Shown here one piece after another: positions 1 through 64,000 of a stretch of DNA of 64,000 nt (within the stretch, counting starts at the first letter, position 1; every line of letters begins with the position of its first letter). Source of the DNA: an uncultured Bacilli bacterium (GTDB taxonomy: Bacteria > Bacillota_I > Bacilli_A > RF39 > UBA660); contig CANRNO010000003.1 in the NCBI GenBank assembly GCA_947632065.1, forward strand, positions 6,662 to 70,661, read 5' to 3'. The position numbers and the translations under genes are program-made. The notes beneath the pieces were generated by a model. That model was not told the DNA's origin. It did no database searches and saw only the letters and a list, made by a program, of their open reading frames with translations.

Positions 1-513
1 AAGTCCTATTCCAACTACTATTTTATCTTCTTTACTATAACCATATACATTTCTAAAATCTAGAGGAGATTCTTCATCAGGTTTAAAATAATCTAATTCT
101 ATTCCATTTGAAATATCATAAATTTTTTTATTTTTTAGACCTTCATAACTTTTAAGAAGTCTTTTTGAATATGGTGTTGGTGTTACTATTACATCTCCTA
201 GACTATAACATTTTATTAACCATCTTTTAAATAGTTTTGATGCTCTATCAGATAGAATAAAACTGTTTTTAAAATCTTCTTCTGTTGAATGAGCATGATA
301 TACTATTTTCTTTCCTTCTTTTTTGGCTTTTTTAGCAAGTACATATGATTTTACATAATAAGTATTTATATGTAAAATATCATAATCATCACTTGGGTCT
401 GTTGTATATTCAACACCTGCACTTTCTAATGCTTTCATTTGATGTTTAATAGCTTTACCAAGGCCGCTTTTTCCAATTATACTTTGACCTTCTGCATATA
501 AAAGTACTTTCAT
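1..513 (-). CDS. Glycosyltransferase family 4 (N-terminal part; the gene runs off the window start)
   Basis: Minus-strand ATG at 513..511 behind an AAGGTGAT RBS. My translation is MKVLLYAEGQSIIGKSGLGKAIKHQMKALESAGVEYTTDPSDDYDILHINT..., typical of a GT4 (GT-B) N-terminal domain. It is missing from the ORF track because it is truncated. Confidence 0.6.
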   Translation of the reverse strand, partial: MKVLLYAEGQSIIGKSGLGKAIKHQMKALESAGVEYTTDPSDDYDILHINTYYVKSYVLAKKAKKEGKKIVYHAHSTEEDFKNSFILSDRASKLFKRWLIKCYSLGDVIVTPTPYSKRLLKSYEGLKNKKIYDISNGIELDYFKPDEESPLDFRNVYGYSKEDKIVVGIGL

Positions 514-527
514 TTTATCACCTTCTA

Positions 528-1529
528 TTATTTATTTTGTGTTTGATTATTTTGTGGGATTACCACTGTTTGAGTAGTAGGCTGTTGTACTGGCTGTTGT
601 GGGGGTACAACTTGGACTTGAGCTTGTGGTGGAGTTGCTTGTTGAGGATTTGGTGTTACTGTTTGTGGTGTATTGCCCATTTCTGATGGTGGTACTATAT
701 TTATCCCACCAGCTAATTGTCCAGTTGGATTTGATTGTTGTACTGTCTGTTGGGGTGGGACTACTTTAATTTGTGCTTGAGGAGTAGTAACTTGTTGTGG
801 TGGTATAACTTGTTGAGGTTGTTGTCCTATATTTGAAGATGAGTTTTTAACTGGCATTTTCTTATTTAATTCTTCTCTTATATTTTGTCCTGTTGTTAAC
901 TCTGCAGCACTCATTAATTCTTGTTTTTCTTCTTTTTCTTGTGTTGGTATTTTCTTTGCTTCACATTTTCCTGCTAAAAATATTAAACCTACAATTATTA
1001 ATCCTAAAATAGGTATAGATATTACAAGTAACCAACCATTATTTATATATTCAATAACTTGTCCTACTTTAGGAATATTTATAAGATACACTCCTATTAT
1101 TGTATCAGAAATAAGTGCTACTCTATCTGCTTTCTTGTTATTAGTTCCTTTTGTTTTATATTCAGCAACATCTGATTCAGCCACTTTTCCATTATCATCA
1201 GGTTTTGGCTGAGAAACTATATTATCTATTCTTCTTACTTTATATTTGTCATTGTCTTCTTTAAATGCTACTATATCTCCTCTTTTTAATAAAGCATATG
1301 TTTCCTTAGGTTGTAATATTAAAAGATCTCCTTTTTCTACATCACCTTTCATAGAATTATCATTTACAATAAATGGTGTGTATCCAAAAACAGATGGTAA
1401 ATTATTAAAATCTGTAATTTTTTCATATGCTAGTATAACACTAACTATAAAGTAAGGAATTAATATTATTAATAAAAGAATAGAAAAAAACCAACCTAAT
1501 TTCTTGGTAAAACTTCTCTTTTCTTTCAT
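528..1529 (-). CDS. SipW/ER-type signal peptidase I-like protein (S26 family) with a Pro/Gln-rich repetitive C-terminal tail
   Basis: ATG at 1529 follows a GAGGGTGA RBS; the track start at 1586 is probably too long. N-terminal TM helix, NDNSMKGD (Ser box), GDIVAFK, TKGTNN (GDN-like box), second TM helix, then PQQ/VVPPQQ repeats. Confidence 0.6.
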   Translation of the reverse strand: MKEKRSFTKKLGWFFSILLLIILIPYFIVSVILAYEKITDFNNLPSVFGYTPFIVNDNSMKGDVEKGDLLILQPKETYALLKRGDIVAFKEDNDKYKVRRIDNIVSQPKPDDNGKVAESDVAEYKTKGTNNKKADRVALISDTIIGVYLINIPKVGQVIEYINNGWLLVISIPILGLIIVGLIFLAGKCEAKKIPTQEKEEKQELMSAAELTTGQNIREELNKKMPVKNSSSNIGQQPQQVIPPQQVTTPQAQIKVVPPQQTVQQSNPTGQLAGGINIVPPSEMGNTPQTVTPNPQQATPPQAQVQVVPPQQPVQQPTTQTVVIPQNNQTQNK

Positions 1530-1681
1530 ATTTTCACCCTCTTTATCGTACAAGTTAATTTTATCATGTAATAAAAAAAAGTACAAATAGTTTGTATTTT
1601 TTGTGTCTTTAATATGTCTAATTATATAATTTGTAATTTAAAAAAACAAGATATATGTTAAAATTATATTAGGAGGCTATT

Positions 1682-2041
1682 ATGAATAATATAGAATTAG
1701 AAAAAGAGACTGCTCCATCTATGGAAAATTTAAAGGCTTCTTTAGTGTTTGTAGTTTTAACTATTGCAACTGAGTATATTTCTGATGTTTTAGCAGCTGA
1801 TATTTTAACAAAGTGTAAATCATCTGAAATAACTTGTAAAGTTTTAAATATGGCAGCAGATATATTACCTACTTTATTTGGTACTATTGCAATATTTTTA
1901 TTGGAACTTTGTATAGTAATTGATATTTTAAGATTGAAAGGTAAAATTAGAAGTTTAGCATTTATTATTGTTTTAATTTCTCTTCCATTTATTTATATTT
2001 TATTGCATGGTATATTAAATAGTATTAATTTATTTGCATAA
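1682..2041 (+). CDS. Small hydrophobic membrane protein, unknown function
   Basis: AGGAGG RBS 6 nt upstream of the ATG. 119 aa with several hydrophobic segments and no recognisable motif. Confidence 0.5.
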   Translation: MNNIELEKETAPSMENLKASLVFVVLTIATEYISDVLAADILTKCKSSEITCKVLNMAADILPTLFGTIAIFLLELCIVIDILRLKGKIRSLAFIIVLISLPFIYILLHGILNSINLFA

Positions 2042-2042
2042 G

Positions 2043-2068
2043 AAAAAGGAAATTTATATTTCCTTTTT
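2043..2068. terminator. Bidirectional rho-independent terminator between convergent genes
   Basis: Perfect 11-bp inverted repeat aaaaaggaaat / atttccttttt with a 4-nt loop, flanked by A and T runs. Confidence 0.7.
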
Positions 2069-2078
2069 TATTATATAA

Positions 2079-2801
2079 TTATTTTTTCTTTGTAGTAGTC
2101 TTTTTTGTTGTCTTTTTTGTTGTAGTTTTCTTTGCTGGTGTTTTTTTTGCTGTAGTTGTTTTCTTAGCTGCTGGTTTTTTTGTTGTTTTACTAGCAGTTT
2201 TTTTAGTTGCAGGTTTTCTAGTAGTTGGTTTTTTTACTTCTGCTTTTTTTGTAGTGGTTTTTCTTGTTGTAGTTTTTTTCTTTGCTGGTGTTGTTTTCTT
2301 AGCTGCAACTGTAGTAGTCTTCTTAGGTTTTACACTTACAGGTTTAACAGATTCTTTCTTTTCCACAGCTTTTGTTGATACTTTTCTCTTTCTTGGTGCT
2401 GGTGCTGTATAATCTTTATAATTAAGAACAGCTCCATAAAAATAATAACATGGAATAAGAATTATAATTACATTTATGATAATATCTGCTAATTCTAAAC
2501 TAACATATGACCATGTAGAAATTTGCATTAATATTAATATGAATCCACAAACCATTAGTAATACAGAATGTTTTGGTCTATCTGCGAAAATAACTCCTAA
2601 TAGTCCACCTAAAATATTAACTCCATAAACTCCATAAAGAATAAGTAATCCTCCTAATGCTCTTGTTGCTTCTTCTTGTGATAAAGCTGGAATATTATTT
2701 TTTGACATTAAAAGTATTACTATCCCCAAAATTGAAAGTAAACCTAAAATTATCTCTAAAGTTCCTGTAACTAATAAAATCTTTTTACCTCTTGCTTTCA
2801 T
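2079..2801 (-). CDS. Polytopic membrane protein with a long Lys/Thr/Ala-rich basic C-terminal tail
   Basis: AAGGAG RBS. About 130 aa of TM helices, then about 105 aa of KKTTT/AKKT repeats (nt 2082-2405). Confidence 0.6.
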   Translation of the reverse strand: MKARGKKILLVTGTLEIILGLLSILGIVILLMSKNNIPALSQEEATRALGGLLILYGVYGVNILGGLLGVIFADRPKHSVLLMVCGFILILMQISTWSYVSLELADIIINVIIILIPCYYFYGAVLNYKDYTAPAPRKRKVSTKAVEKKESVKPVSVKPKKTTTVAAKKTTPAKKKTTTRKTTTKKAEVKKPTTRKPATKKTASKTTKKPAAKKTTTAKKTPAKKTTTKKTTKKTTTKKK

Positions 2802-2935
2802 CTTTTCAACTCCTTCTTACTATACATAAATTTAACATAGTTGACTTAAAAAGTAAAGTAGTTATGTAGAAATTTGTCGAATATTTTTGTAATAGTTGGT
2901 CTTCATTTTACATATTATTTAGGGAGGAGATAGTT

Positions 2936-3502
2936 ATGAAAAAAGTTAAAACAAGATTAGTTCTAAAGAAAAAAGTAAAAAACTTTATTAGTCGTTTTAT
3001 GATTACTATTATTTTTCTACTTGTAGCATTAATTTCAATAAAATATGATGAAAAATTTAAAGATATTATAAAAAAGAATGTGTTTGAAGAAAGTCTTAAA
3101 TTTACTAAAGCTAAATCTGTTTATCAAAAATATTTTGGTAAATTTTTATCTATTGATAAAATTATAAAAGAAGATGAAGAGGTTTTTTCTGAAAAGCTTA
3201 AATATGAAAAATCTCATGTATATAAAGATGGTGTTAAACTTAGTGTTTCTAAAAATTATATGGTTCCTTATTTAGAAAGTGGTATTGTTGTATTTATTGG
3301 AGAAAAAGAAGGATATGGTAATACTGTTATTGTTGAAGGTGTAGATGGTGTTGCAGTTTGGTATTGTGATGTAGATAGTTCAAATGTTAAGATGTATGAT
3401 TATGTTGAAAAAGGAAATCTTCTTGGAGAAGTAAAAGATAAAAGTCTTTATTTGGTATTTCAAAAAGAAGATAAGTTCTTAGATTATTCAAAATATATTT
3501 AA
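2936..3502 (+). CDS. Degenerate LytM/M23-domain membrane protein (SpoIVFA-like)
   Basis: GGGAGGAG RBS and an N-terminal TM helix. The C-terminal segment GIVVFIGEKEGYGNTVIVEGVDGVAVWYCDV...GNLLGEV resembles an M23 beta-barrel without the HxxxD/HxH metal ligands. It sits directly upstream of an M50 protease gene. Confidence 0.5.
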   Translation: MKKVKTRLVLKKKVKNFISRFMITIIFLLVALISIKYDEKFKDIIKKNVFEESLKFTKAKSVYQKYFGKFLSIDKIIKEDEEVFSEKLKYEKSHVYKDGVKLSVSKNYMVPYLESGIVVFIGEKEGYGNTVIVEGVDGVAVWYCDVDSSNVKMYDYVEKGNLLGEVKDKSLYLVFQKEDKFLDYSKYI

Positions 3503-3566
3503 ATATATCTACATTAGTCCTTTTGTATTTTTAGTTGCTTTTATATCTATATTTATAGCTGCTTTT

Positions 3567-4241
3567 ATGCCATTTATAATTATAATGATTTTACTTTTTG
3601 TTCATGAGATCGGACATTTTCTTAGTGCTTATTTATTAGGTGTTGAAGTTTTAAAAATTTCTTTTTATCCATATGGTGGTATTTCTAGTTTTAAGATGGA
3701 TTTTAATGATAATCCTTTTAAAGAGTTTATTATTTTAATAATGGGTCCAATATTTCAGTGTATTGCTTATTTTATACTTATTAAAATTTCTTTTTTTTCT
3801 AATTATATAGAAATTATAAAAGTGTATCACTTCTCTATTTTATTTTTTAATCTTCTTCCAATTTATCCACTAGATGGTGGAAAACTTTTAAATATATTAT
3901 TTAATTTAAAATTATCTTTTAGAAAAAGTTTTTTATTTTCTATATATTTTTCTTATATAATAGTTTTTATTATTTTTATAATAATTTTTCCTGATTTTTT
4001 TAAAATTAATACTATACTTATGATAATATTACTTTTATATAAAATAAATGATGAATATAAAAAGAAGCATTATTATTTTGAGAAATTTCTTTTAGAAAGA
4101 TATTTAAATAATTATCATTTTAAAAAAACAAAAGAAGTTAAAAATATAGGTGAATTTAGAAAAAGATATAATCACTATATAAAAAAAGATAATATTTATT
4201 ATACAGAAAAAGATATATTAAGAAAAAAATTTAATTCTTAA
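3567..4241 (+). CDS. Site-2 protease, M50 family (SpoIVFB-like). The true start is probably upstream, at 3483-3507, on a non-ATG codon
   Basis: HEIGH metal motif and LLPIYPLDGGKLL (the NxxPxxxLDG motif). The in-frame upstream codons (3507-3566) encode IYISPFVFLVAFISIFIAAF, which lines up residue for residue with the first TM helix of B. subtilis SpoIVFB. Confidence 0.85.
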   Translation: MPFIIIMILLFVHEIGHFLSAYLLGVEVLKISFYPYGGISSFKMDFNDNPFKEFIILIMGPIFQCIAYFILIKISFFSNYIEIIKVYHFSILFFNLLPIYPLDGGKLLNILFNLKLSFRKSFLFSIYFSYIIVFIIFIIIFPDFFKINTILMIILLLYKINDEYKKKHYYFEKFLLERYLNNYHFKKTKEVKNIGEFRKRYNHYIKKDNIYYTEKDILRKKFNS

Positions 4242-4264
4242 TATATCTTTTTATACAAAAAAAA

Positions 4265-4340
4265 TGGTGGAGCATAGCGGGATCGAACCGCTGACCTTCA
4301 CGGTGCAAACGTGACGCTCTCCCAGCTGAGCTAATGCCCC
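4265..4340 (-). tRNA. tRNA-Ala (anticodon UGC), CCA encoded
   Basis: The reverse complement GGGGCATTAGCTCAGCTGGGAGAGCGTCACGTTTGCACCGTGAAGGTCAGCGGTTCGATCCCGCTATGCTCCACCA folds as a cloverleaf. It has the G3:U70 Ala identity pair, the anticodon loop TTTGCAC and the GGTTCGATCC T-arm. Confidence 0.95.
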
Positions 4341-4405
4341 ATCAACAATTAAAATTATAGCAAGTTTTTCTTTATTCGTCAAGTTATTTGTAAAAAAAAG
4401 AATAC

Positions 4406-5332
4406 TTAATCTTCTGATTTAGGTATCTCTTTTTTATTTTCTTTTATACTAACTGGTTGGACACTATCTGTAAGACAAATATTACCTTGCTTATATTCAT
4501 ATAATATTTTTTCCCAGATTTGAGATTCTATAACTCTTGCATTTTTTGGATGAACTAAATATCTTAATTTTAATTCTACATGAGTTCCTACCATTTTTGT
4601 ATATACAATTGGTTCGTAATTATTAAAATATACTCTATAACTAAATATTAAATTTTTTATTTGATTTTCCATTCTTTTTGGCACATTTTTAATTGTGTCT
4701 ATATTATTAACAATCTTATATACAGTATGCCTTGCTTCTGTTATATCTCCATCTAGACAAAGTGGTATATCTATTTCTTGCCAAATATAAGTAAATCCTT
4801 TGGTGTAGTTTTTTAATGGTTCGGTAAATACTACTGAATTAGGAAAATTTATTATTACTCCTGTTGATTGTCCTGAAATATCATCTCCATTTACTTCTAG
4901 AACTTCAAAATTTAATGCTTTAAGATTTACTACATCACCTTTTATTCCTTGTATTTCTATTCTATCTTCTATAGCAAATACTTTCTTTATTTTTATAAAA
5001 ATTCCACAACAAAAGTTTAAAATTAAATCTCTTAATGCTAAGGCGATTGTTGCGGATAAAAGACTTATAAGAGTCATGAAACTTTTAATATAATCACTCC
5101 ATATACATATTACTACTAATATTTCTACAAAGGTCATAAAGTTTTGAAGTTTTTTATTAAAAGAAAATTCTTTCTTTCTATTATCAACTTTTTTAATAAC
5201 TATCATTCCTATTTTTTTTATTATAGAAAAAATAATTATAGTGATTATAGTACTTATTATTAAATAAGTATACATTGAGTCTATACCTATAACTTTACTA
5301 AAATATTTACTAAATTCTTGTATTACATCCAT
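4406..5332 (-). CDS. Small-conductance mechanosensitive channel (MscS family)
   Basis: Three N-terminal TM helices are followed by FAIEDRIEIQGIKGDVVNLKALNFEVLEV, the MscS beta-domain signature. Confidence 0.75.
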   Translation of the reverse strand: MDVIQEFSKYFSKVIGIDSMYTYLIISTIITIIIFSIIKKIGMIVIKKVDNRKKEFSFNKKLQNFMTFVEILVVICIWSDYIKSFMTLISLLSATIALALRDLILNFCCGIFIKIKKVFAIEDRIEIQGIKGDVVNLKALNFEVLEVNGDDISGQSTGVIINFPNSVVFTEPLKNYTKGFTYIWQEIDIPLCLDGDITEARHTVYKIVNNIDTIKNVPKRMENQIKNLIFSYRVYFNNYEPIVYTKMVGTHVELKLRYLVHPKNARVIESQIWEKILYEYKQGNICLTDSVQPVSIKENKKEIPKSED

Positions 5333-5347
5333 AACATTCCCTACTTT

Positions 5348-6208
5348 CTATCCTAATAATAATATAATTCCAAATACACATAATACTATTAATAAACTTA
5401 TTGTTATAGTAACTAAATAAAATTTAAATTTATCTAAGCTTTCATCTGTTTCTGTTGAAACTTGTTTTTTTGTTTCTGGTTGTTTTTCTTTAAAAGTACT
5501 TCTTACCTTTTCTACTTCTGTTTTTAATTGTCTTGAACAACCATCTGTAATATTTATGAAAGATACTGTATCATTATCATTATTTTTTAATGTACAATTA
5601 TAATTATTAACATTTTCTATTATTTTAAAAGATAGATTACCACTCATTTTTGAGAATTCTCTAACTATATTAAATAATACATTATTTTGAAAACTTTCTG
5701 TATTTTGAAATCTCATTGCATATACAATTCTTTTATTTAAACCTGTGGTACTAACTACTGTACTACTACAAATTTTATTTTCTTTATCCATATGAAATTC
5801 TACGATTACTCCTGATTCTTTTAATATTGTATTTAATACATTATATACATAATTCTTATAAATATCCTCTATTGAAACTTGTTTAATTGGTGCTTTTTGA
5901 GGTAGAACTGAAGGTTGCTTCTTTGATATTTCTTCTGTTTGTTTTTGTGTTATTACTTGTCCTTTTTCATTTATAGGATATTTTTTTCCAGTTGAATCAC
6001 TAACAAGAAAATTATTTTCAATATGAGCTTTAGAATTTGTTTCTGGATCTTTTAGTTCAATGACAAAACCGCTGTCATTGACAGCGAATATATCTTTTGT
6101 TCTAGGATTTTGAAAGTATCCTTCTTTAGTTAATTTTAATTCTTCTTCTGTTTTAGGATCAACAAGTGGTATTACTTTAGGACCGCTTAATTCGTAGGAA
6201 TCTTTCAT
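5348..6208 (-). CDS. Hypothetical tail-anchored protein
   Basis: AAGGAGAG RBS. Soluble 260-aa region with no recognised motif, and a single C-terminal TM helix. Confidence 0.5.
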   Translation of the reverse strand: MKDSYELSGPKVIPLVDPKTEEELKLTKEGYFQNPRTKDIFAVNDSGFVIELKDPETNSKAHIENNFLVSDSTGKKYPINEKGQVITQKQTEEISKKQPSVLPQKAPIKQVSIEDIYKNYVYNVLNTILKESGVIVEFHMDKENKICSSTVVSTTGLNKRIVYAMRFQNTESFQNNVLFNIVREFSKMSGNLSFKIIENVNNYNCTLKNNDNDTVSFINITDGCSRQLKTEVEKVRSTFKEKQPETKKQVSTETDESLDKFKFYLVTITISLLIVLCVFGIILLLG

Positions 6209-6222
6209 ATAATCTCTCCTTA

Positions 6223-7422
6223 TTAGCTAAAGTTAAACATTAGCCATTCTGGTTTTATTATTAATAATATACCAATAATTAATAAAAGAACTCCCCCTAT
6301 TAAATGTGAATATTTACTATATTTAGTAGATATTCCTGTTAATTTCATTGTTGTCATTGCGATTATAAATATGATTAAATCATCTAGTAAGAAAAATAAT
6401 ATATAGATTAATGTATAAATAAATGACATTATTGTAGATACTTCATTAATTGATAATATTTCTGTGAAAACAAGTGGTAGTCCAGCAGAACATGCTAGTT
6501 CTATAATATTTACTGATATAGCCAGTGTTATTACTCCTAGGAGTGCTAATAAAAGACTTTTCTCTGATGTAAATTTTTTGATTTTAGAAAATATTTGTTT
6601 TCTTTTTTTATCATCTACTACTTCACATCCTGAGTCTTTTTTTCTTGATTTTAGATAATTATAAAGATTTATTCCACCACCAAGTATTGCAACTATTGCA
6701 ATTATATTTCTAAGTAATATAGATGTTGAGATAGTAGTTGTAATTTTAAATATTGAAAACATTATTATTAAATACATAAGTGCTGATGTTAATAAGAATG
6801 TTCCTCCTAAAATCCACATTTTTTTTCTATCTTTCATACCTATTAAAGTACTAATTAAAAATAGTAATACCCACATAGCACATGGATTAAACCCATCTAC
6901 TAATCCTATAAGAATAGCTGCGATAGGAATAGATACTTTTAAAACATTCACTTTTCCTATTAAAGGTACATTAATTATTTTATCTGAGCTGTTTTTGGAT
7001 TTTTGACTAGTAATATTTACTTTTTTATTATTTTTTACTTGAGATACTATATCTTCTTCTGGATTATCTATAACTTTTTTTATTGTATCTTCTATATCTT
7101 TTTTATTAACATCTGAATACCCTTCAAAAAAGTGTTTTCCTATTACGGTAAATGGTACTCCTGATGCTTTAGTATTTAGTGCATCAGCTACTTTTTCCAT
7201 TAATCTTTGATTAGAGAAATTATACCATACTTCATACTCTTTTATTTTTAAATCATCTTTATATTTATCTTTAATTTCATCTAGAAAAACTTCTTCTTGA
7301 GCACAATGTGGGCATCCATCTCCATGAAAGAAATATAAAGTAGTTTTTTCTTTTGCTTCAACATTCAAAGAAAATGTTAAAAAGCAGAATAGCGCAACTA
7401 AAGTTAATTTCAAATATTTCAT
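6223..7422 (-). CDS. Secreted thioredoxin/glutaredoxin-like CxxC domain fused to a DsbD/CcdA-like thiol-transfer membrane domain
   Basis: Signal peptide. GDGCPHCAQEE CxxC in a Trx-like fold. The membrane domain carries the FNPCAMW and ELACSAGLP Cys motifs typical of DsbD_2/CcdA-type electron transporters. Confidence 0.6.
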   Translation of the reverse strand: MKYLKLTLVALFCFLTFSLNVEAKEKTTLYFFHGDGCPHCAQEEVFLDEIKDKYKDDLKIKEYEVWYNFSNQRLMEKVADALNTKASGVPFTVIGKHFFEGYSDVNKKDIEDTIKKVIDNPEEDIVSQVKNNKKVNITSQKSKNSSDKIINVPLIGKVNVLKVSIPIAAILIGLVDGFNPCAMWVLLFLISTLIGMKDRKKMWILGGTFLLTSALMYLIIMFSIFKITTTISTSILLRNIIAIVAILGGGINLYNYLKSRKKDSGCEVVDDKKRKQIFSKIKKFTSEKSLLLALLGVITLAISVNIIELACSAGLPLVFTEILSINEVSTIMSFIYTLIYILFFLLDDLIIFIIAMTTMKLTGISTKYSKYSHLIGGVLLLIIGILLIIKPEWLMFNFS

Positions 7423-7689
7423 TTACTTTTCACCTAACTCTTCTATTAAATCTATTATTTTTTCTTTTTTTATTTCTCCTGTTAATCTTTTTAGTTCTTT
7501 ACCATTATCATCAATAAAAATCATAACTGGTAAAATATCTTTTGGATTATATTTTTTTACTTCTTCTTCATCCATATCATAATCCAAATTTATAATCTCT
7601 ATGTTTTTTTCTTTTTCTATTTCATTCCAAACTTTATTCATTACTAAACAGGCACTACACCATATAGCATTTATTTTAATTACTTTCAT
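7423..7689 (-). CDS. Small thioredoxin-family protein
   Basis: 88 aa with a WCSAC active-site-like CxxC. It abuts the downstream gene with no gap and overlaps the upstream desulfurase gene. Confidence 0.6.
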   Translation of the reverse strand: MKVIKINAIWCSACLVMNKVWNEIEKEKNIEIINLDYDMDEEEVKKYNPKDILPVMIFIDDNGKELKRLTGEIKKEKIIDLIEELGEK

Positions 7690-8815
7690 ATAATTCCCCT
7701 AGTTTTTTTATTATTTCTTTTAATTCTTTTATAAAAGTCATTATATCGCTTTCTGTTGTTAAATGTGAAAGACTCATACGAACACTGTGAAGGGCACGTT
7801 CTTCATCTTTTGTGATAGCAAGAACTGAAAGAGATGGAGATGAAGTACTTGTTGAACATGCTGTTTGTGTTGATATAAAAATATCTTTTTCTTCTAATGC
7901 ATGTAGTAATGTTTCTGGTTTTATTTTATCAACACTTATATTAACAATATGTGGTATTGAATATTCATTACTGTTTATTTTTACTTCTTTGATTTTTTCT
8001 AGTTCACTTTTTAAAAGTTTTGATAATTTATTTACATATTCTATATTTTCTTTTTGATGTTCTGTTGCAAGTCGTAGAGCTTTAGCAGTTGATACTATTA
8101 ATCCTATTGCTGGTGTTCCACTTCTAAAAACAGTAGTTGATTTTCCACCATGGATTAAAGGATCAATTGCAACTTTTTCTTTTTTAATTAATCCTCCTAC
8201 TCCTTTTATACCGTAAAACTTTTGAGCAGAGAAACTTGCAAGATCAACATTTGTTAGGTCTACTTCTTCTTTTCCAAGACTTTGAGTAATATCACAATGA
8301 TAGAATGTTTTTGGATTGCTATGAACTACTTTAGCAATCTCATTTATATTTTGAGATACTCCTACTTCACTATTTACACTAGCAATACTTACAAGGATTG
8401 TATCATCTCTTAATAAACTTTTTAGTGAATCTAAATCTACTTGTCCTTTTTCATCTATGTCTACAAAATCTACTTCAAAACCATTATTTTGTAAATAAGA
8501 AATAGGTGCGATTACAGATGAGTGTTCAAGTCTTGATGTTATTATATGTCTACCACGATTTCTAAAATGAGCACATATTCCTTTAATAGCAGTATTATTT
8601 GACTCACTTGCTCCACTTGTATAAATTACTTCACTAGGTTTTACTTTTAAAATGCTTGCGATTTGTTCTGTTGCAGCATCTATTAATTTTTTTCCATTTA
8701 CTCCTAAGTAATGATGTGAATTAGGATTTCCTATAAAATTTCTTGTTGTTTCTATAAAACTTTCTAATACTTCATCATTTACTGGAGTGGTTGCTGAATA
8801 ATCTAAATAAATCAT
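7676..8815 (-). CDS. Cysteine desulfurase, class V aminotransferase (NifS/IscS-like)
   Basis: MIYLDYSATTPV start, a PLP-Lys region SAQKFYGIKGVGGL, and a C-terminal active-site Cys loop QTACSTSTSSPS. Confidence 0.85.
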   Translation of the reverse strand: MIYLDYSATTPVNDEVLESFIETTRNFIGNPNSHHYLGVNGKKLIDAATEQIASILKVKPSEVIYTSGASESNNTAIKGICAHFRNRGRHIITSRLEHSSVIAPISYLQNNGFEVDFVDIDEKGQVDLDSLKSLLRDDTILVSIASVNSEVGVSQNINEIAKVVHSNPKTFYHCDITQSLGKEEVDLTNVDLASFSAQKFYGIKGVGGLIKKEKVAIDPLIHGGKSTTVFRSGTPAIGLIVSTAKALRLATEHQKENIEYVNKLSKLLKSELEKIKEVKINSNEYSIPHIVNISVDKIKPETLLHALEEKDIFISTQTACSTSTSSPSLSVLAITKDEERALHSVRMSLSHLTTESDIMTFIKELKEIIKKLGELYESN

Positions 8816-8876
8816 GTTATCACCACTTTTCTTTTAAATTATACCAAAAAAATGAAAGACTATCTAGTCTTTCTTA

Positions 8877-9581
8877 TTAATTTAATACTTCTTCTGTCAT
8901 TTCTTTTTCTGTAAGTACTATTTTTATAAATTTAACTATATTAAATACTATAATAAGAGCAAGTACTGCCCATATAAAATTTACCCACCAAGGAGTTGCG
9001 GTACAAATTTGTGAAAAAGTATAATGTGCAAAATTATCACAAGATGTAGGCATCTTTATTCTATCTTTAGTTAAATAATAAAAAATAAAATAAATAATTT
9101 CTATATAAAATATTTTCATTCCTCTTTTAGTATGAAATGATACATATTGTGAATCTTTTTTCATTAAATATACATATGGTGCACAAATATATGAAAGTAT
9201 AGCCCATCCTTTATTATTTTCTATTTCTTCTTCTGTAATATTAATTCTATTTTCACTTTTCGATTTAAAAAGAATCTTATTTATATTTTCTATTTTTAAT
9301 TTGTTCTTATTATATCTTTTAGAAAATTTTCTATTTTTAGTTTTCTTAATAGTATCTTTATTTGATGATGAGACACTCATAATAATAGGATCTACTTTTT
9401 CTAATAATTTAGCTTTTTTTATAATATTTTTTTGTGAACTTTTTATCATTACTGATTTATTTTTTTTAGTAGTTTTTCTTTTGTTCTTTTTAGTAGTTTG
9501 TTTATTTTTTACTTTAGCAGTTGTCTTTTTCTTTGTTTTAGCATTAGTTATTTTTTTCTTTTTCTTATTCAACTTCAACAC
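8877..9581 (-). CDS. DUF4870-like membrane protein with a Lys/Thr/Asn-rich basic N-terminal extension
   Basis: N-terminal KKKKITNAKTKKKTTAKVKNKQTTKKNKRKTTKK low-complexity region. The C-terminal TM region contains SQYVSFHTKRGMKIF, resembling the DUF4870 motif. The start codon is uncertain: GTG at 9581, or a TTG a few codons in. Confidence 0.45.
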   Translation of the reverse strand: MLKLNKKKKKITNAKTKKKTTAKVKNKQTTKKNKRKTTKKNKSVMIKSSQKNIIKKAKLLEKVDPIIMSVSSSNKDTIKKTKNRKFSKRYNKNKLKIENINKILFKSKSENRINITEEEIENNKGWAILSYICAPYVYLMKKDSQYVSFHTKRGMKIFYIEIIYFIFYYLTKDRIKMPTSCDNFAHYTFSQICTATPWWVNFIWAVLALIIVFNIVKFIKIVLTEKEMTEEVLN

Positions 9582-9703
9582 CCTCTTTTTATAAAAGTCA
9601 TAAATTAGTTCATATTATAGCACTAAAAATTAATTTTGTTAATCATTTTTTTAAATAATATGTTTTTTTCAAATAAAAAAGTACTTTAATTTAATAAAAT
9701 ACT

Positions 9704-10561
9704 TTAAAATAATGTTAAAATTTCTGAAATTATACCTACTGTTGTTCCTATTGTATAAAGGAGTGCTAGAATAGCAATGTTTTCTTTCATATTTTTATTT
9801 GTTTTAAATAATACTATGAGTGCTACTCCACTACCTGTTAAAAGTCCCGATAAAAGGGAGGCAAAATCTATAATATTATTTAAATATAATTGAGTTATCA
9901 TAACACTTGATGCACAATTCGGGAAAAGTCCTACTAGACTTGAAATGAATGGAGAGAAAATACTACCTTTTAAGAATATTTTGGATATATTATCTTCTCC
10001 AAATAAATATATTACTGAATTTAGGACAAATGTAATTATGAAAATAAATATTATTATATTAATTGTATGCTTTATAGCAGATATAAATATACTTTCTTTT
10101 TCACAATGACAATGTTCGTCATGACAAAAATGTTTTATATTATTTTTTGTTATTTTATTTTGTCTTTTTAATAACCAGTCTATTACTATTCCAAAAAGAA
10201 TTCCTATTATTACTTTAGTTAATAAAATTAAAAGTATTATTTTTATATTTACTCTTTGAGATAATAAGATAGGTAACATTTCATCTGATGTTGATAAGTA
10301 TATAGCAATTAATGTTCCAAGTGTTATTATTCTAGTTGCATAAAGATTAGTAGCAAGAACTGAGAATCCACATTGAGGGATTGCTCCTAGAATAGAACCT
10401 ATTACTGGTCCATATTTTATAGTATGTTCTATTTTTTCTTTACTTTTTTTTGTTATTTTATGTTCAATGTATTCAATAATTAAAAATGCAACAAACAAAA
10501 AAGGAATTAATTTTATTGTATCAATAAATGTTTCAAAAATAATTCCTTTCATAATTTTCAT
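9704..10561 (-). CDS. Polytopic permease with duplicated P-x-C-G/A motifs and a His/Cys-rich loop (ArsP_2/putative heavy-metal exporter-like)
   Basis: GAIPQCGFSV and GLFPNCASSV lie in pseudo-symmetric halves, with a central HFCHDEHCHCEKE loop. The ATG at 10552 has better RBS spacing than the one at 10561. Confidence 0.45.
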   Translation of the reverse strand: MKIMKGIIFETFIDTIKLIPFLFVAFLIIEYIEHKITKKSKEKIEHTIKYGPVIGSILGAIPQCGFSVLATNLYATRIITLGTLIAIYLSTSDEMLPILLSQRVNIKIILLILLTKVIIGILFGIVIDWLLKRQNKITKNNIKHFCHDEHCHCEKESIFISAIKHTINIIIFIFIITFVLNSVIYLFGEDNISKIFLKGSIFSPFISSLVGLFPNCASSVMITQLYLNNIIDFASLLSGLLTGSGVALIVLFKTNKNMKENIAILALLYTIGTTVGIISEILTLF

Positions 10562-10567
10562 CCCCTT

Positions 10568-11602
10568 TTATTTTTTATCTATCATTATTAATGGTACAAA
10601 CATTTCTTCTTCTGTTATTCCTGCAGGCATAGGTTTTTCTTCATCGTCTTGATTATATGTAAAATATTTATCATTTATCGCAACTGCGACATAATCACCA
10701 ATAGGTTCTTCAAGTAATGAATGATCTGTTCCTGTTCCAAAAATATCTTTTGATTTAGCTTCATTTTTAGAAATTAATATAAAATCATTTACAAAATATT
10801 TTATAAATATTTGTTCAAAGTCTAATTTTTTGCCTTCTTTAATAAAGAAATGACATGCTCTTGGTTCAATTAAAGGCTCTTCTTTTAATAAATTATATAC
10901 TGCTTTATAATGATTTAGAGGAACTGGAGTTGTATTTAAATATCCATGATCAGACACAACAAATACAACAGTATCATTTAGTTTCTTAGTAAATTTTTCT
11001 ATTTCTCTATTAATTTTTTTAATTTCTTTTTTAACATCTTTATTATCATAACCATTTACTTTTACTAAATCATCTAATTCATTATAATCTGCATAAATAT
11101 ATTTTTTACCTCTTTTTTCTAATGTCTTTTGTATTCTTTCTAACAAATCAGATAAATCTTTATATTTTCTACCTTCTTCTTTTCCAAATTCGAAGGCTTT
11201 TACTTTTTTATCTTTATCAGAATTAATTATATTAACTATATTTTTATCTTCTGTTTTTTTGGCTTTTTTCAATTTTATCTTTTCGTTTATTATACCGTGT
11301 TCAATAGGATTAAGTCCTGTTTTAAGACTTGTATTTGAAGATAGTTTACTAGCAGGAAAAGTAGAACTTAATTCATCTATTTTATTACAGCGTAAAAATG
11401 AAGAATCTTCTAAATTATTTTTAATACTATTTGCAGACATACCTCTTATATTTATAACTACAACATTCTCATATTGTTTTTGTTTTAGTTTTCTATTTAG
11501 GTTTTCAAGTATTTCATGGTATGTTTCAAATCCAAAATAATTTAAAATTGTATTTGTAAAGTTTGTTAAGCAGTGATCATAATTTGCGAATGTTTTTCTC
11601 AT
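10568..11602 (-). CDS. Alkaline-phosphatase superfamily protein (nucleotide pyrophosphatase/phosphodiesterase-like)
   Basis: GAGGAA RBS. LKTGLNPIEHGI and VVFVVSDHGY match NPP/AP-superfamily core motifs. The first metal-binding Asp position appears substituted. Confidence 0.55.
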   Translation of the reverse strand: MRKTFANYDHCLTNFTNTILNYFGFETYHEILENLNRKLKQKQYENVVVINIRGMSANSIKNNLEDSSFLRCNKIDELSSTFPASKLSSNTSLKTGLNPIEHGIINEKIKLKKAKKTEDKNIVNIINSDKDKKVKAFEFGKEEGRKYKDLSDLLERIQKTLEKRGKKYIYADYNELDDLVKVNGYDNKDVKKEIKKINREIEKFTKKLNDTVVFVVSDHGYLNTTPVPLNHYKAVYNLLKEEPLIEPRACHFFIKEGKKLDFEQIFIKYFVNDFILISKNEAKSKDIFGTGTDHSLLEEPIGDYVAVAINDKYFTYNQDDEEKPMPAGITEEEMFVPLIMIDKK

Positions 11603-11715
11603 AGTCTTTTCCTCGATTCAATATACTATTTCATTTATAATATACCATAAATTAATAAATATGTAAAATGTCAAAAAAAAGAAATTAAATAAATTAACTT
11701 CTTTTTTGATTTAAA

Positions 11716-12525
11716 TTAGTTAAATCTTTTTCTTACTGAATAAGCTATTCCACATCCACTTGTGATAACTAAACTTAGTAATAGATATAAGTTGATATCA
11801 GCAGTATCTGGGTTTGCTTCATCTTTTTTCTCTTCTGTTGTTTGTGGTTCAACTACTTCTGGTTTATGATTTTCATTATAAACTTCCATAGCTGCTTCTT
11901 TGTCTTCTTCAGTAAATGCAGCAGTTGGTGAAACTGTACCAGATAAAGATTCATCAATTACTAATTGAACAGTACTAGCATGAAGTCTAACTATAATTTC
12001 TTGATAATTATCTCCATCCTCTCCATTCCAGTAAATAGTTGCTGTTTTAGTTATAATTGCATTTTCACCATTTTGTTCAATTTCAGCTTTCATTTCTTCA
12101 GCAGTAAATGGAATCCATAAAGTGTAATCATTATGTTGTCCATCGGCTGTTGCTGTAGTACATTCATCTCCGTGATCATTTGTATAGCCTCTTTTCCAAC
12201 AAACTGTACTAACATCAGAATCAGGTGCTTCTACTCCAACACCAAACCAAGCAGTATCTCCTTGTGGTCTGTTAGCATTACCAACTGTTTTATCAACAAC
12301 TACTAAATTAGTGTTTTCGATATCAAATGTTGTTGTCCTTTCATTAGTAGACTTTTTAGCAGCGTTATAATTTTTAGTTGGTCCTGTTGTTGTAATATCA
12401 TTGACGTCTTTTAATTCAAGTGCTGATACTGAAGGCATAACCATAAATGCTGCCATTGCGATTACCGCAATCATCATAATTTTTTTCATATTATCACCTT
12501 TCTTTTTTTGTTGACTTTTCAACAA
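11716..12525 (-). CDS. Secreted cell-surface protein with a C-terminal sorting-signal-like anchor
   Basis: Signal peptide MKKIMMIAVIAMAAFMVMPSVSA (an ATG at 12489 is an alternative to the TTG at 12525). The C-terminus has NPDTAD, then a hydrophobic stretch, then an RKRF tail. Confidence 0.65.
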   Translation of the reverse strand: MLKSQQKKKGDNMKKIMMIAVIAMAAFMVMPSVSALELKDVNDITTTGPTKNYNAAKKSTNERTTTFDIENTNLVVVDKTVGNANRPQGDTAWFGVGVEAPDSDVSTVCWKRGYTNDHGDECTTATADGQHNDYTLWIPFTAEEMKAEIEQNGENAIITKTATIYWNGEDGDNYQEIIVRLHASTVQLVIDESLSGTVSPTAAFTEEDKEAAMEVYNENHKPEVVEPQTTEEKKDEANPDTADINLYLLLSLVITSGCGIAYSVRKRFN

Positions 12526-12546
12526 ATTCTCTCCTTTCTTATCTTT

Positions 12547-12577
12547 ATTATATAATAAGAACCCCCCCCCATGTCAA
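12547..12577 (-). promoter_or_regulatory. Sigma-A type promoter with a G9 homopolymer in the -35/-10 spacer
   Basis: The minus strand reads TTGACA-t-GGGGGGGGG-ttcttattaTATAAT. The -35 is at 12572-12577 and the C9/G9 run is at 12562-12570. TATATA sits at 17-nt spacing and TATAAT at 19-nt spacing, and the surface-protein start lies about 55 nt downstream. Confidence 0.6.
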
Positions 12578-12623
12578 TATTTTTATCAACAGCTGACTAG
12601 GGGTATTTACAATTCATAAAATA

Positions 12624-13916
12624 TTACACTCTCCAGTCAATTAAACTTTCAATCATATCAACATCGAATACTGGAATATCTAATTTTTCTTTTACATCTT
12701 TTCTTTCTCTAAATGAATCATCTATGAAAATAGATTTTTCTTTTTTGATATAATCACTTTTTAATTTATCATCTTCTATGTTAATTATATCTGTGAATAA
12801 ATCAATGGACAATTTATATTTTTTTAAACTATTATAAATATCATCCTTATGTCTTGTTAATAAATATATGTTTTTATTTTTATTTACTAGTTGATATAAA
12901 AATCTTATAGCATCTATATTTAATTTTCCTTTATTAGTAATAGTATCATCAAAATCTATATAAACATTTTCATATTCGTAATCTATTTTATATCTGTTTA
13001 CAAATGCTCTATCTACTATAATACTATAATTATTTTTTATTATATCTAAATTACCATTTCCCCACATGTTATAAAGTGTTAAAAGTGGATAATTAATTCC
13101 TTGATTTCTAGATAATCCCATTGTTCCTGGAATACGTGGAGACACTTCCAAAAGTTTATATTTATTTTGATTATTTTTTTTCAATTGAAAAAACCAGGCT
13201 CCATTAAAATCAAAGTATGAATTTATTATATTAGCAATTTTTGTTACTTCTTTTGGTATTTTATGTTTTGTTGATCTAACACTAATACCAGTTCTTATTC
13301 TATCTCTACTTCTAAATGATATTGACTGTAATTTTTTATTTCTATCTGTAAAACAATCTACTGTGTATTCTTCATTGGCTAAATATTCACAAATAATCAT
13401 ATCTTCATTATTATTAAGTAAAAATTTTAATTCTTCTTCTGTTTCTACTTTATACGAAGCTTCTGCTCCTTGTCCTTTGTTTGGTTTTATAAATACTGGG
13501 TATGATTCTACTTCTTCTATATTTTTAAATGTTTTTGGAATAAAATCTTCACTTTTCATTCTTTCATATGTTTTCTTTTTTGATCTACAAGTATTAACTG
13601 TATCTTTTGATGATGTTACTATTTTTGCTTTTATTTTTTCTTGATTATTGGTTAAGTATACTTGAACTTTATCCATAGCTGGATAAATATAATCTATTTT
13701 ATTTTTTTCAATATATTCATTTAAGTAATCAATAAAATTTTCTTCGTTGAATAATGGAAAATCAATATCACAATTTTTATATATGAATTCACTGTGATCA
13801 CTTGTACTATTTCCTCCAAAAACATTTACAAATTTTGAATATTTTAGAGCATTATTTATCTCAAACGCTATTTCTGATCCTGACGGAAACAATAATACAT
13901 TATATACTTTTTTCAT
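12624..13916 (-). CDS. ATP-grasp ligase fused to a HAD-like C-terminal domain
   Basis: The central region YPVFIKPNKGQGAEASYKV...ICEYLANEEYTVDCF is an ATP-grasp fold. The C-terminus has the HAD motifs IDFDDTIT and FIDDS. 4-nt ATGA overlap with the upstream GT2 gene. Confidence 0.7.
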   Translation of the reverse strand: MKKVYNVLLFPSGSEIAFEINNALKYSKFVNVFGGNSTSDHSEFIYKNCDIDFPLFNEENFIDYLNEYIEKNKIDYIYPAMDKVQVYLTNNQEKIKAKIVTSSKDTVNTCRSKKKTYERMKSEDFIPKTFKNIEEVESYPVFIKPNKGQGAEASYKVETEEELKFLLNNNEDMIICEYLANEEYTVDCFTDRNKKLQSISFRSRDRIRTGISVRSTKHKIPKEVTKIANIINSYFDFNGAWFFQLKKNNQNKYKLLEVSPRIPGTMGLSRNQGINYPLLTLYNMWGNGNLDIIKNNYSIIVDRAFVNRYKIDYEYENVYIDFDDTITNKGKLNIDAIRFLYQLVNKNKNIYLLTRHKDDIYNSLKKYKLSIDLFTDIINIEDDKLKSDYIKKEKSIFIDDSFRERKDVKEKLDIPVFDVDMIESLIDWRV

Positions 13917-15337
13917 TTTTGCCTCTTTCTTTTAAAAAAGTTGAAAATACTTTTCTTTTGATATTTTTCCTTTAATAATTTTATTAATTCCTCTTCTCCT
14001 ATTAAATTAGTCTCTCCTATTACTTCTACTGTATTTACTACTCCTTTATAATCTATTGAACAAATTGGATCAGTAGTTAAGAAATATAAAATTTCATCTT
14101 TAACAATAGAATCATTTGTATTGTATTCTACTTCTTGACCATTTATATATATTTTAAGATTTTTAAAAGATCTTGCTCTTAACTCATCTGGATCAACTCT
14201 AAGACTCATAACATTTTTATTAATATCAGAAAATACTATTTTAAATTTATTTTCTTTCAAAAGAGTTCTTATATTAATTTTATTATCTTCGCTAAATCCC
14301 ATTCCGTCATCGAAAAAAACTGATGTATTTAATATCATATCATGATTTATTATATTAAATAAGTCATACTTACCTGTTTCAGTTGTAAAACTTCTTTTAC
14401 TATAATTATATAGTTTTTCTAATTCTTCTCTTTTTTTACTATCTTGAATTTCTTCATAAATAAGTAAAAGTCCAAATAATATATATGGTTTAATTTTTAC
14501 TTTATCAATACAAAGTCTAGCAAGTGCATATGGAATATTTATTTTTCCATCTACTACATATTCTTTGGCTTCTGGGAATATTTTTAGAAATTCATCATCT
14601 TTTATATTTTTATATAAACTAAGGGCTGGTAATAAATCGAAATGATATCTAATTAAATTATTTTCATTATATCCAGATGTATTTTTAGCGTTTTCTCTTA
14701 CTCTAAAACAAGCTAGTTTTTCTTCATAAATATATATTTTATGTTTAAGAGAAAGTTTTATCCATCTATATAAATCCGGAATAGCTCCTAATCCATTTGC
14801 ATATAAATTTTCTTCTTTTTGCACTTTTGTTCTTAACATGACACTTGGGTGGCATAAACAATTACCATTATAGAAAAAATGATTCAAAAATTCATATCTA
14901 CTTTTATCTTTGATATTGAAATTAGTATATGTTTTTCCATTATTACTATCTATTTCTTCTCCCTTTTCGTTTATTAATTTTATCCATGTAAAACAAGCAG
15001 CAACTTCTTTATGATTGTCCATATATTCTACTTGCTTTTTTAATTTTTCTTTTTCCCATTTATCATCACAATGGGCTATACAAAAATATTCTCCTTTAAG
15101 TTTGTTTATTAAATTAGGTTCTATAATACCACCTATATTTTTTTTATGACGTATAGCTATAATTCTTTTATCTTTCTTGGAATATTTTTCAATTATATCC
15201 CAACTATTATCTGTTGAGCAATCATCTATTATGTAGCATTCAAAGTCTTTTAGGGTTTGATTTAAAATACTTTCAATACTTTCTTTTAAAAAATTCTCAT
15301 GATTATATGAAGTTAAAACAACACTAACTTTTGGCAT
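13913..15337 (-). CDS. Glycosyltransferase family 2 with an extended C-terminal domain
   Basis: VSVVLTSYNHENFLKESIESILNQT...IIDDCSTD is the classic GT2 N-terminus with a DxD-type motif. Confidence 0.85.
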   Translation of the reverse strand: MPKVSVVLTSYNHENFLKESIESILNQTLKDFECYIIDDCSTDNSWDIIEKYSKKDKRIIAIRHKKNIGGIIEPNLINKLKGEYFCIAHCDDKWEKEKLKKQVEYMDNHKEVAACFTWIKLINEKGEEIDSNNGKTYTNFNIKDKSRYEFLNHFFYNGNCLCHPSVMLRTKVQKEENLYANGLGAIPDLYRWIKLSLKHKIYIYEEKLACFRVRENAKNTSGYNENNLIRYHFDLLPALSLYKNIKDDEFLKIFPEAKEYVVDGKINIPYALARLCIDKVKIKPYILFGLLLIYEEIQDSKKREELEKLYNYSKRSFTTETGKYDLFNIINHDMILNTSVFFDDGMGFSEDNKINIRTLLKENKFKIVFSDINKNVMSLRVDPDELRARSFKNLKIYINGQEVEYNTNDSIVKDEILYFLTTDPICSIDYKGVVNTVEVIGETNLIGEEELIKLLKEKYQKKSIFNFFKRKRQK

Positions 15338-16451
15338 AATTTTTTCCTTTCGTTTTCATAATTATTTTTATTTTATCTACTATAAAATCTACATCTTCTT
15401 TTTTTAACCCATTATAAAGTGGTAGACACAAAACTTGAGATGATATTTTCTTAGCAACAGGTACTTTTGTATCTTTATATTTTTCTTTATAGCATCCAAA
15501 CTCTGGTACAATAGGATAAAAATATTTTCTAGTATAGATATTATATTTTTTTAAAAACTTATACACTTCATCTCTATTCTCAATTAATATTGGTAAGTAA
15601 GAATAATTATAATTATAGTCTTTATATAAGTTTTCTGGTTCAAAAAATTTTATTCCATTTAACTCTTTTAAAAGTTTTCTATAATATAGGGTTATTTTTT
15701 TTCTTTCTTCAATTAATTTATCAATATGTTTTAAATTTATAAGCCCCATTGATGCTTGAAACTCATTCATTTTAGAGTTTCCTCCAACAAAGTTAATTGT
15801 TTCTTCTCCTTCAATACCAAAATTCTTTAAAGTCTCAAATGTTTGTTTCATTTTTTTATCATTATAAATTAATGCTCCACCTTCTATTGTATGGAATATT
15901 TTAGTAGCATGAAAGCTTAACATAGAAACATCTCCATAGTTAGATATTGCTTTTCCTTTATAATTCACACCAAATGTATGTGCTGCATCATATATAACTT
16001 TCAAATTATGACGTTTGGCAATTTCTTCAATACGCTCTATATTACACATATGTCCATAAACATGGACAGGCATAATAGCTGTGGTTTTATCTGTTATTAA
16101 ATCTTCTATTTTGTCCTCATCTATTGTTAAATCACTTTCTTTTATATCACAAAATACCGGTGTTATATTATTTAATGTTAGTGAATGTGTAGTTGATGCA
16201 AAGGTAAAAGGTGTTGTGATTACTTCTCCTTTTAATTCTAATCCTTTAATAGCAGTATCTAAAGCTGAATGTCCGTTAACTGTTAGAGTAATGTTATCAG
16301 CTTTTAAATATTCTTCTAAACTTTGTTCAAATTTTTTATGTATTGGTCCATTATTAGTTAACCATTCATTTTCCCATATTTCATCTAAATAGTTTTTAAA
16401 TTCTTTTTTTGATGGCATAAATGGTTTTGTAACAGTATATAATTTTTTCAT
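15324..16451 (-). CDS. DegT/DnrJ/EryC1/StrS-family PLP-dependent sugar aminotransferase
   Basis: Full-length match to the family pattern (LTNNGP, TVNGHSALD, SFHATKIF with the PLP lysine). Confidence 0.9.
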   Translation of the reverse strand: MKKLYTVTKPFMPSKKEFKNYLDEIWENEWLTNNGPIHKKFEQSLEEYLKADNITLTVNGHSALDTAIKGLELKGEVITTPFTFASTTHSLTLNNITPVFCDIKESDLTIDEDKIEDLITDKTTAIMPVHVYGHMCNIERIEEIAKRHNLKVIYDAAHTFGVNYKGKAISNYGDVSMLSFHATKIFHTIEGGALIYNDKKMKQTFETLKNFGIEGEETINFVGGNSKMNEFQASMGLINLKHIDKLIEERKKITLYYRKLLKELNGIKFFEPENLYKDYNYNYSYLPILIENRDEVYKFLKKYNIYTRKYFYPIVPEFGCYKEKYKDTKVPVAKKISSQVLCLPLYNGLKKEDVDFIVDKIKIIMKTKGKNYAKS

Positions 16452-16473
16452 GGTGTTTTTCCTCTCTTTACTT

Positions 16474-17268
16474 TTAATAAAATTTTACCCAAGTATAATG
16501 TGCTTTTCTATCTTCATATTTTGGTATTTCCATATAATCACCAAATCTTTGTCTTAACATTTTATCAGCATCATTAGGTCCATAAAATTTTCTTCCTTCA
16601 AATTCATATTTTTTTAGTGGGAAAATTGTATCTTTATCTACTCCATCATAGTATCCTAATATAAACCAATATACTTCTTCATTATCAGAAGAAAACATAG
16701 ATTTTAATGATGCTTTAAAGTATTTTGGATATAGGCTTAATTTTTTACATATTTTTTCTTTATATGAAATCAAACCACTTTTATATACTCTATCTTGATA
16801 AGTTAAATAATGAAAATACCTAAGTTTTTCAGCATCTTTTTTCTTGATTTTATCAATACGATATATGTCAAAATTAATTCCTCTATATTTATATTTATTA
16901 TCGTTTGGAAAAAGTTTTGAATAAACTTCACTATGTGTATCTCTAATTCGTGACCAATAAGGCCAATATATCGGATCGTTTTCTTTATCATGAACTATAA
17001 TATCTTCTGGTAAGTTTTCTCTTAATACTTTAAGAGCTTTATCATATTCTTCCCCAAATAAGAAAACATCAAAATCATCATCCCAAGGAATAAATCCTTT
17101 ATGTCTAACCGCACCAATCAAAGTACCATAACTCATCATATATTTAATACCATTATCATCAAGTATTTTTAGTATTATATCAGCCATTTCTAATAATCTT
17201 TTTTGAACTTTTTTTATATCCTCAATAGGATATTCTTTAGTAGTTTTAAAATCCAACTGTTTTTTCAT
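16474..17268 (-). CDS. licD: LicD-family phosphotransferase (phosphocholine/phospho-alcohol transferase)
   Basis: YGTLIGAVRHKGFIPWDDDFDV is the LicD signature. GGAGG RBS. Confidence 0.85.
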   Translation of the reverse strand: MKKQLDFKTTKEYPIEDIKKVQKRLLEMADIILKILDDNGIKYMMSYGTLIGAVRHKGFIPWDDDFDVFLFGEEYDKALKVLRENLPEDIIVHDKENDPIYWPYWSRIRDTHSEVYSKLFPNDNKYKYRGINFDIYRIDKIKKKDAEKLRYFHYLTYQDRVYKSGLISYKEKICKKLSLYPKYFKASLKSMFSSDNEEVYWFILGYYDGVDKDTIFPLKKYEFEGRKFYGPNDADKMLRQRFGDYMEIPKYEDRKAHYTWVKFY

Positions 17269-17470
17269 TATATTACCTCCAAAAAACTTTTATAATTTAA
17301 TCATTTATATTTTTATTTTATCAAAATTACAAAAAAAAGTCATCAACTAAATATAGTTAATCTAAAAAATATACAGATTACAATTTTTACAACATACTTT
17401 AATTAATTTGAAGTTTGAATTGGTATATGTTATAATGACTTATATCGAAAGTGAGATGATTATAAAAATT

Positions 17471-18076
17471 ATGGAAAAAGTATTTTTATTCGATTTAGAT
17501 TCGACAATTACAAAAGAAGAAATATTACCAAGGATTTCTAAATTGATTGATAAAGATAAAGAAATGGAAATGTTAACTGAAAAAACCATGATGGGTGAAA
17601 TGTCATTTGAAGAAAGTTTCGGATTAAGAGTAGATATATTAAAAGATTTACCTATTGAAGATGTTTCTGATATAATAGCAAATATAAGTTTAAATGAAAA
17701 ATTAGTTAAGTTTTTACAGGAACATAAAAATAATTGTTATATAGTAACTGGTAATTTAGATGTCTGGATAAATAAATTAATGAAAAAAATCGGAATGGAA
17801 AATAATTATTTTTGTTCTAAGGCTAATGTAAAAAACAATAAACTTATAGGAATTGAACAAATAATAAAAAAAGAAGATGTTGTTTCTAAATTTGACGAAT
17901 TTTGTATTGCTATTGGGGATGGCAGTAACGATAGAAAATTACTTGAAAAATCTGATATAGGAATAGCTTTTGGTGGGGTTAGAAATGTTGCCCCTGCTTT
18001 ATTAGAAATATGTGATTATGCTTTTTTTGATGAAGATAAATTATATTGTTTTTTAGGAACACTTATAAAGGAGTAA
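17471..18076 (+). CDS. HAD-IB phosphatase (phosphoserine phosphatase SerB-like)
   Basis: FLFDLDSTIT (motif I) and GDGSNDRKLL (motif IV). The ATG at 17471 places motif I at the N-terminus; the track start at 17408 is probably too long. Confidence 0.7.
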   Translation: MEKVFLFDLDSTITKEEILPRISKLIDKDKEMEMLTEKTMMGEMSFEESFGLRVDILKDLPIEDVSDIIANISLNEKLVKFLQEHKNNCYIVTGNLDVWINKLMKKIGMENNYFCSKANVKNNKLIGIEQIIKKEDVVSKFDEFCIAIGDGSNDRKLLEKSDIGIAFGGVRNVAPALLEICDYAFFDEDKLYCFLGTLIKE

Positions 18077-18083
18077 AATAATT

Positions 18084-18716
18084 ATGGATAATAAGACTGT
18101 TATTATCTCTTGCGCTGGAATGGGCAAGAGATTTGGTAAAAAAATGCCTAAAGCTTTAATAGAAGTAGATGGTAAAGCAATGATTATTAGAACATTGGAA
18201 TTATTGGATGAAGTAGATGATGTTAGAGTTGTAGTTGGTTATAAAGCAAATAAAGTAATAGAAAAAGTAAATTCATATCGAAAGGATGTTACTTTTGTGT
18301 TTAATCATGACTATACTAATAATGGTACAGGTGCGAGCGTTTCACTTGCGATGAAATATGCTAAAAAATTTATTTTAACCATAGATGGAGATATAATTAT
18401 ACATCCTGATGATATGAAAAAGATTTTGAATATGGATACTGAATTTGTGGGGGTTTGTTCTATTTCAACTGATGAGCCAGTATTAACAATAACTAAAAAT
18501 GGAAAAGTATTAGGTTTTTCTAGAGAAAAAGGAAATTTTGAATGGACAGGTGTTACTTTACTAGATTCTAAAAGAGCCGTACCTACAGATGGAAATGTTT
18601 ATGAAATGGTTGAACCGTTACTTCCACTTGATTATAAAATATTAAGATTAAAAGAGATAGATACTATGAATGATTATAAAGTAGCTGTTGATTGGGTTAA
18701 AAATAATTATAAATAG
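18084..18716 (+). CDS. Sugar/alcohol-phosphate nucleotidyltransferase (LicC/IspD/MobA-like NTP transferase)
   Basis: VIISCAGMGKRFGKKMPKALIEVDGKAMI is the glycine-rich NTP-transferase signature. Confidence 0.75.
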   Translation: MDNKTVIISCAGMGKRFGKKMPKALIEVDGKAMIIRTLELLDEVDDVRVVVGYKANKVIEKVNSYRKDVTFVFNHDYTNNGTGASVSLAMKYAKKFILTIDGDIIIHPDDMKKILNMDTEFVGVCSISTDEPVLTITKNGKVLGFSREKGNFEWTGVTLLDSKRAVPTDGNVYEMVEPLLPLDYKILRLKEIDTMNDYKVAVDWVKNNYK

Positions 18717-18761
18717 TTTTTCTCTTTTTTTTATAAATTTATAAAAAAGGAAAATGTTTTA

Positions 18762-21092
18762 TTAATCATTTTCCCAATGCCAATTAGCTATATATGGAAC
18801 ATCTTCTCCATATTCTTTAATATAATTTTTATGATATTTAAGCATTTCATTACACCAATTTATTACTTCATCTTTTTTATATTCAAATTGAGGTAATTCT
18901 TCTAATGCTGAAATAACTAGATTGAAACGATCTATTTTGTTTTGTACTCTTATATCAAATGATGTTGTGATTGTTCCTTCTTCTTTATATCCATGTACAT
19001 GTAAATTTCGATTTTGTCTTCTATATGTTAATTGATGGATTAATGAAGGATATCCATGGAAGTTAAATATTATAGGTTTGTCTTTTGTGAATATTTCATC
19101 ATATTCTTCATCTGTTAGTCCATGTGGGTGTTTATCATGAGATACTAATTTCATTAAATCTACAACGTTTACTACTCTAATTTTTATTTCAGGTATTGTC
19201 TTTCTTAATATATCGACTGCTCCTAGACATTCTAGTGTTGGAGTTTCTCCACAACAAGCCATTATAATATCAGGGTTTTTATCATCATTACTTGCGAATT
19301 TAAATATTCCTAAACCTTTTTCACAATGAATTTTTGCTTCTTGACTAGTTAACCATTGTGGTCTTGGATGTTTACTGGCAATTACTACATTTATATAATT
19401 TTTACTTCTTAGTATATGATCCATACAACTTAAAAGACAATTAGTATCTGGTGGTAGATACATTCTAACTATATCTGCTTTTTTTGTTACTAAGTGATTT
19501 AAAAATCCTGGATCTTGATGAGTATATCCATTATGGTCTTGTTGGAAAACATGAGATACTAAAAGAAAGTTAAGAGATGATATTTCTTTTCTCCAAGGAA
19601 TATTATTTGATACTTTTAACCATTTAGCATGTTGACTTGCCATAGAATCAATTATTCTAATAAAAGCCTCATAACTGTGGAAAAATCCATGTCTTCCTGT
19701 TAGTATATATCCTTCTAACATTCCTTCACATAAATGTTCTGAAAGATATGAATCCATTATTCTTCCCTCATTTGATAAATATTCATCAGTATCTAAAATA
19801 TCCATATTCCAAGTTCTTTTTTCATAGTCAAATATATAATTTAATCTATTAGATAAAGCTTCATCTGGACCGAATATTCTAAAGTTTTTATTTTCTTTAT
19901 TTAATTTAAAAACATCTTTTATATATTTCCCTAAATTTATTGTATCTTGAGAGTTAATACTTCCAGGTTCCAAAAAATCTATAGTGTAGTCCATCCAATT
20001 TGGAACATTTAATTCTTTTAGTAAAAGTCCTCCATTAGCATTTTTATTTGCTCCCATACACAACTCTGGTCTAGGAAGTTGTTTTGTGATTATTTCTTTT
20101 GGATGTCCATTTTCATCAAATAATTCTTCTGGGTGATAACTTTTTAACCATTTTTCTAATACTTCTATATTGTCTAAATGTTTATCATCTATAACAAGGG
20201 GTATTTGATGAGATCTAAAACTTCCTTCCATAGGTTTTTGTTCTACTTCTTTAGGACCAGTCCAACCTTTTGGTGTTGTCAAAACTATTAATGGGTAATT
20301 AACATTAAGTCCTGATTTTATTTTTCTTATATCTTCCATTACTTTCTCTAAAGTATAAATCATTACTTCATGTAGTTTTAGGGGATCATTTCCGCTTACG
20401 TGATAGACTGTATATGATAGTCCTTCAAAGAATTTATTTATATCTTGCTTTTTCATTCTTCCAAACACTGTAGGATTTGCGATTTTATAACCATTTCTAT
20501 GTAATATAGGTAATACTATTCCATCGTTTTTCTTATTTAAGAATTTATTAATATTCCAGCTTGTTGCGAGTGGTCCAGTTTCTGCTTCTCCATCACCTAT
20601 GACGCATGTTACTATTAAATCTGGATTATCTAAGACTGCTCCTGCAGCGTGTGCAAGAGAGTATCCTAACTCTCCTCCTTCATGAATTGATCCTGGGGTC
20701 TCTGGTGCTACATGGGATGATATTCCTCCTGGAAAACTAAATTGTTTAAATAGTTTTTTCATACCATTTTCATCTTGAGTTATATTAGGATAAAATCTAG
20801 TATAAGTTCCATCTAAATAATTATTAGAAACCATTGCTTCTCCACCATGTCCTGGTCCAGAAATATACATCATATTAAGATTATATTTTTTTATAATTCT
20901 ATTTAAATGTGTATATATAAAATTTTGTCCAGGAGCAGTTCCCCAATGTCCAACTACATTAGGTTTTATATCTTCACGAGTTAATTTTCTTTTTAAAAGA
21001 GGATTATCAAGTAGATATAATTGTCCTAAGGATAAGTAATTTGCTGCCCTAAAATAAGCATCTATTTCTAATATTTCTTCTTTTGTTAGCAT
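18762..21092 (-). CDS. xfp: Xylulose-5-phosphate/fructose-6-phosphate phosphoketolase
   Basis: 776 aa. The N-terminus IDAYFRAANYLSLGQLYLLDNPLL, the HWGTAPG motif and the TPP-binding GDGEAETG motif are all phosphoketolase hallmarks. Confidence 0.95.
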   Translation of the reverse strand: MLTKEEILEIDAYFRAANYLSLGQLYLLDNPLLKRKLTREDIKPNVVGHWGTAPGQNFIYTHLNRIIKKYNLNMMYISGPGHGGEAMVSNNYLDGTYTRFYPNITQDENGMKKLFKQFSFPGGISSHVAPETPGSIHEGGELGYSLAHAAGAVLDNPDLIVTCVIGDGEAETGPLATSWNINKFLNKKNDGIVLPILHRNGYKIANPTVFGRMKKQDINKFFEGLSYTVYHVSGNDPLKLHEVMIYTLEKVMEDIRKIKSGLNVNYPLIVLTTPKGWTGPKEVEQKPMEGSFRSHQIPLVIDDKHLDNIEVLEKWLKSYHPEELFDENGHPKEIITKQLPRPELCMGANKNANGGLLLKELNVPNWMDYTIDFLEPGSINSQDTINLGKYIKDVFKLNKENKNFRIFGPDEALSNRLNYIFDYEKRTWNMDILDTDEYLSNEGRIMDSYLSEHLCEGMLEGYILTGRHGFFHSYEAFIRIIDSMASQHAKWLKVSNNIPWRKEISSLNFLLVSHVFQQDHNGYTHQDPGFLNHLVTKKADIVRMYLPPDTNCLLSCMDHILRSKNYINVVIASKHPRPQWLTSQEAKIHCEKGLGIFKFASNDDKNPDIIMACCGETPTLECLGAVDILRKTIPEIKIRVVNVVDLMKLVSHDKHPHGLTDEEYDEIFTKDKPIIFNFHGYPSLIHQLTYRRQNRNLHVHGYKEEGTITTSFDIRVQNKIDRFNLVISALEELPQFEYKKDEVINWCNEMLKYHKNYIKEYGEDVPYIANWHWEND

Positions 21093-21170
21093 ACTATCAC
21101 CTTTCTATTCTAATTAATTATATAATAAATTTTGAATTTAGAAAAGAAAAAAGTGTATTACACTTTTACT

Positions 21171-22385
21171 TTAATAATTACCAGTTTCTTTTATTATTGG
21201 ATTTAAATCTATAAATGTTCCATCTTCTTTTTGGGCAAGAGTCGTTACCCAACCAGAACCTTGTGAAGAATAAGTGTCAGCAGTTAAAAATTTAATAACT
21301 CCATCTACTCCTGATAATTTTCCAAATGATGAAAAATTATCTTTTTCTGTTGCTTTTTTTATAGGCATATATTCTACTGTTTTATCTTTCATAAGGAAAA
21401 ATAATGTTTCTTCTCCTGCATCTTGTCCAAATCCTCCTAAATAAATATCACTTATTTCATTATTTAGTTTAATAGTATAAGGTGTTCCTATATTCTGTTG
21501 TGAATCAGGGTGATTTGTATTTCCATAAATTTGATTAATTTTATACCATTCTACAGTTAACTCAACACTTTTTTTATCATCATTCAGTCTTGCATTTATA
21601 CCCATAGAATTATTGTTATTTATATAATACTTATTTCCATTAGAATTTTTTACTTTTGAATTATCAAAAGTCCAATCAATTGTTGATGATGAAATCGTTT
21701 CATCGTTACTACTGCTTTCTTTTTTATTTATAATAGCACCTAAATCATAGAATGATCCATCTTTTTTGGCAGCAATTGTTGTTTTTGAACTTGCGTTTTC
21801 TTTTGATGAATCTACATTATATAATTTATAAACATCTTTTACATCTGATAAAGTTCCACTCACTTTAAATGAATCGTTATTTTGATAATTCATTTCATAA
21901 TGATCTGTTTTGTTTATAAACATTGGCATATACTCTACTGTATTATCTTCCATAATAAAGAATAAAGTTATTCCCATTGAATCTTGTCCTATATCTCCTA
22001 TAAAAGTAGATTTTATTTTTTTACTGAATCCATTTATTTGGTATGTTTCTGTATTATCTGAATAGGCGCTTGCTGTTGATAGTGGTCCAAATTTTGGCCA
22101 ATCAATACTTAATGTAGCGGTTTTTCTGTTATCATTAACAGTTACATTAAGTCCATAATCTCCTTCTTTAGTAGTTGGATTTGAATATTTTACTCCTTCT
22201 GTATTAAGACTTTTAGTTAAGTCTAATTTTTTTACTGCTCCACCTTTCATTTCATTAACACTAGCAATACTTTTAAATATAATATTTTTATCAAAGGCAA
22301 TATATGTAACTAATCCCACAATTACTAGTACAAGTATAATTATTGTAATCACTTTTTTATCTTTAAATTTGCTTTCTTTTTTCAT
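21171..22385 (-). CDS. Membrane-anchored/secreted protein made of two copies of an unknown ~170-aa domain
   Basis: AAGGAGG RBS before the ATG at 22385, and an N-terminal TM helix. Internal duplication: GQDSMGITLFFIMEDNTVEYMPMF versus GQDAGEETLFFLMKDKTVEYMPIK, and KKDGSFYDLGAII versus KEDGTFIDLNPII. Confidence 0.6.
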   Translation of the reverse strand: MKKESKFKDKKVITIIILVLVIVGLVTYIAFDKNIIFKSIASVNEMKGGAVKKLDLTKSLNTEGVKYSNPTTKEGDYGLNVTVNDNRKTATLSIDWPKFGPLSTASAYSDNTETYQINGFSKKIKSTFIGDIGQDSMGITLFFIMEDNTVEYMPMFINKTDHYEMNYQNNDSFKVSGTLSDVKDVYKLYNVDSSKENASSKTTIAAKKDGSFYDLGAIINKKESSSNDETISSSTIDWTFDNSKVKNSNGNKYYINNNNSMGINARLNDDKKSVELTVEWYKINQIYGNTNHPDSQQNIGTPYTIKLNNEISDIYLGGFGQDAGEETLFFLMKDKTVEYMPIKKATEKDNFSSFGKLSGVDGVIKFLTADTYSSQGSGWVTTLAQKEDGTFIDLNPIIKETGNY

Positions 22386-22502
22386 CTTTTTCCTCCTTAT
22401 TCTATATTTATATATTAGCATATAATTTTCTTTAATGAATATTTTTATAAATCTATTTACAAAATATTGACATATAAAAATGCACTGTTCTAGTGCATTT
22501 TA

Positions 22503-24602
22503 TTAATTTATAGTTATTAAATCTTTATTTTTGTCATAATGTACTTCTACTGTACTTCCATATTTTATTTCATTATTAATTATCTTTTTAGCAAGTATAG
22601 TCTCAAGTGTACGTGATACAAATCTTTTAAGAGGTCTTGCTCCAAAGAATTCATCGTATCCTTCATCTATAAAATATTTACGAGCATTATCATCTAAATT
22701 TATTTTTATATTTAAATCTTTTAATCTTTCTTCTATTTCTCTTATTATTTTATCTAGTATTTCTGATAAAACTTTTTTATCTAATTTTTTAAATATTATG
22801 ATTTCATCTATTCTATTTAAAAATTCTGGTTTGAAATATTTTTTCATTTCATCATTAATTTTTTCTTCTTCATGATTTAGAATATATTCACTTCCTACAT
22901 TAGATGTCATTATGATAATAGTATTTTTAAAATCTACTGTTCTACCATTAGAATCTGTAATACGTCCATCATCTAATATTTGTAGTAAAAGATTTAAAAC
23001 TTCTGGATGAGCTTTTTCTATTTCATCAAATAAAACTATACTATAAGGATTACGTCTTACTGCTTCTGTTAGTTGTCCTCCTTCTTCATATCCTATATAT
23101 CCTGGAGGAGAGCCTATTAGACGTGATACTGAGTATTTTTCCATGTATTCACTCATATCAATTCTTACCATATGTGTCTCATCATCAAAAAGTTCATAAG
23201 CAAGACTTCTTGCAACTTCTGTTTTTCCTACACCTGTGGGTCCTAGAAAGATGAAGGAACCTATAGGACGACGTGGATCTTTTATTCCACTTCTACTTTT
23301 TATAATAGCATCACTTACAAGTTTTAAAGCATCATCTTGTCCCATTACTCTTTTTGATAGATTTTCTTCTAGTTTTAGAAGTTTTTCTTTTTCACTATTT
23401 AATAATTTTTGTACTGGAATGTTAGTCCATCTAGAAATTATATTAGCAATATCATCACTATCAACAACATCACTTAATATTTTATTTTTGTTTTCCTTTT
23501 TTAATTCTTCAAGTTCTTTTTCTAATTTTGGAATAGTTCCATGTTTTAAGACCGCAGCTGTTTCTAAGTCATATTTATTTTCTGCATCTGTTAGGTCATA
23601 TCTTGCTTTATCTAGTTGTTCTTTTTTCTTCTTTAATATTTCATTAAATTCTTTTTCATGTTCCCAATTTTCTTTGAATTCTTGTTCTTTTTGTTTTAAT
23701 TCTTTTAATTTCTCATCTATTTCTGTACGTCTTTTTTTAGATAAATCATCTTTTTCTTTTTTAATAGCTTGACGTTCTATTTCAAGTCTCATTATTTTTC
23801 TTGTTAGGTTATCAAGTGAAGTTGGTACTGAATCCATTTGTACTCTGATGGTAGCACAAGCCTCATCTACTAAATCAATTGCTTTATCTGGTAGGAATCT
23901 ATCTGTTATATATCTATTTGAAAGTGTTGCGGCTGAAATTAGGGCTTTATCTTTTATAGTTACTCCATGATGTATTTCAAATCTTTCTTTTAGACCACGA
24001 AGTATTGTAATAGTATCTTCTACATTAGGCTCTTGGACTAATACTTTTTGGAAACGTCTTTCTAGTGCTCCATCTTTTTCTATATATTTTCTATATTCAT
24101 TTAATGTAGTAGCACCTATTACGTGTATTTCTCCACGAGCAAGTAATGGTTTTAGAATATTTGATGTATCCATTGCTCCTTCTACTGCTCCACTTCCTAC
24201 TATCATGTGAATCTCATCAATAAACATGATAATTCTACCTTCACTTTTTTTAATTTCTTCTAATACTTTTTTAAGTCTTTCTTCAAACTCTCCACGATAT
24301 TTAGCACCTGCGATAAGGCTTGCGATATCAAGTTCCCAAATTTCTTTATCTTTTAGACTATTTGGAACATCACCTGCGACTATTCTTTGAGCAAGTCCTT
24401 CTACTATAGCAGTCTTACCTACTCCTGCTTCTCCTATTAATACTGGATTGTTTTTAGTTTTTCTAGAAAGTACTCTTGTAATATTTCTGATTTCTTCGTT
24501 ACGTCCAATAACAGGATCTAATTTTCTTTTTTTAACATCATCAATAATATTACGTCCATATTTTTCTAAAACATTTTCTTCTTCTGTATTTTGATTAAAC
24601 AT
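22503..24602 (-). CDS. clpB: ClpB-type AAA+ disaggregase lacking the N-terminal domain
   Basis: Two Walker A sites ([16 protein letters not shown]) and a long coiled-coil middle domain between NBD1 and NBD2. 699 aa, with only 84 nt between its start and the upstream gene. Confidence 0.9.
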
Positions 24603-24623
24603 ATTATCACCTCTTTTTATTTT

Positions 24624-24650
24624 TTAGCATTCTTTTTGAGTGAGTGCTAA
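24624..24650 (-). promoter_or_regulatory. CIRCE operator (HrcA binding site) upstream of clpB
   Basis: The minus strand reads TTAGCACTC-N9-GAATGCTAA against the consensus TTAGCACTC-N9-GAGTGCTAA. It lies 22-48 nt upstream of the clpB ATG. Confidence 0.8.
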
Positions 24651-24686
24651 AGACAGATTTTTAGAAAAGAACTTTTAAAAGTCCTT

Positions 24687-26573
24687 TTACTTAGTCATAA
24701 CTTCACATATTAAGTTTGAAAGTTCAGTAGGATCTTCTACTGGTAATCCTTCAATTAAACATGCTTCACTATATAATATTTTTGCATATTTTAATAATTC
24801 ATCTTTATCTTCTTTATATAGTTTTTTTAATTTATCTGCTATTTTATGATTTGCATTAATCTCTAATATTTTTTCTGATTTTATAGTCTCATCTGTTGGC
24901 ATAGCATTAATAACTTTTTCCATTTCTATTGAAATATCACCTTTACTAGTAAAGCATACTGGATGAGATTTTAAAATATTTGTAAATCTTACTTCATTTA
25001 CATCTAAGTTATCTTTTAAGTATTCTAATAAATCTTTATTATCATCATTTAATTTTTTAGTTTTATCTTTTTCTTCGTCTGACTCTAAATTTAGTTTTCC
25101 ATTACTTACATTTTCAAACTTTTTAGAATCATATTCCATTAAGGTATTAAGACAAAATTCATCTACATAATCAGTTAAGTAAAGAATATCGTAATCTTTT
25201 TCTTTTACTTGTTCTACTTGTGGTAGTTTATCTATTTTATCAGTAGTAGCACCACTTGCATAGTATATAGCCTCTTGTCCTTCTTTCATGTTTTCTACAT
25301 ATTCTTTTAATGTAATTAGTTTTTTATTTTTAGCTGAATAAAACATTAATAAATCTTTTAGTTTGTCTTTATTCATTCCATAATCACTATATACACCAAA
25401 TTTTATTCCTGTTCCAAATGTTTCAAAGAATTTAATATATTCATCCTTATTTTCTTCTTGCATTTTTAAAAGTTCTTTATTAATTTTAGATTCTATATTT
25501 TTGGCAATTACTTGAACAGTTTTTGTTTGTTGAAGCATTTCTCTTGAAATATTTAAGGATAAATCTTCTGTGTCAACAACACCTTTTACAAAACTGAAAT
25601 AATCTGGTAGTAATTCTTTACATTTATCCATTATCATTACTCCATTAGAATAAAGTGATAATCCTTTTTCATATTCTTTTGTGTAAAAGTCATAAGGTGC
25701 TTTTGATGGTATGAAAAGAATTGCTTTATATGAAGTCATTCCTTCTACTGATGTTGTAATAGTTTTTAATGGATTTTCAAAATCATAGTATTTATCTTTA
25801 TAAAAGTCATTATATTCTTCGTCTGTTACTTCACTTTGTGGTCTTTTCCAAATTGGAACCATACTGTTTAGTGTAGTTACTTCACGTTTTTCTTCATAAT
25901 CTTCTTTTGATCCTTCTTTTAGACTTCTAGTTAATACTTCCATTTTTATTGGATAACTTATATAATCTGAATATTTTTTAATTAATTCATTAATTTTAAA
26001 CTCTTCTAAATATTCACTGAAGTTTTCTTCCTCCGTATCATCTTTTAAGTAAAGAGTAATTTCAGTACCTCTTTTTTCTTTGTCACCTTTTTTAATAGTA
26101 TATCCATCTACTCCATCACTTATCCAAGTATTTGCTTCTTCATCATCTTTTTTAGATGTTACTTCTATTTTTTTACTTACCATAAATGCTGAATAGAATC
26201 CTACACCAAATTGTCCAATAATATCAATATCTTTATTTTTAGCTTTATCAGTATTCATCATTTCTTTAAAAGCAAGTGTTCCACTTTTAGCAATCGTACC
26301 TAGGTTGTTTTCTAATTCTTCTTTGTTCATTCCACAACCATTGTCGATAACTTTTATTGTTCTATTTTCTTTATTTAATTCAATAAAGATTTCTAATTTG
26401 TCCTTTTTTACTTTTAATTTTTTATCTGTAAGGGATGCATAATAAAGTTTATCTAGTGCATCACTGGCATTAGAAATTAACTCCCTTAAAAATATATCCT
26501 TATTTGTATAAATTGAATGAATCATTAAGTCAAGTAGTCTTTTTGATTCTGATTTAAATTGTTTCTTTTTCAT
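24687..26573 (-). CDS. htpG: Chaperone HtpG (Hsp90)
   Basis: LLDLMIHSIYTNKDIFLRELISNASDALDK and GQFGVGFYSAFMV are Hsp90 signatures. The ATG at 26573 follows an AAAGGAAGAG RBS, whereas the track start at 26624 would run through the CIRCE element. Confidence 0.95.
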   Translation of the reverse strand: MKKKQFKSESKRLLDLMIHSIYTNKDIFLRELISNASDALDKLYYASLTDKKLKVKKDKLEIFIELNKENRTIKVIDNGCGMNKEELENNLGTIAKSGTLAFKEMMNTDKAKNKDIDIIGQFGVGFYSAFMVSKKIEVTSKKDDEEANTWISDGVDGYTIKKGDKEKRGTEITLYLKDDTEEENFSEYLEEFKINELIKKYSDYISYPIKMEVLTRSLKEGSKEDYEEKREVTTLNSMVPIWKRPQSEVTDEEYNDFYKDKYYDFENPLKTITTSVEGMTSYKAILFIPSKAPYDFYTKEYEKGLSLYSNGVMIMDKCKELLPDYFSFVKGVVDTEDLSLNISREMLQQTKTVQVIAKNIESKINKELLKMQEENKDEYIKFFETFGTGIKFGVYSDYGMNKDKLKDLLMFYSAKNKKLITLKEYVENMKEGQEAIYYASGATTDKIDKLPQVEQVKEKDYDILYLTDYVDEFCLNTLMEYDSKKFENVSNGKLNLESDEEKDKTKKLNDDNKDLLEYLKDNLDVNEVRFTNILKSHPVCFTSKGDISIEMEKVINAMPTDETIKSEKILEINANHKIADKLKKLYKEDKDELLKYAKILYSEACLIEGLPVEDPTELSNLICEVMTK

Positions 26574-26610
26574 AAATCTCTTCCTTTCAATAACTGTTAT
26601 AACACTACTT

Positions 26611-26637
26611 TTAGCAATTGTCAAGGAAGAGTGCTAA
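26611..26637 (-). promoter_or_regulatory. CIRCE operator (HrcA binding site) upstream of htpG
   Basis: The minus strand reads TTAGCACTC-N9-AATTGCTAA. The left arm is perfect and the right arm has 2 mismatches. It lies 38-64 nt upstream of the htpG ATG. Confidence 0.7.
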
Positions 26638-26767
26638 AAAATGTAAATTTAATACTTTATTTATAAAAACTATAAAGAATATACTTTATTTTTATAAATT
26701 TTTCGTTACAAATAACTAAAATTTTGATATAATATAGATATATTTTGTAATTAAGGAGAAATTTATT

Positions 26768-27262
26768 ATGTATAAACAAAATGATTATGTAGTATATAGG
26801 AAAGATATTTGTCAAATTGAGGATATTAAAGAAAAATATTTTAATGATGAAGATTATTATATTTTAAAATCAGTAACTGATCCATCATTAAAAATTAATA
26901 TTCCTATTTCTAAAGGAGATGTTTTACTTAGAGATTTAATTACTAAGGAAGAAGTTGATAAAATAATTAGAGATATACCTAATATTGGTTTAATTAAGAC
27001 TAATGATAAATTTCTAGAACATGAATATAGAGAACTTATGAATTCTGGTACTCATAGAGATTTAATAAAAATTATAAAGACTACTTATTTAAGAAATAAA
27101 GAAAGAGCTGAAAGTAAAAGAAGAATTGCAGAGGTTGATAGTACTTATTTTGAACTTGCTGAAAAATATTTATATAATGAATTTTCCATAGTTTTAGATT
27201 TGAGTGTTGATGATACTAAAAAATATATATTAGATAAAGTTGAAGAACAAATTGCACATTAA
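26768..27262 (+). CDS. CarD/CdnL-family transcription factor-like protein
   Basis: The N-terminus YKQNDYVVYRKDICQIEDI resembles the CarD_CdnL_TRCF RNAP-interacting domain. AAGGAG RBS and an upstream TGATATAAT extended -10. Confidence 0.5.
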   Translation: MYKQNDYVVYRKDICQIEDIKEKYFNDEDYYILKSVTDPSLKINIPISKGDVLLRDLITKEEVDKIIRDIPNIGLIKTNDKFLEHEYRELMNSGTHRDLIKIIKTTYLRNKERAESKRRIAEVDSTYFELAEKYLYNEFSIVLDLSVDDTKKYILDKVEEQIAH

Positions 27263-27284
27263 AAAGAGATTTACATCTCTTTTT
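27261..27284. terminator. Bidirectional terminator between convergent genes
   Basis: aaaaagagat-ttac-atctcttttt is a perfect 10-bp stem. Confidence 0.7.
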
Positions 27285-28898
27285 TTATTGGTTATTTTCT
27301 CTTTCTTTGTTTACTTTAGTATCATCTGTATATTGATCAAAAGTAAGAGGTCTATCTATCCATTTTCCATTTGGGAAAATTTCTATTACTCTGTTGGCAA
27401 CTGTTGCATTTAATTCATAGTCTCGTGTTGTGAAAAGTATTGGGCCATCAAACTTTTCTAGTCCTTCATTTAGTGATGTTATGCTTTCAAGATCTAGATG
27501 GTTTGTTGGTTCATCTAATATTAAAGTATTAGGTTCTTCTAACATTAGTTTTGAAAACATACAACGACTCTTCTCTCCTCCTGATAAGACATTTACTTCT
27601 TTAAATACATCATCTTTAGAAAATAACATTCTACCTAAGAAACTTCTAAGTTCTGTTTCATCATCTACTTTATGTTGTTTTTCCATCCATTTTATTATAG
27701 TATCATTTTCTTTAAAATAAGAGTTATTATCTTGTGGAAGATAACCTAGAGAAATAGTTTTTCCCCAAGAGATACTTCCTTTATCATATTTTTCTTCTCC
27801 TACTAATATTTTAAATAACATTGTTTTAACACTATCATCATCACATAGAAAAGTTATTTTATCTCCTTTTAAAACTGTAAATGATAGTTTATCAAATATT
27901 TTTTTATCTCCTACTATTTTAGTTAGATTAGTAACTTTTAATATTTCATTTCCTACTTTCTTATCTGTTTTAAAATCTATATAAGGGTATTTACGTGAAG
28001 ATGGAACTATTTCTTCAAGTTGAATTTTTTCAAGCATTTTCTTTCTTGAGGTTGCTTGTTTTGACTTTGATGCGTTTGCGGAGAATCTAGCGATGAAGTC
28101 TTGTAGTTCTTTTATCTTCTCTTCTTTTTTCTTATTAGCATCTTTTGCTTGCTTTAAAGCAAGAGTACTTGATTCATACCAAAAGTCATAGTTTCCAATA
28201 TAGAGTTTCATCTTTTTATAATCTATATCTACTATATGAGTACATACTTTATTTAGAAAATGTCTATCATGAGATACTACTATTACAGTATTTTGAAAAT
28301 TTATTAAAAACTCTTCTAACCATCTTATAGCTTTAATATCTAAACTGTTTGTTGGTTCATCTAAAAGTAAAATATCTGGATTATCAAATAGTGCACTAGC
28401 AAGTAAAACTTTTACTCTTACTTTAACTGGAATATCTTTCATAAGCATATCATGATATTCTTCTTTTACATCTAGATTATTAAGAAGCGTTTTAGCATTT
28501 GCCTCAGCACTCCAACCATCTAGTTCTAGAAAGTCTGATTCTAACTCTGCAAGTCGCATACCATCTTCTTCACTAAATTCACTTTTAGCATATAGCTGTT
28601 CTTTTTCTTTTATAATAGAATATAGTTTTTCATCTCCCATTAAAACTACTTCTGTTGGTGTTTTATCTTCATAAGCATAGTGATCTTGTTTTAAAACTGA
28701 AATTCTTTCATCTTTTGATTTTATAACTTCTCCTGTTGTTGTATCTATTTCTTTTGATAATACTTTTAAAAATGTACTTTTACCACTACCATTAGCACCA
28801 ATTAGTCCATAGCAATTTCCTTTAGTAAACTTAATATTAACATTTTCAAATAAAGTTCTTTTACCAAATTTTAAACTTACATTATTTACTTGAATCAT
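27285..28898 (-). CDS. ABC-F family ATPase (two fused ABC ATPase domains, no TM domain)
   Basis: GANGSGKST Walker A, two LSGGE-type signatures and an inter-domain linker. 537 aa. Confidence 0.9.
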   Translation of the reverse strand: MIQVNNVSLKFGKRTLFENVNIKFTKGNCYGLIGANGSGKSTFLKVLSKEIDTTTGEVIKSKDERISVLKQDHYAYEDKTPTEVVLMGDEKLYSIIKEKEQLYAKSEFSEEDGMRLAELESDFLELDGWSAEANAKTLLNNLDVKEEYHDMLMKDIPVKVRVKVLLASALFDNPDILLLDEPTNSLDIKAIRWLEEFLINFQNTVIVVSHDRHFLNKVCTHIVDIDYKKMKLYIGNYDFWYESSTLALKQAKDANKKKEEKIKELQDFIARFSANASKSKQATSRKKMLEKIQLEEIVPSSRKYPYIDFKTDKKVGNEILKVTNLTKIVGDKKIFDKLSFTVLKGDKITFLCDDDSVKTMLFKILVGEEKYDKGSISWGKTISLGYLPQDNNSYFKENDTIIKWMEKQHKVDDETELRSFLGRMLFSKDDVFKEVNVLSGGEKSRCMFSKLMLEEPNTLILDEPTNHLDLESITSLNEGLEKFDGPILFTTRDYELNATVANRVIEIFPNGKWIDRPLTFDQYTDDTKVNKERENNQ

Positions 28899-28986
28899 AG
28901 TTCTACTCCCTTCTTAAAATCTTCTATATTATAGCATATCTATGAAGGTTGTGTCCAATTAAAAATACTGATGTTTAATCAGTATT

Positions 28987-30939
28987 TTATTTTTTCATAA
29001 TAATACTTTTTGTGAATTTTCCTTTCTTAATTGGTATTTCTTTTATTCTACTTGAATACTTTTTCTTCATAGCAGATGAAAAAGCATCTTGTGTAATAAA
29101 GTTTATTAAGCTTGAAATATCACATTTTATAAATCCTTTTTCTGTTATTAATTCCATTTGACCTTCTTCATAACAACTAAATTCTATTTTTTCTAGTGAT
29201 AAATGAGAAAAATAATCTCTAATGATTTTAGCAGTTTGTTCAGGGTTACAACGTAGAACTATTTTGTTTCGGAATATAATTGGTTTTTGTTTATTTTCTT
29301 GTTCAAGTTTAAATTCTACTTCTTTTAATTCTTTTTGTAAATTTATTCTTCTATTTTTATTAGATTCTTTTTTTATTAAACGTATCAATTGGTTTTTTCT
29401 ATTTTCTAAGTATTTTTGTGTTTTTTCATGTTCTGAATAAGCATCTGTGCTGTAGGAATTTATCTTACTTGCATCTATAGGATTTAAATTATCATTTTCA
29501 AAGGCTTTTTCTTTATTTATAGCATACGTAGATATACCTAATGTATAGATAATTGCAAGATCTATTTTTTCTCTTTCTTTTTGAATAATATTTTTTATTT
29601 TTATAGTATTTTTTATTAAGTCACTATTATAAATTTTATTATCTTCTTCACTAGGTAAATTTTCTCTTTCAAAAACTCCTTTATATTTTCTATATATCGA
29701 AGGACGATAATCTTTTAATTTACCTAATTTTATTGTATAGTCTTCTTCTAATTGTAGATTTTCTTTTCTATTAAAGAATTTACGAATAGAGTTTTTTTCT
29801 TTTTTAAATATTGGTACATCTTTAGTACCTATATCCATATTATCATATGAATGAGTAAGTCCTTTTTTACTTCTATATTTATGGATAAATTCTAATATTT
29901 CTTGTTTTCCACATTTAAAGTTTAATATATAATTTATAATATCTTTATTTTCTTTATAACTTTCATCATTTTCAATATTATTATATATTTTTATAGCTGT
30001 ATTTATATCTTCAAATGATTTTATTAAGTCATCTTTAGATTTACTATAGTATTTTTTTAATCTTTTAATTATAACTCTACATTGACCTCTAGTAGACTTT
30101 ATTTGGAAAATATTATTATTCTCAGTATTATATAGTTCATCTAATTTACTTGCGATTTCTAAATCTTTTTCAACTCTTATTATAACTTTTACATCTGGAT
30201 ATTTTTTATAGATTTCTCTTTTTAATTCTCTTTTTGCTTTTTTCCATTTTTCTAAATAATTACGTCTTCCTATTTTCTTTTTAGAAATAGATGCTGAAAT
30301 TTTATTAATTTGTTTTATTACAAAGTTTTTTATTTCTTCTTTTTGCATAAGAGTAGATGATGTTAAATCTATTTTATATGTATAAAGCATTTCTATATAA
30401 TTTTTTATATCATTTATATTATCAAAATGTTCTTTTCTATTGTAGATATCGCTTGTTACAAATACTCCTCTGATACTAATTTTTTTTACTTGTTTTTCTT
30501 CTAAAATATGATAATCCATATATTTCATTAACCATTCAAAAGGTACTTTACATTCAAAGTTTTTTTCTTTGCTATCTATGTGAAATAATTGATTTTTAAA
30601 ATCTATTTTAAAGTCACTATGTAAAAAACCATTTCTAATTCTTTGTAAATTTCTTCTTGATTCTTTTTTATGACTACCTCTAATAATTATTGGTGGATTA
30701 TCACAAAATTCTTTTGTAAATAAATAATCTAATTTTTCTTTGTCCATTCTTAATGTGATTTTATTTTCTGTAAATAAAGTATCTTCTGATAAAACGAAAT
30801 ATGAAAGTGAAAGTGCTAAATTAAAGTTTTCAGACGTTTCAAAAAAACTACTTAATCTTCCATTTATTAAGTTTTCATATTTATCTAATATAATTGATTT
30901 TAGTTCTTCATAAAAAGAAAATTCATTCATCATTTTCAT
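28987..30939 (-). CDS. Orphan 650-aa protein with two HEPN-like R-x4-H motifs (predicted twin-HEPN RNase; function unknown)
   Basis: ATG at 30939 lies 6 nt after an AGGAAGTG RBS. LQRIRNGFLHSDF is encoded at nt 30619-30636 and AKIIRDYFSHLSL at nt 29203-29220. The region between them is Lys-rich and probably helical. I recognise no other known domain. Confidence 0.45.
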   Translation of the reverse strand: MKMMNEFSFYEELKSIILDKYENLINGRLSSFFETSENFNLALSLSYFVLSEDTLFTENKITLRMDKEKLDYLFTKEFCDNPPIIIRGSHKKESRRNLQRIRNGFLHSDFKIDFKNQLFHIDSKEKNFECKVPFEWLMKYMDYHILEEKQVKKISIRGVFVTSDIYNRKEHFDNINDIKNYIEMLYTYKIDLTSSTLMQKEEIKNFVIKQINKISASISKKKIGRRNYLEKWKKAKRELKREIYKKYPDVKVIIRVEKDLEIASKLDELYNTENNNIFQIKSTRGQCRVIIKRLKKYYSKSKDDLIKSFEDINTAIKIYNNIENDESYKENKDIINYILNFKCGKQEILEFIHKYRSKKGLTHSYDNMDIGTKDVPIFKKEKNSIRKFFNRKENLQLEEDYTIKLGKLKDYRPSIYRKYKGVFERENLPSEEDNKIYNSDLIKNTIKIKNIIQKEREKIDLAIIYTLGISTYAINKEKAFENDNLNPIDASKINSYSTDAYSEHEKTQKYLENRKNQLIRLIKKESNKNRRINLQKELKEVEFKLEQENKQKPIIFRNKIVLRCNPEQTAKIIRDYFSHLSLEKIEFSCYEEGQMELITEKGFIKCDISSLINFITQDAFSSAMKKKYSSRIKEIPIKKGKFTKSIIMKK

Positions 30940-30967
30940 AATTAACACTTCCTATTACTCTATCATT

Positions 30968-30976
30968 ATTATAGCA
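30968..30976 (-). promoter_or_regulatory. Candidate extended -10 promoter (TGCTATAAT) for the twin-HEPN gene
   Basis: The minus strand reads aTGcTATAAT about 30 nt upstream of the ATG, immediately after the lon-rdgB terminator. Confidence 0.4.
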
Positions 30977-30983
30977 TAAAAAA

Positions 30984-31002
30984 AGATACTTAAAAAGTAT
31001 CT
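30984..31002 (-). terminator. Rho-independent terminator after rdgB
   Basis: agatact-taaaa-agtatct hairpin, followed by a T run on the minus strand. Confidence 0.6.
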
Positions 31003-31009
31003 ATAATTT

Positions 31010-31612
31010 TTATTTTTTTGTTTTTTGATAATAATCTGCTAATTCATCCATTGCACTGTTATTCTCTTTACATCTTTTTCTGTTTTCTCTTTGTTCATCT
31101 GACATTTGAGCAAGTGTTTTATCATATCCATAAGGAATAAAAACATACCATAAATCTGACCATTTTTTATCATTATCTTTTCCTTTTATTTCTTCTGATA
31201 AAATTCCTTCATGATTTCCATTAAATAATAACATATTTTCTCCATCATAATAAGCAAGGCATTCTTTAAAGGCACATTTTCTATTAGTTTCTTTTTCCAT
31301 TAATTTTAATATTCCTTCTACTCCTATTGTATCTAATGCAAAGTTAACATATGCTTTTGGAAAACCATTTAATGCTTCGATATAGAATCCTGCATCTAGA
31401 GAAATACAAGGTTTTTCTACTACTTTGTAAGCTTCTTTTACTTTATGTTTAGCAATTTCTTTTACATCATCGCTTCTTATTTCATCTACTTCATAATTAT
31501 AAATGTCTATTTTAATATCTTTTAGTTTTTCCTTAGCAGATTCTACTTTACCTTTGTTAGTAGTAACAAATATTATTTCATCTTTTAATTTAATTAATTC
31601 TTCTTTACTCAT
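31010..31612 (-). CDS. rdgB: Non-canonical purine NTP pyrophosphatase (Ham1/RdgB family)
   Basis: IIFVTTNKGKVESAKEKL matches the Ham1 N-terminal motif. 4-nt overlap with lon. Confidence 0.8.
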   Translation of the reverse strand: MSKEELIKLKDEIIFVTTNKGKVESAKEKLKDIKIDIYNYEVDEIRSDDVKEIAKHKVKEAYKVVEKPCISLDAGFYIEALNGFPKAYVNFALDTIGVEGILKLMEKETNRKCAFKECLAYYDGENMLLFNGNHEGILSEEIKGKDNDKKWSDLWYVFIPYGYDKTLAQMSDEQRENRKRCKENNSAMDELADYYQKTKK

Positions 31613-33939
31613 ACTTCTACACTCTCTTTTTTTAATGAAAATAATTTTTTATATACTTCTTTATAATTTGATACAAATATAAATTCTATTTCTTTTTTTA
31701 TATCTTCTGGTATTTCATCTAAATCTCTTTTATTATCTATTGGTAAAAATACTTTTTTTATACCTGCACGATGTGCACCTATTACTTTTTCTTTTAATCC
31801 ACCAATTTCTAAAACATTACCACGTAGTGTTATTTCTCCTGTCATGGAGATAGTACTGTCTACTGCTATATTGGTGAAAAGACTTACAAGTGTTGATGTT
31901 AAAGCAATTCCAGCACTTGGTCCATCTTTTGATACTGCTCCTTCTGGTACATGGATATGTATATCATTGTTTTCAAGTATTTTAGGATTTATTTTAAATT
32001 TATTCATATTAGCTTTAATATAACTTAAGGCAATACGAGCAGACTCTTGCATTACTTCTCCTAAAGAACCAGTTAGAATAAGATTTCCTTTTCCTTTATA
32101 ATAAGTTGCTTCTATTGGTAAGATATCTCCTCCAAATATTGTATAAGCCATACCATTTACTACTCCTACTTCTTTTTTATTAGAATTTTTTTGGAAATCA
32201 TATTTCTTTTTTCCTAAATATTTTTCTATAGATTTACTATCTATATTGAAGAATACATGGTCATCATTATCGATTATTTCTTTTACTAACTTTCTTAAAA
32301 GAGAGGCAATTATTCTTTCTAATTCTCTTACACCGGACTCTTTTGTATAATTTCTAATTAATGTTAGTATTGCATCATCAGTAAACTGTACTTGAAGTTC
32401 TGTAAGACCATGTTGTTCTAACTCTTTTGGAATTAAATGATTTTTGGCAATATCTAATTTTTCATATTCTGTATAACTTGATAATTGTATTAATTCAAGT
32501 CTATCTTGAAGTTCATAAGGTATTTGTTCTATGTAGTTGGCTGTTGCGATAAAGAATACATTAGATAAATCAAAGTCTTCTTCTATATAGTGATCTGAGA
32601 ATTTATTGTTTTGTTCTGGATCTAATACTTCTAAGAGACTACTTGCAGGATCTCCTTTTATGTCTTTAGTCATTTTATCTATTTCATCAATTATAAATAC
32701 TGGATTAGTTGTTCCTGCTTTTCTCATTCCTTGAATAATTCTTCCTGGGTTAGCTCCTATATAAGTACGACGATGACCTATTATTTCTGCTTCGTCGTTT
32801 ATACCTCCAACAGATATTTTGGTATATTTTCTTCCTAGACTTTTAGCAATACTAATAGCAAGGGAAGTTTTTCCTACACCAGGAGGACCAACTAAACAAA
32901 TAATTGGACTTCTTAGATTTTTAGTATTTTGTTTTACTGCAAGATATTCTAGTATTCTAGTTTTTACTTCTTTTAGGGCATAATGACTACTATTTAGTGT
33001 ATGTTCTACATCTGATAATTTTTTAGTATCTTTTGTAAACTTATGCCAAGGCAAGTTTAACATCCAATCTAAGTATTCTCTTACCATACCTACTTCAGGG
33101 GATGATGATGGTAAGTTTTCATAACGAGTTATTTCTTTTTGAATTTTATCTTTTACTATTTTATTACATTTTAATTTTTCTAATTTTTTCTTTAATTTTT
33201 CTACTTCAATATCTTTACTGTTGATGTCTCCTAATTCTTTTTGGATTACTTTTATCTTTTCACGTAAAAAGAATTCTCTTTGACTATCATTTAATTCTTT
33301 TTCTACTTCGCTTTCTATTTTTTGTTCAAGTTCGATAATCTTAAGATCTTCTTTCATATCTTCTATTAACATTTTAACTCTTTTAATTGGATCTATCTCT
33401 AGAATATAGGCTTTCTTTTTTAAATAATCAAATGGTAAGAAACCTCCAATTAAATCTGTTAGTTCATCTATATCAGAAATAGTTGTAAGTTGTGATATTA
33501 AGGCATTAGATACATATGGTACTTTAGTTACATATTTTTCAAGGGACTTCATTAAGATGTCTCTATAACTTTTATTATCTTCTACTTCTGTATATATTTC
33601 TTCTATTTCTGCTTCAAATATTCCATCATTAAATGTATATCTTGAAATATTTACACGTCTTATTCCACCTAGTACTACTCTACTTTTTCCATTGGGTACA
33701 TCCATTTTCATAATTAATTCTGCGACGACTCCAACAGATGGTAAATCAACCATTTCGTATGGTTCTGTTTCTTGTTTTTGAATTAAAGGATTAACAACAA
33801 CTAGTTGTTTTTCATCTTGACTTTCAGCTTTATTTATAATATGTTTTTCTTCTTTAGTTTTACATTCTAATCTGATTTCACTACTCGGAAATAATACTAT
33901 ATCATCTACTAATAAAACGGGTCTTTTTTCTTTATTCAT
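31609..33939 (-). CDS. lon: ATP-dependent Lon protease (LonA)
   Basis: LON N-domain, GPPGVGKTS Walker A, and the protease domain DGPSAGIALTS with the catalytic Ser. Confidence 0.95.
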   Translation of the reverse strand: MNKEKRPVLLVDDIVLFPSSEIRLECKTKEEKHIINKAESQDEKQLVVVNPLIQKQETEPYEMVDLPSVGVVAELIMKMDVPNGKSRVVLGGIRRVNISRYTFNDGIFEAEIEEIYTEVEDNKSYRDILMKSLEKYVTKVPYVSNALISQLTTISDIDELTDLIGGFLPFDYLKKKAYILEIDPIKRVKMLIEDMKEDLKIIELEQKIESEVEKELNDSQREFFLREKIKVIQKELGDINSKDIEVEKLKKKLEKLKCNKIVKDKIQKEITRYENLPSSSPEVGMVREYLDWMLNLPWHKFTKDTKKLSDVEHTLNSSHYALKEVKTRILEYLAVKQNTKNLRSPIICLVGPPGVGKTSLAISIAKSLGRKYTKISVGGINDEAEIIGHRRTYIGANPGRIIQGMRKAGTTNPVFIIDEIDKMTKDIKGDPASSLLEVLDPEQNNKFSDHYIEEDFDLSNVFFIATANYIEQIPYELQDRLELIQLSSYTEYEKLDIAKNHLIPKELEQHGLTELQVQFTDDAILTLIRNYTKESGVRELERIIASLLRKLVKEIIDNDDHVFFNIDSKSIEKYLGKKKYDFQKNSNKKEVGVVNGMAYTIFGGDILPIEATYYKGKGNLILTGSLGEVMQESARIALSYIKANMNKFKINPKILENNDIHIHVPEGAVSKDGPSAGIALTSTLVSLFTNIAVDSTISMTGEITLRGNVLEIGGLKEKVIGAHRAGIKKVFLPIDNKRDLDEIPEDIKKEIEFIFVSNYKEVYKKLFSLKKESVEV

Positions 33940-34088
33940 GTCTTTTTCCTCCTAGCGAAATAATTGATTTCTATTATATATTAAATTCAAAAAATTACAA
34001 TACTTTTTTGGGTAATTTATTTTAATTTTTTTATTTATGATAAGTTAAAGAGACAAACTTAAAAATTGTCTCTTTACTACATTTTATT

Positions 34089-35285
34089 TTAACCTAAATT
34101 TTTCTTTACTTCACTCTTGTATGCTTCTACTCCAGGTTGATCAAATGGATTAACTTCAAGTAATATTCCACTGAATGCTGCGCTTAATAAAAAGAAATAT
34201 ATTAACTCACCCATCGTTTTACTATCAAAGTGTGAAAGTGTAATTATATTAGATGGGGTATGTCCCTCTCTATGAGCAGTTGCGACACTTTCAGAAATTA
34301 TAAAATTCATTTTATTTATATCACTATTTTGATAATTTATAATTTCACTTTCTTCTAATCTAATAACTGTTTCAAAAAGTATTTCTTTACCACTTTGCAT
34401 GTATTGTCCGAGTGAATGTAGGTCTCTTGTATAAATAGTTGATGTTGGAAGAATTCCTTTATTATCTTTTCCTTCACTTTCTCCAAATAGTTGTTTTAAC
34501 CATTCATTAAAATATGAAAGTTTAGGTTCATAAGAAACAAAATTTTCTACACATCTATTTTCTTTGTATAAAGTATTTCGAATACATGCATAAACAAACG
34601 CTTTATCTATATATTTTAAAAGGGCATTATTATATCCTTCTAGGAATGTATCTATATTGATTCCCGCAACTGAGATTGGTAAGAGTCCTGCAGGTGTTGA
34701 AACTGAGAATCTTCCTCCTATATTTCTTGGTATTTCAAAAGATGTATAACCTTTTAAATCTGCAAGTTTTCTTAGTTTTCCTTCTTCTTTATCTGTTGTT
34801 ACTATAATTCTTTCTTTTATTTCTTCTTCTGAAAAACGTTCTGATAATTTTTTATATACTAAATCAAATGCTACACTTATTTCCATAGTAGTACCTGATT
34901 TTGAAATAACATTTACTACAACATCTTTGTCTTCGATATAGTCAAGTAATTGTTTTAAATATTCGCTTGACATATTAATACCACCAAAAATAACTTCTGT
35001 TTTTTTCATCTTTTTGAAATATGGTGAGAATGCTTCTATTACTGCTTTACTTCCAAGATAAGACCCTCCAATACCTAGTACTAAGAATACATCTGCATGT
35101 TCTCTTACTTTGGCACTTACTTCTTTTATTTTGTTTACTTCTTCTTTTGAAATACTATTTTCAATCCATCCTGTCATATCATAACTTTTTAGTTTTTCTA
35201 AAACACTTTCTTTTTTAGAGAAAAACTCTTCATAGGTTTTTCTGTCTATAAAACTTTCCATATAGGTAGAAAAATCAAAATTCAT
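34089..35285 (-). CDS. pgi: Glucose-6-phosphate isomerase (short bacterial form)
   Basis: LGIGGSYLGSKA, the GGRFSV-type motif (IGGRFSVSTPAGLLP), and the C-terminal EGHTPSN region. Confidence 0.9.
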   Translation of the reverse strand: MNFDFSTYMESFIDRKTYEEFFSKKESVLEKLKSYDMTGWIENSISKEEVNKIKEVSAKVREHADVFLVLGIGGSYLGSKAVIEAFSPYFKKMKKTEVIFGGINMSSEYLKQLLDYIEDKDVVVNVISKSGTTMEISVAFDLVYKKLSERFSEEEIKERIIVTTDKEEGKLRKLADLKGYTSFEIPRNIGGRFSVSTPAGLLPISVAGINIDTFLEGYNNALLKYIDKAFVYACIRNTLYKENRCVENFVSYEPKLSYFNEWLKQLFGESEGKDNKGILPTSTIYTRDLHSLGQYMQSGKEILFETVIRLEESEIINYQNSDINKMNFIISESVATAHREGHTPSNIITLSHFDSKTMGELIYFFLLSAAFSGILLEVNPFDQPGVEAYKSEVKKNLG

Positions 35286-35343
35286 AACTCATCCACTCCT
35301 TTATGACAAAAGTATAGCATGTAAAAACATAATTGTAAAATAT

Positions 35344-35712
35344 CTAATTATTAAAAATACTATTTCTACTTTGACAAGATTTCATCCATGTCCAAGTAAG
35401 ATTAGATAGGTTTATTATCTTTTTATTCCATACTTTAACAGTCCTAGTATTAATATATTTCTTTTTATTTGAAATGCGTACTAAAACTTTTAATGTTTTT
35501 AGGGAAGTGTCTAATTGTCCAAGTAATATTTCTTTATTTTCTAGATTTTCTTCTTTATGTGCATGTATTAACATATTAAGTCCATCATATGTTACTTTTT
35601 TTATATCTTCTGTTATATTTTCTTTTTCAGGATATTTCATTAAGATATCTGTTGTAAAACATATTAATTCTACATATTCTTTGTAAATAAGTAAGTTTTC
35701 TAAATCTACCAT
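35344..35712 (-). CDS. Four-helix-bundle protein of the Avd / 23S-rRNA-intervening-sequence protein family
   Basis: 122 aa. LLIYKEYVELICFTTDILMKYPEKE resembles the family N-terminus (xW/YxxAxxLxxxIYxLTxxFPKxE). The C-terminus is basic with a W-rich end (LTWTWMK). The AAGGAG RBS overlaps the stop codon of the upstream gene. Confidence 0.45.
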   Translation of the reverse strand: MVDLENLLIYKEYVELICFTTDILMKYPEKENITEDIKKVTYDGLNMLIHAHKEENLENKEILLGQLDTSLKTLKVLVRISNKKKYINTRTVKVWNKKIINLSNLTWTWMKSCQSRNSIFNN

Positions 35713-35721
35713 AATATCTCC

Positions 35722-36093
35722 TTATAATTTATCTTGTATATCTTTTAATAGTTTCATAGAATCTAGAGGTGTGATATGGTTTATATCAATATTTTTTATG
35801 TTATCAATAATCTTTAAACAAAATTCGTGTGTATAATCAGGTTCTTCTTTATCTAATATTTCAACATTTAAATTATTTAATTCAAATAATTCTTTATACT
35901 TTTCAATACTACTTTTAGGAAATCCACATTTATATAATTCATTAGTTAAGTGTCCTAGTTTTAGGTTGAGTTTTTCACTCATTTTTATAGCATCTTCTCC
36001 TAAGAATAAATAAAATATTCCACTTTCAAATAAATATAATTTTTCTTTGTCTTCTTTTTTACATTTTAAATATCTTTCTTTTAATTTACTCAT
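35722..36093 (-). CDS. Stand-alone MutS domain I-like protein
   Basis: 123 aa. LKERYLKCKKEDKEKLYLFESGIFYLFLGEDAIKMSEKLNLKL....CGFPKSSIEKYKELF aligns with the MutS mismatch-binding domain (YL.LK....D.ILFFR.GDFYELF.EDA......L.I.LT......GVP.......Y...L). The Glu of the Phe-x-Glu motif is absent. Confidence 0.5.
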   Translation of the reverse strand: MSKLKERYLKCKKEDKEKLYLFESGIFYLFLGEDAIKMSEKLNLKLGHLTNELYKCGFPKSSIEKYKELFELNNLNVEILDKEEPDYTHEFCLKIIDNIKNIDINHITPLDSMKLLKDIQDKL

Positions 36094-36117
36094 ACAACCA
36101 CCTATCTTTAAAAATAA

Positions 36118-36163
36118 AAAGCAGTACTTTCTAGATAAATATATCTAGTTTAAGTACTGCTTT
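36118..36163 (-). terminator. Long compound hairpin terminator
   Basis: A 12-bp outer stem aaagcagtactt/aagtactgcttt encloses a 6-bp inner stem ctagat/atctag, followed by a T run on the minus strand. Confidence 0.6.
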
Positions 36164-36234
36164 ATTATCTTATAATTAAAGTTTATCAGAAAAGTATAAT
36201 AATTTCAACTTATAAAAAGTAAATTATTAAAATT

Positions 36235-37428
36235 TTATTTGCTTTTACCTTTTTCTTCTTGATAATTGTTTTTTATATCTTTTAATAAATGTTTATATAG
36301 GTAATCTGCTTCTTCTTGTGTCATTTCAAATAATGATTGATTATTTTTATAGTTTTCATAATCTTGTAGTAATTCTTCTAAACTTTTAGGAACAATTTTT
36401 TCATTTTCCTTTTTATATTGTAATTTCAACAGAGGATAATTTTCAAATATATCATTGTTTTTATCTAGTGAATCAAATATATTAGATACGGTATCTTCTT
36501 TTTTATTAAAGAAGCGAGATTCATTTTGAATTAATATTAATTCTGTATTAATTTTATTGTTAATTTCTTCTTTATTATTTATATCTATTCCTAGCATTTG
36601 TAGATAACTACATGTGTATAAATCTCCACAATATCTTGCTTCTGTTTCTTTAGAATACATTGTGTAGTTATCATTATAATAAGAAGGATTTTTACTTCTT
36701 ATAAAGCTCTCTTTAGATTGTAATAAAAGTAAGTAATTAGCATGTTTTCCCGAAGTAATTAAATAATTTTGATATATATGAGTACATTCATGAAAAATAG
36801 TATTTAATAATCCATAGTAATTTTTCTCATTTAAATATTTTAATATTTTATCATAGTTTAAATTTATATTATAGTATTGTGTTTGTCCTTCTGTTTTATC
36901 ATCCAATTCTTTGAAATTAACTTTAGGATTTTTTATTTTTTCTTTCATAAACATTTCTGTAAATCTTTTTATTAATACCATTTTGTTATCAATTATAGTA
37001 TCTAATTTATCTGTCAATAATTCTTTCATTAAGGCATTTATAAAAGTATTACTGTTGTTAGAGTAAATATCATTTTCTATAAAAAACAACATGTAATTAT
37101 TATCCTCATTAGTTAAAGAATTATTTTGTATTTTTGTTAGAATATTATCATGTATATTATCTAATTTATTTTTATAATTTTTCTCAGATAATATTTTAGT
37201 TACTATATCAATGTGAAGAGAATTAATTGAATATAAATTCATTAATTCTTCTTCACTAAATTTTTTTCTCATCTTTAATAAGTCCGTAAGTTTTGTTTGT
37301 AAATGTTTTTGAATATCACTTTTATTATTACAATAACAGCAAGTATTCTTATCATATGTTCCTCCACAGTTTGGACAATGATTATGTTTTTTTATTTCTT
37401 GACATAAATTTATAATTGTTTTACTCAT
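36235..37428 (-). CDS. Zn-ribbon plus HExxH (zincin-like) protein, unknown function
   Basis: N-terminal CPNCGG...CCYC zinc ribbon, FHECTHIYQ metal motif and a downstream ETEARY Glu. It starts 20 nt after the glucan-synthase stop and is probably co-transcribed with it. Confidence 0.5.
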   Translation of the reverse strand: MSKTIINLCQEIKKHNHCPNCGGTYDKNTCCYCNNKSDIQKHLQTKLTDLLKMRKKFSEEELMNLYSINSLHIDIVTKILSEKNYKNKLDNIHDNILTKIQNNSLTNEDNNYMLFFIENDIYSNNSNTFINALMKELLTDKLDTIIDNKMVLIKRFTEMFMKEKIKNPKVNFKELDDKTEGQTQYYNINLNYDKILKYLNEKNYYGLLNTIFHECTHIYQNYLITSGKHANYLLLLQSKESFIRSKNPSYYNDNYTMYSKETEARYCGDLYTCSYLQMLGIDINNKEEINNKINTELILIQNESRFFNKKEDTVSNIFDSLDKNNDIFENYPLLKLQYKKENEKIVPKSLEELLQDYENYKNNQSLFEMTQEEADYLYKHLLKDIKNNYQEEKGKSK

Positions 37429-37448
37429 ATTTTCCTTCCTTTAACTTT

Positions 37449-40400
37449 TTATGAATTTCTTTTTATGCAAATATCTATTTTATGAACTTTTTTATCATTG
37501 ATAAGTGGAATTAAATCATTATTTAAGATATGTCTATCTAAAGTTATTTTTTCTTTATTACCTACTGTTACATCAATCATATATAAAGTATCCATATAAG
37601 TATATTGTATTGAGAACTTATTCCAAGATGATGGTATATGAGGTTTTATTCTAAGCATTTCTCCTGTTTTTTGGAAACCTAATATATCTTTTATACCAAT
37701 ACGATAGAACCATGCAGCTGAACCTGTATACCAAGTCCATCCTCCACGTGATGGAAAGTCTTTTGATGAATAAATATCAGCGGCAATTACATAAGGTTCT
37801 ACTTTATATCTTAATATATCTGTTTTAGTTTTACTTCTTTCTATTGGATTAATCATTTGGAAAATGGAATATGCTAAATCGTATTTTCCTGTTTTGATAA
37901 GAGCCATTATATACCAAGATACTGAATGAGTATATTGTCCTCCATTTTCACGTATTCCTTTAGGATAGTTTTTGATATATCCTGGATTATTTAATGATTT
38001 ATCAAATGGTGGTGTTAAAAGTTTTACTATTTTTAAATCTTTATCTACTAAATATTTATCTACAGCATTTAAAACTTTTTCTTGTTTTTCTTTTGGGACA
38101 ACTTCACTTAATATAGAAAAACTTTGTGAAATTAAATCTATTTTACATTCTTCATTTAGTTTACTTCCAAGTTTATCTCCATTATCGAAATATGCTCTTA
38201 AATAATATTCTTTATCCCATCCGTTTTTATTAAGGCTCTCTTTTAATTTTTTATTAAATTCTAAATACTCTTTAGTTTTAAATCTTGGTTTGTATTCTTT
38301 TATCATTTTAGTAAAACGATTAATAATATCATATAAGAAGAATCCTAACCAAACACTTTCTCCCTTTCCTTTAATACCTACTTTATTCATTCCATCATTC
38401 CAGTCTCCTCCACCCATTAAAGGAAGACCATTGCGACCTATATTATCAATAGCAAGATCGATTGACTTTTGTAAATGAGTAAGTAGTGTATCTTTTTCTT
38501 CACTATAAGTGAAAGTAACTCCTTTTTCTTGTTCGTGTGGACGAAGAGTTTCTGCGACTGCATATGGTACTTTTTCATCTAATATAGAATTATCTCTTGT
38601 TACATCTATATATTCAATTGTTGCATATACTAACCAAAGATAATCATCTTTATAACGACTACGAAGTCCAAATGTATTATGTTCGTGCCACCAATGAAGA
38701 ACATCTCCTTCTTTGAATTGATGGGATGCATTTATTAGAATTTGTTTTCTTGTAAAGTCTGGTTTTATTGTAACAATATTCATTGAATCTTGTAATTGAT
38801 CACGATATCCATAAGCACCACTTACTTGGTAAAATCCTGATCGTGCTAAAATTCTTGCGGATAATGCTTGATATAAATACCAACCATTCATCATATAATT
38901 GAAACTAATATCAGGAGTTTTTACTACTATTGTACCTAAGTCTTTTTTCCATTTATTTTTAACTGATTTTAATTCTTTTGTTGCAGTATTTATATCTTGA
39001 TATTTATGAAGTAAATCTAAATTTTCTTTATCACTTCTACCACTACCTAAACTAAATACAATAGTTTTTTCTTCTTCTTTATTTAAAGTAATATTATTAG
39101 TAATAGATTTTATTAAAACTTGATTATCAACAACTGATGTTATTTTTTCACTTGATGTCATAAATACTGATACATCATTAAAATTAGCATGATAAACATT
39201 TCTCATTTTTAAGTAATTATCTTTGCCCATAAACTCAGTTAAGATATATCTAGTAGTTTTTTCTTCTAACACTCCAAATGTTGGATTTATAAAGAATTCT
39301 AACTGTACTGATTGTTTTATCTTTTTCTTGTTTTTTAATTTTAAAATATATAATTTTACAGTATCATCTAAGGCAACAAATTCAGTTAAGCTTTTATCTA
39401 AATCATCATTAGTAGATTCTAAAATACTATATCCAAATCCATGAATACATCTAGTTGGATTAAATATTTTTCCATTTATTCTTATTCCTTCACTTCTATC
39501 ATTTACAACCATTTCATTAGACCAAGAAGTTATTTTAAACTCTCCACTATTATATCCATAAGTAAATCCACAGCCATTGTTAGTAATTATAGTACCAAAA
39601 TTTTTATTTGCGATTACATTACTCCATGGAGTTGGAGTTTGTGGATTTGTGATAACGTATTCACTACCTTTGCTTCTAAAGCCTCCAAATTCATTATTAC
39701 ATGTAAGTTTTATATTATCTTCAAATTCATTATTATCTTCTAGAAGTATTTCTTCTTTGGTACTAACTTTATTTTTCATACTCATTTCTTCTACTTTTTC
39801 TTGTAGTGTTTTATGATCACTTACATCAAAAGTTAGTCTTGGAACCATTTCTAGAAGTATTTTTTCTTCTTCTGTTAAATCTTCTTCACTTATAAGATTT
39901 ACTGAACCTGGTGTATGATAGAAACTATTCAATGTATAAATTCTATAAAGTTCATCATCTACTTCTTTTTTAATTATTTTAGCATATTGTTTATTTTCAG
40001 CATTTATAATAATTATATCTACAAATATTGAATTGTTTTTATAATATTCAAAACATTTTAAAATATCCATTATAAATGAAATATCACTTATATCAGGAAC
40101 TTTTACTAGGATAATTGGTCTATCTCCAGATATTCCAAACTTCCAAAGTGCAGTTTGAGATAAAGCATTTTTTCTTAAAATTTCTTTTCTTTCTTCATTA
40201 ACATTATATTTTGTTGTTTGATATAAGTAGTTTAACATCATATTATAAACTCTCATATCTTCACCTGTTAATCTCATATTTTTAGTATTTATAATATTTG
40301 ATACAGATGATATTTCAAACGCTTTATCAATAGTTCTTTTATTATGATATGTATTAATTATTTCATCTAATTGTTCCATACTTCTTCCAAATCCGTTAAT

Positions 40401-43400
40401 AAAGTATACTACTTCACTACTGTTTGGAAGTACTTCTATTGTATTTCTTAGTGACATTATTGGTTCGATATTATCTCCTACATGGTTGGTTAATTCTTCG
40501 TGAAGAGCTTTTGGATTTGCGGCAGTATTACCTCTTCCAATAAAGTTAAATCTATCTGTCTCATAAGTGTAGACACTTTTTGGATTTTCTATTAATAGTC
40601 TTTCTACTATATAACTACTAATATTACTATCACGTGAAGTTCTTCTCATTATTAAAGTATTATTATCCCTATTGTAAGTTGAATGTAGGAACATGTTGTT
40701 GAATACTTTATGAGATATATCATCTAAGTTTTCACAGATTATTGGTTCTGTATAAGTTGTAAGTTCTAAATGTTTTGTTTCTTCACTTTCATTTTTAAAT
40801 GTTATCTTTCTAATTTCTGCATGATGATTATGAGTAACTATTATTTCTGTTGTAGTTATAATACCATTATCTTTTCTTATATATTTTATCTTATCACTTG
40901 CGAATATTACTTCATATTTTTCTGGTTTAATGTTTATTGGTGCATAAGTATTAGACCAAACATAATCAGTATCTATATCTTTTATGTATAAAAACATTCC
41001 ATAATCTTGTTCTGATATTTTTCTATATCTATTTAGTTGTTGAGTTCTATATCTTGAAAAACCAGTACCTCTATCATTTATAAGTAGGCAATATTTTTTA
41101 TTAGAGATACTTGCGAACTCTGGTGTTTCTGATATATAGTTAAATACTCTAATATCATTTTCAATACGTTCTTTATCATAATTATATTTTTTATATTTAG
41201 CCATTTTCATATCTATATTAGTTTTTACTTGAACTTTTTCTTTTAATAATAGTTCGAATGTTTTTACTGAAATATCTCTATGAAAATATCCTTTTATTTT
41301 TCCTTCTGTTAGATAGTTTGCAAACGATAAAAGACACATTCCTTGATGATGAGCAAAGTATGCTTTTACTATTCCTTTATTATCATAGTCATATGATTCA
41401 TAAAAACCATATTTATCATACATATTAAGTTTTCTAAATTTCTTTATATTGTGATAAACATCTTTTGGGAATAATTCAAGTGCCATAATTGATGAATATG
41501 GAGATATAACAATTCTGGCATCACTTTCTTCTTTAGCTTTTAAGTATGGAGTTGAGAAGCTTTTATATTTGTAGTTTAAGGCATTATCAAGTTCATTATA
41601 TGCACTTTCACTAATTCCCCAAGGAAGTTTTTTTGAAACACTTTCCATATAATCTACTTGGCACATATGGGCAAAATGATATGTCTCATCTAATAGGGTG
41701 TTTTTATAATTTTTCATAAATAGAAATGGCATAAAATATTCAAATGATGTTCCAGACCAAGAGATAAGTCCTTTTCTATTTTTATAAGTTGTAAGTGATT
41801 TATCAAGTGAAAGCCAATGTTTACTTGGTACATCTCCTTTACATATCGCAACAAAACTAGTTAGACGAGATTCACTTGCGAATTTATTGTAATTATAAAT
41901 TGATAAATGTCCTTCTGCTTCATCGTATCCAATTGAAAATACATTTTTCTTTGTATATAGTTTTTTAAAATTAGTATTTTTAATCATAGTCTCTACTTTT
42001 TTTCTTAATTTAAAGTGAACTCCAATATCATCTACTTTTTCTAAAAAGTTTTTAACTATTATTAAGCATGCTACAAAGTTTCCTGAATCTATTGTTGATA
42101 TAAATCTTGGATTCATAGCTTTTTTGGTTTTTATGTCATACCAGTTATATAAATGTCCATGCCATTTTTCTAAATGAGAGACTGTTTTTATAACATTTTT
42201 AATCAATTCTATTGCTTCATCTAAACTAATAAAGTCTAATTCGTATGCTGAGATAATACTAGTAAGTGAATAACCTATATTAGTAGGAGAAGTTCTTAAA
42301 TCTAATTTCTCTTCTCTATTTTCTTGGAAATTATCTGGCATTAAATATCCATATTCTTCTTTCATAGAATCTTTAAAAAACATCCAAGTCCTGTAGGCCA
42401 TTTTCTTTATGTTATCATTGTCTGTATCACTAAGTGGTGTTAAATCTTCTTTTATATCTTTACTTACGTTATATAAAACAAATGGACTTGATACAAAGAT
42501 AATTCCTACTAGTAGTGGTATAACACTAATGTAGTATGCTCCATATCCTATTAAGATTAATCCTAATAATATATTAAATATAAAATCTTTTATATAACTT
42601 GTTATATCTGTTTTAGCATTTCTTTCTGCCTCTTCCATAGAAAGCCAATTAAGAAGATTTTTATGACTTATAAACATTCTATAAATACTACGACAAAAAG
42701 CATCTAAGTATAATTTTGCATAATATGGAATAGTTGAAAATACTATATAAGTTCTAAGAAATAGTGCTTTTCCTCCAAACATTAAATTTTTATAATATAG
42801 TGTTAAGAAATTAGTTTTCTTTTTATATAGTTTTTCTCTTAGGAAGAATAATACTCCTAATGCTATATCAAATAAGACAAATAATAAGTAAACATATGGA
42901 GGCATTTTTCCTATAAAAAATCCTAGTAATAATATTAATAATAAAGCAGGCATTAAAAACATACGAGCTATATTATCAAATATTTTATATCTACCTAATA
43001 AGTTTATAGGATTCTTTTCATTTTTATTTTTATGATTTTTAACATTAAAATTTAGCCAACTTAATATTTGGACATCTCCTCTAGCCCAACGATGTTGACG
43101 TGTTACATCTGTTAAAAATTTAGGTGGAAAACCATCAATTAATTCTATATCTGAGGCATAACCACATCTTAAATAATTACCTTCTAATAAATCATGACTT
43201 AATATTAAATTATCTGGAAAACGATTATATAAAACTTCATCAAATGTTTTTAGATCATATATTCCTTTTCCAATAAAACTTCCTTCATTAAAAGAGTCTT
43301 GATAAACATGAGGTATTATTGCAGTATAAGTATCAAATCCTCCAATACCTGCGAATACTTGAGCATAAACTGATGAGTTAGTGGATTCTATATCAACACT

Positions 43401-45125
43401 TACTCTAGGTTGTAGTAATCCATATCCATACTCTACTTTATTTTTTTCTTTATTTAACACTGGTCTATTTAATGGATGATCCATAGCACCTACTAGTAGA
43501 AGTGCAGTATTTAATACTAATTCAGTATCTGTATCTAGAGTTATAACATATTTTATTTCTTGTTTTATTTTATCAATTGTTTGAGCATAGAAGAATTTTT
43601 CTTTGTCTTTATCAGTCATCTTTCCAAGAAGTAAATGACTAAAATGAAGGAGTGCTCCACGTTTTCTTTCCCATCCTAAATATGTATCTTCACTTTTTGA
43701 AAAGAATCTTTTTCTATAAGCAAAATGAAATATTTCTTTTCCGTATTTCTCATTTAATTCATGTGAATATTTTAATCCTGCTTCTTTTATTTCTTCATCT
43801 ATATCTACATATTTTTTTGATTTACTAGTAGCATCTGCAAGAAGTGAAAAGTAAATATTATTGCTTTTATTAACTAAGTAATATGTTTCAAGTTTTGAAA
43901 ACATTTCTTTAACTTTTGTTGCATCTCCTACTAATGTAGTTATAACAACCATAGTAGCTGCATCTTCAGGAAGTCCTTTTGAATAATCCATTTTACATAG
44001 AGGTTTTGGTTCAACAAAAGTTGTTAGTAAATGGTTTATTATTTGAATTATTAATTGGCTTACTGGAATTATTAATATTATAAATCCTAATATTTTATTT
44101 TCTATAAAGTAATTTGTAAAGAATAATGTAATTAAAATAGAAGATATTAAAATAGTTAATATGTATATACTTACTCTAAAGGTATTTTTTTTAGGTTTAA
44201 ATAAAAGTGTTCCAATATGGTAATTATCACTATTTGAAGTTCTAAACAAATCTTCTATATAATCTATTTCATTTATGTGTTTATGTCTTGCATCTTTAAT
44301 TATTTTTTTACGGTATAAACTTCTTGTTTCTGGTGTCATTTTAGTATATATTTTATCTCCAAGTAATTTTTTCTCACAGTTATTAGCACCTTTTAATAAT
44401 TCTTCTATTGAATAGTTTTCATAAAAATCTTTTAAATTATTAAATATATTAGAAATGATTATATTAGAATCTATTCTTCTTTGATATTCATCGTTTAATA
44501 TTTCTCTAATACTAATATTTTGTTTTTGTAATAGAATATTTAACTCTCTAAAAGCTTGATTACTTTTAGCACCAAATTCTTTTAATTGATTATTAATTTC
44601 AAATATATAATTAGTACGATTATTAATGCTATTATTAATGTCTAGAAAGTCTTTAATATTTATTTTTTCATCTTTGTCTATTCCTTCAAGCAACTTTTCT
44701 ACTTTCTTTTTATCTTGTAATCTTTGATATTCTAATTTGTATACTTTATTTAATTTTTCTGTATATATAAACAAAAGGACTAAAGGTATTACATCAAATT
44801 CATTATAACTTAAATAAGTCTTAGTTTCTTTTTGATACTTATTTAATTCTTTTACTAAATTGGAAATATTTATATTGTAATTATATCTACTAACTATATC
44901 ATGAATTAAATAGTAAACGTTTTCATTTTTATATAATCTTTTACTATTTTCTTTTTTTTCAAGAATGATTATATTTTTATGTTCAACAATTAAATAATAA
45001 TTATCTATTAACCATTCATTTGCGATACCGACATATTCATGATTTTTTGTTAAATCAACAAGATAATTATAGTATTCTGTAATCTCATCAAAATTTTCCA
45101 TAAATCTTTTTATAAATTTGTCCAT
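37449..45125 (-). CDS. Cyclic beta-1,2-glucan synthase-like giant protein (membrane GT84-like glycosyltransferase plus GH94 phosphorylase-like domains)
   Basis: ATG at 45125 follows an AAAGGTGA RBS. TM helices, WERKRGALL, ITLDTDTEL (DxD), QHRWARGD (QxxRW), more TM helices, and a C-terminal GGGDWNDGMN motif of the GH94 type. Confidence 0.8.
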   Translation of the reverse strand: MDKFIKRFMENFDEITEYYNYLVDLTKNHEYVGIANEWLIDNYYLIVEHKNIIILEKKENSKRLYKNENVYYLIHDIVSRYNYNINISNLVKELNKYQKETKTYLSYNEFDVIPLVLLFIYTEKLNKVYKLEYQRLQDKKKVEKLLEGIDKDEKINIKDFLDINNSINNRTNYIFEINNQLKEFGAKSNQAFRELNILLQKQNISIREILNDEYQRRIDSNIIISNIFNNLKDFYENYSIEELLKGANNCEKKLLGDKIYTKMTPETRSLYRKKIIKDARHKHINEIDYIEDLFRTSNSDNYHIGTLLFKPKKNTFRVSIYILTILISSILITLFFTNYFIENKILGFIILIIPVSQLIIQIINHLLTTFVEPKPLCKMDYSKGLPEDAATMVVITTLVGDATKVKEMFSKLETYYLVNKSNNIYFSLLADATSKSKKYVDIDEEIKEAGLKYSHELNEKYGKEIFHFAYRKRFFSKSEDTYLGWERKRGALLHFSHLLLGKMTDKDKEKFFYAQTIDKIKQEIKYVITLDTDTELVLNTALLLVGAMDHPLNRPVLNKEKNKVEYGYGLLQPRVSVDIESTNSSVYAQVFAGIGGFDTYTAIIPHVYQDSFNEGSFIGKGIYDLKTFDEVLYNRFPDNLILSHDLLEGNYLRCGYASDIELIDGFPPKFLTDVTRQHRWARGDVQILSWLNFNVKNHKNKNEKNPINLLGRYKIFDNIARMFLMPALLLILLLGFFIGKMPPYVYLLFVLFDIALGVLFFLREKLYKKKTNFLTLYYKNLMFGGKALFLRTYIVFSTIPYYAKLYLDAFCRSIYRMFISHKNLLNWLSMEEAERNAKTDITSYIKDFIFNILLGLILIGYGAYYISVIPLLVGIIFVSSPFVLYNVSKDIKEDLTPLSDTDNDNIKKMAYRTWMFFKDSMKEEYGYLMPDNFQENREEKLDLRTSPTNIGYSLTSIISAYELDFISLDEAIELIKNVIKTVSHLEKWHGHLYNWYDIKTKKAMNPRFISTIDSGNFVACLIIVKNFLEKVDDIGVHFKLRKKVETMIKNTNFKKLYTKKNVFSIGYDEAEGHLSIYNYNKFASESRLTSFVAICKGDVPSKHWLSLDKSLTTYKNRKGLISWSGTSFEYFMPFLFMKNYKNTLLDETYHFAHMCQVDYMESVSKKLPWGISESAYNELDNALNYKYKSFSTPYLKAKEESDARIVISPYSSIMALELFPKDVYHNIKKFRKLNMYDKYGFYESYDYDNKGIVKAYFAHHQGMCLLSFANYLTEGKIKGYFHRDISVKTFELLLKEKVQVKTNIDMKMAKYKKYNYDKERIENDIRVFNYISETPEFASISNKKYCLLINDRGTGFSRYRTQQLNRYRKISEQDYGMFLYIKDIDTDYVWSNTYAPINIKPEKYEVIFASDKIKYIRKDNGIITTTEIIVTHNHHAEIRKITFKNESEETKHLELTTYTEPIICENLDDISHKVFNNMFLHSTYNRDNNTLIMRRTSRDSNISSYIVERLLIENPKSVYTYETDRFNFIGRGNTAANPKALHEELTNHVGDNIEPIMSLRNTIEVLPNSSEVVYFINGFGRSMEQLDEIINTYHNKRTIDKAFEISSVSNIINTKNMRLTGEDMRVYNMMLNYLYQTTKYNVNEERKEILRKNALSQTALWKFGISGDRPIILVKVPDISDISFIMDILKCFEYYKNNSIFVDIIIINAENKQYAKIIKKEVDDELYRIYTLNSFYHTPGSVNLISEEDLTEEEKILLEMVPRLTFDVSDHKTLQEKVEEMSMKNKVSTKEEILLEDNNEFEDNIKLTCNNEFGGFRSKGSEYVITNPQTPTPWSNVIANKNFGTIITNNGCGFTYGYNSGEFKITSWSNEMVVNDRSEGIRINGKIFNPTRCIHGFGYSILESTNDDLDKSLTEFVALDDTVKLYILKLKNKKKIKQSVQLEFFINPTFGVLEEKTTRYILTEFMGKDNYLKMRNVYHANFNDVSVFMTSSEKITSVVDNQVLIKSITNNITLNKEEEKTIVFSLGSGRSDKENLDLLHKYQDINTATKELKSVKNKWKKDLGTIVVKTPDISFNYMMNGWYLYQALSARILARSGFYQVSGAYGYRDQLQDSMNIVTIKPDFTRKQILINASHQFKEGDVLHWWHEHNTFGLRSRYKDDYLWLVYATIEYIDVTRDNSILDEKVPYAVAETLRPHEQEKGVTFTYSEEKDTLLTHLQKSIDLAIDNIGRNGLPLMGGGDWNDGMNKVGIKGKGESVWLGFFLYDIINRFTKMIKEYKPRFKTKEYLEFNKKLKESLNKNGWDKEYYLRAYFDNGDKLGSKLNEECKIDLISQSFSILSEVVPKEKQEKVLNAVDKYLVDKDLKIVKLLTPPFDKSLNNPGYIKNYPKGIRENGGQYTHSVSWYIMALIKTGKYDLAYSIFQMINPIERSKTKTDILRYKVEPYVIAADIYSSKDFPSRGGWTWYTGSAAWFYRIGIKDILGFQKTGEMLRIKPHIPSSWNKFSIQYTYMDTLYMIDVTVGNKEKITLDRHILNNDLIPLINDKKVHKIDICIKRNS

Positions 45126-45271
45126 CTGTATCACCTTTTACAATATAGGAATATATTGTTCCTTCCATTTTTATTATAACACGAAAATCATATTTTTAAA
45201 TGTAAAAAAGATGCATTCCTTGTTCTTAAGTATGTCATCTTTTTATTTCTTAATATTTAATATTAAATTTT

Positions 45272-46150
45272 TTATTTGAAAGATTCAATTTGTTGATTAG
45301 ATAATCCTGTTGCGATATGTATATCTTTTATAGAAAAATTATTCTTTAACATATTTCTTGCAATATTGGATTTTTCTTCTTCCATAGCATCTAGTCTCTC
45401 ATCTCTTCTAAAATGTCTTTCTATCTCTTCATGTTCTTCTATTGATATTATCCCATCTTCTAATATACTATCCATATCTTTTCTGTACTCTTCCATTATT
45501 TTATTACCTCCTATTATCTCTTTTAATCTTTCACTTTCTTCTTCATTCATTACAAGCATAAATCTTTCTAGTAATGTAAGTTTACTATTAGTATACATCT
45601 TTTTCCTTATATTTGGAAGACTTATATGATATATTTCACATATATCTGTTAAAAAATGAAACTTCTCTTTTTCTATATTTGATAATCTATATTTTATTAT
45701 GGAGTCCTTTATCCCTTTAAATCTAAAGTTATCTATATTTATTAGTCTTACCTTCTTATACTTATATCCTTCTCCTTTCTTTCTTAAGTTTGTAAATATT
45801 TTAAATAAATATTCTATATTTCTAATTAAAGTATTTACATTTCCATATCTATTCATTTCTACTAGAACAATATATTCATCTATTAAACATATACAATCTA
45901 CTGTTTTTGTTGTCTCTTTTATTTTACTTTTATCTAGTTTATTATTTAATAGTTTCATATTTTGAGCTACATAATCATAATCCAAATGTAATACTTCTGA
46001 TATTATTAGTGACAAGTATTTTTTCCTTTCTTCATTATTTATCATTATATGAAATACATCATCTACTACTGTTGGTATAAACTTATCTCCTTTTTGATAT
46101 GTATAATAATCTTTATCATTTTTTACTATTGGTCTTTTATATAAGAACAT
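45272..46150 (-). CDS. Rpn-family PD-(D/E)XK nuclease / putative transposase (YhgA-like)
   Basis: ATG at 46150 follows GAAAGGAGAG. The PD-(D/E)XK-like core is TVDCICLIDEYIVLVEMNR. The overall layout is typical of 'recombination-promoting nuclease' family proteins. Confidence 0.6.
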   Translation of the reverse strand: MFLYKRPIVKNDKDYYTYQKGDKFIPTVVDDVFHIMINNEERKKYLSLIISEVLHLDYDYVAQNMKLLNNKLDKSKIKETTKTVDCICLIDEYIVLVEMNRYGNVNTLIRNIEYLFKIFTNLRKKGEGYKYKKVRLINIDNFRFKGIKDSIIKYRLSNIEKEKFHFLTDICEIYHISLPNIRKKMYTNSKLTLLERFMLVMNEEESERLKEIIGGNKIMEEYRKDMDSILEDGIISIEEHEEIERHFRRDERLDAMEEEKSNIARNMLKNNFSIKDIHIATGLSNQQIESFK

Positions 46151-46326
46151 AACATCTCTCCTTTCTACAAGCACTATACACCATTATTTTTTACTTGTAA
46201 AATGACGCTTTTAACTAATTAATACAATATAAAAAGTAGAAATAATAAATTCATTATATGAAAATATTATTTCTACTTAATTTTTTATATTCAAAAAACA
46301 AAGTTATAAGTTTTTTTATTTTTTTA

Positions 46327-47655
46327 TTATTCTATTATATATGGATCTTCTAATGTTCCAGTTCCACCTATTATAGATATATCATATTTTAGATATACTA
46401 CTGGTCTTACTGTATTCTCTTCACTATCAGTTCTAGCAGAAGTTAAATTACCAGTATTTGAAATAGTAAATACGTTGTTTTCATTATTTTTTAATGAAGT
46501 AATTGTCCATTGATTTTCATTTTTATATAACCAACTAACACTTTCTTTTCCCTTTGTACAATCTTTTAAATTATCAAAACATGTAGTTTCTACACCTTTA
46601 GAAAAAGTATATCCAAAATCACTTGGGTATATAAGACCAACGCGTCCTATCCATGTTAATTCATTTTTATTTGTTTCTCTTTCACTATTATATATTTCTT
46701 CTGTTTGAGAAAGTTTTTCTTCTATGTTTCCTAAAAACCATTTTGCATCATCTATTTGTTCTTTAGCTTTATCATTTAATAAATCATACAATTCATTATT
46801 ATTTAAATTTTCTCTTAAAGTCGCTTCTTTCCAATTATTTTTATTATCATCACTCCATTTTTTTAATCCAACACTTTCATCTCTTATAATTTTTATTCTT
46901 TGTTCTATTGCACCAGTTTTATTTTCTGTTTCGAATACTCCAATTATTCTCCACATTTCTTCATTATATTTTATATAATTATTTGGATTTTTTCCTATAT
47001 ACCTATATTCTTTTTCTTCTCCATTATGAGTTATTTCTTGTATTTCATTTTCATTTTCTTGAGTTCTATCTATAACTGCTTTTTCTTTTAACATTTTAGC
47101 AGCATTTTTTTCTTCAACTATTGGTTCTGTTTTTAATAATTTATTTTGACCACTTACTAAACTAATTTCTTTATCAGGGAATCCTACATTAGCACCAAAT
47201 GTAATAGTTGCTTTCTTTTCTCCATTATTAGTGATTTGAACAGTAAATTCTACTGTGTCGTTTTCTGTTCCATTTTTAGTAAGTTCTATTCCATCTTCAA
47301 TTGGACATATATCAGAGTTTTCTGTACAACCGATTGAAATAGTATTAGAATCTGTCTTATAATACATTAAAAATTTAGCATCTATACTATTAACATTCGT
47401 TAAGTCTATTTTTAAAGTTTCTGTTTGGTTAGGATTTACTGTTATTTGTTTACTTTCATTAAGACTATTACTTTTTATTAGAGCATAAAGATTTCCTGTT
47501 ACTATATTAAGTGCTCCTTTCTTTTCAGCAGTTGCGGTAAATAGCGCATATGATGTTGTTGATATGCATATTAAAAGAATTAATAAAGACATACCTACTA
47601 TATAACTATTTCTTATATTTATTTCTCTATAAAGAAATTCTCTTAATTTCTTCAC
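46327..47655 (-). CDS. Secreted protein with a SipW-cognate (TasA/camelysin-type) signal region and a C-terminal domain of unknown function
   Basis: GTG at 47655 follows a GGGTGA RBS. The N-terminus ...LLICISTTSYALFTATAEKKGALNIVTGNLYA matches the A-[YL]-F-[ST]-x...G-x-L pattern of SipW-dependent signals. The C-terminus ends VRPVVYLK. Confidence 0.5.
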   Translation of the reverse strand: MKKLREFLYREINIRNSYIVGMSLLILLICISTTSYALFTATAEKKGALNIVTGNLYALIKSNSLNESKQITVNPNQTETLKIDLTNVNSIDAKFLMYYKTDSNTISIGCTENSDICPIEDGIELTKNGTENDTVEFTVQITNNGEKKATITFGANVGFPDKEISLVSGQNKLLKTEPIVEEKNAAKMLKEKAVIDRTQENENEIQEITHNGEEKEYRYIGKNPNNYIKYNEEMWRIIGVFETENKTGAIEQRIKIIRDESVGLKKWSDDNKNNWKEATLRENLNNNELYDLLNDKAKEQIDDAKWFLGNIEEKLSQTEEIYNSERETNKNELTWIGRVGLIYPSDFGYTFSKGVETTCFDNLKDCTKGKESVSWLYKNENQWTITSLKNNENNVFTISNTGNLTSARTDSEENTVRPVVYLKYDISIIGGTGTLEDPYIIE

Positions 47656-47778
47656 TTTAATCACCCTACCTATATATTTTAATTTTAGCAAAGTGAAAAG
47701 TATTTTTCAATAATTTTGGTATTTTTTTCCATAATAGTGTAAAATGTTGTAAGAAAAAAATTACTAATTAATAGTAAT

Positions 47779-48288
47779 TTAGTTTTCTAAATAATCTTCA
47801 CCTTTATGGGGTTCAGTTCTAAGTAAATCATTATAATCTTGTTGACGTAGAGCTTCATAAATAACTATAGCTGCAGCATTAGAAAGATTTAGAGCTCTAA
47901 CATTTTTTGTCATTGGTATTCTCATACAATGTTCTAAATCTTTTTTTAATATTTCTTTTGGTATACCAGTTGATTCTTTTCCAAAGATAAAATATAATTC
48001 TTTTTCTTCTTCGTTTTTGTAGTTAAAACTTGTATGAGGTTTTTTACCATATCTTGTGAAGTAATAGTAAATTCCTTCATTTTTATTTTTAAAATCTTCA
48101 AAATTTTCATAAGTATAATATTCTAATTTATCTATATAATTTACACCACTTCTTTTTAAATATTTATCATCAAGAGAAAAGCCTAATGGTTTGATAAGAT
48201 GAAGTTTTGTATTGGTCGCAACACAAGTTCTCATAATGTTGCCTGTATTACCTGGAATTTCTGGTTCGAATAATACTATATTATTCAT
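47779..48288 (-). CDS. trmL: tRNA (cytidine/uridine34-2'-O)-methyltransferase TrmL (SpoU family)
   Basis: NIVLFEPEIPGNTGNIMRTCVATNTKLHLIKPLGFSLDDKYLKRSG and the C-terminal SLNLSNAAAI-type motif. Confidence 0.9.
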   Translation of the reverse strand: MNNIVLFEPEIPGNTGNIMRTCVATNTKLHLIKPLGFSLDDKYLKRSGVNYIDKLEYYTYENFEDFKNKNEGIYYYFTRYGKKPHTSFNYKNEEEKELYFIFGKESTGIPKEILKKDLEHCMRIPMTKNVRALNLSNAAAIVIYEALRQQDYNDLLRTEPHKGEDYLEN

Positions 48289-48808
48289 TTTCTTCTCCTA
48301 CTTCATAATATTCAAAGAATGCTTCTGCTTTACTAATAGTAAGTGGTTTTTCACTACTTCCTTGTAAAATATCTACAACTTCAGTATCTCTTAAAATAAC
48401 AAATGCAGGATATGAAGTAGTCAACGCTTTTTTATACGGATATTTATTATTAAATTCATCTACAAATTGATTAGAATCTACATCACTTAAATTGACATAA
48501 GTAATATTATTTGATAATCCATCTTTTAGAACTACTTTTTTTAAGTCTTCTTCAAAGTTTCTACATACATCATCACTTGCAGTACACATATATAAAACAA
48601 CATAAGGATTTTCTGTAATATAGTGATCTACTTCTGTATATCCAATTTCAGGTAGTGTATTTCTTATAACTGGAGTTTGTTTTTCATATTCTTTATATGC
48701 TTCGTATTTTTCTGTTATAAATAGTAGTAGAAAAATGGTTCCTACAAAAAGGCACGCTAAAATAATGTAATTCTTTGTTGGTATAGATTTTTGTTTTTTC
48801 TTTATCAT
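48281..48808 (-). CDS. Membrane-anchored hypothetical protein, possibly with a thioredoxin-like fold
   Basis: N-terminal TM helix, no CxxC. 8-nt overlap with trmL. Confidence 0.35.
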   Translation of the reverse strand: MIKKKQKSIPTKNYIILACLFVGTIFLLLFITEKYEAYKEYEKQTPVIRNTLPEIGYTEVDHYITENPYVVLYMCTASDDVCRNFEEDLKKVVLKDGLSNNITYVNLSDVDSNQFVDEFNNKYPYKKALTTSYPAFVILRDTEVVDILQGSSEKPLTISKAEAFFEYYEVGEENE

Positions 48809-48896
48809 TTATAACCACTCCTTTATAATATTAGTTTACCACTATTTTTTAATATTTGCACACTAAAATTAATTCTTTGTGCCAAATATAGTAAAT

Positions 48897-51800
48897 TTAA
48901 AACAAAGATAACTGATTAGATTCTGGCATATCTTCAAAAATTCCCATTTCTTTCATCTTTTCAACTAATGTTTTGGAGATTTTTCCTCGTTTAGAAACAT
49001 CTTCAATACTTAAAAATGGTTTTTCTTCTCTTGCTTCTACTAATTGTTTAGCAACTGTTATACCTAATCCATCTATTGTTGAAAAAGGTGGTATTAGAGT
49101 GTTTTCTTGAGTTTCATCTATAACAAATTTTGTTGCTTCACTTTTTTCGAGACTGATGTTTGCGAATTTAAATCCTCTACAACTTGCTTCTAAGGCTATT
49201 TTTAAAGATTCAAGAATTCCTGTTTCTTTATTTGTTGCCTCATATCCTTTAGCAAGTATATCTTCTATTTTTTGTTTTATACTACTACGTCCTTTTATCA
49301 TGGTTTCTATATCGAAATCACTTATACGAACTGAGAAGTATGCTGCATAATAGTTTATTGGTTGATGTACTTTAAACCAGGCAATTCTTAAAGCACTCAT
49401 AACATATGCACAAGCATGAGCTTTAGGGAACATATATTTTATTTTATGACAAGATTCAATATACCATTCAGGAATATCAACTTTTCTCATAATTTCTGCA
49501 TATTCTTTCCATTGCTCTGGTTCCTTACTAGCTCTTCCTTTACGAACAAATTCCATTATTTTAAATGATGTTAGAGGTTCTACTCCCCAGTTTATTAAAG
49601 ATACCATAATATCATCACGACATCCTATAACTTTTTTGAAAGGTACTATGTTATTTTTTATTAATTCTGAAGCATTACCTGCCCAGACATCTGTACCATG
49701 AGAAAGTCCAGAAATTTTAACAAGTTCTGAGAATGTTTTTGGTTTGGTCTCTTCTAACATGTTAATTACAAACTTTGTTCCAAGTTCAGGAAGACCTAGT
49801 GTTCCAGTTGGACACATTATATCTTCTTCTGTTACTCCAAGAGATTTTGGAGAACATAAAAGTTCAAATACATCTTTATCATCAAGTGGAAGTGTTGTTA
49901 CATCTATTCCTGATAAATCTTCTAACATTCTGAGTACTGTAGGATCATCGTGTCCTAGTATATCTAGTTTTAAAACATCTTCATCGATAGCATGGTAATC
50001 AAAGTGTGTTGTTCTCCAAAGTGAGGTGTTATCATCTGCTGGGAATTGGAATGGTGTAAAATCAAATACATCCATATATCCTGGTATAACAACTATTCCT
50101 CCTGGATGTTGTCCTGTTGTTCTTTTTACTCCTGTACAACCTAGAGCAAGACGTTCTATTTCTGCAGTTCGTACTGCTTCTAATCCTTTTTCTTCTATAT
50201 ATCCTTTTACAAATCCAAAAGCAGTTTTTTCAGCAACTGTACCTATTGTTCCAGCACGATAAACATTATCTATTCCAAATAATTCTTTTGTATATTCGTG
50301 TGCTTTCCATTGGTAATCACCTGAGAAGTTAAGATCAATATCTGGAACTTTATCAGCGTTAAATCCTAGGAAAGTCGCAAATGGCATATCTTGTCCTTCT
50401 TTACTAAGTTTTTCTCCACATTTTGGACATATTTTATCATCTAAATCATATCCAGATGAATATTCAAGAGCATAAGCTTCTCCTTTTTCATTTTCAAATT
50501 CTGAATATTTACAATTTTTACATAAGTAATGAGCAGGAAGTGGATTTACTTCAGTAATACCCATCATAGTTGCGACAAATGATGAACCAACTGAACCACG
50601 AGATCCAACTATATAACCATCGTCATTAGATTTTTTAACTAATTTTTGAGCGATAAGATATATTACATCGAATCCTCCTCCAATTATTCCTGAAAGTTCA
50701 TTTTCTATTCTTTCTTCAATATTTTTTGGAAGTGGATCTCCATACATTGAGTGAGCTTTATCATAAACTAGATTTTTTACTTCTTCCTCTGAATTTTCAA
50801 TTTTTGGAGAAAATGGTACTCCTCCTGTATCTATTATTACTTCTATTTGTTCTACTGTACTTGCGATTTTATTTGGATTTTTAACTACTATTTCATAAGC
50901 TAAATCTTCTCCTAAAAATTCAAAATTTTCTAACATTTCGTTTGTAGTTCTAAAGTGATTTGATGGAATTTCTGTTATGTTTTTACGGGCAAGAGGATGT
51001 CTTCCTCCACCTGGTACTTTTTGATTTACTATAATTTCTCTAAATATTTTATCTTCTTTTCTAATATGGTGAACGTCTCCTGTTGCGACAATTATTTTAC
51101 CAGCTTCTTGAGTTACTCTAATAATCTTTTTTAGATGTTCTCTAAGTTCTAATTCATTGGCAAAATCTCCTGTTTGAATTAAATGAGTATAACAGTCCAT
51201 TGGTTGTACTTCTACATAATCGTAAAATCTTATAATGTTTGTTAATTCTTCTTCTGTTTTACTTTTAGCCATATTAAAGACTTCACTTTCATAGCAACCA
51301 CTACCAATTAAAAGTCCTTCTCTATATTTTTCAATTTCACTTCTTAGAATTCTTGGAGTTTTATATAAATATGTTGTATTAGCAAATGATACTAATTTAA
51401 ATAGATTTTTTAATCCTTTTTTATTTTGTACTAAAATATTTACATGATGCATACTACCATATTTATGTATTTCATCTTTTGATACTAAGTTTAGTAATTC
51501 ATCCATTTTTTCTATATTTTGATTAGATAATTTTTTTAGCATTTTATGAAATACTAAAGCAGTACCTTCAGCATCGTAATCTCCTCTATGATGGTGCTCC
51601 TCATCCCATGGAACATCATATCTTTTAACGAGTGCTGATAAGGAATGTCTTGCATAGTTAGTATCTAGAGTTCTTGAAAGTTCTAGAGTGTCTATTACTG
51701 GATTTTTTATTTCTCCTAAATTATATTTTTTATAAGCCATCTCTAAGAAAGACATATCAAATTTAGCATTATGGGCAACTAGTGGATAATCTTGTATAAA

Positions 51801-53273
51801 TTCTTTAAATCTTTTTACAGCATTCTCTTCATTATCTTTATCTTCTAGCATTTCATCTGTAATACTTGTTACATCTATAATTTTTTTTGGAAGAGGACGT
51901 CCTGGATTAATAAGTTCATCATATCTTTCTTTTATTTCTCCATTTTGTAGCTTTACTGCACCTATTTCAATTATGGAATCAGCACCACCAGCATTAAATC
52001 CTGTTGTTTCTAAATCGAATACAATATATGTCTGTTCTAACATAACTTTTGTAGTTGGACGTAATACAACATCTACATTATCATCTATCATAGATAGTTC
52101 AGTACCATAAATTACTGTGAAAGGTTCTTTTCCTTCTTTTAGGTTTTTATTATATCCTTTTACATAGTTATAAACATGTGGAAAAGATTGTACTCCATTA
52201 TGATCAGTTATTGCGATTGCCTTATGTCCCCAATTGATTGCTTGCTTTACGAGTGCTACTTCATCTGCTACTCCATCCATTTGACTCATTTTGGTATGAG
52301 TATGTAATTCTACTCTTTTAGTTTCTGCAGTATCTTGTATTTTTTCTTCTTTATTCTCTATTTGTTCAACACTTCTAATATTTAAAACTAACTCTCTTGC
52401 AAAAGTATCATTTTTAGAATAACCACTAAATTTATACCATTTACCTTTAATTAATTCTTTTTTTAATCTGTTATATTCTTCTTCATCTTTTATAAATAAT
52501 TTACAATAAATACTATCAGTATAATCTGTAACTTTTAATGTTATTATTATTAAATCTGATTTGGTTTTAAATTCTTCTATTGCAAATATAGATCCTTCTA
52601 TAATAACATTATTATCTTCACTTAATATTGTTTTTATGGGAATTGGATTACCTTTTATTTTACGACCTAAAACAGTATTAGGATCTTTTACATTTTTTCT
52701 ATTATATGTTTTATTTGAACTCTTTGGAGTTTCTTCTTGTTTTTGAACTTCTATTTCTCCGAATTCATATTTAGCTTTTTCTATTTCTTCTTGAATAGAT
52801 TTTTCTTCTTTTAATTCTATATCAATTTCTTTATTATAACCAAATGTTTTGTAAAAGTTTTCTATATCTTCTTTTACTTTTAAAAGTTTATTTTCTTCTC
52901 TTTTATTATTCACAACTAAAACTAGGGAATCATTTTCTATTTGTAAAGCTTCTTCGTACAAAGTAATTATTTTTAATTTGTCTTTTAATTTATTTAATAT
53001 GATATCAAAATATTCTTTTAAGATATTTAAATCTATGTTTTCTATATCGTAATTAATATATATATCTTTAATATTTTGATCAATATTATGTTTATTTTCT
53101 TCTAATTCTTCTATTATTTCTTTTGGAAATAAATTTTCATTTTTAATAATAATTTTCCAAGTATTATTTTTACTATTTATAATTATTTTTTCGATAGTAG
53201 AATCCAAAAATGAAGAGTATAACTCTTCTTTTAATTTCATTTTATCTAATAATAATTTCATTTTGTCATTCAT
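48897..53273 (-). CDS. polC: DNA polymerase III alpha subunit, PolC type
   Basis: 1458 aa. PHP domain (VELHTHTKMSQMDG), an inserted DEDDh exonuclease (FDLETTG...HRGDYDAEG), a Zn-finger CKNC...CPKCG, and the polymerase core. Confidence 0.97.
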   Translation of the reverse strand: MNDKMKLLLDKMKLKEELYSSFLDSTIEKIIINSKNNTWKIIIKNENLFPKEIIEELEENKHNIDQNIKDIYINYDIENIDLNILKEYFDIILNKLKDKLKIITLYEEALQIENDSLVLVVNNKREENKLLKVKEDIENFYKTFGYNKEIDIELKEEKSIQEEIEKAKYEFGEIEVQKQEETPKSSNKTYNRKNVKDPNTVLGRKIKGNPIPIKTILSEDNNVIIEGSIFAIEEFKTKSDLIIITLKVTDYTDSIYCKLFIKDEEEYNRLKKELIKGKWYKFSGYSKNDTFARELVLNIRSVEQIENKEEKIQDTAETKRVELHTHTKMSQMDGVADEVALVKQAINWGHKAIAITDHNGVQSFPHVYNYVKGYNKNLKEGKEPFTVIYGTELSMIDDNVDVVLRPTTKVMLEQTYIVFDLETTGFNAGGADSIIEIGAVKLQNGEIKERYDELINPGRPLPKKIIDVTSITDEMLEDKDNEENAVKRFKEFIQDYPLVAHNAKFDMSFLEMAYKKYNLGEIKNPVIDTLELSRTLDTNYARHSLSALVKRYDVPWDEEHHHRGDYDAEGTALVFHKMLKKLSNQNIEKMDELLNLVSKDEIHKYGSMHHVNILVQNKKGLKNLFKLVSFANTTYLYKTPRILRSEIEKYREGLLIGSGCYESEVFNMAKSKTEEELTNIIRFYDYVEVQPMDCYTHLIQTGDFANELELREHLKKIIRVTQEAGKIIVATGDVHHIRKEDKIFREIIVNQKVPGGGRHPLARKNITEIPSNHFRTTNEMLENFEFLGEDLAYEIVVKNPNKIASTVEQIEVIIDTGGVPFSPKIENSEEEVKNLVYDKAHSMYGDPLPKNIEERIENELSGIIGGGFDVIYLIAQKLVKKSNDDGYIVGSRGSVGSSFVATMMGITEVNPLPAHYLCKNCKYSEFENEKGEAYALEYSSGYDLDDKICPKCGEKLSKEGQDMPFATFLGFNADKVPDIDLNFSGDYQWKAHEYTKELFGIDNVYRAGTIGTVAEKTAFGFVKGYIEEKGLEAVRTAEIERLALGCTGVKRTTGQHPGGIVVIPGYMDVFDFTPFQFPADDNTSLWRTTHFDYHAIDEDVLKLDILGHDDPTVLRMLEDLSGIDVTTLPLDDKDVFELLCSPKSLGVTEEDIMCPTGTLGLPELGTKFVINMLEETKPKTFSELVKISGLSHGTDVWAGNASELIKNNIVPFKKVIGCRDDIMVSLINWGVEPLTSFKIMEFVRKGRASKEPEQWKEYAEIMRKVDIPEWYIESCHKIKYMFPKAHACAYVMSALRIAWFKVHQPINYYAAYFSVRISDFDIETMIKGRSSIKQKIEDILAKGYEATNKETGILESLKIALEASCRGFKFANISLEKSEATKFVIDETQENTLIPPFSTIDGLGITVAKQLVEAREEKPFLSIEDVSKRGKISKTLVEKMKEMGIFEDMPESNQLSLF

Positions 53274-53313
53274 GCCTACTACCTCCTGATGAGAAAAGTC
53301 TCTTTTTGAGACT

Positions 53314-54156
53314 TTAAATAATTTCTAATTCATTAATTTTTAAAATGTGTTTTTGGTTTTTAATACAAAAATCTATAAATGTAAATAAATCTACTTTTCT
53401 AAGTTGTCTTTCGTAAGTATATTTAGAAACATCAAAAACTATTTTATCTCTTTTCATATATTTTACTAAATCTTCTTTTTTAACACCTAAATACATTAAC
53501 CAATATGGATATATTTGTGTTTTTAAAAATTTTAGTGATTCATCACCTGATAAATATTTGCTTTTTCCACTCATACGAGTTGCGAATTCATTTAATACTA
53601 CTAATTCTACTATTGCTTTTACAATATCTTGATATTCTTTTTTAAAGTTTTCAAGTTCCTTTTTAACAATATCAAAAACTATATGAATTAAATTTTCAAG
53701 TTCAAATCTGTGTTTTACTCCCCAAACCATAATATTAGATTTTGAACCTTGTATTTTCTCTATTGTTGATGATTTTAATTTTGGAGAAATAACTAATACT
53801 TGATATTCGTCAAATTCTATACGCATTATATCTTTTAATTCTTTTATAGTTTGTTTTTTATATTTATCCCACATCTTTACTAGATAAACTCTATATTTTT
53901 CTGTTTCTTTTTTTAATTCTTTATATCCACTATACTCTTTCATTAAATTATAAATAGTATCATCACGTGGAATAAAGTTTTTAGGATCTTTTAATATCTT
54001 TTTATATTCTTTATAAGTTATATTATATTCTTTCTTATAATTTTGCCATAATTTATTTTTATATCTATGAATGTTTTCTGAAATTGATGCTTGAAATAAT
54101 AAGTTCCAAATTAGTACATAATCATTAACCATAAATTTCAAATTCATTTTCACCAC
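53314..54156 (-). CDS. Hypothetical protein
   Basis: A long ORF upstream of polC with no motif I recognise. The start is uncertain: GTG at 54156 or ATG at 54147. Confidence 0.5.
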   Translation of the reverse strand: MVKMNLKFMVNDYVLIWNLLFQASISENIHRYKNKLWQNYKKEYNITYKEYKKILKDPKNFIPRDDTIYNLMKEYSGYKELKKETEKYRVYLVKMWDKYKKQTIKELKDIMRIEFDEYQVLVISPKLKSSTIEKIQGSKSNIMVWGVKHRFELENLIHIVFDIVKKELENFKKEYQDIVKAIVELVVLNEFATRMSGKSKYLSGDESLKFLKTQIYPYWLMYLGVKKEDLVKYMKRDKIVFDVSKYTYERQLRKVDLFTFIDFCIKNQKHILKINELEII

Positions 54157-54271
54157 ATCCTGACTTTTTCTTTCCTATATCTAATATATCACAAGTGTAA
54201 AATTTTGAAAAGTTATGATTAGTATTTTTAAGTAATTTTTTATACAATTTAAAAGGCAACAAATTTGTTGC

Positions 54272-55141
54272 CTAAAATGTTTTAATTAAGAAATAAATTG
54301 CGGTAATTATTCCTATAACGAGTGCTAGAAGAAGAGATACTTTTAGGAAAGTCATTAATTTAGAAGGTCCTTCTTCTTTATCTGAAAAATTAAAATCTTT
54401 ATCTGATAGGTCCATAGATCTAGTATAAAATGATTGATCCATATCCTTTAAAATATCTGATTCTGTTTTTTCTTTTGGTTTTAGAATTTCTGCAGTTTTC
54501 ATTGCTTCTTTATCTAAAATATCTTTACTTATATTTAATTTTTCATCACTTTCTGGACTTGGAACTTGATCTTCTAGGTTACTAGTCATAAGTTCACTTA
54601 ATAAATCTACACTAGTTGCATGATCTATTTCTCCTTTTAGTGTTTTAGAAGTGATTGTGTCTATTAAATCTCTTAATTCTTCTTCATCTGGGGATGTTGA
54701 ATTTTCTTTTTCTTTTCTATATTTTTCTAATTCTTCTGGATTAAGACTAGCAAGTATATTATAATTTGTATTTTTTAATTTTCTTTTTTTATCTAATTCA
54801 TCATAATCTACTCTTGCTTCTCTTGCTTCTTTTAGGATTTTATTAATATCATATACTCTATTTTCATGATCTTGATATAAATAATTAAAATCATCTAATT
54901 CTTTTTTTACTTTTGGAGGTGGTGCGAATTCATTATAGTCTTTATAATGGCGATACCCTTCTCTTGTTTGGTAATTTCTTTTGGCTTCATTTAAGTCGAT
55001 AGCATCTACTTTACTTATATCTGTAAAGTTAGTATATTTTGTATTTTTACCAATATTATTATATAACTCTTTATTACGTCTAGAACGTGTTGATGATACT
55101 CTAGAAGTGTTTTGACCATATCTATCCATACGACTTGCCAT
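54272..55141 (-). CDS. Hypothetical tail-anchored protein with an Arg/Ser-rich N-terminus
   Basis: GGAGG RBS. MASRMDRYGQNTSRVSSTRSRRNKE start and a single C-terminal TM helix. Confidence 0.55.
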   Translation of the reverse strand: MASRMDRYGQNTSRVSSTRSRRNKELYNNIGKNTKYTNFTDISKVDAIDLNEAKRNYQTREGYRHYKDYNEFAPPPKVKKELDDFNYLYQDHENRVYDINKILKEAREARVDYDELDKKRKLKNTNYNILASLNPEELEKYRKEKENSTSPDEEELRDLIDTITSKTLKGEIDHATSVDLLSELMTSNLEDQVPSPESDEKLNISKDILDKEAMKTAEILKPKEKTESDILKDMDQSFYTRSMDLSDKDFNFSDKEEGPSKLMTFLKVSLLLALVIGIITAIYFLIKTF

Positions 55142-55263
55142 AATACTACCTCCAATCTTAATATAATTTTAACATATATAAATAAAAAACAAAAGAAAGT
55201 AATTTACTCTTTACGTAAATAAGTTTTTAGTTTATACTAATTAATGTAAAGGAGAAGTAAAAT

Positions 55264-55452
55264 ATGAAAGTTAAAGTTAATGATGATGCTTGCATTGGGT
55301 GTGGTGCTTGTGTTGCGATAGCTCCTGAAGTATTTGAAATAAATGATGATGGTCTATCACAAGCAATCAAAGAAAATGTAAGTGAAGAAGATTCTGATAA
55401 AGCTCGTGAGGCAATTGAAAGTTGCCCTACTGGTGCGATTGAAGGAAAATAA
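55264..55452 (+). CDS. Small ferredoxin (single Fe-S cluster type)
   Basis: AAGGAGAAG RBS. 62 aa with CIGCGAC...CP cluster ligands. Confidence 0.85.
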   Translation: MKVKVNDDACIGCGACVAIAPEVFEINDDGLSQAIKENVSEEDSDKAREAIESCPTGAIEGK

Positions 55453-55485
55453 GTTCTATTTTGAACTATAAAAAAAATCAAGGTT

Positions 55486-57246
55486 TTATTTCCTTGATTT
55501 TTTTTCTATTTCTTCTTCTAAAATTTTTAAGAATTCTTCTTTGGATACTGTAGTTGTATCTTTTTTACTATATAGGCGATAACTTACTTTATTATCGTTT
55601 TTCTCATTATCTCCTAAAATTAGAGTATAAGGAATTTTTGCAGTTTGTGACTCTCTTAGACGATATCCTAGTTTTTCATTTCTATCATCTAATTTTACTC
55701 TTATTCCATTTTCTTTTAAATATTCATATACTTCTTCTGCATAATCTTTTTGATGTTCACTTGATACTGGCATTACTACAACTTGAGTTGGTGCTAGCCA
55801 AAGTGGTAAGGCTCCTTTAGTCTCTTCTAAGTAATAAGCGATAAATCTATCTAGACTTCCGAATACTGCACGATGAAGTACTACTGGTGTTTTTCTTTCT
55901 CCATTTTTATCTATATAAGCTAAGTCAAATTTCATAGGTAGGCAGAAATCTAATTGACAAGTTGATAGGCTGTATTCATTACCTACTGCAGGTTTAACTT
56001 GAACATCAAGTTTTGGACCATAAAAAGCAGCTTCTCCTATTTTTTCTGTATAATCTATACCTATTTTATCTAAAACTTTTCTTAATTTATCTTCTGCATC
56101 ATCCCACATTTTGTCATCATCGTAATATTTTACTTTATCTTCTTTATCTCTTAGAGATAATTCAAAACGAAAATCAGTAATATTTAATTCTTTATATACG
56201 TCTAGGATTAATTCTACTACTTTTGAGAATTCACTTTCTATTTGTTCTGGTGTTACAAATAGATGAGCATCGTTTTGACAAAATGATCTTGTTCTTTCAA
56301 TTCCTTTTAGGGCACCACTTGCTTCAAAGCGACAATCACGTGCTATTTCTCCAATTCTAATTGGTAGGTCTTTATACGAATGTATTCCATTTGCATATAT
56401 CATCATATGATGTGGACAATTCATTGGACGAAGTACAAACTCTTCTCCTTCTACTTCCATTTTAGGGAACATATTTTCTTTATAATGATCCCAATGTCCA
56501 CTTGTTTTATAAAGTTCTACATTACCAAGAGGTGGTGTTAGAACATGAAGATATCCCATTTTTCTTTCTTTTTCTTTGATATAGTTTTCTAATTGTTCCC
56601 AAATGATATATCCATTAGGTAAATACATTGGAAGTCCTTTTCCTACTAGGTCATTAGTTAAGAATATTCCTAAATCTTTTCCTAGTTTTCTATGATCTCT
56701 TAATTTAGCTTCTTCTAATTCTTTTAGATGATTTTGTAAGTCTTCTTCTGTTTCAAAACAAATACCATAAATTCTTTGTAAGACTTTATTATTAGAATCT
56801 CCTTTCCAGTATGCTCCTGATATTTTTAATAGTTTAAAATATTTTAGAAGTTTTACGGTCTCAACATGAGGTCCACGACAAAGATCTGTAAAATCTCCTT
56901 GAGTATAACAAGAAATTACTTCTTCATCTTCATTCATTCTTTCTATTAAATCTATTTTATAAGGATCATCTTTAAATCTTTCTAAAGCTTCTTTTTTAGA
57001 AATTTCTTCTCTTACTATTCTTTTACCATCTTTAGCAATCTTTTTCATTTCACGTTCTATTTTAGGTAAATCTTCTTCTGTTAGAGTTACATCTCCTAGG
57101 TCAATATCATAATAGAATCCTTCTTCTATTACGGGTCCAACCCAAAACTTTGCATCTTTATATAAATGCTTTACTGCTTGTGCAAGTAAATGTGCACATG
57201 AGTGATTTAATACACTTAATTTTTCATCTTCTTTAATATTTATCAT
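55486..57246 (-). CDS. thrS: Threonyl-tRNA synthetase lacking the N-terminal TGS domain
   Basis: ATG at 57246. It begins directly with the editing-domain motif NHSCAHLLAQAV, followed by the class II core (FRPMNCPHH-like LRPMNCPHH) and the anticodon-binding domain. Confidence 0.95.
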   Translation of the reverse strand: MINIKEDEKLSVLNHSCAHLLAQAVKHLYKDAKFWVGPVIEEGFYYDIDLGDVTLTEEDLPKIEREMKKIAKDGKRIVREEISKKEALERFKDDPYKIDLIERMNEDEEVISCYTQGDFTDLCRGPHVETVKLLKYFKLLKISGAYWKGDSNNKVLQRIYGICFETEEDLQNHLKELEEAKLRDHRKLGKDLGIFLTNDLVGKGLPMYLPNGYIIWEQLENYIKEKERKMGYLHVLTPPLGNVELYKTSGHWDHYKENMFPKMEVEGEEFVLRPMNCPHHMMIYANGIHSYKDLPIRIGEIARDCRFEASGALKGIERTRSFCQNDAHLFVTPEQIESEFSKVVELILDVYKELNITDFRFELSLRDKEDKVKYYDDDKMWDDAEDKLRKVLDKIGIDYTEKIGEAAFYGPKLDVQVKPAVGNEYSLSTCQLDFCLPMKFDLAYIDKNGERKTPVVLHRAVFGSLDRFIAYYLEETKGALPLWLAPTQVVVMPVSSEHQKDYAEEVYEYLKENGIRVKLDDRNEKLGYRLRESQTAKIPYTLILGDNEKNDNKVSYRLYSKKDTTTVSKEEFLKILEEEIEKKSRK

Positions 57247-57249
57247 TTT

Positions 57250-57470
57250 TATCTCTCCTTTTTTATAAAAATAAAACCACATTAAATGCTAGGAGCAAAT
57301 AATGCGGTACCATCCTTGTTTTTTCTTAATTTAAATAACGGCTATGAACCGGAATTACTTTTCATAATTCTACTAAAAAGGTAGTAACTAGTCTAATCTT
57401 TCCTTGTTTTCACCAACCACAAGGTCTCTTTTTAAAGTTTTAGAAAAGTCGTGTCCTTTCTCAATGTATT
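57250..57470 (-). promoter_or_regulatory. T-box riboswitch leader (Thr specifier) controlling thrS
   Basis: The minus strand contains the AGAGA box, the distal-loop GGTGAAA, candidate specifier codons ACT/ACC at about 57380-57389, and the T-box core AAGGATGGTACCGCAT (57301-57318). The terminator helix ACCGCATTA...TAATGTGGT is followed by TTTTATTTTT. Confidence 0.85.
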
Positions 57471-57509
57471 TTATATTTTAAGAATATCACAAAATATTTA
57501 TTTGTCAAG

Positions 57510-58241
57510 TTATCTTTGGTTCCATGATGAAGGAAGTCCAAAAACTGTGGTTGCTCCTCTAAACCCTTCGTTATATCTTCTTTTTAAATAATTGTAATAT
57601 TTTGAAAGTGATGAACAATTATAATCATTGTCTGCGAAAAGTATACAATCAGCAACTTCTAAATGTAAGTGTACTCCGGTTGCTCTTCCTGTTTGTCCCA
57701 TATATCCAAGTGGATCATTTACAGTTACAGTTTTTCCTACATACAGTCCAGGAGCATATCTACTTAAATGTACATACATAGATGAATAATCTTTATCTTT
57801 TACTCTATGTACTAAACTTATTATATTAGCTCCTGCTCCATCACGAAATATACCAGTTATTATTCCATCGGCAATTGGATATACTACTTCATTTGAGTCA
57901 TATGGACTAGTTATATCATAACCATAATGGAATCCATCATCTCTATATTCTAACCCACTACTTATATTTCCATGTTGGGTTGGATTATACCAATGTTTTA
58001 TTTCAACTATTGGTACTGGATCTTGTATAACTTGTTCTACTACTTTTGGTTCTTCTTTATTTTCTGTAGATTCTTTTATTTGATTTAAATTTATTTTTGC
58101 TGTTTTATAATTTTTATTATTTGTTTTATCTGAATAAAATAAGATTTCTTTTTTTTCTTTACTTTTCATTTCTAATTCTATTCCACTACCAAATAAAATA
58201 AGAGAGGTTCCTACTAATATCAATAGAATTATTTTCTTCAT
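57510..58241 (-). CDS. M23 family metallopeptidase (LytM domain), secreted
   Basis: Signal/TM segment MKKIILLILVGTSLILFG. FHYGYDITSP (HxxxD) and GVHLHLEV (HxH). Confidence 0.8.
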   Translation of the reverse strand: MKKIILLILVGTSLILFGSGIELEMKSKEKKEILFYSDKTNNKNYKTAKINLNQIKESTENKEEPKVVEQVIQDPVPIVEIKHWYNPTQHGNISSGLEYRDDGFHYGYDITSPYDSNEVVYPIADGIITGIFRDGAGANIISLVHRVKDKDYSSMYVHLSRYAPGLYVGKTVTVNDPLGYMGQTGRATGVHLHLEVADCILFADNDYNCSSLSKYYNYLKRRYNEGFRGATTVFGLPSSWNQR

Positions 58242-58302
58242 AGTCCAACCACTTCCCAAGACATAAAACTGTTCGCTATTATAACAAAAAGAAGAGACTT
58301 TG

Positions 58303-60129
58303 TCAAAAATCTCTTCTTTTTTTAATATAGTTTTTAATATTTTCTTTTTGTTTGTTTAACTTTTTTATACGACTTTTTAGCTCTCTTCTAAATTGTTTTC
58401 TTTCTTCATCAGTTCCATACCCGTAGTAGAAAAGATCTATTGATCTTTGGTTTAGAATATCTACACTTCTTCTTAATGGACTTGAACATTGTACATAATG
58501 ATCTAATTTTAATCCTTTATGTTTTCCTTCTTTAGCATATTTTGACTCTTCTTCATAACAAAATATTTGTTGATGAAAAGCACTATTTCCTTCTCCAATT
58601 TTTTGTGATAATTCTTTTAATATTTCATCTGGTTCTTCTGATTCTTCTTGAACTAAATAAGCAATTGGACGATTATTCTCATAACTGTCTATCGCTATAA
58701 ATTCATTATGTAAAATCATGCAATAATTAACTATATCATGAGCTAATGCGGATGCTGGTTCTTCTTCTAAAGATGTATGATAGTCATATCTTTTAGAAAT
58801 AATTTTAGTTATATCAACTAAGTTTTTAACTGTATTTTCAAATTCTTTGTCATAACTTCCTTCTTCTATTACTTGACTAACTTCTTTATAAGTTGTTTTT
58901 TTTGAATTTGTTATAATACTTTTTCTATTACCAGCATCTATTATTATTCCATTAGGTTGAATCTCAAAATAATGAGATTCGGCAAACCTTTTTGTTCCTT
59001 GTAAAAGTGAGCCTTTATTTGAACTATATTCTTTTGGGAATATAGAAATTATTTTATCTCTTTCATAAATATTTTCTTCTCTTTCAAGAGCATTTTGAAC
59101 AATTAATGAATTATAATCAAAATAAGATGTAACTGATGCGATATGTACACCAAGTAGATAATTACCATTTGGTAATTTTGTTGCGGATAAAGCATCATCT
59201 ATTTCAGTAGCATAATCTCCATCTATAGAAATTATATAATCATCTATCTCTTGTTTAGGTATACTATTTTGGTAATCTTCATCTGGCTCTAATTGTTTTA
59301 ATATGTCTCTATCAAAACCTTCTTTTATATTATATTTTTCTTTTAATAATTTTAATCTATATTTGTCTTTTCTACTTTCTAAAAGGTCTTCTTTTAAATT
59401 TATAAGTAAAATTTTCTTTAAATTATAAAGTTGATCTTTATCTTTTAGGTTTGCTAGAATATTATAAAGTTTAGATAAACAAGTGGCTTTATCATCATCT
59501 GAAAATTTTAGGCTTTTATCAGATAAAAGTATATCTATTACTTTATCAAAGTAATAAGTATCTGTATTTAGAGTTTGCTTATTTATTAAATCTAAATATC
59601 TTAAAATGACATTACATATTAAACTATTACCATATATGTCAATACAATTAATCATTTCTGGGAAGTAATTAATTACATTCTTTATGTAATAAAAATTTTT
59701 CTTTTCAAAAATAACGTATTCTAAAAATTTATATTTACTATTTTCCTCATCATCAAAAATATATAAAGTATTTGATAGTTCTTCTAAAGTATACATTATA
59801 CTTTTTAAATCTTTTTTATTATATTTTTCTGGATGAGAATAAATTCTATCATCTATTTCATCACTTAGATTTTCAAGCATTTCTATTACGCTATCAATAT
59901 CTATGTTTTTTGTTCTTTTAACAAGATTAATAATTATTTCTATTCCTCTTTCCATTCTTGAAGAGTTTTTTTCATTTTTATAGTTGTAAAGTTCTTCTTC
60001 TAATTCATCTACAATTAAATAAATCATTTCTTCTGTGTCTTGTGTATTTAAAACAGCACATAATTTATTAAACTTTACATCATTTTCATTTTCTAAAATA
60101 TTTTTAATTTTTTTATAACTTCTTCCCAT
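58303..60129 (-). CDS. RNB-domain exoribonuclease (RNase II/R family) with a divergent N-terminal region
   Basis: ATEIDDALSA, GVHIASVTSYF and CSSPLRRSVDI match RNB motifs. The first ~290 aa are unrecognisable, and no obvious CSD or S1 domains are present. Confidence 0.7.
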   Translation of the reverse strand: MGRSYKKIKNILENENDVKFNKLCAVLNTQDTEEMIYLIVDELEEELYNYKNEKNSSRMERGIEIIINLVKRTKNIDIDSVIEMLENLSDEIDDRIYSHPEKYNKKDLKSIMYTLEELSNTLYIFDDEENSKYKFLEYVIFEKKNFYYIKNVINYFPEMINCIDIYGNSLICNVILRYLDLINKQTLNTDTYYFDKVIDILLSDKSLKFSDDDKATCLSKLYNILANLKDKDQLYNLKKILLINLKEDLLESRKDKYRLKLLKEKYNIKEGFDRDILKQLEPDEDYQNSIPKQEIDDYIISIDGDYATEIDDALSATKLPNGNYLLGVHIASVTSYFDYNSLIVQNALEREENIYERDKIISIFPKEYSSNKGSLLQGTKRFAESHYFEIQPNGIIIDAGNRKSIITNSKKTTYKEVSQVIEEGSYDKEFENTVKNLVDITKIISKRYDYHTSLEEEPASALAHDIVNYCMILHNEFIAIDSYENNRPIAYLVQEESEEPDEILKELSQKIGEGNSAFHQQIFCYEEESKYAKEGKHKGLKLDHYVQCSSPLRRSVDILNQRSIDLFYYGYGTDEERKQFRRELKSRIKKLNKQKENIKNYIKKRRDF

Positions 60130-60144
60130 ATTCAATACCTAACC

Positions 60145-61047
60145 CTAATTCCTTCTATTTTTACTTATTAATTCCATTGTTTTTGTTAATTGTTTTATTC
60201 TTTCGATTATTCGCCTTGCTTTTACTTTAGAAAGTCCACTTGGAGTATTTGATAGATTATCTTCTAATTGTTCTAAAGTTAAATTGGATGTAAAAAACGT
60301 TGGCAAGTGTTGTTCCATCCTATATTGTAAAATTGGTCCGAGAACTTCATCTCTTGCCCAAGATGTTGAATTTTCTGCTCCTATATCATCAAGTAGTAAT
60401 AAATCTACTTTCTTTATATAATTGAATTTTTCTTCATAATCAGTATCAAAGGATGCTTTTAAATTTCTTAAAAATTCAGGATAATACACATAAGCACTAT
60501 GTACTCCAAGACGAGCCATTTCATTAAATAGTGATGCGATTAAATATGTTTTTCCACTTCCAAAAGATCCATGTAAATATAGTCCTTTTGGACTATTTCC
60601 TTTTTTATATTCTTCCATAAAAGTTTTAAAATATTTAATAATTGGTAATCTATTATTATCATCTTTATATATTCCTTTAAAAGATGCTTCTGATATTTCT
60701 TTTGATATATCAAAAAATTGCAAGTTTTCTTTATATTTATTTCTTTCTATATTTTTTAAAGTTTTAGAACAAGCAACATATGAAAAGTTTATTTTTTTAT
60801 CATAAGGTATTGGAGTTAGTAAATACCCATGTACTTTATTTTTACAAAAAGCACTATTTCTACATTTTAAGCAATGCATTTTTTCTTCTAGACATTCCTG
60901 TAATCTAGTTGTATATTTCATTAATATTTCATCTGGTATATTTATACTTTCTATAAAATTTAAAAATTCTTTATCACTGCATGCTTCTTCAAAAGATTTT
61001 TTTAAAGTATTAGTATCATTTTTTATTATATTAGAAATTTTTTGCAT
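60145..61047 (-). CDS. dnaI: Primosomal helicase loader DnaI
   Basis: N-terminal Cys cluster (CLKCRNSAFC), the AAA+ Walker A site LHGSFGSGKTYL, and the LLLDDIG Walker B site. Confidence 0.8.
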   Translation of the reverse strand: MQKISNIIKNDTNTLKKSFEEACSDKEFLNFIESINIPDEILMKYTTRLQECLEEKMHCLKCRNSAFCKNKVHGYLLTPIPYDKKINFSYVACSKTLKNIERNKYKENLQFFDISKEISEASFKGIYKDDNNRLPIIKYFKTFMEEYKKGNSPKGLYLHGSFGSGKTYLIASLFNEMARLGVHSAYVYYPEFLRNLKASFDTDYEEKFNYIKKVDLLLLDDIGAENSTSWARDEVLGPILQYRMEQHLPTFFTSNLTLEQLEDNLSNTPSGLSKVKARRIIERIKQLTKTMELISKNRRN

Positions 61048-61171
61048 ACTAACACCTCTTCTCTTTATATATTAATATAAGAAAAATATACAAAAAAAGC
61101 AAGTTATTTTACTTAAATTTACTTTGATTTTTTATATTTTTCATATTTATTTTATAAATATTACAATTATC

Positions 61172-63262
61172 TTATTTATAAGTCTTAATTTTATATCCAT
61201 TTTTATTTAATTTGACTATTATACTACCATTTTTATCTGTCCTGTAGATATTTGATTTAGATAAAGTTTTTAAAACGCTTCTTTTAGGATGTCCATATTT
61301 ATTATCTTTTCCAACAGATATCAAACTATCTTTAGGTTCAATAGTAGATATAAACTCTTTACTGGAACTTGTATCTGAACCATGATGACCTACTTTTAAA
61401 ATATCTATTTTGTTTAAGTCATATGTTTTCAGTATTTCTTTTTCACTTTTTTCAGTGGCATCTCCCATCATTAAAATCTTTGTATTTTGATTTTTAATGT
61501 ATAATACTAAACTACTATCATTTTCTTCTTTTAAATCTTTATTTAATGAATAAATTTCAAAATCTCCTACTTTAAATGTTTCATCTTGTTTTAATTTTTC
61601 TATTTTATGTTTTTTGGAAATTAAACTTTCTAAATAATTTATTCTACCTTCATTTATATAGATTTTATCAACTTCTATTTTATCTATTAAATTAAGGGAT
61701 TCTCCTAGATGATCATAGTCTCCATGAGTTAATACTAAATAATCTATTTTTTTAATACCAAGAGATTTTAAATATGGTATAGTTTTATTTTTTACAATAG
61801 ATGTCTTATTTCTTCTTTGTTGCCATTTTTCTTTTATATAGGTCGCTATTCCTCCTGTATCTACAATCATTGTCTTTCCATTTGAGAAAAAAATACTACT
61901 ATCTCCTTGTCCAACATCTAATACTGTGAAAAAATTATTATTTGTAATTATCATATAAAAATGATGAAATATGAATATAATTAATAGAATTAAATACATT
62001 ATTTTCTTTTTATATTTTATTACTATAATAATAAAGATAAAAAGAGTTATATAATAAATTATATTTAATTTTGGGAATACAAAGACTCCTATATTTATTT
62101 GTCTTAATATATTAGAACTACTTTCTAATATTCTTATAAAGAAAAATAAAGTATTATCTAAAATAGGAAATATGAAGGTTATAAGAGATAAAGGAAAGAT
62201 TATAATAGTTACAAGTGGTACATAAAATAAATTATAAAGAATACTTAGAATATTTATTTGATAAAAATTATATAAGCTTATAGGAATACTTACTAAAAAT
62301 GATATTATAGAGGTTATTAGTAATTTAGATATATAATGTTTTGGCTTATTTAACTCATCTGAGAAATATATTAAAGCAAAACTTATAGAAAAAGAATATA
62401 AGAATCCTACATCATAGATAAAAAAGGGATTTATTAAAAGAGAGATAGCTACTGTTAGATAAAATATATTTATTGGTTTTATATAAAAGTAATATATTTT
62501 ATTAATAGAGAATAAAAAGAAGAAAATAACCGCTCTTAAAATAGATGGTGAAAAGCCTACTAACAATAGATAAATCATTAAAAACAACATAACTATTAAA
62601 TATCTTTTGTTCTCTTCTACTTTTATTTTTTTTAGAAATAAAAGTAACATACCACTTAAAAAAGTTATGTGCATTCCACTTATTGCGAATAAATGTGATA
62701 TACCTAGATATTGGTAATTTTCTTTAATATTATTTTTTAATGATGATTTATCTCCAAGTAAAAATGTTTTTAAATAACTTTCTGTTTTTTTATTTTTTAA
62801 ATGATTATATATTTTATTTTTTATTTTATAATATAGATTTTCATCATTATTTATAATGTTATAATCACTTATTTTAACTAAATAAAATGTATTTTTTCTA
62901 TATAAATAATCTTTATAAGAGAAGATATTTTCTATAGTACTATCTTTTGGTTTACTAAATACTCCTTTTCCTTTTATTTTTATTCCTAATTTTATATTTT
63001 CTATAAATTTATCTTTTTCTTTTTTAGTTTTAAAATAATAATTACCAATTAATTTTTCTTTGTTATTAATAGTTAAAGTCAAAAGATTTCCATCTACATT
63101 ATAATTTTCAATATAGCCTGAAAAACTAGTAGATGTGTTTTTATAAATACTTTTGTTTACTATATTTATTCTAAGGAATGTTGTGAGGAGTGCTAGTGAT
63201 AAAATTATTAGATATGGATAATTATATAGTAATACGGTCCTTAATTTTAGCAAACACTGCAT
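61172..63262 (-). CDS. comEC: Competence protein ComEC/Rec2 (DNA internalisation channel with a metallo-beta-lactamase domain)
   Basis: Polytopic competence domain (ISHLFAISGMHI). C-terminal MBL motifs VLDVGQGDS, LTHGDYDH and GHHGS. Confidence 0.85.
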   Translation of the reverse strand: MQCLLKLRTVLLYNYPYLIILSLALLTTFLRINIVNKSIYKNTSTSFSGYIENYNVDGNLLTLTINNKEKLIGNYYFKTKKEKDKFIENIKLGIKIKGKGVFSKPKDSTIENIFSYKDYLYRKNTFYLVKISDYNIINNDENLYYKIKNKIYNHLKNKKTESYLKTFLLGDKSSLKNNIKENYQYLGISHLFAISGMHITFLSGMLLLFLKKIKVEENKRYLIVMLFLMIYLLLVGFSPSILRAVIFFFLFSINKIYYFYIKPINIFYLTVAISLLINPFFIYDVGFLYSFSISFALIYFSDELNKPKHYISKLLITSIISFLVSIPISLYNFYQINILSILYNLFYVPLVTIIIFPLSLITFIFPILDNTLFFFIRILESSSNILRQINIGVFVFPKLNIIYYITLFIFIIIVIKYKKKIMYLILLIIFIFHHFYMIITNNNFFTVLDVGQGDSSIFFSNGKTMIVDTGGIATYIKEKWQQRRNKTSIVKNKTIPYLKSLGIKKIDYLVLTHGDYDHLGESLNLIDKIEVDKIYINEGRINYLESLISKKHKIEKLKQDETFKVGDFEIYSLNKDLKEENDSSLVLYIKNQNTKILMMGDATEKSEKEILKTYDLNKIDILKVGHHGSDTSSSKEFISTIEPKDSLISVGKDNKYGHPKRSVLKTLSKSNIYRTDKNGSIIVKLNKNGYKIKTYK

Positions 63263-63932
63263 CTCCTATACCTTTTACATTTTTTATATCTTCAATATTT
63301 TTAAAGCCTCCATTTGTATTTCTATAATTTATAATATCATCTGCCTTTGATTCTCCAATACCACTTAAAGTCATTAAGTCTTCTTTTGTGGCACTATTGA
63401 TATTGATGATGGCAGTTGTTTTACTATTTTCACTTGTTTTATCAGTTTGTTTTTCAATACAAGCATCATTTTCAAGTCCATAATCTTCTGAATATTTACA
63501 TGCATCTAAAGCATTGTTTTCTTTTTCTTTGGTTTGTTTAAAGTTTTGTACTTCTCTTTGACTATAAATTATAATAACCATTTCATCTTGTAATTTTTTA
63601 CTTAAATTAATAACTGAAGTATCTGCATTTTCTGTTAAGCCTCCTGCCATATCTATTACGTCTTTGACTCTTTTACTTGCTTTTATTAAATATGTTCCAG
63701 GGAGTACTACTTCACCTTTTATGTCTACGTAAATATCCTTTCCTTCCTCTTCTACTTCTAATTCTTTTAAATTACTACTTTTCTTTTTAGCAACCACTAA
63801 AGTAGATTTTTCTTTCTTTGTCTCCTTTTTATTAAAACTTTGATGAATTATAAATCCTCCTAATAGTAGTAAAATAAATATTGCGATGCTTCCTGCAATT
63901 ATTTGTTTTTTATAACGATATTTAAATGTCAT
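63222..63932 (-). CDS. comEA: Competence protein ComEA (SLBB plus helix-hairpin-helix DNA receptor)
   Basis: N-terminal TM helix, SLBB-like GEVVLPGTYLI, and a C-terminal HhH pair NINSATKEDLMTLSGIGESKADDII...VKGIGDAVFAKIKD. Confidence 0.9.
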   Translation of the reverse strand: MTFKYRYKKQIIAGSIAIFILLLLGGFIIHQSFNKKETKKEKSTLVVAKKKSSNLKELEVEEEGKDIYVDIKGEVVLPGTYLIKASKRVKDVIDMAGGLTENADTSVINLSKKLQDEMVIIIYSQREVQNFKQTKEKENNALDACKYSEDYGLENDACIEKQTDKTSENSKTTAIININSATKEDLMTLSGIGESKADDIINYRNTNGGFKNIEDIKNVKGIGDAVFAKIKDRITI

Positions 63933-64000
63933 TTTCCCACCTCCATTTATTTTATACTAGAAAAAAAGAAAGTTTTTGCAACTTTCTTGAATTTTTTTTA

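Follow-up and report, generated by a model that had tools for sequence, protein, structure and literature searches.

A poly-G tract in the promoter spacer of a predicted wall-protein gene from an uncultured gut Bacilli bacterium: a candidate slipped-strand switch

In the 64-kb stretch of DNA analysed here (called the window below), a run of nine G lies between the -35 and -10 hexamers upstream of a gene for a putative surface protein. The same kind of run occupies the same position between conserved hexamers in relatives, and sequences that are otherwise identical differ in its length alone. We consider it likely (with a probability of roughly 0.8, as judged from comparing genomes) that the tract is a hypermutable slipped-strand contingency repeat in the sigma-A-type promoter of this gene. 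A first-pass annotation had put forward a phase-variation switch of this type as a candidate, and the proposal is supported by the length polymorphism of the tract together with its conserved position between TTGAC and TATAAT while the flanks diverge. The features of a contingency locus found at the site are a G/C run that is long enough (about 8 or more), its placement between two hexamers, recognised at motif level, and length differences among near-identical genomes. Moreover, the product, with its signal peptide, its NPxT[AS] tail and the class B sortase neighbours of its homologues in relatives, belongs to the class of proteins usually placed under such switches.

Layout of the tract and of the promoter around it

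The tract is C9 on the forward strand, that is, G9 on the coding (minus) strand, and is the only G/C run longer than 5 nt in the window, the runners-up being three runs of 5 nt. Since about 0.0015 C9 runs per window are expected from composition (25.3% GC), it is far beyond chance. The minus strand reads ATAAAAATA-TTGACA-T-GGGGGGGGG-TTCTTATTA-TATAAT-AAAGATAAGAA-AGGAG-AGAAT-TTG, and the full spacer between TTGACA and TATAAT is TGGGGGGGGGTTCTTATTA (positions are collected in Table 1). On re-reading, all coordinates and counts given in the first-pass annotation (the nine C, the two hexamers, and spacings of 17 and 19 nt) proved right, as did its remark that this was the longest G/C run noticed.

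Table 1. Positions in the window of the surface-protein gene and of the elements of its promoter cassette
Feature	Position	Strand	Remarks
A-rich stretch ATAAAAATA, abutting the -35 on its upstream side	12578..12586	-	AAAAA(T/A)AT part kept in all cassette copies (8-copy alignment)
-35 hexamer TTGACA	12572..12577	-	TTGAC unchanged in every cassette copy; tract-less homologues have TTGAC[TC] here
Poly-G tract, G9, variable element within the promoter spacer	12562..12570	-	G6 to G11 in orthologous and paralogous copies
Fixed spacer part TTCTTATTA, 9 nt	12553..12561	-	T..TTAT.. at the same register in relatives; 9 nt in every type-1 cassette
TATATA, overlapping TATAAT	12549..12554	-	17 nt from TTGACA
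-10 hexamer TATAAT	12547..12552	-	at G9, separated from the -35 by 19 nt; identical in every cassette copy
Ribosome-binding site AGGAG	12531..12535	-	belongs to the conserved promoter-RBS cassette
Gene for a secreted surface protein, 269 aa	11716..12525	-	ORF; starts TTG 12525, or TTG 12522, ATG 12489
Signal peptide MKKIMMIAVIAMAAFMVMPSVSA	12421..12489	-	
C-terminal sorting signal (class B sortase type): NPDTA, 22 hydrophobic/uncharged residues, RKRFN	11719..11814	-	sequence and conserved tail

The annotation had also offered TATATA as a -10 hexamer, and this part stands only as regards the spacing. The motif is not conserved (relatives have TTGTAT) and lacks the T at position 6, so that the conserved -10 is TATAAT and the G9 allele of the window, with its 19-nt spacer, is predicted to be probably low or off. 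In this species only, TATATA might provide some activity at G9, at most weak. A consensus promoter scan, which accepted spacers of 16 to 18 nt and required a T at position 6 of the -10, did not call the window site in its G9 state. The same scan calls the orthologous G6 copy (spacer 16, 11/12 matches) and one G9 copy with an 18-nt spacer (11/12 matches). The A-rich stretch next to the -35 may play an UP-element-like role.

Pairing of CCCC (12605-12602) with the G run into a terminator-like hairpin was considered and rejected: the C run is missing in relatives, and no terminator was called. No RNA family was found at the tract site with Rfam, whose sole match in the window is a tRNA-Ala.

The surface protein and its gene neighbourhood

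The protein has the features of a class B sortase substrate, namely an N-terminal signal peptide, an NPxTx motif, a hydrophobic segment and a positively charged tail. The signal peptide is of the signal-peptidase-I type, with a cleavage site between VSA and LE, no Cys within or after it and no lipobox. The NPxT[AS] tail is kept in at least 20 proteins of related MAGs. Although no sortase motif was found within the 64-kb window, class B sortase genes adjoin several homologues in relatives, scoring 161 to 165 bits against a TIGR03064 cut-off of 153.75. The wall-sorting-like C-terminus named in the first-pass annotation is supported by the tail and by these sortase neighbours, and the protein is probably anchored to the wall by a class B sortase, as its sequence features suggest.

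The protein matches no Pfam family and is a member of a small family of 6 proteins. An AF2 model (mean pLDDT 65, about 80 in the core) has a beta-sandwich core, and we therefore predict a beta-sandwich for the central domain. When the model was compared with the PDB by Foldseek, no match was obtained at E ≤ 0.001, and only generic Ig-like and RhoGDI-like sandwiches were seen.

The same strand carries, upstream of the gene, a glycan-type operon encoding LicD, a DegT-type aminotransferase, a GT2 glycosyltransferase and an ATP-grasp enzyme. In one same-strain contig (L013 258-261, sample ERZ27249309, corresponding to about 13150-13190 of the window) the ATP-grasp gene carries a 40-nt deletion with 4-nt microhomology, which splits it into ORFs of 109 and 165 aa; either a genuine knock-out or a mistake of the assembly could account for this. 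Genetic code 11 applies to the window, which is otherwise ordinary chromosome of a PolC-bearing Bacilli bacterium (Lon, ClpB, HtpG, ThrRS, ComEC). Two further ORFs, both on the minus strand, are worth recording. The first, of 2,561 aa (37449-45134), combines glucoamylase-like, GH94 supersandwich and GH94 catalytic domains; it looks like a cyclic beta-1,2-glucan synthase or phosphorylase, a giant protein that is unusual in a small low-GC Bacilli genome. The second, of 234 aa (8877-9581), is extremely rich in Lys over its N-terminal half, has a membrane segment at the C-terminus and matches no family.

Tract length and cassette conservation among relatives

The first-pass annotation had proposed comparing tract length among related strains or MAGs, and this comparison found that lengths differ. 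Four assemblies of the same strain read G9, G9, G10 and G10, and the tract is the sole polymorphic site over the 3.9 to 4.4 kb aligned. Aligned to the window, ERZ27249097 (L001; 3,877 nt, 0 mismatches) has G9, while ERZ27249088 (L002; 3,877 nt) and ERZ27249309 (L013; 4,439 nt) both have G10, each with 0 mismatches and one 1-nt gap, at the tract; these G9 and G10 calls come from contigs at only 3.6 to 4x coverage and, taken alone, could be homopolymer miscalls. A larger difference was found in a related species, for a gene (P0004) whose protein is 50% identical to that of the window. The tract is G11 in the NCBI MAG CANRPP01 ('uncultured Bacilli bacterium, Lapin-018 bin36'; L006) and G6 in a Logan contig from DRR849120 (L007), and these two sequences show 0 mismatches in 2,046 aligned nt, the single 5-nt gap being the tract. 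A gap of 5 nt is too large for a homopolymer read error. At 99.66% identity, L034 has G9 and L035 has G10 or more. Two other pairs showed no length difference, all four tracts being G10 (L004 and L015; L031 and L032).

Low-coverage contigs were also seen to break exactly inside tracts: L008 and L035 start in one, and L033 runs from one tract to the next. This suggests either mixed lengths in the sample or a drop of coverage in G runs.

The tract is part of a conserved block, which we call the type-1 cassette: AAAAA(T/A)ATTGACn, 0-1 nt, Gn, 9 nt (T..TTAT..), TATAAT, and then the ribosome-binding site. This layout is found upstream of orthologues at 67% (L004 and L015, G10) and 50% protein identity, and it precedes at least 10 paralogous genes in related 'uncultured Bacilli' MAGs. 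These include six genes on two contigs of bin36 (L014, L016 and L028, twice each), two genes of a second MAG, GCA_947632685.1 (L029 with G6, L030 with G9), and two genes on L034. Beyond the -35 on its upstream side, the DNA of the different cassette copies cannot be aligned. The related MAGs are taken to come from rabbit gut from their names alone ('Lapin'); they carry 10 or more type-1 and 3 type-2 cassettes (the latter described below), while the window has a single copy. In the 38.9 kb of bin36 that were examined, all nine G/C runs of at least 6 nt fall within spacers of this kind, and each reads as G on the strand that codes for the gene downstream.

More distant homologues (L009-11, L017 and L018) have no tract. 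At the same place they have TTGAC[TC], followed after exactly 17 nt by TAnnnT, as read in three of them (L009, L017 and L018), which at motif level identifies the hexamers as those of the promoter and 17 nt as its native spacing.

The paralogues share a signal peptide and a tail of the form E[AN]NP[ND]T[SA]DINLYLLLSLIAVSGCGIAYT.K.RFN, and between these lie central domains of unrelated kinds (beta-helix, PF13229; Ig-like; a 386-aa repeat domain). This modular surface-protein family (L014, L016, L028, L029, L030, L034), in which each gene is preceded by its own poly-G promoter cassette, was retrieved from the protein database with a full-length paralogue as query. A second arrangement, the type-2 cassette, was observed three times (L016 478-486; L028 140-149 and 6497-6505; MAG GCA_947632545.1). 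It reads TTATTGACA-N9-G9/10-TA(G/T)A(A/T)T, so that the G run abuts the -10 and the spacer is 9 + n = 18-19 nt. It drives another paralogous family of 297 to 323 aa, in which the N-terminus MKKIVKKHYKFIIGLIIGIIISTTV...SDVSYNTGTSHGSKNNIQGAIDELY is kept and the remainder is Cys-rich and variable. Finally, upstream of the orthologue P0003 (69% identical), an IS110-family transposase gene is present (L005 91-1386) and there is no cassette.

Proposed switch, competing readings and counterparts in other bacteria

Slipped-strand mispairing at replication would add or remove G residues. Because every type-1 cassette consists of TTGACn, 0-1 nt, Gn, 9 nt and TATAAT, each slip would shift the -35/-10 spacing by one base, the spacer being n + 10 in the window and n + 9 or n + 10 in relatives. 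RNA polymerase requires about 17 nt (range 16 to 18): in the window, G7 would be optimal, G6 (16 nt) and G8 (18 nt) would be active too, and G9 to G11 (19 to 21 nt) would be weak or silent. The gene would in this way be switched or tuned, stochastically and heritably, in a subpopulation of cells. Use of the promoter, dependence of expression on tract length, and the rate and reversibility of switching are the parts of this scheme that we infer. Among about 19 observations of type-1 cassettes, spacers of 16 nt were seen twice, 18 nt once, 19 nt eight times, 20 nt six or more times and 21 nt once; none had the 17-nt spacer of the predicted fully-on allele. Consensus assemblies apparently capture mostly the presumed-off alleles.

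Four other explanations are considered. The first takes the tract to be inherited passively, as a piece of a promoter cassette that was duplicated; its length differences would reflect neutral slippage or assembly noise, and the gene would be expressed mainly by read-through from the upstream glycan operon, or by a promoter in which this -35 has no part. Such a view would accommodate the low coverage behind the G9 and G10 calls and the missing 17-nt allele. Furthermore, no terminator was called in the window between the stop codon of the ATP-grasp gene (12624) and the cassette, and read-through from the glycan operon could give switch-independent expression there. In relatives, however, the cassette is preceded by a terminator or by unrelated genes, and there it must be the gene's own promoter. 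Nor does noise explain G6 versus G11 in otherwise identical DNA. An unselected run of G9 to G11 would decay at 25% GC, yet it has been kept across 50% protein divergence and in at least 13 cassette copies, within invariant TTGAC and TATAAT motifs that tract-less homologues use at 17 nt. We therefore regard the passive reading as unlikely.

Alternatively, the 19- to 20-nt spacer may be the working state of an activator-dependent promoter, served by MerR-like DNA twisting or by a protein binding the G run, so that the gene would be regulated rather than switched stochastically. Spacings of 19 to 20 nt are typical of MerR-type promoters, and most copies have one or the other. However, the spacer TGGGGGGGGGTTCTTATTA lacks dyad symmetry and offers the G run no C run to pair with, inverted repeats across it are absent, and neither the window nor the relatives have a regulator gene linked to the cassette. 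Tract lengths from 6 to 11 would, moreover, be incompatible with a fixed operator, and we consider this scenario very improbable.

A sequencing or assembly artefact, such as the poly-G artefact of two-colour Illumina chemistry, might explain why contigs frequently break at tracts; it has next to no credibility, since unique sequence brackets the tract on both sides in four independent assemblies of the locus, which refutes the assembly artefact that the first-pass annotation had named as fatal to its reading, and since tracts occur at the homologous position in other species and projects (ENA, NCBI MAGs, Logan). Inversion of the promoter (an inverton) in place of slippage is equally implausible, given that no inverted repeats flank the promoter (only AT-rich matches of 10 to 27 nt exist elsewhere) and no recombinase gene is nearby.

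Returning to slippage within the promoter spacer, the mechanism is established for porA, opc, hifA/B and vlp (PMC3899988, PMC10502178). The first-pass annotation had likewise named spacer repeats as known switches of surface antigens in Neisseria, Haemophilus and the vlp genes of Mycoplasma. In Neisseria meningitidis, a poly-G tract (porA) or poly-C tract (opc) lies between -35 and -10, and gain or loss of one base alters the transcript level (PMC3899988). The window resembles these loci in having a G homopolymer between the -35 and -10 of a surface-protein promoter. PorA and Opc, however, belong to the outer membrane of a Gram-negative pathogen, and each of their genes has one tract, outside any common cassette. 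The window comes from a low-GC gut Bacilli bacterium, the wall protein it encodes is of the sortase type, and relatives repeat the cassette before many genes. The TA repeat of Haemophilus influenzae hifA/hifB, which sets the -35/-10 distance and hence fimbrial expression (PMC3899988, PMC9187656), is a dinucleotide repeat in a bidirectional promoter, unlike the tract of the window.

The vlp genes of Mycoplasma hyorhinis form a surface multigene family with a homopolymer in each promoter and independent on/off switching (PMC10502178, PMC3899988). A similar logic is found in the related MAGs, with 10 or more cassettes and one homopolymer promoter per gene; because relatives carry such a multigene family, the present system is the most vlp-like in its working. 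Citti and Wise are said to have described in 1995 a poly-A tract between -35 and -10 of vlp, with 17 A as the on state. The Vlp proteins are lipoproteins of a wall-less organism with poly-A tracts, whereas here the tract is poly-G at 25% GC, the product lacks a lipobox and ends in an NPxT[AS] tail, and a single copy is visible in the window. The protein is therefore not a member of the Vlp family, being no lipoprotein and coming from an organism that has a cell wall.

Among gut commensals, the nearest example is Bifidobacterium breve, in which G10-G11 tracts control sortase-dependent surface structures and length heterogeneity was seen by deep sequencing; the authors mention further G-tracts in promoter spacers (PMC9187656). 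The pilus tracts characterised there are intragenic frameshift switches, in a high-GC actinobacterium. Campylobacter genomes, which are low in GC, each carry many G/C homopolymers acting as contingency loci, some of them intergenic (PMC8355987, PMC6321876), but the tracts of this phasome are mostly intragenic and share no promoter cassette.

A broader proposal, to which we would give even odds, is that the A-rich stretch, TTGAC, Gn, TATAAT, ribosome-binding site, 5' signal-peptide region and 3' class B sortase tail form a portable expression module, present once in the window, that brackets interchangeable central domains (beta-helix, Ig-like and others) in this lineage of cell-walled, low-GC gut Bacilli, and which together with the type-2 Cys-rich family would make up a promoter-based poly-G 'phasome'. 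If so, it would correspond to the mycoplasma Vlp system, with anchoring in the wall, and would provide combinatorial surface variation in a commensal, most copies being off at 19 to 20 nt and few cells expressing each.

Homopolymer switches in promoter spacers are textbook matter in a handful of pathogens (Neisseria, Haemophilus, Mycoplasma) and are hardly documented for Gram-positive gut commensals; our literature searches turned up neither poly-G spacer promoters described for sortase B substrates nor any account of this lineage. At the level of comparative sequence, the locus of this uncultured gut Bacilli bacterium appears to behave as such a switch. The mechanism itself is known, and what is added here is unusually clean comparative evidence, together with the reuse of the cassette across a modular wall-protein family. 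In practice, polishing should not be allowed to erase tract length at such sites; the length would be readable straight from metagenomic reads as a population-level expression state, and gene-presence profiles of these organisms would overstate the surface proteins actually made.

A metagenome scan for TTGAC-N1-2-G6+-...TTATYRTATAAT returned 9 matches, none of which came from the species of the window or its close relatives, and it shows no more than that G tracts occur in spacers elsewhere too. Among unrelated low-GC metagenome contigs, two loci related to each other carry G7 and G8 (spacers of 16 and 17 nt; L021 600-627 and L027 12196-12224, respectively) before homologous secreted proteins, and another (L026 10866-10893) reads TTGACAT-G9-TTATTA-TATAAT. 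The poly-G spacer device may be widespread in low-GC gut bacteria.
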